From positions 1 through 25,990 of IMG/VR virus record IMGVR_UViG_3300032330_001895: a stretch of 25,990 nucleotides of DNA. The stretch is one strand, 5' to 3'. The stretch comes from a virus. Taxonomy: Duplodnaviria > Caudoviricetes. How positions within the stretch are numbered: the stretch's first letter is position 1; every line of letters starts with the position of its first letter. Below, piece after piece: positions 1-25,990 of the stretch. The notes below the pieces were generated by a model. It made no database searches. It worked only from the letters and a program-made list of their open reading frames with translations, and was not told where the DNA came from. Made by a program: the position numbers and the translations under genes.

Positions 1-2490
1 TAATCTATAATATTGGTTATCTGTATTTTCAGGGTCAGTTGTAAATGGTGAACTACCCACATAGAACGCTGGTTGTCCCGCAGTTGCAAATCCTGAAGGA
101 ATCAAGATTGACTGTGCGTTTATGTCCATGTGATAACCTCTTGTTAAATACGCCCAATTATCACCAGTTGTATCGTTACAAATGTCTAATGGAAGTTGTT
201 TACCTTTATAATTATAGAAATCTACATCATACCCGATTGTATCAGAAATACCTAAATATGTTCTTCTAACATTATCACCCGCACTTGTGTTAGCATCGTT
301 TGCACCTGTTGCAGTACCGAATGGTTGGTCATAAATAACTTCACCAGGGTAGTCATATTTAGTTTTATAAATTGGGAATGGAGACTTAGCACCTGCATAT
401 TCTCTTGTTAAATAACCTTCAAAACCACAAGGAAGTGCGTCTATCGGAGCATCTTCATTCATAGTAATCATCACATATTTTGAGTTCAGTTGATATTCAC
501 CATCAACAGTACCTATCTTTTGTGCGATAAAGTTATTTTCATTCGGATTCATAGCACAATTAGTAAACTTCTCAAGTACTACAGGATTTGCATCACTATC
601 AAAGAAATCTCTAACTAATACATCGAATGTACCGTTACTGAACGAAATGTTCGCTATAGAAATTTTAACTTCAATATTTGCAGAATTACCATCAGCAATT
701 GTTGTAAATTTAAATAAGTTAAATACTTTATTACCTCTTAATTCAGACACAACCCAAGGTGAACTTGGAGATTGATATTGTTCTAAATACCAAGCGATTG
801 ATGTTCCATCAGAACCTTGTCTTGCATCAGGTAAAGAAATTAATTCACAATTTAAACCTCTTACATAACCTTTCTTATATCCGTAGTTTAATAATGATTG
901 ATATCTTTCTTCTACAAACAATGGAACAACCGATTTTGGTTTACCAAAGTTTGATGAACCAAATACTTTTGAAATATATTTTGGGTCAGAGTTAGTGAAT
1001 GAAGTTTCAAAGAAGTAAGGTGTCCCTGTTTTTCCTGTAATATTTAAACCAAATGTTGCATAAGGATTAGTACTAATTCCACTGTAAGGTCCAGTACATA
1101 CCATTTGAACATTTGATAATTCAGGAACTTCATATACCGCTCCATTGTCATTACTATAATTTGCAACACCTCTTGAACGTAGGGTAGCGATTACTAAATC
1201 ATCATAATCAGTATATGCAGTACCTGAATATACATAAATTGTACCCATCATACTTCCACTATAACAAGTTACAAACGTACTTGCGTTTTGAGACCCAGTA
1301 CTTCCCGTTGTTGCAGGGTTACAAGGATTTTCAATTGTAACACAAACAGTCCATTCAGTTATAACTGAAGAATCTTCAGATGTTAATACATATGTTAAGC
1401 AACCACTTGAGAAATCATTAGTAGTTACACCACTTTGTTGAGGAACTGAATTAACTGTTATATTAGTTGTACATGCACTAAAGTTACTAATAACATTTGT
1501 TAAAGTTACAGATGAGAAAGTGGCATATGGTAAAACAACATTAATTGTGTTATTGTTGTAGTTAAGACTTCCTGTCACACCACTTACATTGTAATTGTAA
1601 AAAGATGCACAATTTGAAGATGTTGTAGTTGTTGTAAAATCAACAATTGTAGTGTAGAATGATGAACCTGTATAAACAGAGTTACCAACATTATTAAATA
1701 ATGAGTAGTACCAAGGGTCATTATTTGGGTCTGCCAAATCAGCCGTTGTTGAACTTACATCATCAACACCATAAACATTTGTTAAATTAGATGTACCGTA
1801 TGTAGTAACTAAACCATCATAATCGTTACCCTCAATTACTCCATAGAAGTATACTGAAGAATTCACCAAAGAATTATTTAACATTACTTGGTAAACTTGA
1901 TTTTTAAGATTTGAATTAATACTTGAAATATTCCCGTTGAACAATTCAAAAGGAGTTGTTAATTTTTCTTGTATAATCGCTGGTAAATCCGATGTGAACG
2001 ATATACTCTCAACACCTGAAGTACAACCTGTGAAGTCAAATATAAAAGGAATAGTTTCGTATTCCAAACATATTGGTTCACAACCTGTTTCAGGAGATGC
2101 TGGTTCTAAATTTATACATTTGAATGCTACAGTTGTCGGGTCAACATTCGCCACCGTATAGATAGACCATGAAGGTCCTGCGTCATATCCTGATAACCCT
2201 AAAACTCTAGTTACAAATAATTGATTTGATTGTTGTAAATATGATTTCGCGATATACGCCGCTTCATATTTTGGGATTTGTGTATTCACAAATTTTTCTG
2301 GGGAAGTACCACCAAAGTATGTAGAGAATTCATCAAAATTTGTGATGAAAATAGGTTCAAATGCTGGACCTTTTAGAGTCTCTCCTACAATACCTAAAGT
2401 CGTAACACCCACACTTTGTGAAACAAAACTTAAGTCTACCTCAGATGTGTAAACACCTGGAGATACAAAAACTTTACTGTTAGATGCCAT
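1..2490 (-). CDS. Contractile tail sheath protein; the C-terminus runs off the left edge and the gene is absent from the ORF track
   Basis: ATG at 2490 reads MASNSKVFVSPGVYTSEVDLSFVSQSVGVTTLGIVGETLKGPAFEPIFITNFDEFSTYFG...YLQQSNQLFVTRVLG, the SPGVY..E.D.S / G...KGP / F...FG sheath N-terminus. The same frame is still open at base 1 (...FTTDPENTDNQYYRL). Confidence 0.92.
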   Translation of the reverse strand, partial: MASNSKVFVSPGVYTSEVDLSFVSQSVGVTTLGIVGETLKGPAFEPIFITNFDEFSTYFGGTSPEKFVNTQIPKYEAAYIAKSYLQQSNQLFVTRVLGLSGYDAGPSWSIYTVANVDPTTVAFKCINLEPASPETGCEPICLEYETIPFIFDFTGCTSGVESISFTSDLPAIIQEKLTTPFELFNGNISSINSNLKNQVYQVMLNNSLVNSSVYFYGVIEGNDYDGLVTTYGTSNLTNVYGVDDVSSTTADLADPNNDPWYYSLFNNVGNSVYTGSSFYTTIVDFTTTTTSSNCASFYNYNVSGVTGSLNYNNNTINVVLPYATFSSVTLTNVISNFSACTTNITVNSVPQQSGVTTNDFSSGCLTYVLTSEDSSVITEWTVCVTIENPCNPATTGSTGSQNASTFVTCYSGSMMGTIYVYSGTAYTDYDDLVIATLRSRGVANYSNDNGAVYEVPELSNVQMVCTGPYSGISTNPYATFGLNITGKTGTPYFFETSFTNSDPKYISKVFGSSNFGKPKSVVPLFVEERYQSLLNYGYKKGYVRGLNCELISLPDARQGSDGTSIAWYLEQYQSPSSPWVVSELRGNKVFNLFKFTTIADGNSANIEVKISIANISFSNGTFDVLVRDFFDSDANPVVLEKFTNCAMNPNENNFIAQKIGTVDGEYQLNSKYVMITMNEDAPIDALPCGFEGYLTREYAGAKSPFPIYKTKYDYPGEVIYDQPFGTATGANDANTSAGDNVRRTYLGISDTIGYDVDFYNYKGKQLPLDICNDTTGDNWAYLTRGYHMDINAQSILIPSGFATAGQPAFYVGSSPFTTDPENTDNQYYRL

Positions 2491-2524
2491 TACTAGATTT
2501 TTTGTTAGTTAATTTATTTTATAG

Positions 2525-2531
2525 ATAAATA
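2525..2531 (-). promoter_or_regulatory. TATTTAT putative late promoter motif for the tail sheath gene
   Basis: ATAAATA on + strand, 34 nt upstream of the sheath ATG; the motif recurs before nine other genes. Confidence 0.6.
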
Positions 2532-2552
2532 TTTGAAAAAAAAACAAAATAC

Positions 2553-2609
2553 TTGACTTTATTCAATGTATTTATAAATTGGGCAGAATATTTTCTACCT
2601 ATTTTCTAC
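2553..2609 (+). promoter_or_regulatory. Promoter/operator region of the small RHH gene
   Basis: TTGACT (2553-2558), 16 nt, TAAATT (2575-2580), overlapping TATTTAT (2569-2575). Direct repeat TATTTTCTAC at 2589-2598 and 2600-2609 just before the ATG. Confidence 0.45.
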
Positions 2610-2610
2610 T

Positions 2611-2775
2611 ATGGATGATAATATTAAAAAAATAAAAAATCTTAAGATATCAATTGAGACTCATGATGTACTAAAAAAATATTGTGATAACAACGGTGTA
2701 GTTATGTATAGGTTTTTAGAAAAACTTATCTTAGATAACTGTAAACCAAAGAAAGATATCTATGGAGAAAATTAA
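2611..2775 (+). CDS. Small ribbon-helix-helix DNA-binding protein, 54 aa (below the ORF-track cutoff)
   Basis: MDDNIKKIKNLKISIETHDVLKKYCDNNGVVMYRFLEKLILDNCKPKKDIYGEN*. Strand KNLKIS, then helix, G turn, helix. Overlaps the convergent gene by 4 nt. Confidence 0.72.
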   Translation: MDDNIKKIKNLKISIETHDVLKKYCDNNGVVMYRFLEKLILDNCKPKKDIYGEN

Positions 2776-3809
2776 AGGAGTAGGTTATTGAATTGAATTT
2801 TTGACTCTAAACTGTCATCATTCTTAGTAACTTCTATTTTTACAACATCACCCGTATTAATTTGGATTACCCCAACATTTTCTCCATAATACATGTTATT
2901 AATATAAACTTCAAAGTTTTTAACATTCTTTGTTTCACCAAGATTTAGATTAACTGTGTAATCAAACCTTTGGGAAATCAAACTATTACCCACCACAAAT
3001 AGAACATCTAAATTAGTACTTGCGGGGTTATCATTTATTTTCTTCTGTTTTCTTGAGACACCTTTATCTAATTCAAGAACTTGTAAAACTCTGTTAATTG
3101 CTGGTGAAACTTCAAACTCATCCTCATCAATTAAGAATCCTAACATTGTGAATTCATAGGTCTGAATATAATACTTTCTTTTCTCAATAGTCAATTCTGA
3201 TTCATCAGTAATGTTACCCATAACAATCGGAATATAATGTCCTTTAATCACTTGGTAGGCTTGTTTTGACGCAAATTTTTCTAAAACAACTTTATTAAAT
3301 GCGTTAAGTTCTCTCATTCTATTACAAATAATTTTAACAGAATAAGTAATATCAACAGGTACAGGTTGTGGTATTTTATAAATGTCCATACCATGTCTTT
3401 GACCATCCCAAGTAGGTACTTGAGCATAAAAATATAATCTTCTATTTGGAATGTTATACATTACCGCAGGGTTAGTACCGAATTTAACTTCAGGATTACG
3501 AACTGTAGTAATCAATGGTGGTTCAACATTCTTATCTAAATTTTGGAAATCCCATGTTTCGGTAAATTGAGACCAGTTTTGAGTGGTTATTATAATATCA
3601 ACTGTTGGAATGATTTTTCCTGTTACAACAGTTTTTAATTCATCTCTTACAAAATCTAAAAACCCTCTATCTAAATCGGCATGCAATAAAGATTTTGGTA
3701 GGTATGTACCATCCTTATTTATTTTTTCCAATAACTCGTACCTTCTTGGTAACAATGTTTTTGGTTCCGTCAAAGGTAAATATGGTTTAATTTTTTTAGG
3801 TAATGCCAT
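2772..3809 (-). CDS. Putative tail completion / sheath terminator protein (T4 gp15-like role)
   Basis: 345 aa, between a neck-like gene and the sheath. The IPQPVPVDITYSVKI segment resembles the tail-terminator P.P..I.Y.L.I motif. The call rests on synteny plus a weak motif. Confidence 0.55.
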   Translation of the reverse strand: MALPKKIKPYLPLTEPKTLLPRRYELLEKINKDGTYLPKSLLHADLDRGFLDFVRDELKTVVTGKIIPTVDIIITTQNWSQFTETWDFQNLDKNVEPPLITTVRNPEVKFGTNPAVMYNIPNRRLYFYAQVPTWDGQRHGMDIYKIPQPVPVDITYSVKIICNRMRELNAFNKVVLEKFASKQAYQVIKGHYIPIVMGNITDESELTIEKRKYYIQTYEFTMLGFLIDEDEFEVSPAINRVLQVLELDKGVSRKQKKINDNPASTNLDVLFVVGNSLISQRFDYTVNLNLGETKNVKNFEVYINNMYYGENVGVIQINTGDVVKIEVTKNDDSLESKIQFNNLLL

Positions 3810-3970
3810 TAATTTTCTTCATTAGTGTGACCACATTTATGACAAGTATATGGGTCGTTTCCTCCATCGGATAAATCCCAAGACCACCCACATTCTTCAC
3901 AAACAACTTTATTGTTGCTCATTTTTTTAACTATGGATTTAAGTTGTCTTTCAAAAATTATAATTTTCAT
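3809..3970 (-). CDS. Small zinc-ribbon protein, 53 aa (not in the ORF track)
   Basis: MKIIIFERQLKSIVKKMSNNKVVCEECGWSWDLSDGGNDPYTCHKCGHTNEEN*, with two CxxC motifs. ATGA overlap with the upstream gene and TAATG overlap with the downstream gene. Confidence 0.8.
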   Translation of the reverse strand: MKIIIFERQLKSIVKKMSNNKVVCEECGWSWDLSDGGNDPYTCHKCGHTNEEN

Positions 3971-4482
3971 AATCCTCTAAATTCATTATTCATAACAGCT
4001 GACGCTATTATTGACCTGTAGAATGGTTTATAACCTCCATAAGTGTGTTTATTGTCAGAAGTAACACGACCATCATTGTTTACCACATAATATCTAACTT
4101 TACTTTCAGTTTCATAATATCCAATGTAATCACCATAATTAATATCAATACCTAACTCATCTAACTGACGTTGGTATACTCCAACATTTAAATTACCAGG
4201 TTCTGTTTGGTCTAACTTACTTGAGCCCAAATATTTGTTTTCAGGAGCCAATATTTTAACATAACCTTTAAATTCAACAGGTGGTAGAAACTTAATTCCG
4301 TCTTCTAAAGTCTCACCGTAAACATCATCTGTCTTAGTTTTAACCCTATCAACTCTATAAAGAATTAATGTAAAATTCATATCACCTTCCAACCATTCGG
4401 AACCCATAGAGATTTCCAAACTGAAATCTTCTTCCCCGAAAAATTTACCTATTCTCGTTATTGGAACTTTATTCTCTGACAT
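3967..4482 (-). CDS. Putative neck / head-closure protein (T4 gp14-like role)
   Basis: 171 aa with a DDVYGE motif and a GDYI segment typical of head-closure proteins; lies in the neck/tail operon. Confidence 0.6.
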   Translation of the reverse strand: MSENKVPITRIGKFFGEEDFSLEISMGSEWLEGDMNFTLILYRVDRVKTKTDDVYGETLEDGIKFLPPVEFKGYVKILAPENKYLGSSKLDQTEPGNLNVGVYQRQLDELGIDINYGDYIGYYETESKVRYYVVNNDGRVTSDNKHTYGGYKPFYRSIIASAVMNNEFRGL

Positions 4483-4486
4483 ATTG

Positions 4487-4493
4487 ATAAATA
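4487..4493 (-). promoter_or_regulatory. TATTTAT putative late promoter motif
   Basis: ATAAATA on + strand, 4 nt from the ATG at 4482. Confidence 0.55.
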
Positions 4494-4529
4494 TTAATTA
4501 ATTGATTATTTTTATATTAAAAGTGAACA

Positions 4530-6293
4530 TTGGAATCTTTACCTAATCCAAATACTGTTGAAACCAGAGCATTATCAATACTTGAAAGTTATGATGGTGC
4601 AAATAATTATATTCTGAAATTAAAAAAGAACTTTCAAAAAAATAAAAAGTTTTATTTAACACGTTCTCAATCAGATTATATCTTAAATTTTCACGATAAA
4701 CCACCGAAGGTTGCGAAAAAATGGGTAGACTTAGACCCGTATTTTTCAAAAAAGATTGCCGATGAAAAACTTTATACTGAAATACCTAACAATATATGGG
4801 TTGAAAAGTTATTAGCCGAAAAAGAAAAATCTTATCATATTTGGGGTAAATTATTTGAGACTGAAGAAATACACGATTTTTGGTTACCAAAAGGAGCTTT
4901 AATTAAAACACATGTTGTTGAAAAAGTAACCATAGATTATTCAAAATATTCTCATAGACCACCATTAGAACATCAAAAGGAGGCTATTGAGAAACTTGTG
5001 GGAAGTAAACGATTTATTTTAGCTGATGATATGGGATTGGGTAAGACTACATCAACAATTATTGCGGCATTGGAGACGGGTTCTAAAAAGATTCTTATTA
5101 TTTGTCCCGCATCACTCAAAATAAACTGGGAAAGGGAAATAAAAAATTATAGTGATAGAAGTGTTTATATTGCGGATGGTAAAAATTTCTCTATTGACCA
5201 TGATTTTGTCATTGTTAACTACGATATCCTTAAAAATTTCTACGATTTAAAGGAAAAAGAAAATTCATTAATATATCAATTTAATCCTGACTTAATCATC
5301 ATAGATGAGGCTCATTATGTTCAAAATGGTCAGGCTCAAAGAACAAAATTGGTTAATAATTTCTCAAAAAAGGTTGATAGGTTGTGGTTACTAACAGGTA
5401 CACCCATGACATCAAGACCTATGAATTATTTTAATTTATTAAGTTTAATTGAAAGTCCTGTTGCTCAGAATTGGATGGCTTATGCCATTAGATACTGTCA
5501 AGGATATCAATTTAAAGCAGGAAATAGAAAGGTTTGGAATGTTACAGGAGCGTCAAATTTAGAAGAATTGAGAGACAGGACATCAAGACAAGTGTTGAGA
5601 AGATTAAAGGAAGATGTTTTAGATTTACCTGATAAAATTATCACACCTGTTTACCTCAGATTAAGGTCAAGATTGTATGAAGGACTAATGGGGGAATATT
5701 ATAATTGGTATGACAATAAAAAAGAAGAATCTTCGTCATTAACCGTACAGTTCTCAAAACTTATGAAGGTTAGGCAAGTTATTTCGGAAGAAAAAGTTAG
5801 TAGTACAATTGAGTTGGCTCAGAACATTTTAGACCAAGATAAAAAAGTTATTATTTTCACTAATTTTACTGAAACTTTAAACAAAATAAAAGAACATTTT
5901 GGTAAACAAGCTGTTCATTTAGATGGTAGTTGCTCAAAACCACAAAGACAATATGCGGTCGACCAATTCCAAGAAAATGACAAAATTAAAGTATTCGTTG
6001 GTAATATTAAAGCCGCAGGTGTAGGTATTACTCTTACCGCAGCAGAAGCGGTTATTATAAATGACCTTTCATTTGTGCCAGGTGACTTATCACAAGCCGA
6101 AGATAGAGCATATCGTTATGGTCAAAAGAATTCAGTATCAGTTTATTACCCAATATTTGAAAACACAATAGAAGGAATCATATACGACATGATTAATAAC
6201 AAAAAACAAAACATTGCAACTGTAATGGGTGATAACCTTAATTCAGGTGATGTTGTAGAAGAAATCATGAATAAAATTAATAACTTAAGATAA
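4530..6293 (+). CDS. SNF2-family SF2 helicase/translocase (SMARCAL1/HARP-like)
   Basis: Motif I LADDMGLGKT, Ia ICPASL, II DEAH, III LTGTP, V AAGVGITLT, VI QAEDRAYRYGQ; TTG start. Confidence 0.93.
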   Translation: MESLPNPNTVETRALSILESYDGANNYILKLKKNFQKNKKFYLTRSQSDYILNFHDKPPKVAKKWVDLDPYFSKKIADEKLYTEIPNNIWVEKLLAEKEKSYHIWGKLFETEEIHDFWLPKGALIKTHVVEKVTIDYSKYSHRPPLEHQKEAIEKLVGSKRFILADDMGLGKTTSTIIAALETGSKKILIICPASLKINWEREIKNYSDRSVYIADGKNFSIDHDFVIVNYDILKNFYDLKEKENSLIYQFNPDLIIIDEAHYVQNGQAQRTKLVNNFSKKVDRLWLLTGTPMTSRPMNYFNLLSLIESPVAQNWMAYAIRYCQGYQFKAGNRKVWNVTGASNLEELRDRTSRQVLRRLKEDVLDLPDKIITPVYLRLRSRLYEGLMGEYYNWYDNKKEESSSLTVQFSKLMKVRQVISEEKVSSTIELAQNILDQDKKVIIFTNFTETLNKIKEHFGKQAVHLDGSCSKPQRQYAVDQFQENDKIKVFVGNIKAAGVGITLTAAEAVIINDLSFVPGDLSQAEDRAYRYGQKNSVSVYYPIFENTIEGIIYDMINNKKQNIATVMGDNLNSGDVVEEIMNKINNLR

Positions 6294-6308
6294 TTTGAAC
6301 TTTCAGAT

Positions 6309-6315
6309 TATTTAT
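6309..6315 (+). promoter_or_regulatory. TATTTAT putative late promoter motif for the SOD fusion gene
   Basis: TATTTAT 17 nt upstream of the ATG at 6333. Confidence 0.55.
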
Positions 6316-6332
6316 TATTAAAATAATACTGT

Positions 6333-7868
6333 ATGAAAAAGATTGAAGAAAAAATCAATCTGATTAACGAACAACTTTTAAAGGAGGAGTACCAGACAAA
6401 CAAAAAGTTCATTTTATCAGAAATGAAACGTATAGGTATTGAAGAATTACCTTACTCATATTCTGCTTTAAAAAACTTTATTGATTCAGAAACGATGTCT
6501 ACCCATTATAATAAACATTACAAAGGGTATGTTAAAAAATTAAACAAGGCACTTTCTCAAAAGGACTACGGAGATTTAGAGTTAGAAGAAATCATTAAAT
6601 CAATTAGTAAGTACGACGAAACTATACGAAATAATGCGGGTGGAGCTTTCAATCATGCATTATTTTGGAAAATGTTGTCACCTAAAAAACAAAAAATACA
6701 AGGTGATATTTTAGAAAAAATTAAGAAGGATTTTGGAAGTTATAGAGAATTTAAAACTATTTTTGAAGAATTTGCTCAAGAAAGATTTGGTTCAGGATGG
6801 GTGTGGTTGATACTAACAAAAGGTGATAAACTAAAAGTTATGTCAACACCAAACCAAGATAACCCACTCATGAATGTTGTTAAAAATGGTGGTTATCCTA
6901 TATTGGGTTTAGACCTTTGGGAACACGCTTATTATTTAAAATACAAAAACGAAAAAAACAATTACATCAAAAATTTTTGGGACAGTGTCAATTGGCAGTT
7001 TGTCAACAAAATGTTAAAAATGAAAATGAAGACAAAGTTAACTGAATCTATTTTTTCAAAAAATCTTCTTACTGAGTCAAAATCAACATCTTGCACTTAT
7101 GAGATGGCTCAGACATATAGATTTATATTCAACATCAATGATGAAGTGAAGAAAATATTCATGTACAGTATTAATGATGTTTTGAAAAATGTTTTTCCTG
7201 ATAATTTCTATAGATACAATGAATATGAGAAAGGTCAGATGTCAGGAATTTATGATTTGGAAAGAAAAGGTAGGTCAGTAATTAATAGACTTAATACAAA
7301 CTATTATGGTTTTTGTATTCTTGTTAATGATTTAAATAAATTGTTAAAATCACAAAACCAACCTGTTTTAGATTTTGTTGGTAAAACACCACAAGAACAA
7401 ATAGATGAAGTTAAAAGAATGACTTCATTAATTGAGAGGTATGGTTCAAGAATTTTTAATCAAGAATCTGACACTTTTAAAAACATAATGGAAATTCTTG
7501 ATGTGAAAGACAAACAGGGTAATAAAACCGAAGATTTAACAGTAAAAATTCTAAAGAAAAAATTTGGAGATGAGAATGTTACAAGAATTGGAGAACTTGG
7601 AAGTGAATTAGATATGGTTAAAGGTATTGACTGTATTATCAAAGATAAAGGGAGAGAATACACCGCACAAATCAAACCTTATTCAAACATTTCAGAATCT
7701 GAAAATGAAATAACTATTTTAAATTCAGGTCAAGTTAAGAAATATAGTACGGACTGGATAATATTCAGTAAGGGGACAACTATTTTAGTATTTGAAAATT
7801 CAGGAACAAAAATAGTGGACGGTAACTTCGTATTTCCACAAGATAGTTTAATTTATACACTATCTTAA
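6333..7868 (+). CDS. Fe/Mn superoxide dismutase (Mn-type signature) fused to a C-terminal PD-(D/E)XK-like nuclease domain
   Basis: SOD spans about aa 35-228: LPY, H58 (THYNKH), H108 (NNAGGAFNHALFW), FGSGWVWL, TPNQDNP, D194/H198 (DLWEHAYY). The roughly 280-aa C-terminal extension has E400, D433 (GIDC) and Q446-x-K448. The SOD call is firm; the nuclease call is moderate. Confidence 0.88.
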   Translation: MKKIEEKINLINEQLLKEEYQTNKKFILSEMKRIGIEELPYSYSALKNFIDSETMSTHYNKHYKGYVKKLNKALSQKDYGDLELEEIIKSISKYDETIRNNAGGAFNHALFWKMLSPKKQKIQGDILEKIKKDFGSYREFKTIFEEFAQERFGSGWVWLILTKGDKLKVMSTPNQDNPLMNVVKNGGYPILGLDLWEHAYYLKYKNEKNNYIKNFWDSVNWQFVNKMLKMKMKTKLTESIFSKNLLTESKSTSCTYEMAQTYRFIFNINDEVKKIFMYSINDVLKNVFPDNFYRYNEYEKGQMSGIYDLERKGRSVINRLNTNYYGFCILVNDLNKLLKSQNQPVLDFVGKTPQEQIDEVKRMTSLIERYGSRIFNQESDTFKNIMEILDVKDKQGNKTEDLTVKILKKKFGDENVTRIGELGSELDMVKGIDCIIKDKGREYTAQIKPYSNISESENEITILNSGQVKKYSTDWIIFSKGTTILVFENSGTKIVDGNFVFPQDSLIYTLS

Positions 7869-7875
7869 TATTTAT
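7869..7875 (+). promoter_or_regulatory. TATTTAT putative late promoter motif
   Basis: TATTTATA 13 nt upstream of the ATG at 7889. Confidence 0.55.
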
Positions 7876-7888
7876 AGAATAAAAACCT

Positions 7889-9010
7889 ATGTCAATAATT
7901 TCTGAACCATATAGAACCCAGCTCTTCACTAAATTAAGACATCTTCTTGGTGCACCATTAAGAAGTGTTGAATTAGAAGACGAGCAATTAGATTCACTTT
8001 TAGAATTATCTATTGAAGATTATTCACAATATATTCAGGACTGGTTGATTGAATCTCAATGGACTTCACTATATAATCTTAATTTAGATACACAATCTTT
8101 ATCAAGAGCTTTCATAACTAAAGATTTTAATTTTGAGGAACGATACACTTACGCTTATTCCAAGATTGTTGGATTACAGGCAGGTGGTGATTGGGAATTA
8201 AAAAAAGATTATATCCAACTTGTAAGAGGACAACAAATTTATGAAATTCCTGCAGGTAGAGAATTAAATGAATTATTATGGTTCACACCTTCTACATTAA
8301 ATAATATATTGTTTGACCCTTGGAGTTTTGGAGCATTAGGTGGTACAGGTATCGGAGGTCCCGGAGGTTTCTCACAAATGGGAGGGTCAGGTTCATACTT
8401 TATGATGCCAGCATTTGATATGTTATTGAGAATGCAAGAGATTAACATTCAAAGAAGAATTATCGGTGGTGATTTAACTTATAGAGTTACCGCTCTTCCT
8501 GAAGGAAAAAAGGCAATTCATTTAATGAATACACCAGGTGGTAAATTTGACTTTGGTAATGCATCATTAATGAATGGTAAAGTTTGGTATTGGTATTATG
8601 ATACAGGACAAGGTGATAGAGATAAATGTCTTAAAGACAATCCTGATATCATTAAATTACCTTCAGACGTTCCTTTTGAAAAAATTAACTGGGATGATTT
8701 AAATAACCCCGCACAAGTTTGGGTTCGTAGATGGTTCTTCGCTTATGCAAAAGAAACGTTATCAAGAGTGAGAGGTAAATTCAGTGGTAATATCAAAACT
8801 CCTGATTCAGAATTAACCATGGACTACGCATCATTGGCCACTGAGGCTAAGGATGAAAAAACTAAATTGATTGATGAACTAACTGGTACTGAAGGTCGTC
8901 TAACAAGATTGAAACCTGAAAAGGTAATGGAACGTGAAGCGTTATTAGCTGAAAACTTAAATAAAATTAAGAAATTTACAGCAATGCCAAGACAAATATA
9001 TGTAATATAA
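7889..9010 (+). CDS. Neck protein / head-tail adaptor (T4 gp13-like)
   Basis: N-terminal LGAPLRSVELEDEQL matches the gp13-type LG.P...VE....Q. motif. C-terminal WVRRWFFAYAKETLSRVRGKF...P...L matches the gp13 W...Y..A..K...G....K pattern. Confidence 0.8.
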   Translation: MSIISEPYRTQLFTKLRHLLGAPLRSVELEDEQLDSLLELSIEDYSQYIQDWLIESQWTSLYNLNLDTQSLSRAFITKDFNFEERYTYAYSKIVGLQAGGDWELKKDYIQLVRGQQIYEIPAGRELNELLWFTPSTLNNILFDPWSFGALGGTGIGGPGGFSQMGGSGSYFMMPAFDMLLRMQEINIQRRIIGGDLTYRVTALPEGKKAIHLMNTPGGKFDFGNASLMNGKVWYWYYDTGQGDRDKCLKDNPDIIKLPSDVPFEKINWDDLNNPAQVWVRRWFFAYAKETLSRVRGKFSGNIKTPDSELTMDYASLATEAKDEKTKLIDELTGTEGRLTRLKPEKVMEREALLAENLNKIKKFTAMPRQIYVI

Positions 9011-9013
9011 CTT

Positions 9014-9367
9014 ATGACTTTTTTAGAGAAAAAATTTATCAAAAAACAAATCGGAGATAAAGTATTTGGAGTTAATCCAAAAATTATTGAATCCAATTCA
9101 CCTGATTTAATTGGGAATAGTTATTTAACTCAATCGGAGAATTTCATTTTGGTGAAAGATATTACCGATGGTACAATAATTTTAAATAATCTCGTAACCC
9201 AACATATCGTAATAAAATGTTTGGGTAAAATTATAGTTAAACCATTTAATAATAAAATTGATGATGAGTTTGATGAAATAGAATTAGGTAAAGGGTCTTG
9301 TGTTGAATTTTTAATGGTTGAAGATAATTGGTATATCATATCTTCAGATGGTTTAAAACAATCATAA
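9014..9367 (+). CDS. Hypothetical beta-rich protein, possibly virion-associated
   Basis: 117-aa ORF 3 nt after the neck gene, ending ...DNWYIISSDG. Confidence 0.65.
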   Translation: MTFLEKKFIKKQIGDKVFGVNPKIIESNSPDLIGNSYLTQSENFILVKDITDGTIILNNLVTQHIVIKCLGKIIVKPFNNKIDDEFDEIELGKGSCVEFLMVEDNWYIISSDGLKQS

Positions 9368-9400
9368 AAAAAGGAATATGTATTTTTAACATATTCCTTT
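9366..9400. terminator. Intrinsic terminator hairpin between convergent genes
   Basis: 12-bp perfect inverted repeat AAAGGAATATGT (9370-9381) / ACATATTCCTTT (9389-9400) with a 7-nt loop. The A-run on its left gives a U-tract on the minus strand. Confidence 0.75.
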
Positions 9401-10070
9401 ATAGAATTTTTTTACCCTTACTTAAATTTTCTGAAGCCCATAATGGTTGTAAATTACTATAATGACACAACTTATTAAATTCTTCAGTAGTTTTGGCTGA
9501 TGATAATGGAATTATATGGTCAATATGCCAACTACCATAATTATCCCAAGACATTCCATCTTTAAATTGTGATTGTAAATGTTCTTTTAAAAACTGAGGT
9601 GAACAACCAATCAAATCAAATGTCTTATTAGTTTTAGACCAATTTTTTATTTTTAAGAAATTTCTAATTCTAGCCCTAATTAACGATGATATTTTATATA
9701 ATTCATCATTATTGATTTTTTTTCTTTGGTATTCAGTCCTTTTTTCCCTATTTATAACTCTATACAATTTGAGTTTTTCTTTATGTTTTTCTTTATTTTT
9801 ATGGTAAGATTTTAACTTTATAAGTTTGTTTTTTTCTATATCTAATAAAACCCTAATTTTTGTTTTTTCATTAATTTTTTCTTTATTATTTTGATAATAT
9901 TTTTTTATAGTTTCTTGTCTTTTTTCCGTATTTTTTTCTTTATACTCTCTACTTTCAATTTTTCTACAATCATTACATGTTGAACGGTACCCACTTTTAG
10001 ATTGTTTATTTTTACCAAAAAAACAAATGTCCTTGTTAATTTTACATTTACCGCAAACTTTAGTTTCCAT
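9399..10070 (-). CDS. HNH (homing-type) endonuclease with an N-terminal Cys4 Zn finger and a Lys/Glu-rich helical linker
   Basis: Likely start METKVCGKC...CNDC (ATG at 10070; the track starts at GTG 10079). C-terminal WHIDHIIPLS...CHYSNLQPLWASENLSKG is the HNH core. Confidence 0.88.
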   Translation of the reverse strand: METKVCGKCKINKDICFFGKNKQSKSGYRSTCNDCRKIESREYKEKNTEKRQETIKKYYQNNKEKINEKTKIRVLLDIEKNKLIKLKSYHKNKEKHKEKLKLYRVINREKRTEYQRKKINNDELYKISSLIRARIRNFLKIKNWSKTNKTFDLIGCSPQFLKEHLQSQFKDGMSWDNYGSWHIDHIIPLSSAKTTEEFNKLCHYSNLQPLWASENLSKGKKIL

Positions 10071-10206
10071 AATAATCACGAATTAATTTTTCAATGAATC
10101 GGGAAACCATAAATCCATCTTTTTTAATAGTTTCGTAAAGTTTTCTGTCTAAACTAATTCCAAATTTTATTTTTTTATCAATATCATTTTTTTTTGGTCT
10201 TCCCAT
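10060..10206 (-). CDS. Small RHH-type regulator, 48 aa (not in the ORF track), overlapping the HNH start
   Basis: MGRPKKNDIDKKIKFGISLDRKLYETIKKDGFMVSRFIEKLIRDYYGN*. GRPK N-terminus, strand KFGISLD, and a SRFIEKLI helix. Confidence 0.75.
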   Translation of the reverse strand: MGRPKKNDIDKKIKFGISLDRKLYETIKKDGFMVSRFIEKLIRDYYGN

Positions 10207-10210
10207 ATAT

Positions 10211-10217
10211 ATAAATA
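10211..10217 (-). promoter_or_regulatory. TATTTAT putative late promoter motif for the RHH-HNH cassette
   Basis: ATAAATA on + strand, 4 nt from the ATG at 10206, inside the 15-nt gap after the polB stop. Confidence 0.55.
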
Positions 10218-10221
10218 CTTA

Positions 10222-13173
10222 TTAATTAGTAAAAGTTTCACTTTTATTTAATAAATTTTCCCACCCTTCTTCAGCAAAATCATAGATATGATTTGGGTTA
10301 CCATTTATTGATTCCCAAAATTTTATTTCTTCAAGAGATATTGATAACACATCCTCCACTTTATCTTGGTCACCATCTTCAAATGGAACACCATTAATTA
10401 ATTTACATTGTTCTTTGGTAAATAAACCTCTGTCTTTAGGGTCAGTAACAATTAAATTATTTCTCACTTCTTCACCAAATACAATTAACAATGGTTCAAT
10501 TCTTTTGTTAAAGGTAACAACTGCTCTTGCTACATTATATTCACCTGTTATATTAGGATTTGATTCTAATTCAGCCGGATTTAATCTATAACAATTAAGT
10601 TGAACTAATGAACCGACCATATCTGAAATCGCTATTTGATATGCCAGTTCTGTTGGAATTCCTGTATTCGCCTCCTTATTTGTCGCATCACTACGAACCC
10701 AGTTATCATCACCCCAAGATTGTTCCCATCCATTTTTTTGTAAAAATTTTACCTTTTCTTTTATATCTTCATTTGTTTTGAAAAATATATCTAATTGTTC
10801 TTGAGACCATCCTTTTTTAGGTTTATTAACCTTTTGAACATCTCCGTGTGATGCCTTAACACCATTATTCACATAGAATATCACGTCACCCAAACTCACC
10901 GCAATACCATCACGAATTGCTAACTCCATATGAGCTTGTCTTGACATCATATTACCCGCCTTGGTTTTTTCTTTTGAACGTTTGTTATAATCGTCAATTG
11001 ATAATTTAACCTTCGCTCTTTGAGCAATCTTCATTAATGGAATTTGTTGGTTAAAAATTATCTCCAAATACTCATAATACCACTCAACAAATGCTTGTCC
11101 ATTACCCTCAAGTAACATTTTAATTCCTTTATCTAAAAAGTCCTCAATGTAAAGTGGTAGTTTTTTACTCTTAATTGAGTTACCTGTAAGTTTAATTTTA
11201 CCATTGTGTTCCATTGTTGCGTAGTTTTTACGAGCAATATTCATACAAGATTTCCAAGTACCGTCATTATCTAACGACATTGCCCCTTTCATAAAAACGT
11301 CATTATATTCCGCAACATCGGCATCATAACCTCTATATTCTTTACCTTCTTTAACTCCCCAATTAATACCTTTACCAATGTATATCCTATCCTCCACACC
11401 ACTTTGTGGTAAACTAAAGTTGACTCCGTCTGTGTCAAGTACCAACGGTGTATATCCTTTTGATATGAAAAAATTCATCATCTGTCTTAAATACTGCCTT
11501 CCAGTACACGTAATCATTTGACCTTTATCCATATCCCCCCAATGGAATACTTGAGGGGCTGATAACGCACCAAATAATGAATTGATAAAAATCTTAATCG
11601 GTAATTGTTTTCTGTCAAATGATGTTGCCTGTTTCTTATCAATATCCTGATATTCTTTCGCCAAGTTTTTATACTTGATACGAGTATTACGGAAATAATT
11701 TAACATACCCTTCATTGCTCCTGTAATATCACAAGTTGGGAATACATCATGAACAAGTTGTATTGAAGGATAAAGTGATGAGAAGTCAAGTTTCAATACA
11801 TCGGTAGAGAATCCCACTTTAAGTAATCGTGATAAACCTCCAACAAACTCGGTCTTTTCATTCTTTTTGGGTATCGCTAATTTGTGTTTGTATGACCAAG
11901 CTCTCATTTGGATTTCCCATAATGTTGCAGTTCCCATTGTTGAAACCCTTTCATATGTTGTTGGGACCAAAGATGCAAGTAGGAATGAACCTTGATTGAA
12001 TTCTTCGTCAACCGTTAGAGTTTCTTCTAAGTCATCGTCAAGATATCGTTCAACCAAATTATCACCTGTTGTTTTAATATATACATTTGAATGTTTGGAA
12101 CACGCTTCGTCAATTGTGGGGTCAACACCCACTTTCTTATATTTTCCGTTTTGGATGTTTAACCAAAACTCTTCTTTCTTTGCATAAAATGGACCAATGT
12201 CTGTGTGGTCAATATAAACACGGTCAGCGGCTTCTGCTTTGATATATTGGGTGATGTATTTCAAACCCGCAGATTTGATTGATGAATTGATTGCTTGAGC
12301 TCTTCTAACGGCATGTAACGTGTCAACAACGTTATAACCCCACATAGATGTCTGATTGAATCTCTCAACCTCGTTTGCAAGTTTCAACATGCTTTCAGAT
12401 TGTCTTATGGTGTTGGCAGGATTAAGAGTTTTGGCAACTTTCTTAATATCAAGATTTAAAGCTTTTGCTCTTTCAAATATCCAAAACCAGTCAAAGTTAA
12501 ATCCGTTGTAAGATGCGATGATACTTGGTTTGAGTTCATCAATGGTATTGAAAAATTTAACAATACCTTGTCGTTCTTGGTCTTCTGTTGAACACTCAAT
12601 AACTTCACTGAAACCTTTATTGGTTTTCATTCCAATCATGAATATACGACCATCCTTTGGTTCAAGTGAGGTCGTCTCTAAGTCAAATACAAATCTTGTG
12701 ATACTGTTGTAATCATCAAATCCTTTGAATAGACGTTTTTCTTTTGTAACCAAGAACTGTTCAACAGGAGGTAGGATAAGGATTAATCCTTTAGTTCTTT
12801 CACCCCAAGGGTCAACACCACCATCTCTAAAAAACTGAATGAGAGAACGATAACCATTAAGAGATTTAACCATAAATGTTAAACCTTTCTCTAATCTTTC
12901 ATTATCGTCTGTACGTAATTTCTCAATGACAATTTTATGTTTTGACATTGCTTCTTTTTGCAGAGCTTTAGAGGATTGATAAAAGTTCAACCCCCGTAAA
13001 TCTCCAACCCAAGCAAATGGAATAAAAGTATCTCTCTTTATTTGTTTACCCTGAATAGGGTCTTCTATAATTTTCCAAATACAATCTTTTACATAATCGT
13101 ATTCTACACTGACGATATATTTTTCGTCATCGTTCCCTTGAAGGAACTGTTCAATTTCTTCGTTTGATATCAT
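10222..13173 (-). CDS. polB: Family B DNA polymerase with 3'-5' exonuclease
   Basis: ExoI DLETT, ExoII YNGFNFDW, ExoIII YLDDD; polymerase motifs A DFSSLYPS, B KIFINSLFG, C LDTDG; KNYA. Confidence 0.96.
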   Translation of the reverse strand: MISNEEIEQFLQGNDDEKYIVSVEYDYVKDCIWKIIEDPIQGKQIKRDTFIPFAWVGDLRGLNFYQSSKALQKEAMSKHKIVIEKLRTDDNERLEKGLTFMVKSLNGYRSLIQFFRDGGVDPWGERTKGLILILPPVEQFLVTKEKRLFKGFDDYNSITRFVFDLETTSLEPKDGRIFMIGMKTNKGFSEVIECSTEDQERQGIVKFFNTIDELKPSIIASYNGFNFDWFWIFERAKALNLDIKKVAKTLNPANTIRQSESMLKLANEVERFNQTSMWGYNVVDTLHAVRRAQAINSSIKSAGLKYITQYIKAEAADRVYIDHTDIGPFYAKKEEFWLNIQNGKYKKVGVDPTIDEACSKHSNVYIKTTGDNLVERYLDDDLEETLTVDEEFNQGSFLLASLVPTTYERVSTMGTATLWEIQMRAWSYKHKLAIPKKNEKTEFVGGLSRLLKVGFSTDVLKLDFSSLYPSIQLVHDVFPTCDITGAMKGMLNYFRNTRIKYKNLAKEYQDIDKKQATSFDRKQLPIKIFINSLFGALSAPQVFHWGDMDKGQMITCTGRQYLRQMMNFFISKGYTPLVLDTDGVNFSLPQSGVEDRIYIGKGINWGVKEGKEYRGYDADVAEYNDVFMKGAMSLDNDGTWKSCMNIARKNYATMEHNGKIKLTGNSIKSKKLPLYIEDFLDKGIKMLLEGNGQAFVEWYYEYLEIIFNQQIPLMKIAQRAKVKLSIDDYNKRSKEKTKAGNMMSRQAHMELAIRDGIAVSLGDVIFYVNNGVKASHGDVQKVNKPKKGWSQEQLDIFFKTNEDIKEKVKFLQKNGWEQSWGDDNWVRSDATNKEANTGIPTELAYQIAISDMVGSLVQLNCYRLNPAELESNPNITGEYNVARAVVTFNKRIEPLLIVFGEEVRNNLIVTDPKDRGLFTKEQCKLINGVPFEDGDQDKVEDVLSISLEEIKFWESINGNPNHIYDFAEEGWENLLNKSETFTN

Positions 13174-13196
13174 AAAATTTAAATTGGTATATTAGC

Positions 13197-13225
13197 TTCC
13201 GAAATTAAGGTCGGAATTTACCTTA
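13197..13225 (-). promoter_or_regulatory. Candidate H-type RNA pseudoknot in the polB 5' leader
   Basis: Minus strand reads UAAGG-UAAA-UUCCGA-CCUUA-AUU-UCGGAA: stem 1 UAAGG/CCUUA and stem 2 UUCCGA/UCGGAA, interleaved. Confidence 0.55.
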
Positions 13226-13232
13226 TGTGGTA

Positions 13233-13261
13233 AGTTTAACCAATCAAACTTTATAAGTCAA
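13233..13261 (-). promoter_or_regulatory. Sigma70-like promoter for polB
   Basis: Minus strand TTGACT (13261-13256), 17-nt spacer, TAAACT (13238-13233). The predicted +1 falls about at the first pseudoknot base. Confidence 0.6.
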
Positions 13262-13274
13262 ATCTTTAATTCTA

Positions 13275-13868
13275 TTAATTATATACTCTGATTTCTATTG
13301 GGGTGTTTAATAACACATCATCGGTAATTATATGTCCTAAACCATCAGGACTAAATGAACTTATGTATAATGAAGCGTTATCATATGTTCTACCTTCTAT
13401 TATAAAAGGTGATGATGCATCAGGAATTATATTTGATATAAAAAAGGCAGTTTTATTAACTGTCAATAATCCATTTGTTAAAATCTCATAAGTCCCAATA
13501 CTATTATAAGTAAACCAAACATTACCAATAGTATTCTCTAGTACAGTTACTACTGGGGCTCCTGTGTTGTATGCTAAAGTATTATTACCTATTGTTTGTG
13601 TGCCCCAATTATTAGGAGTTACTCCCGTTGCTACAAATTTAGTCCCTGGAACATTATTAGGAGCACCAACATTTGTAAAATCCCACCCATTAAAAGGTTC
13701 ATCTAACAACTCATAGGTTACACCTACTGTCAATAAACCCTCACTAATATATTGCAAATCATCCCCACCACTCTGTGTTAATAGGGCAGTGTATACTTTA
13801 TATGGTTGTAATTGTTGACCATTAATGGTTTGTCCCGATACGTTATTTACGATATATTTTGTTGCCAT
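13275..13868 (-). CDS. Hypothetical virion / fibre-associated protein
   Basis: 197 aa, T/G/N-rich; YKVYTALLTQSG...APVVTVLENTIG...IEIRVYN resembles phage fibre C-terminal modules. Confidence 0.6.
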   Translation of the reverse strand: MATKYIVNNVSGQTINGQQLQPYKVYTALLTQSGGDDLQYISEGLLTVGVTYELLDEPFNGWDFTNVGAPNNVPGTKFVATGVTPNNWGTQTIGNNTLAYNTGAPVVTVLENTIGNVWFTYNSIGTYEILTNGLLTVNKTAFFISNIIPDASSPFIIEGRTYDNASLYISSFSPDGLGHIITDDVLLNTPIEIRVYN

Positions 13869-13888
13869 ATTTTTATTTTTTAATTTAT

Positions 13889-14965
13889 TTAGTCAATTGG
13901 TAATCCTAACTTATAATCTGATGTAATATCAACCCAACCCCCAACAAATTCGTATTTCATAACTTTATCAACAACAACGTATGATTCAAATTGTGTTGTA
14001 CCTGTACTAACATCACTATTAATGAAAATACCACTTAAAAAATATACATCATTTGTGGTGTTTCCTGTTGTTGCTGCTGGTAAATTATCAATGATATAAT
14101 CATAGGCAGAATCTCTAATAGTTTCTGTGGCATAAATCATTTGTTTATTGTAAATCTCTTCAGTGGTTCCTGTGAATCCTGATAATGTTGCTTTATGTGG
14201 CCATAAAATATCTGTTAATTTCCAAAAAGAATAATTTTCATTATTAAAAGGTGCATTATTTTGATTTGGAGCCGCACTTAGTTGATTTACAACTTGGTCA
14301 ATTGCCCCCGCAACGGCACCACAGGTATTATCAGTTAAACTGTTTGCTTTACCTCTTCTTAACATTCTACCTGAACGTCCATCTTCAGTCACACCAATGT
14401 GTGGCATACTTGTAACAAACAAGGTTCCGTCAAGAGTTGTTGCTACGTGACTTGAGAACGCTCCAAATCCAACACTACCCACAAATGGATAACCTGCTAA
14501 ACCACCAGACATGAACGGACCTAAGAAAGAATTAATACTTGTTGGCCATCCACCGATATTTCCAGGTAAGTATGCTGCGTCAACGTCATCAGAACAAATA
14601 CCTTCAGCTAAAACAATATCCGTTGATGGTATTCCTTCATCTGTAATATATTGTGTTGTGTATGTTCCCCATACTTCAGATAATACCGCTCCTGAGAATG
14701 GTTGGTATCCTCCGTCAACGGTAACACCTCTTACTGTTTCAGTATATGCACTCTGACCTGTTAATGGTGCTGGTACAATTATTTCATACGTCCTATCATA
14801 TGATGGTACCTCTAATTCGTATGTTCCGTAGGGATAATCCGAAATATTGTTAAATGGTATTACTTCAGACCCTAAATCAATGGTTCCACCAGTTGTTGGT
14901 AAAAAAGTAACATTTGCTGTAAGTCCTGACAGATTTGTACTTGTTATTCTAATTCCTTGTATCAT
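13889..14965 (-). CDS. LCIB/LCIC-family (theta / beta-fold) carbonic anhydrase-like protein with an N-terminal beta-sandwich-like extension
   Basis: C124-S-D126-D, GPF.SGGLAGYPFVG.VGFGAFSSH, P-H189-IGVTEDGRSG...RRG, T-C215-GA. These are the Cys/His/Cys Zn ligands and the Gly-rich motif of LCIB-type CAs. Confidence 0.82.
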   Translation of the reverse strand: MIQGIRITSTNLSGLTANVTFLPTTGGTIDLGSEVIPFNNISDYPYGTYELEVPSYDRTYEIIVPAPLTGQSAYTETVRGVTVDGGYQPFSGAVLSEVWGTYTTQYITDEGIPSTDIVLAEGICSDDVDAAYLPGNIGGWPTSINSFLGPFMSGGLAGYPFVGSVGFGAFSSHVATTLDGTLFVTSMPHIGVTEDGRSGRMLRRGKANSLTDNTCGAVAGAIDQVVNQLSAAPNQNNAPFNNENYSFWKLTDILWPHKATLSGFTGTTEEIYNKQMIYATETIRDSAYDYIIDNLPAATTGNTTNDVYFLSGIFINSDVSTGTTQFESYVVVDKVMKYEFVGGWVDITSDYKLGLPID

Positions 14966-14983
14966 GTTTTTTTGTTTTTTTAT

Positions 14984-15655
14984 TTATTTTAATTCAAATA
15001 GGATTATTTCCGATTCTTTTTTTGTTGTTATTACAATTTTATCTTCACTAATAAAACTTAAACCATCACCTTCAATCAACGAATGATTATTTATATTCGC
15101 CTCACCTAAAACAACATATAGATAATATCTAAGTGTGTTATTAAGTTCAAATGTGAAATCTTCAGTAAATATTCCTGATAATAGTCTGGCGTCTTGTTTT
15201 ATTGGTAATTTTTCAGTTATATCACAAAATTTGTTTAATTTATCTTCTCTTGTAAATTGGTACCATTCGTGTATTGGTTCTGTATCAAACACATTTGGTT
15301 TAATCCATAATTGTAAATAACGATTTGGAGTGTCCGAAGCGTTACCTTCTGTATGTTTTATTCCTTGTCCCGCACTCATTCTTTGTACTGCACCTGCTGG
15401 TATATCCAATACCTTTCCGTGACTATCAGTATGTCTACAAACTCCTTCTACCACATAACCAAATATTTCCATATTTTTGTGCTCGTGTATTGGTACATGT
15501 CCACCAGGTTGAACTCTATCATCATTAATGGTTTGTAGGTCACTAAAATTCATATACTTGGGGTCAAAGTAACCTGGAAAACTAAATGTCCTGTATGAAC
15601 TAATCCAATCAGCTCTAGGGTTACCCCTTGTGTTATGTGGTCTTTTTATTATCAT
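14984..15655 (-). CDS. Pirin-family bicupin (YhhW-like)
   Basis: TFSF..YFDP..M.F..L..INDD, H-E-H-KNMEI, H.DS.G, VQRMSAGQGI-K-H-T-E, LQLWI.P; the His/His/His/Glu metal ligands are present. Confidence 0.93.
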   Translation of the reverse strand: MIIKRPHNTRGNPRADWISSYRTFSFPGYFDPKYMNFSDLQTINDDRVQPGGHVPIHEHKNMEIFGYVVEGVCRHTDSHGKVLDIPAGAVQRMSAGQGIKHTEGNASDTPNRYLQLWIKPNVFDTEPIHEWYQFTREDKLNKFCDITEKLPIKQDARLLSGIFTEDFTFELNNTLRYYLYVVLGEANINNHSLIEGDGLSFISEDKIVITTKKESEIILFELK

Positions 15656-15680
15656 ATTGTTATTAGCACCATTGATTTAT

Positions 15681-17612
15681 TTATAATATTAATCCAAAAT
15701 TCAAATCATTTTCTGGTATGTCTAATGCATTTAACCCCCCTAAACAAGGTGCTTCAGTTAATGTTTCTATTGTTAAAATATCAGATTCATCGTAATACGA
15801 TAATCTATTATCTCCATTTTTATTTTTAAATACATTAACTGTTGTTATATCATATAACATACCTGTACTTAAACAAGTACTATTAATACTTGTGTTAATA
15901 ATATTCCATTGGAAATAATTATCTATTGTATTATTTCCAAAATTATCGGAAATAGTATTGTTATAGAAATATTCACCAATAGTGTTATTCTGAAAATAAT
16001 TACCTATGATATTACCTTGTGGTGCAGATGCTCCATAACCAAAATTTTCACCTATTGTGTTATTTTGAAAATTATAACCGATATTATTAAATCCAAAATT
16101 ATCACCAATAGTATTTGAGACCACACTACCTTTAAATGTGTTTCCAAAAACATTACCCAAAAAGTCATTACTATCAATATTGGGTCCAAAGGTATTCCCA
16201 TTACAAGACCCACTAATTTGATTTCCTACAAATCCCCAATCTAATTTATTAGTATTAAAACTCTGATATATTATATTACCCCTAAATTCGTTGAATATTT
16301 GGTTATCGTAAAACAACTCATATATTGTATTATTTTCAAATTGTTCTCCGATTGTATTTTTATAAAATTGTTGACCAATTGTATTGTTATTGAAATATCT
16401 ATTAACTTGATTATCGTTAAAATTCCCAATTATGATGTTACCATAAAAATTATTTTCAATTGTATTGTTATAGAAATTATAATTGGTAAAATAATTATAC
16501 TGAAAATTTGTTCCTATTTGGTTATCGTAAAATGATGAACTAATTCTATTATAATTAAAATTAGACCCTATATTATTATTATAAAAACCATTTTCAAATA
16601 TGTTATTATAGAATGATGGTCCAACTAAATTATTGTAAGCTCCGTTATTTATTGAATTATTAAAAGTTCCATAACCAAATTTGTTATTGTTATTATTTAA
16701 TAAAAATACATTATTTGATAAAATGAAATAAACTTCATACAAATAATTAGAAAAATTATCAATATAGTTGTTTAAATTGACACCTTCACCATTAAATGTA
16801 TAATACTCCTCATAATCTGTTGTGGATATATTATTTTGTTTATAACTTGTATAGTTTCTTGTATTTGTAGGGTATATTTTTACTTGATATTGTTCTATTA
16901 AAGTTAAACCTGTAATAGTCATTTCTGTGTCACTAACAATGTTTGTAATCTCATAAACCTTATAGTCGTTATCTATAAATCCAACATATTGACCAACAGA
17001 AAATGATTCAAATGACGTACTACTACCTGACACTAACATTTCCTGACCTGTAGCCGTTGAAACAATAACGGTTCCGTTATGCGGATTTCCTAAATCAAGT
17101 TCAATAAAACGGTATCTTTTAAATTGAATTGTTCTATGGTCATAATCCGTTCTATTTCCAAACTCATCAATTCTTTCTGAAATTCTACCATAAGCAACTC
17201 CTTGTGTTACCTCAGTAGCACTAAAAGTCCAATCATATTGGATTCTATCTTTAGGGTATGATGGTTGATATGCGGTTGTACTAATTGTATCTAAACCTGT
17301 TGCTAACACTATAATTGGGTCAACTGAAGTTTCTTTATAATTACCTGTAAGGATTGCGTTATTGTTGTAATCATAATCAGGTTGGTCATAACAAGTTTGG
17401 AAATCGGTTATTAAATAAAATTGACCCGATGTTAAAGTTTCGCCAGTTATTTTATCAACAAGTTCAGAGTAAGTTACTTCAATAAGACCACTTATATTTG
17501 ATGTGATAGCAGATATTGCTCCATGATAGGTTACCCCACCATCTACGAATGGAAAAATACTTGATGAATTTGGTAAACCTATTGGTAATTGTGAAATTTT
17601 TACGTAAGCCAT
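15681..17612 (-). CDS. Putative tail fibre / receptor-binding protein with an Asn-rich beta-solenoid
   Basis: N-terminal VKISQLP; TYSEL...LTSGQFYLITDFQT and RIDEFGNRTDYD.R.I.FKRY fibre-type motifs; many roughly 10-aa F.NN.IG.N repeats. Confidence 0.7.
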   Translation of the reverse strand: MAYVKISQLPIGLPNSSSIFPFVDGGVTYHGAISAITSNISGLIEVTYSELVDKITGETLTSGQFYLITDFQTCYDQPDYDYNNNAILTGNYKETSVDPIIVLATGLDTISTTAYQPSYPKDRIQYDWTFSATEVTQGVAYGRISERIDEFGNRTDYDHRTIQFKRYRFIELDLGNPHNGTVIVSTATGQEMLVSGSSTSFESFSVGQYVGFIDNDYKVYEITNIVSDTEMTITGLTLIEQYQVKIYPTNTRNYTSYKQNNISTTDYEEYYTFNGEGVNLNNYIDNFSNYLYEVYFILSNNVFLLNNNNNKFGYGTFNNSINNGAYNNLVGPSFYNNIFENGFYNNNIGSNFNYNRISSSFYDNQIGTNFQYNYFTNYNFYNNTIENNFYGNIIIGNFNDNQVNRYFNNNTIGQQFYKNTIGEQFENNTIYELFYDNQIFNEFRGNIIYQSFNTNKLDWGFVGNQISGSCNGNTFGPNIDSNDFLGNVFGNTFKGSVVSNTIGDNFGFNNIGYNFQNNTIGENFGYGASAPQGNIIGNYFQNNTIGEYFYNNTISDNFGNNTIDNYFQWNIINTSINSTCLSTGMLYDITTVNVFKNKNGDNRLSYYDESDILTIETLTEAPCLGGLNALDIPENDLNFGLIL

Positions 17613-17626
17613 TTTTAATTTTATTT

Positions 17627-17633
17627 ATAAATA
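17627..17633 (-). promoter_or_regulatory. TATTTAT putative late promoter motif heading the fibre-pirin-CA run
   Basis: ATAAATA on + strand, 14 nt upstream of the ATG at 17612. Confidence 0.55.
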
Positions 17634-17662
17634 TCTTTTATTTATTTAATTATGTTTTTTAT

Positions 17663-18358
17663 CTATATAATTGTTGATGAAGGTGTAGGTGTTGGTGTAA
17701 TACAAGGATTGATTTCTGATACTATAAAATCACCATTTTCAGTTAAAATATAATCCCCAAATTCGTCTGTAATGAATTCAACACATGGATTAGTCGGTGT
17801 AGGTGTTGGAGTTGGTGTAATACAAGGATTAATTTCCGATATTAAAAAATCACCATTTTCAGTTAAAATATAATTACCAAATTCATCAGTAATAAATTGA
17901 ACACATGGGTTAGTTGGTGTGGGTGTTGGAGTTGGTATTAAATTATCACAACAAGGAAAATCAATAACATAATTAGAATCATATGTTAAATAATCAGCAA
18001 TAAAACTTTCAGTAACATTGATAAATAATTTTTCTCTGATTGGAACAATTAAAACACCATCATAATTACTTATCGTAAATTGACCCTCAAATCTACCTAT
18101 ATTATTTGTATCTCTATGTTTAAATTGATAATATATGTAATATTCAGGTTCTAAATTTACATCGGTAACTTCTTTTAATATAAACCCTGATGGAGAAGAT
18201 AATATTTTAGGGACACCACTCTCAACGTCAACCATAGAAAAGAAGATATCCGACGACTCTATTGATTTCATAAAGTTATCGTAATCAATTCTACCATCTT
18301 TAACCACTTGTAATTTTAACAGTGGTAACGTGGCGTTCTTTTTAATGAAAAATTCCAT
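17663..18358 (-). CDS. Putative virion protein: BppU-like N-terminal domain plus (TP)n linkers and duplicated ILTENGD modules
   Basis: MEFFIKKNATLPLLK...YYIYYQF...DT...GRFEGQF...P domain, paralogous to 18900..19277; three PTPTPT tracts. Confidence 0.65.
   Translation of the reverse strand: MEFFIKKNATLPLLKLQVVKDGRIDYDNFMKSIESSDIFFSMVDVESGVPKILSSPSGFILKEVTDVNLEPEYYIYYQFKHRDTNNIGRFEGQFTISNYDGVLIVPIREKLFINVTESFIADYLTYDSNYVIDFPCCDNLIPTPTPTPTNPCVQFITDEFGNYILTENGDFLISEINPCITPTPTPTPTNPCVEFITDEFGDYILTENGDFIVSEINPCITPTPTPSSTII
17691..17936. repeat. 120-nt (40-aa) tandem duplication inside the CDS
   Basis: 17691-17810 matches 17811-17930, encoding NPCV(Q/E)FITDEFG(N/D)YILTENGDF..SEINPCITPTPTP; many differences are synonymous. 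Confidence 0.92.
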
Positions 18359-18458
18359 CTATATTTTTGGGTTATATTTGTACATGTCCTTATCTTTTAT
18401 CTCTATCGTAATACTCAAGAGTTACAAACTCATGTTAATGCAAATAACTCCAATCATA

Positions 18459-18465
18459 ATAAATA
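18459..18465 (-). promoter_or_regulatory. TATTTAT putative late promoter motif
   Basis: ATAAATA on + strand just past the NTase stop, 100 nt upstream of the ATG at 18358. Confidence 0.45.
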
Positions 18466-18474
18466 TCTTCCAAA

Positions 18475-18870
18475 TTAATTATTTTCTAAAGGATTTATCA
18501 ATACTTTACGACTTCCATATCCCGCTAAATCAACTTTAACCTTCAAAATATTAAAAAATTCTTCTTGGGTGGGTTTAACTTTTGCATCTGTATAATAATC
18601 GTAATCACTATATTTTGCAAACCCATATTTTTCTTTATTATAATCAGATTCTTCTTTAGTTCTCCAATCACCTTTTACCCTTGACCCTGTTGCCCAAACA
18701 TTAAATTCTTTATCTGAATTTTTACTTTTTATTAATGAATATATTCCTAAATAAATTTGTTTTGTTTCGTCATCAAAATCAGATAAAACATTTATGATAG
18801 GTTTATTTTGTAATTTATCGGGTCTTGGTGACCTTACTTTTTTGAACCTATCGTTTTCAAAAAATTCCAT
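18475..18870 (-). CDS. Minimal nucleotidyltransferase-like protein (Pol beta superfamily)
   Basis: VWATGSRVKG...SDYD...VDL: the hG[GS]...DxD...D signature, with an extended loop between GS and DxD. Confidence 0.72.
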   Translation of the reverse strand: MEFFENDRFKKVRSPRPDKLQNKPIINVLSDFDDETKQIYLGIYSLIKSKNSDKEFNVWATGSRVKGDWRTKEESDYNKEKYGFAKYSDYDYYTDAKVKPTQEEFFNILKVKVDLAGYGSRKVLINPLENN

Positions 18871-18899
18871 CTATCTCTTTAGGTTATAATTATTTTATA

Positions 18900-19277
18900 T
18901 TATGGTAAACTATCTCCAATGTAACTTTCGGATACGTTAATAAATAATTTCTCCCTAATCGGTAAAATTAAAACTCCATCATTATTTTTTAACATAAATT
19001 GACCTTCGTATCTACCGACTACGTTAGTGTCAAAATTTGCAAATTGGTAATAAATATAATATTCAGGGTCAGCGTCGGGATTAACCAATATTTTCTCAAC
19101 AAAGCCAGCCGGCTTAGTTAGTATTTTTTCAATACCCGTTTCAATATTCACCATAGAAAAGTACAAAGAAGAAACCTCAACCATTTCCATGAAATGACTA
19201 TAGTCACTTCTTCCGTCTTTAACTACTTGCATTTTTAAAAGAGGAAGTGTGGCGTTTTTTTTAATAAAAAATTCCAT
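18900..19277 (-). CDS. Stand-alone BppU-like domain protein, paralog of 17663..18358
   Basis: Shares MEFFIKKNATLPLLK, QVVKDGR, PEYYIYYQF, GR.EGQF and PIREKLFINV.ES with its paralog. Confidence 0.7.
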   Translation of the reverse strand: MEFFIKKNATLPLLKMQVVKDGRSDYSHFMEMVEVSSLYFSMVNIETGIEKILTKPAGFVEKILVNPDADPEYYIYYQFANFDTNVVGRYEGQFMLKNNDGVLILPIREKLFINVSESYIGDSLP

Positions 19278-19293
19278 TAATCTGTTTTACTTT

Positions 19294-19300
19294 ATAAATA
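19294..19300 (-). promoter_or_regulatory. TATTTAT putative late promoter motif
   Basis: TATAAATAT on + strand, 16 nt upstream of the ATG at 19277. Confidence 0.55.
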
Positions 19301-19323
19301 TTAAAATTTATAAAACAAATTAA

Positions 19324-20988
19324 TTAACTTTCTTTTCTTAAATTACCATCATAATGTTCAAATCGGTCATGCTCTGTTGGGGTTAGTAGGAGTAACCCTG
19401 ATTTAATATTTTTTTTCTTTGTTTCTTGGAACATATAGCTCATCCACGTCTGCTCAAAAGGTCTATCCCACTTTGTGGTTAAAAACATTTTCTTATTACC
19501 TACTTTTGAAACTACTTGAGGCCAATTACAATAAAATACCTCACCTAAAGCATATGGAACACCACCATAGGATTTAATTGCGTTAAATTCAGTTCTTGGA
19601 GCATCAGGGTCTAAACCCATTTGTGGTAATTTAGGTTTGTTTGACCAATACTCTTCTCTTATATTTTGCGGCACATTGTACCATGACCACTGAGTTGAAT
19701 TATCACCATAGAATTCAGTAAAATTAAGTTTAATAAAATCTAAATTTTCTGAACTTATTATATATAAACTTTTGTCATATAAACTTTTAACTCTTCGGTT
19801 AAATCCATTTCTACATGTTTCATCACTACCTCCATAAAAAAACATATCGTCCTCAAAAAATAACATATAATCTAAATCTTGAGAATCAAAATGTTCTGCA
19901 ATCCATTGTCTTCCACCACATATCCCTAAATTATCCATCTTAATATGCTCAAATCCATGTTTCTCACAGATTTCTTCATATTTGTTTGTTGTAGATAAAT
20001 CACTTGAATTATTTAACAGAAATTTTCTTGGTTGAGTTAAGAATCGGTTATCATAACTCTCCATTGACATTATCAATTTTTCAAACTGATTTGGACTATT
20101 AAATGTTAAAACATACAAACCAACTTTATTAGTGTCTAAATTAGTTGTTTGTAACATTTTTGTTTTTTTAACGGTTTTACCATCTTTTAAATCTTCAAAA
20201 AATTTAAATAGTAATCCATTATCATCAATCTCAAAGTAATCAATTAAATTAGGATATTTGTAAATCATAATACTGAATAAACTTTCTTCAGTTCCCATTA
20301 ATTTTTTATTAAGGGTTTCAATTAATAATGAATAATACAAATTATTTATATTACTTATAGATTCTTTTGGTCCACCAAAGAATCCGCCTCTACCCACAAT
20401 ATCAACATTACCACCAGCATATTCACAAATTTCATTAAATTTAAATCCGTGAATTTCTGAATTAGTTTTATACGGAAAAACAATAAATGTAAATTTATTT
20501 ATTTGTTTTTCTAATTTTTCTAAAACATTATCCTTTGTAAAATAACCAACATTTACAGTATTAGTTAATCCTGCGTCAATCCAAAACATATATTCTGAAT
20601 TAAATTTATCCAAGATTTTTGCATCATGTAAAATGAATACTTTGGACATAACCAAAGGATTATACATTTCTAACTTTGCTTGTGTGGAATCAACTAACCA
20701 TCCCGTTTGATTAAACCATTCAGGGTTAGTTCTTATTGACTGAATCTTTGAATAGTATTCATTATTTTTAAACCAAGATAAATCTCTTAATATAAATTGA
20801 GTATTATCTGATGTTCTTCTTTCCCAAACAAATTTTTCTAATTCACTATCTCCAAAAATTATTAAATTTTCTTCAACACGAAGAAGTTCCTCAAATTTAT
20901 TTAAGTAGTGTTGAAATGAACGTGACCATCCTTCAGATAAATCACCTCTTCCAATATCCCATAATCCTGTTACTAAAGTTATTGACAT
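19324..20988 (-). CDS. Two-domain glycosyltransferase: HtrL/YibB(WlaTC)-like N-domain plus a GT-A (GT2-like) C-domain
   Basis: N-domain: TLVTGLWDIGR, K..L, YMFWIDAG, GGFFGG, GTEE. C-domain: GLYVLTFNSP, LLNNSS, NLGICGGRQ, MLFFEDD. Confidence 0.78.
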   Translation of the reverse strand: MSITLVTGLWDIGRGDLSEGWSRSFQHYLNKFEELLRVEENLIIFGDSELEKFVWERRTSDNTQFILRDLSWFKNNEYYSKIQSIRTNPEWFNQTGWLVDSTQAKLEMYNPLVMSKVFILHDAKILDKFNSEYMFWIDAGLTNTVNVGYFTKDNVLEKLEKQINKFTFIVFPYKTNSEIHGFKFNEICEYAGGNVDIVGRGGFFGGPKESISNINNLYYSLLIETLNKKLMGTEESLFSIMIYKYPNLIDYFEIDDNGLLFKFFEDLKDGKTVKKTKMLQTTNLDTNKVGLYVLTFNSPNQFEKLIMSMESYDNRFLTQPRKFLLNNSSDLSTTNKYEEICEKHGFEHIKMDNLGICGGRQWIAEHFDSQDLDYMLFFEDDMFFYGGSDETCRNGFNRRVKSLYDKSLYIISSENLDFIKLNFTEFYGDNSTQWSWYNVPQNIREEYWSNKPKLPQMGLDPDAPRTEFNAIKSYGGVPYALGEVFYCNWPQVVSKVGNKKMFLTTKWDRPFEQTWMSYMFQETKKKNIKSGLLLLTPTEHDRFEHYDGNLRKES

Positions 20989-20990
20989 AG

Positions 20991-21599
20991 TTATACTTTT
21001 TTCTTACAAACCCAAACAACTTGTTTGAATTCTTCTGACATATAAGGTTGCAAATTATTTTCAATACAAGAATTATTAATATCCGAATCTTGTATTTCTA
21101 ACCAATTCCAAACTTTATTATTTATATGCTCATTAAAATAATTTTCATTGGGGGAATAATCGTGAGCCATAATTATATCACCCTCTTTTAATAATTTTGA
21201 TAGAATTCTGAATTCATTTTTTTTACTTCCACCATCACAAAGCACTATTGTGGTACCATCTCTCTGTATATAAGAAGATATTTCTTCTACTTCAACTAAT
21301 TCAGTATAAGAATGATTAAAAACATCTTTGATTATGATTTCAATATTTGCACCACTTTCAACATGTGAATTTAAATAGTGTTTTTCAATTACGTCATAAG
21401 TTCTAAGAGTCGTATCATTTAAAGTTAAATCGTTTAAAATATCTCTTAACATTAAAGTTAAACCACCAGACGCAGTTCCAATCTCTAAAACTTGTTTAGG
21501 TTTAGTATTTTCAAATAATTCTTTAAAGACACCTCCAACATCTTCATGTTGTTGTGCCACAATATTTTGGTAAACAAACCATCCTGTAACGTTTTTCAT
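20991..21599 (-). CDS. Class I SAM-dependent methyltransferase (Methyltransf_24/CmcI-like)
   Basis: VLEIGTASGG motif I, TYD, LCDGG.K..E, LKEGDIIMAHDY. Confidence 0.82.
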   Translation of the reverse strand: MKNVTGWFVYQNIVAQQHEDVGGVFKELFENTKPKQVLEIGTASGGLTLMLRDILNDLTLNDTTLRTYDVIEKHYLNSHVESGANIEIIIKDVFNHSYTELVEVEEISSYIQRDGTTIVLCDGGSKKNEFRILSKLLKEGDIIMAHDYSPNENYFNEHINNKVWNWLEIQDSDINNSCIENNLQPYMSEEFKQVVWVCKKKV

Positions 21600-21609
21600 A
21601 TTTGTTGTA

Positions 21610-22311
21610 TTATAAATTAGGGTGTGAATTTTTTATATATTCCTCATAGTTAACATTCATATTCCATAAATCACTAAATGATGCATATTGAGTTGATAAC
21701 GGTTTTAAATAACATAATGATATAAAATTAGTTGGTAACACATTTATTGGATTATCTAATTCATAAAAATTTACTGAATTTGGATTATTCACAACATCAT
21801 TACCATAAATTGATAAACATAATAACTCATCAATTAAAATACTACTTTGAACATTTAATGGGAAATTTTTTAAAATGTATTCACATAAATTTCTTTTAAT
21901 CAAATATGACTGAGAGTGAGAAACCGAACTAACTTTAAAAGTATTGTTTTTATATGGTACAGGACTTCTCCTGTTACGACAACCAAGCCAAAATAAATCC
22001 CATTCAGTGGAATATATGTCTTTGAAAATAGTTTCGTATTCATCTTTTAGAACATCTAAAAATTTACAATCATCCTCAAGAACCAATAATACTTCACTAT
22101 CAGAATCTAAGAATTTCTTATATAATTCATAATGACTACTTCTACAATTGAGGGGTCCTGAATTTAAATTAGATATTGCTGAGAATCGTTCAACCCCTTC
22201 AATATTAAAACTTTTTAATTGATTAGTTAAAATTTCTAATCTATCAGTTCTTTTATCTAAATTAATAAAGTAACCAACATCGGCAATTTTAATGTCATTT
22301 ATTTTTACCAT
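21610..22311 (-). CDS. GT25-like glycosyltransferase
   Basis: YFINLDKRTDR, ERFSAI, C..SH, LVLEDD, WDLFWLG, SYLI. Confidence 0.85.
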   Translation of the reverse strand: MVKINDIKIADVGYFINLDKRTDRLEILTNQLKSFNIEGVERFSAISNLNSGPLNCRSSHYELYKKFLDSDSEVLLVLEDDCKFLDVLKDEYETIFKDIYSTEWDLFWLGCRNRRSPVPYKNNTFKVSSVSHSQSYLIKRNLCEYILKNFPLNVQSSILIDELLCLSIYGNDVVNNPNSVNFYELDNPINVLPTNFISLCYLKPLSTQYASFSDLWNMNVNYEEYIKNSHPNL

Positions 22312-22315
22312 ATCA

Positions 22316-23560
22316 TTATAAATTACCTGTTATTCTATCACACCACCCTTTAGATTTTGAGTGAGGCCAAACGACCCAATACTTTGGTTTATCCACTGTT
22401 TGGAACTGTCTCCAAATCTTACAATAATTGTCAGGGTCGGTTTTCATTCTATTAATCTCATTAATGTCAGCATCTTGTCGGTTTAATGTTATATCGTTTT
22501 CACCATGAAATGCTACCACCCAAAAGTCATAATCAGTTTCAGGTACTTGACCAAATGATAAATCAATACAGTGTTTAAAAATTGATGAGAATGAATTCAA
22601 CCACTCTTCTTCAGTTTCAAATGTATATGGATTTGGTGGATATTGTTTGTCTATTGTATATTGTTGAACACCTCTTTTTGAGAAAAGAATACCTGCGTAT
22701 TGTTCATAATCTCTTAAAGTTCTAACTGTACCAAATCCATATTGACTTTCGTTGATAGGTGTTTCACCATCCATACCAAATAGTTGTCTGTTTTTCTTAT
22801 GTGAAGAAGTATTTTTTAAATGCCATTCTTTGTCATCATCCCATTGTTTGGTTCTTCCTTTTCTTGTGTATTCATGCCAAATTAAAACTTTATGAGGATG
22901 GAATAAATCATATCCGTGAGTATAAGCTCTTGCGGCAATTGATATCTCTTCACCATGAAAATAAAACTCAGGGTCATGTTGAACTTCTTTTGAGAATTCA
23001 CCTAATGTGAAACAAAAATGTGCGGAATAAAATCTTGAGGTAACAGGTTTAGTCATTTCTCTCCATCCTGGTATTGTTTCGGGTAAAAAGAAAACAGCTC
23101 CTTCAGGAATAAATCTGTCAAACGACATTCTCCATGGCTCTCTTACTCTACCTTGTGGGTCATTATCAGGGTCAAAAGAAGATACATATCCTGTTAATAA
23201 TGGTTTATCATAACCATCTTTTTGTAACTCTTTTATCATATCAATCATCTCAACATCCCAATCTTGTTCAAATCTCATGTGAGAGTCAATTTGAAGGGTG
23301 TATTCTTCACCTTGATATAATTGTTGTACTTGGTGTCTTGCCCAACATACTCCTTTTGATTCGTTATATAGAACGTTTACAACTCTGAATCTTTCATCGT
23401 TCTCATAATCACTTAAATCATCAAACGTGTCATCAGGACTATATTGTCTACAAATACCTAATCTTAGATTTTCAGGAAACTTTGCTTTTGAAATCATATC
23501 CTCAATAGTTGGTATTAATTGAGGGTCTCTATATGATGCGATTTGAACAAATATTTTCAT
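22316..23560 (-). CDS. GT60-family polypeptide alpha-GlcNAc transferase-like protein (Skp1-Hyp GlcNAcT / Gnt2 family) with a C-terminal extension
   Basis: IFVQIASYRDP, GVCWAR, LQIDSHMRF (DSH), LLTGY, SAHFCF, DP..YFHGEE...AARAYTHGYDLFHP...WHEY. Confidence 0.87.
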   Translation of the reverse strand: MKIFVQIASYRDPQLIPTIEDMISKAKFPENLRLGICRQYSPDDTFDDLSDYENDERFRVVNVLYNESKGVCWARHQVQQLYQGEEYTLQIDSHMRFEQDWDVEMIDMIKELQKDGYDKPLLTGYVSSFDPDNDPQGRVREPWRMSFDRFIPEGAVFFLPETIPGWREMTKPVTSRFYSAHFCFTLGEFSKEVQHDPEFYFHGEEISIAARAYTHGYDLFHPHKVLIWHEYTRKGRTKQWDDDKEWHLKNTSSHKKNRQLFGMDGETPINESQYGFGTVRTLRDYEQYAGILFSKRGVQQYTIDKQYPPNPYTFETEEEWLNSFSSIFKHCIDLSFGQVPETDYDFWVVAFHGENDITLNRQDADINEINRMKTDPDNYCKIWRQFQTVDKPKYWVVWPHSKSKGWCDRITGNL

Positions 23561-23619
23561 TATATTTTTTTACTAAAAGTTATCAATTAGAAAAAAAATA
23601 TAAAGATTGATTAAATAAT

Positions 23620-23859
23620 TTAATTATATAATTCGTTAGAAAATTCTTGAATAGTATTATAACTTATCTCGTCTATTGCACAATTAGTTGTTAAAAATAT
23701 CACACCCTTGTCTGTTCCAAAAATACCTTGAGTGTCGTTAAGTGTTTCATATTGTACATCTTCACCATTTCTATTTAAAAAATTTTGAAATTTATAGGAC
23801 TCGTCAGTTTCAATAATTTTAAAACCGTTACTTATTTTTGTTAGATTTAATTCTGCCAT
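23620..23859 (-). CDS. Hypothetical protein, possibly a fibre accessory
   Basis: 79-aa ORF starting 1 nt after the stop of the fibre gene. Confidence 0.6.
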   Translation of the reverse strand: MAELNLTKISNGFKIIETDESYKFQNFLNRNGEDVQYETLNDTQGIFGTDKGVIFLTTNCAIDEISYNTIQEFSNELYN

Positions 23860-23860
23860 A

Positions 23861-25135
23861 TTAGTATATTGTTATTTTGTAAGATTGACAAACTGCTTGG
23901 ACTCCTGTACCTTGTGCCTGTAAATTAAACATGAGATAACGATTTACATTTGTGGTAAATGCCGCAGTTGAATAATTGTATATTGTTGAACTACCACTAC
24001 CTTGATAATCATCAGCAAATGGGGTGGTTACTCTCAACATATAGGCGGTACCAGAAATTATATTAATTGTACGTATACCTGTAAGTGTATTGACCACACT
24101 CATATCACCAAAACTTGCTAATAATGTAGCCCCTACAAGGCTATTTGTTGTATTAACATAAAGTGCTGGAAATGCCATTGGGGATGTCCCTCCAAATATC
24201 ATAAATTTAGCGGTAACTTCTATAGTACAGGTAGGAGAAGGTACTGTGTTGGCAGGGATTAATAAAGAACTACTTATAATATTACCAGCACCTACAGTAG
24301 TACCGGAATTTGATGTATAAACGGTGGGACCTCCCGCACTTATATTACCACTACCAAGAATAGATACTCCATTAATAGTTTTTATATTAGTACCACTAAC
24401 TAACGTTGGTTGAACTGCAACATCACCACTACCTACTAATGATGTTGAGTTAACTGTTTTTATATTAGTACCACTAACAAGTGCTGCCTGTTTATTGTTA
24501 AACGTAGTCCAGTCTGTAGTGGTTAAAACACCTCTATTTAATGCGGAGGCGTTGGGTATGTTAAGTGTTATTACGGGTGTTGTCGTACTATTTGAAACTG
24601 TACTAGTAATGTTTGTTCCTGCTGAAGTAAGATTTATTGCGGCAACACTACTAACTGTACCAGGATTACTTGTTCCAAAATTAGCATATAGTATACCAGT
24701 TAAAGCACTTATATCTACGTTACCATACGCATATGGTGTATCTATTCGAGAGTATGTACCAAAATTAGTAAATGTACCATTACTTGGTATAATCACATAC
24801 TTTCCTGAAGAATCATTTATAGTTACATTTTGATTAGATATTTTTTGTACTATGTCACCAATATAAATGTTATCGGCATTATAATAATTTATACTTATTC
24901 CACCAAAAGTTGAACCCCCTTCACCATCATCGTAAAATATTACTACAATTTGTCCTGTAGCAGGGTCTGTGGGAGGAAAGTATCCATAGTAGTATATTAC
25001 ATTATACTTAAACCCTCTATACCCCAATCCACTTATCGTTGAAGCACTTAGAGTACCATTTACTGTTAAATTTGCATAAACAAAAGAGTTACCACTGGTT
25101 ATAAAACCATTTTTTATATTAAATTCGTTTGCCAT
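23861..25135 (-). CDS. Putative tail fibre protein
   Basis: MANEFNIKNG N-terminus; GTVSSVA...TTTPVITLNIP.AS...RGVLTTTDWTTFNNKQ; two LVSGTNIKT(V/I)N.S.LGSG fibre repeats. Confidence 0.72.
   Translation of the reverse strand: MANEFNIKNGFITSGNSFVYANLTVNGTLSASTISGLGYRGFKYNVIYYYGYFPPTDPATGQIVVIFYDDGEGGSTFGGISINYYNADNIYIGDIVQKISNQNVTINDSSGKYVIIPSNGTFTNFGTYSRIDTPYAYGNVDISALTGILYANFGTSNPGTVSSVAAINLTSAGTNITSTVSNSTTTPVITLNIPNASALNRGVLTTTDWTTFNNKQAALVSGTNIKTVNSTSLVGSGDVAVQPTLVSGTNIKTINGVSILGSGNISAGGPTVYTSNSGTTVGAGNIISSSLLIPANTVPSPTCTIEVTAKFMIFGGTSPMAFPALYVNTTNSLVGATLLASFGDMSVVNTLTGIRTINIISGTAYMLRVTTPFADDYQGSGSSTIYNYSTAAFTTNVNRYLMFNLQAQGTGVQAVCQSYKITIY
24378..24478. repeat. 23-nt exact direct repeat at a 78-nt period (26-aa fibre repeat)
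   Basis: gtttttatattagtaccactaac at 24378-24400 and 24456-24478. Confidence 0.85.
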
Positions 25136-25140
25136 AATTA

Positions 25141-25174
25141 AATCTTTTCCCTGTCCAAGATTATTATATAAATA
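25141..25174 (-). promoter_or_regulatory. Late motif plus leader hairpin before the MANEF fibre gene
   Basis: TATTTAT (25174-25168), then AAUCUU-GGACAGGGAA-AAGAUU (25162-25141), 5 nt before the ATG at 25135. Confidence 0.5.
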
Positions 25175-25191
25175 TTATAATAAATTAAATA

Positions 25192-25989
25192 TTATAGTCC
25201 TCTAACTATAGATTTAACAATCCAAGTTCCCGTTGACGCTGATGCTCGTAAAACCGCACTTGAACCTGATATCACATAACCGAATGTTAATGGTGTTGTA
25301 ACACCAATATCGTTTGTTGATGTTTCAGTAAAATTAACGGATGTTCCACTCCATATTGCCATAATATTACCCGCTCTTAATCCTGTACTACCCGATACGT
25401 TATAATCAACATATGAACTGGTATAAGCACTTGTGGGAAATGAATAGATTGTCGTACCTGTTGTTGCGGTAATTGGTGAAACACGTATTGTCGTATAAAG
25501 TGATGGAGCTTGGGAACTACCAATAGTTATTGTTGTTGCCGATACTGTAGTCGCAGTTAAACCTGTTCCATATATTGATGTTCCTGAAAACGCCCCGTCA
25601 GCTCTAATGAATGATGTTACAGTTCCCGCAGCGTTTTGTCCTTGTAATAAACTTGTTACATTATCGGCATTACCTGTTCCATTTTTAATTGAGAGTCCAT
25701 CTAATGTTGAGTTAATAACAATCTCAGGATTTGATGAATTATCATAAGCTTGTTGTAATGTAGTTGTTGATATACCTCCAGTACCGGCTAATAACTCACC
25801 AAATTTTGATACAAACCTAAATTGGGCATCACCAGTTGACGATAAATCAGATGCGTCTTCACGAACTGTTAATATACCTATTAATATCCCGTTATCTCTA
25901 TTATTACTATATTCAACAAATACTTCAGTATCTATACCAGCAATGGCGTTTGCCATACTTGAATATGAAAACTGACCATATTGTATTCT
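25192..25989 (-). CDS. Putative fibre/structural protein; the N-terminus lies beyond the right edge
   Basis: The frame stays open upstream of the track's ATG at 25956 (RIQYGQFSYSSMANAIAG...). T/S/G-rich, with a C-terminal YTSSYVDY...RAGNIMAIW...ETSTNDIG beta domain. Confidence 0.7.
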   Translation of the reverse strand, partial: RIQYGQFSYSSMANAIAGIDTEVFVEYSNNRDNGILIGILTVREDASDLSSTGDAQFRFVSKFGELLAGTGGISTTTLQQAYDNSSNPEIVINSTLDGLSIKNGTGNADNVTSLLQGQNAAGTVTSFIRADGAFSGTSIYGTGLTATTVSATTITIGSSQAPSLYTTIRVSPITATTGTTIYSFPTSAYTSSYVDYNVSGSTGLRAGNIMAIWSGTSVNFTETSTNDIGVTTPLTFGYVISGSSAVLRASASTGTWIVKSIVRGL

Positions 25990-25990
25990 A

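Follow-up and report, generated by a model that had tools for sequence, protein, structure and literature searches.

The window, a stretch of 25,990 nt that is the whole of a 26-kb virus record, encodes proteins assigned by Pfam and PHROGs as an SNF2 helicase, an SOD, a head-tail adaptor, a family B polymerase, a pirin and glycosyltransferases, together with an 830-aa ORF, open at its 3′ end, that was read as a tail sheath from its similarity to proteins labelled sheath by PHROGs. The gene under study occupies 13889..14965 on the minus strand and encodes a 358-aa protein with a carbonic anhydrase (CA) domain; the plus-strand frame is full of stops. Homologues of this protein number 362, and the best 120 of the 362 are 340-362 aa long and 78-96% identical. 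Related loci share the gene order glycosyltransferases, fibre-like gene, CA, polymerase, adaptor, SOD and SNF2. The features of the locus are as follows.

17626..17633, minus strand: TATTTATA, putative late-promoter motif preceding the run of fibre-like, pirin and CA genes
15681..17612, minus strand: fibre-like repeat protein, 643 aa, the usual upstream neighbour within the close CA clade (no library match)
14984..15655, minus strand: pirin, an occasional insert (Pfam)
13889..14965, minus strand: CA protein, consisting of N-terminal handle, linker and LCIB/theta-CA domain (ORF, Pfam, homologues)
14765..14965, minus strand: phage N-terminal module (the handle), aa 1-67 (profile search)
13970..14656, minus strand: LCIB_C_CA Pfam match (PF18599), aa 104-332
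14588..14596, minus strand: C124-S125-D126, predicted first zinc ligand and catalytic Asp (alignment)
14447..14449, minus strand: H173, the second His, aligned with the His mutated in PtLCIB4 H88A (5b5z)
14399..14401, minus strand: H189, predicted zinc ligand (alignment)
14357..14359, minus strand: R203, invariant Arg, followed by Arg or Lys at position 204 (alignment)
14321..14323, minus strand: C215, predicted zinc ligand (alignment)
14171..14182, minus strand: S-G-x-T, aa 262-265 of the CA protein; a second copy is at aa 13-16
13275..13868, minus strand: 197-aa Lys-poor, Thr/Ser/Gly-rich protein, 20 nt downstream of the CA and a frequent downstream neighbour

The fibre-like gene and pirin are separated by 25 nt and pirin and the CA by 18 nt, and the motif lies just upstream of the 643-aa gene, all as the original prediction had described from a TATTTAT element. 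That prediction also placed the CA in a late fibre operon. The 643-aa protein had no Pfam or PHROG match, so its 'fibre' label denotes composition and repeats only, and pirin, present in 3 of 61 clustered sequences, was rejected as a fixed partner of the CA.

Several other genes were recorded around these. The SOD gene (6333..7868, plus strand) encodes an Fe/Mn SOD fused to a C-terminal domain of ~280 aa without assignment, a fusion protein that is possibly packaged in the particle. Two minus-strand genes, at 17663..18358 and 18900..19277, are paralogues of one ~125-aa domain with no library match, the longer of which adds Pro/Thr sequence and repeated short motifs. A GT60/GT25/HtrL-YibB glycosyltransferase cluster occupies 19324-23560, and what we take, from a C-terminal motif, to be an HNH-like endonuclease gene (9399..10079, minus strand) sits between the polymerase and convergent genes and occurs in 8 of 61 sequences. 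In 21 loci (for example L002 9080-9955) the CA is followed by genes for 82 and 210 aa that are absent from the window and have no Pfam or PHROG match; the 210-aa product presumably resembles a 2-oxoglutarate/Fe oxygenase.

Assignment of the protein to the LCIB/theta carbonic anhydrases, as originally proposed, was borne out by profile and structure searches. The match to LCIB_C_CA (PF18599) had an E value of 5e-29 and a score of 101.6 bits against a cut-off of 25, and covered profile positions 12-216 of 223; comparison with bacterial homologues placed the start of the domain near aa 90, giving a domain of about aa 90-335. A sequence search of the PDB with the CA protein returned 6kfs, 5b5y and 9vzj first. 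An AlphaFold model built from 35 sequences had a mean pLDDT of 62 and a pTM of 0.67, with aa 1-44 poor and aa 125-174 below 50, and Foldseek found eight matches to it at E≤0.001, all of them LCIB/LCIC (best 5b5y, E 1.5e-10, target TM 0.76), with canonical beta-CAs coming next at E≥0.016. The residues named beforehand (C124, D126, H189, R203-R204 and C215) lie where they had been placed, the first two within C124-S-D126-D and with H173 in addition, and the acidic, Thr/Gly-rich composition reported for the protein was likewise confirmed (pI 4.2, Thr 11.5%, Gly 10.9%, Lys 2.0%). C124, D126, H173, H189, R203 and C215 are invariant in all 53 aligned rows, 18 from phages and 35 from bacteria, and S125 aligns with S47 of PtLCIB4, the site of S47R in 5b60. 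By profile, modelled fold and aligned residues, aa ~90-335 are assigned to the LCIB family, and family knowledge makes it probable that the domain binds zinc, forms a dimer and hydrates CO2.

A zinc motif does not guarantee that an LCIB protein is active when purified, and for Chlamydomonas LCIB/LCIC, which were inactive as purified, a non-catalytic barrier has been proposed (PMC5876011, accessible text). The phage domain might likewise be a catalytically dead fold retained as a structural spacer or oligomerisation domain. Against this, motif searches found the Cys-His-Cys ligands, the Asp, the Arg and the second His in every one of 223 distinct phage sequences drawn from three phage lineages, the patterns carrying no position anchor and four misses of two patterns retaining the His/Arg on inspection. 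Purifying selection is also strongest on the active-site core, with dN/dS over 22 close-relative pairs of 0.09 for aa 120-220, 0.16 for the CA domain and 0.16 for the handle. Since all catalytic residues are kept, the scaffold reading is weakened, and we consider it highly improbable.

The first residues of the protein had been called a structural-type domain, and when this region (aa 1-70) was searched against other phage proteins the description held: a profile of the handle (aa 1-68) matched nine ORFs without a CA among the first 60 loci and, library-wide, 391 clusters at E≤0.001. Handle genes number up to six per genome and occur also in five records without the CA. Among the matches listed, the handle begins within the first 13 residues in 150 of 150 clusters, of which 79 have Pro/Thr repeats and 4 a CA. 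A Pfam scan of the 102 handle proteins of ~200 aa or longer gave matches for nine (LamG and DUF285 twice each, DUF5122, Fib_succ_major and LCIB, besides weak matches to peptidase C1 and arabinofuranosidase) and none for the other 93. The handle is found nearly alone in proteins of 69-91 aa (L169 1486-1695, L165 1501-1776 and L025 12498-12725), and it has no match in the PDB, PHROG, BFVD or Atlas. These sequence comparisons indicate a module common to Pro/Thr-stalk, lectin-like and repeat proteins, one that would act as a docking-type module with swappable heads.

The same CA clade is also found on other carriers. In L052 (7674-10004), L053 (7653-9983) and L062 the domain lies, without the handle, inside a conserved ~500-aa protein, where it is inserted in an S-G-x-T-G loop and, in L052 and L053, flanked by two cysteines. 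Among 59 scorable copies of this protein the loop is 12 aa long in 58 and 288 aa in one, and a search for longer forms found only three clusters, of 775-776 aa, all with the CA insert; the C-terminal part in L063 is 96% identical and has no insert. The late motif precedes the ~500-aa protein in 40 of 40 upstream regions. The protein has no PHROG, Pfam or PDB identity, and its model is poor (pLDDT 38), with a structure match only for a C-terminal beta-sandwich (best Z 9.2, rmsd 3.1, 94 residues aligned); a resemblance to CBM96 (14% of one cluster) is a lead. Its neighbours were considered as a baseplate module, which was not confirmed, the baseplate genes of the related genome G016 lying elsewhere.

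Searching with the inserted CA domain revealed further N-terminal carriers. All 8 loci of a second myovirus lineage have the CA ahead of the tail sheath at a distance of three genes or fewer, and the module on the CA of L318 and L319 recurs in a neighbouring 307-aa protein (E 3e-29). In a crAss-related lineage, whose capsid protein is 23-29% identical to those of named crAss-like and Cellulophaga phages, 24 of 30 loci have the CA within the block of capsid genes and 6 have it elsewhere; in L341/L342 the module of the CA also heads neighbouring proteins, one of them with Fib_succ_major, and in five other crAss-related records that module is on no second gene. The first Cys of the phage sequences is at residue 74 or beyond (median residue 44 in a comparison set of 47 bacterial proteins), and a bare CA was found in 0 of 223. 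A FastTree tree joins the phage CAs in a single clade with support of 1.0 on a long branch; an earlier division into handle and insert forms as the only two clades was dropped after this tree.

Timing of expression was approached through the promoter motif. Within the window alone its enrichment is marginal (12 occurrences against 7.4 expected, reached by 3 of 100 shuffles). Across relatives TATTTAT sorts sharply by gene class, occurring within 60 nt upstream of the adaptor in 24 of 24 cases, the fibre-like gene in 15 of 15, SOD in 8 of 8 and, directly, the CA in 16 of 30, as against 1 of 28 for polB, 0 of 5 for SNF2 and 0 of 21 for HtrL/YibB. The CA gene of the window is coupled behind the putative late motif rather than placed directly under it. 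A sigma-70 promoter scan gave results at chance level. The motif therefore suggests, as a putative promoter, that the CA is expressed late, and since it also precedes SOD in 8 of 8 cases, late does not equate with structural.

A second signal is the tetrapeptide S-G-x-T, which is enriched 6-14-fold over shuffles in the fibre-like proteins, the ~500-aa protein, the handle and the CA domain, although the shuffle test overstates significance because the sequences counted are related. The CA domain has 67 copies against 10.7 expected, at seven different positions across CA subclades, whereas bacterial LCIB is at chance (3 against 2.7 expected) and polB, SNF2 and SOD have none. Across the G016 genome (L300-L317), 25 Lys-poor, Thr/Ser/Gly-rich ORFs hold 83 copies against 16.9 expected, the same letters in other orders occurring 8-23 times in the same 25, and the CA ranks third of 334 ORFs by S-G-x-T density. 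CA domains from the two further phage lineages show no enrichment (0 against 1.1 and 4 against 3.8), which fits a lineage-specific mark gained by the enzyme. With the glycosyltransferase cluster at 19324-23560 also in view, S-G-x-T may be a candidate virion glycosylation signal.

These observations bear on whether the protein might instead be an intracellular auxiliary metabolic enzyme, supplying bicarbonate late in infection to host carboxylases, with the handle only oligomerising it or tethering it to the site of assembly. In Prolixibacteraceae the LCIB gene lies directly downstream of PEP carboxylase in both loci checked (L214 and L183), which fits bicarbonate supply in cells; the bacterial LCIB matches are mostly from Bacteroidota or Balneolota; SOD is likewise under the late motif; and phage beta-class CAs from a Metania sponge virome have been called auxiliary genes (bioRxiv 10.64898/2026.01.21.700432, accessible text). 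Such a role sits poorly with a CA that is never bare, that is inserted in a loop of a conserved late protein and whose Lys-poor, Thr/Ser/Gly-rich composition resembles that of the fibre-like proteins and departs from that of bacterial LCIB. Nor was a carboxylase found in the 132 G016 proteins scanned, the ~200 other ORFs being small or of structural type. The absence of bare forms, the late-type context and the lack of a carboxylase among those 132 proteins weaken the plain auxiliary-metabolic-gene reading, which we judge decidedly unlikely.

The bacterial sample came from a degenerate motif scan of GTDB, in which 88 of 120 motif loci held homologues; searching GTDB with the phage alignment turned up no relative. 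Because the motif scan sees exact-motif homologues only, its sample is biased, and no donor lineage was identifiable among the bacterial LCIB homologues found. Balneolaceae copies adjoin hisI and a MerC-like gene, and one Chloroflexota copy adjoins a SulP transporter. The phage clade is ~30% identical to any bacterial LCIB found and has phage-only insertions, and this divergence, with the long branch, would suit a displayed protein whose zinc site serves another substrate, such as a host-sugar ester or COS, or grips an anionic ligand. Carriers shared with LamG, DUF285, DUF5122 and Fib_succ_major heads point the same way, as do the promiscuous esterase activity described for CAs (PMC6776030, accessible text) and the small gain that a few copies would draw from CO2 hydration. 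However, the 18 phage rows all retain every residue that never varies in bacterial LCIB, among them the GGLAG-x-PF loop, H173 and R203, and an unchanged pocket counts against a new substrate, which should alter it. No alternative substrate was indicated by any analysis, and we hold a displayed protein with another job for its zinc site to be unlikely.

The virus itself was placed through its relatives. Ribosomal protein bS21 was found in 18 of 26 records searched, in 6 of 6 that were at least 90% complete and in 7 of 11 CA carriers, all of these counts referring to relatives since the 26-kb record of the window ends short of the bS21 region. Core proteins of the window are 61-84% identical to their G016 counterparts, and this identity, with bS21 in the relatives, would place the phage among the bS21 phages, whose predicted hosts are freshwater Bacteroidetes (Chen et al. 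2022, PMC9723584, accessible text). By this kinship the host is probably a member of the Bacteroidota. The CA gene is optional, being present in 0 of 15 records chosen through a core gene, five of them complete. It is also mobile, as discordant identities to the window show: in L010 the CA is 89% and the polymerase 42% identical, and in L029 the values are 54% and 66%.

Three possibilities had been left side by side by the original prediction, and of these virion display gained support and the auxiliary-metabolic and non-catalytic structural readings lost ground. The late-type context, the re-fusion to other carriers, the absence of bare forms and the gain of S-G-x-T make it likely that the protein is displayed on the virion through its handle. 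The combined reading, that an active LCIB carbonic anhydrase is synthesised late and carried on the virion surface, is the one we lean towards, with somewhat better than even confidence. On this proposal an LCIB domain whose zinc-site sequence is complete, joined in one polypeptide to a phage docking module, would be expressed late, to judge by the putative promoter motif; the handle would attach it to the virion exterior as one of several swappable surface heads, and the domain would act there, as a dimer with zinc, as a zinc-hydroxide CO2/bicarbonate hydratase. The weakest step is purpose. A CA alters rates and not equilibria and so acts only where CO2 and bicarbonate are imbalanced; a particle adrift in water already at equilibrium would have no benefit from it, so that the likeliest role would be very-short-range catalysis where the two are out of equilibrium, candidate sites being the surface of a respiring host or an algal or detrital particle.

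A bolder version of the displayed enzyme would have unrelated phage lineages trading a CA cassette whose active, virion-borne product serves as a metabolic sensor head: the CO2 that a respiring cell gives off, or that an alga draws down, would be converted by the CA to a local signal of protons or bicarbonate, from which the virion would read the metabolic state of its target. Assuming a kcat/Km of 1e7-1e8, an imbalance of 10 uM and a radius of 50 nm, the estimated shift in surface pH is ≤0.07 for 6 copies and, for 300 copies, ≤0.02 if buffers keep up and 0.04-1.0 otherwise. A sensing or local-pH role would thus need a capsid-wide coat; in this estimate a local pH effect is negligible at few copies and plausible given hundreds of copies and weak local buffering. 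We regard the sensor version as unlikely.

Known phage-surface enzymes mostly cut host polymers. If the displayed-enzyme reading is right, a CO2-handling zinc enzyme on the virion would be a new use of the algal CO2-concentrating family, one that passes between myovirus and crAss-related lineages with its docking module swapped, and it would caution against tallying such genes as 'carbon-fixation auxiliary genes'. First tests would be cheap, the CA domain being small, a standard assay existing and relatives with and without the domain being at hand. Searches of 50,697 annotated phage records, PHROGs and BFVD gave no match to the CA, and no isolate carrying it was present among the annotated phage records searched. 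No phage or viral LCIB was found in the literature within a coverage that excluded most subscription papers and bioRxiv supplements; the accessible text of the moraphage paper does not mention phage LCIB, and 'LCIB' and 'PF18599' have 0 occurrences in the main text, as distinct from the supplements, of bioRxiv 10.64898/2026.01.21.700432. The phage CA thus belongs to a known enzyme family in a new and probably virion-borne form.

Comparison with known systems bears on both the phage and the enzyme. Like the bS21 phages, the relatives of the window encode bS21 on the reverse strand near the portal and prohead protease, have records of ~300 kb and a contractile tail; unlike the CA-carrying relatives, the bS21 phages are described without a carbonic anhydrase or LCIB in the accessible text and two supplements of PMC9723584. 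The beta-CAs of the Metania virome are, as in the phage studied here, phage-encoded with a conserved active site, but in the accessible text of that preprint they belong to the canonical beta class (IPR036874), are near bacterial MAG enzymes and are not fused to structural modules. Bacterial LCIB proteins from Prolixibacteraceae, Balneolaceae, Planctomycetota and Chloroflexota share the same invariant residues, the best matches being ~29-35% identical, yet they are stand-alone proteins of ~230 aa without S-G-x-T enrichment. With PtLCIB4 of Phaeodactylum tricornutum (5b5y/5b5z/5b60), 6kfs and 9vzj the phage CA shares the fold and the Cys-x-Asp/His/Cys motif, and with PtLCIB4 also the GGLAG-x-PF loop, the His mutated in 5b5z and the conserved Arg. 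It differs from PtLCIB4 in being only ~20% identical by structural alignment, in having phage-only insertions and no chloroplast or CO2-concentrating context, and in being encoded by a phage and fused to a docking module.
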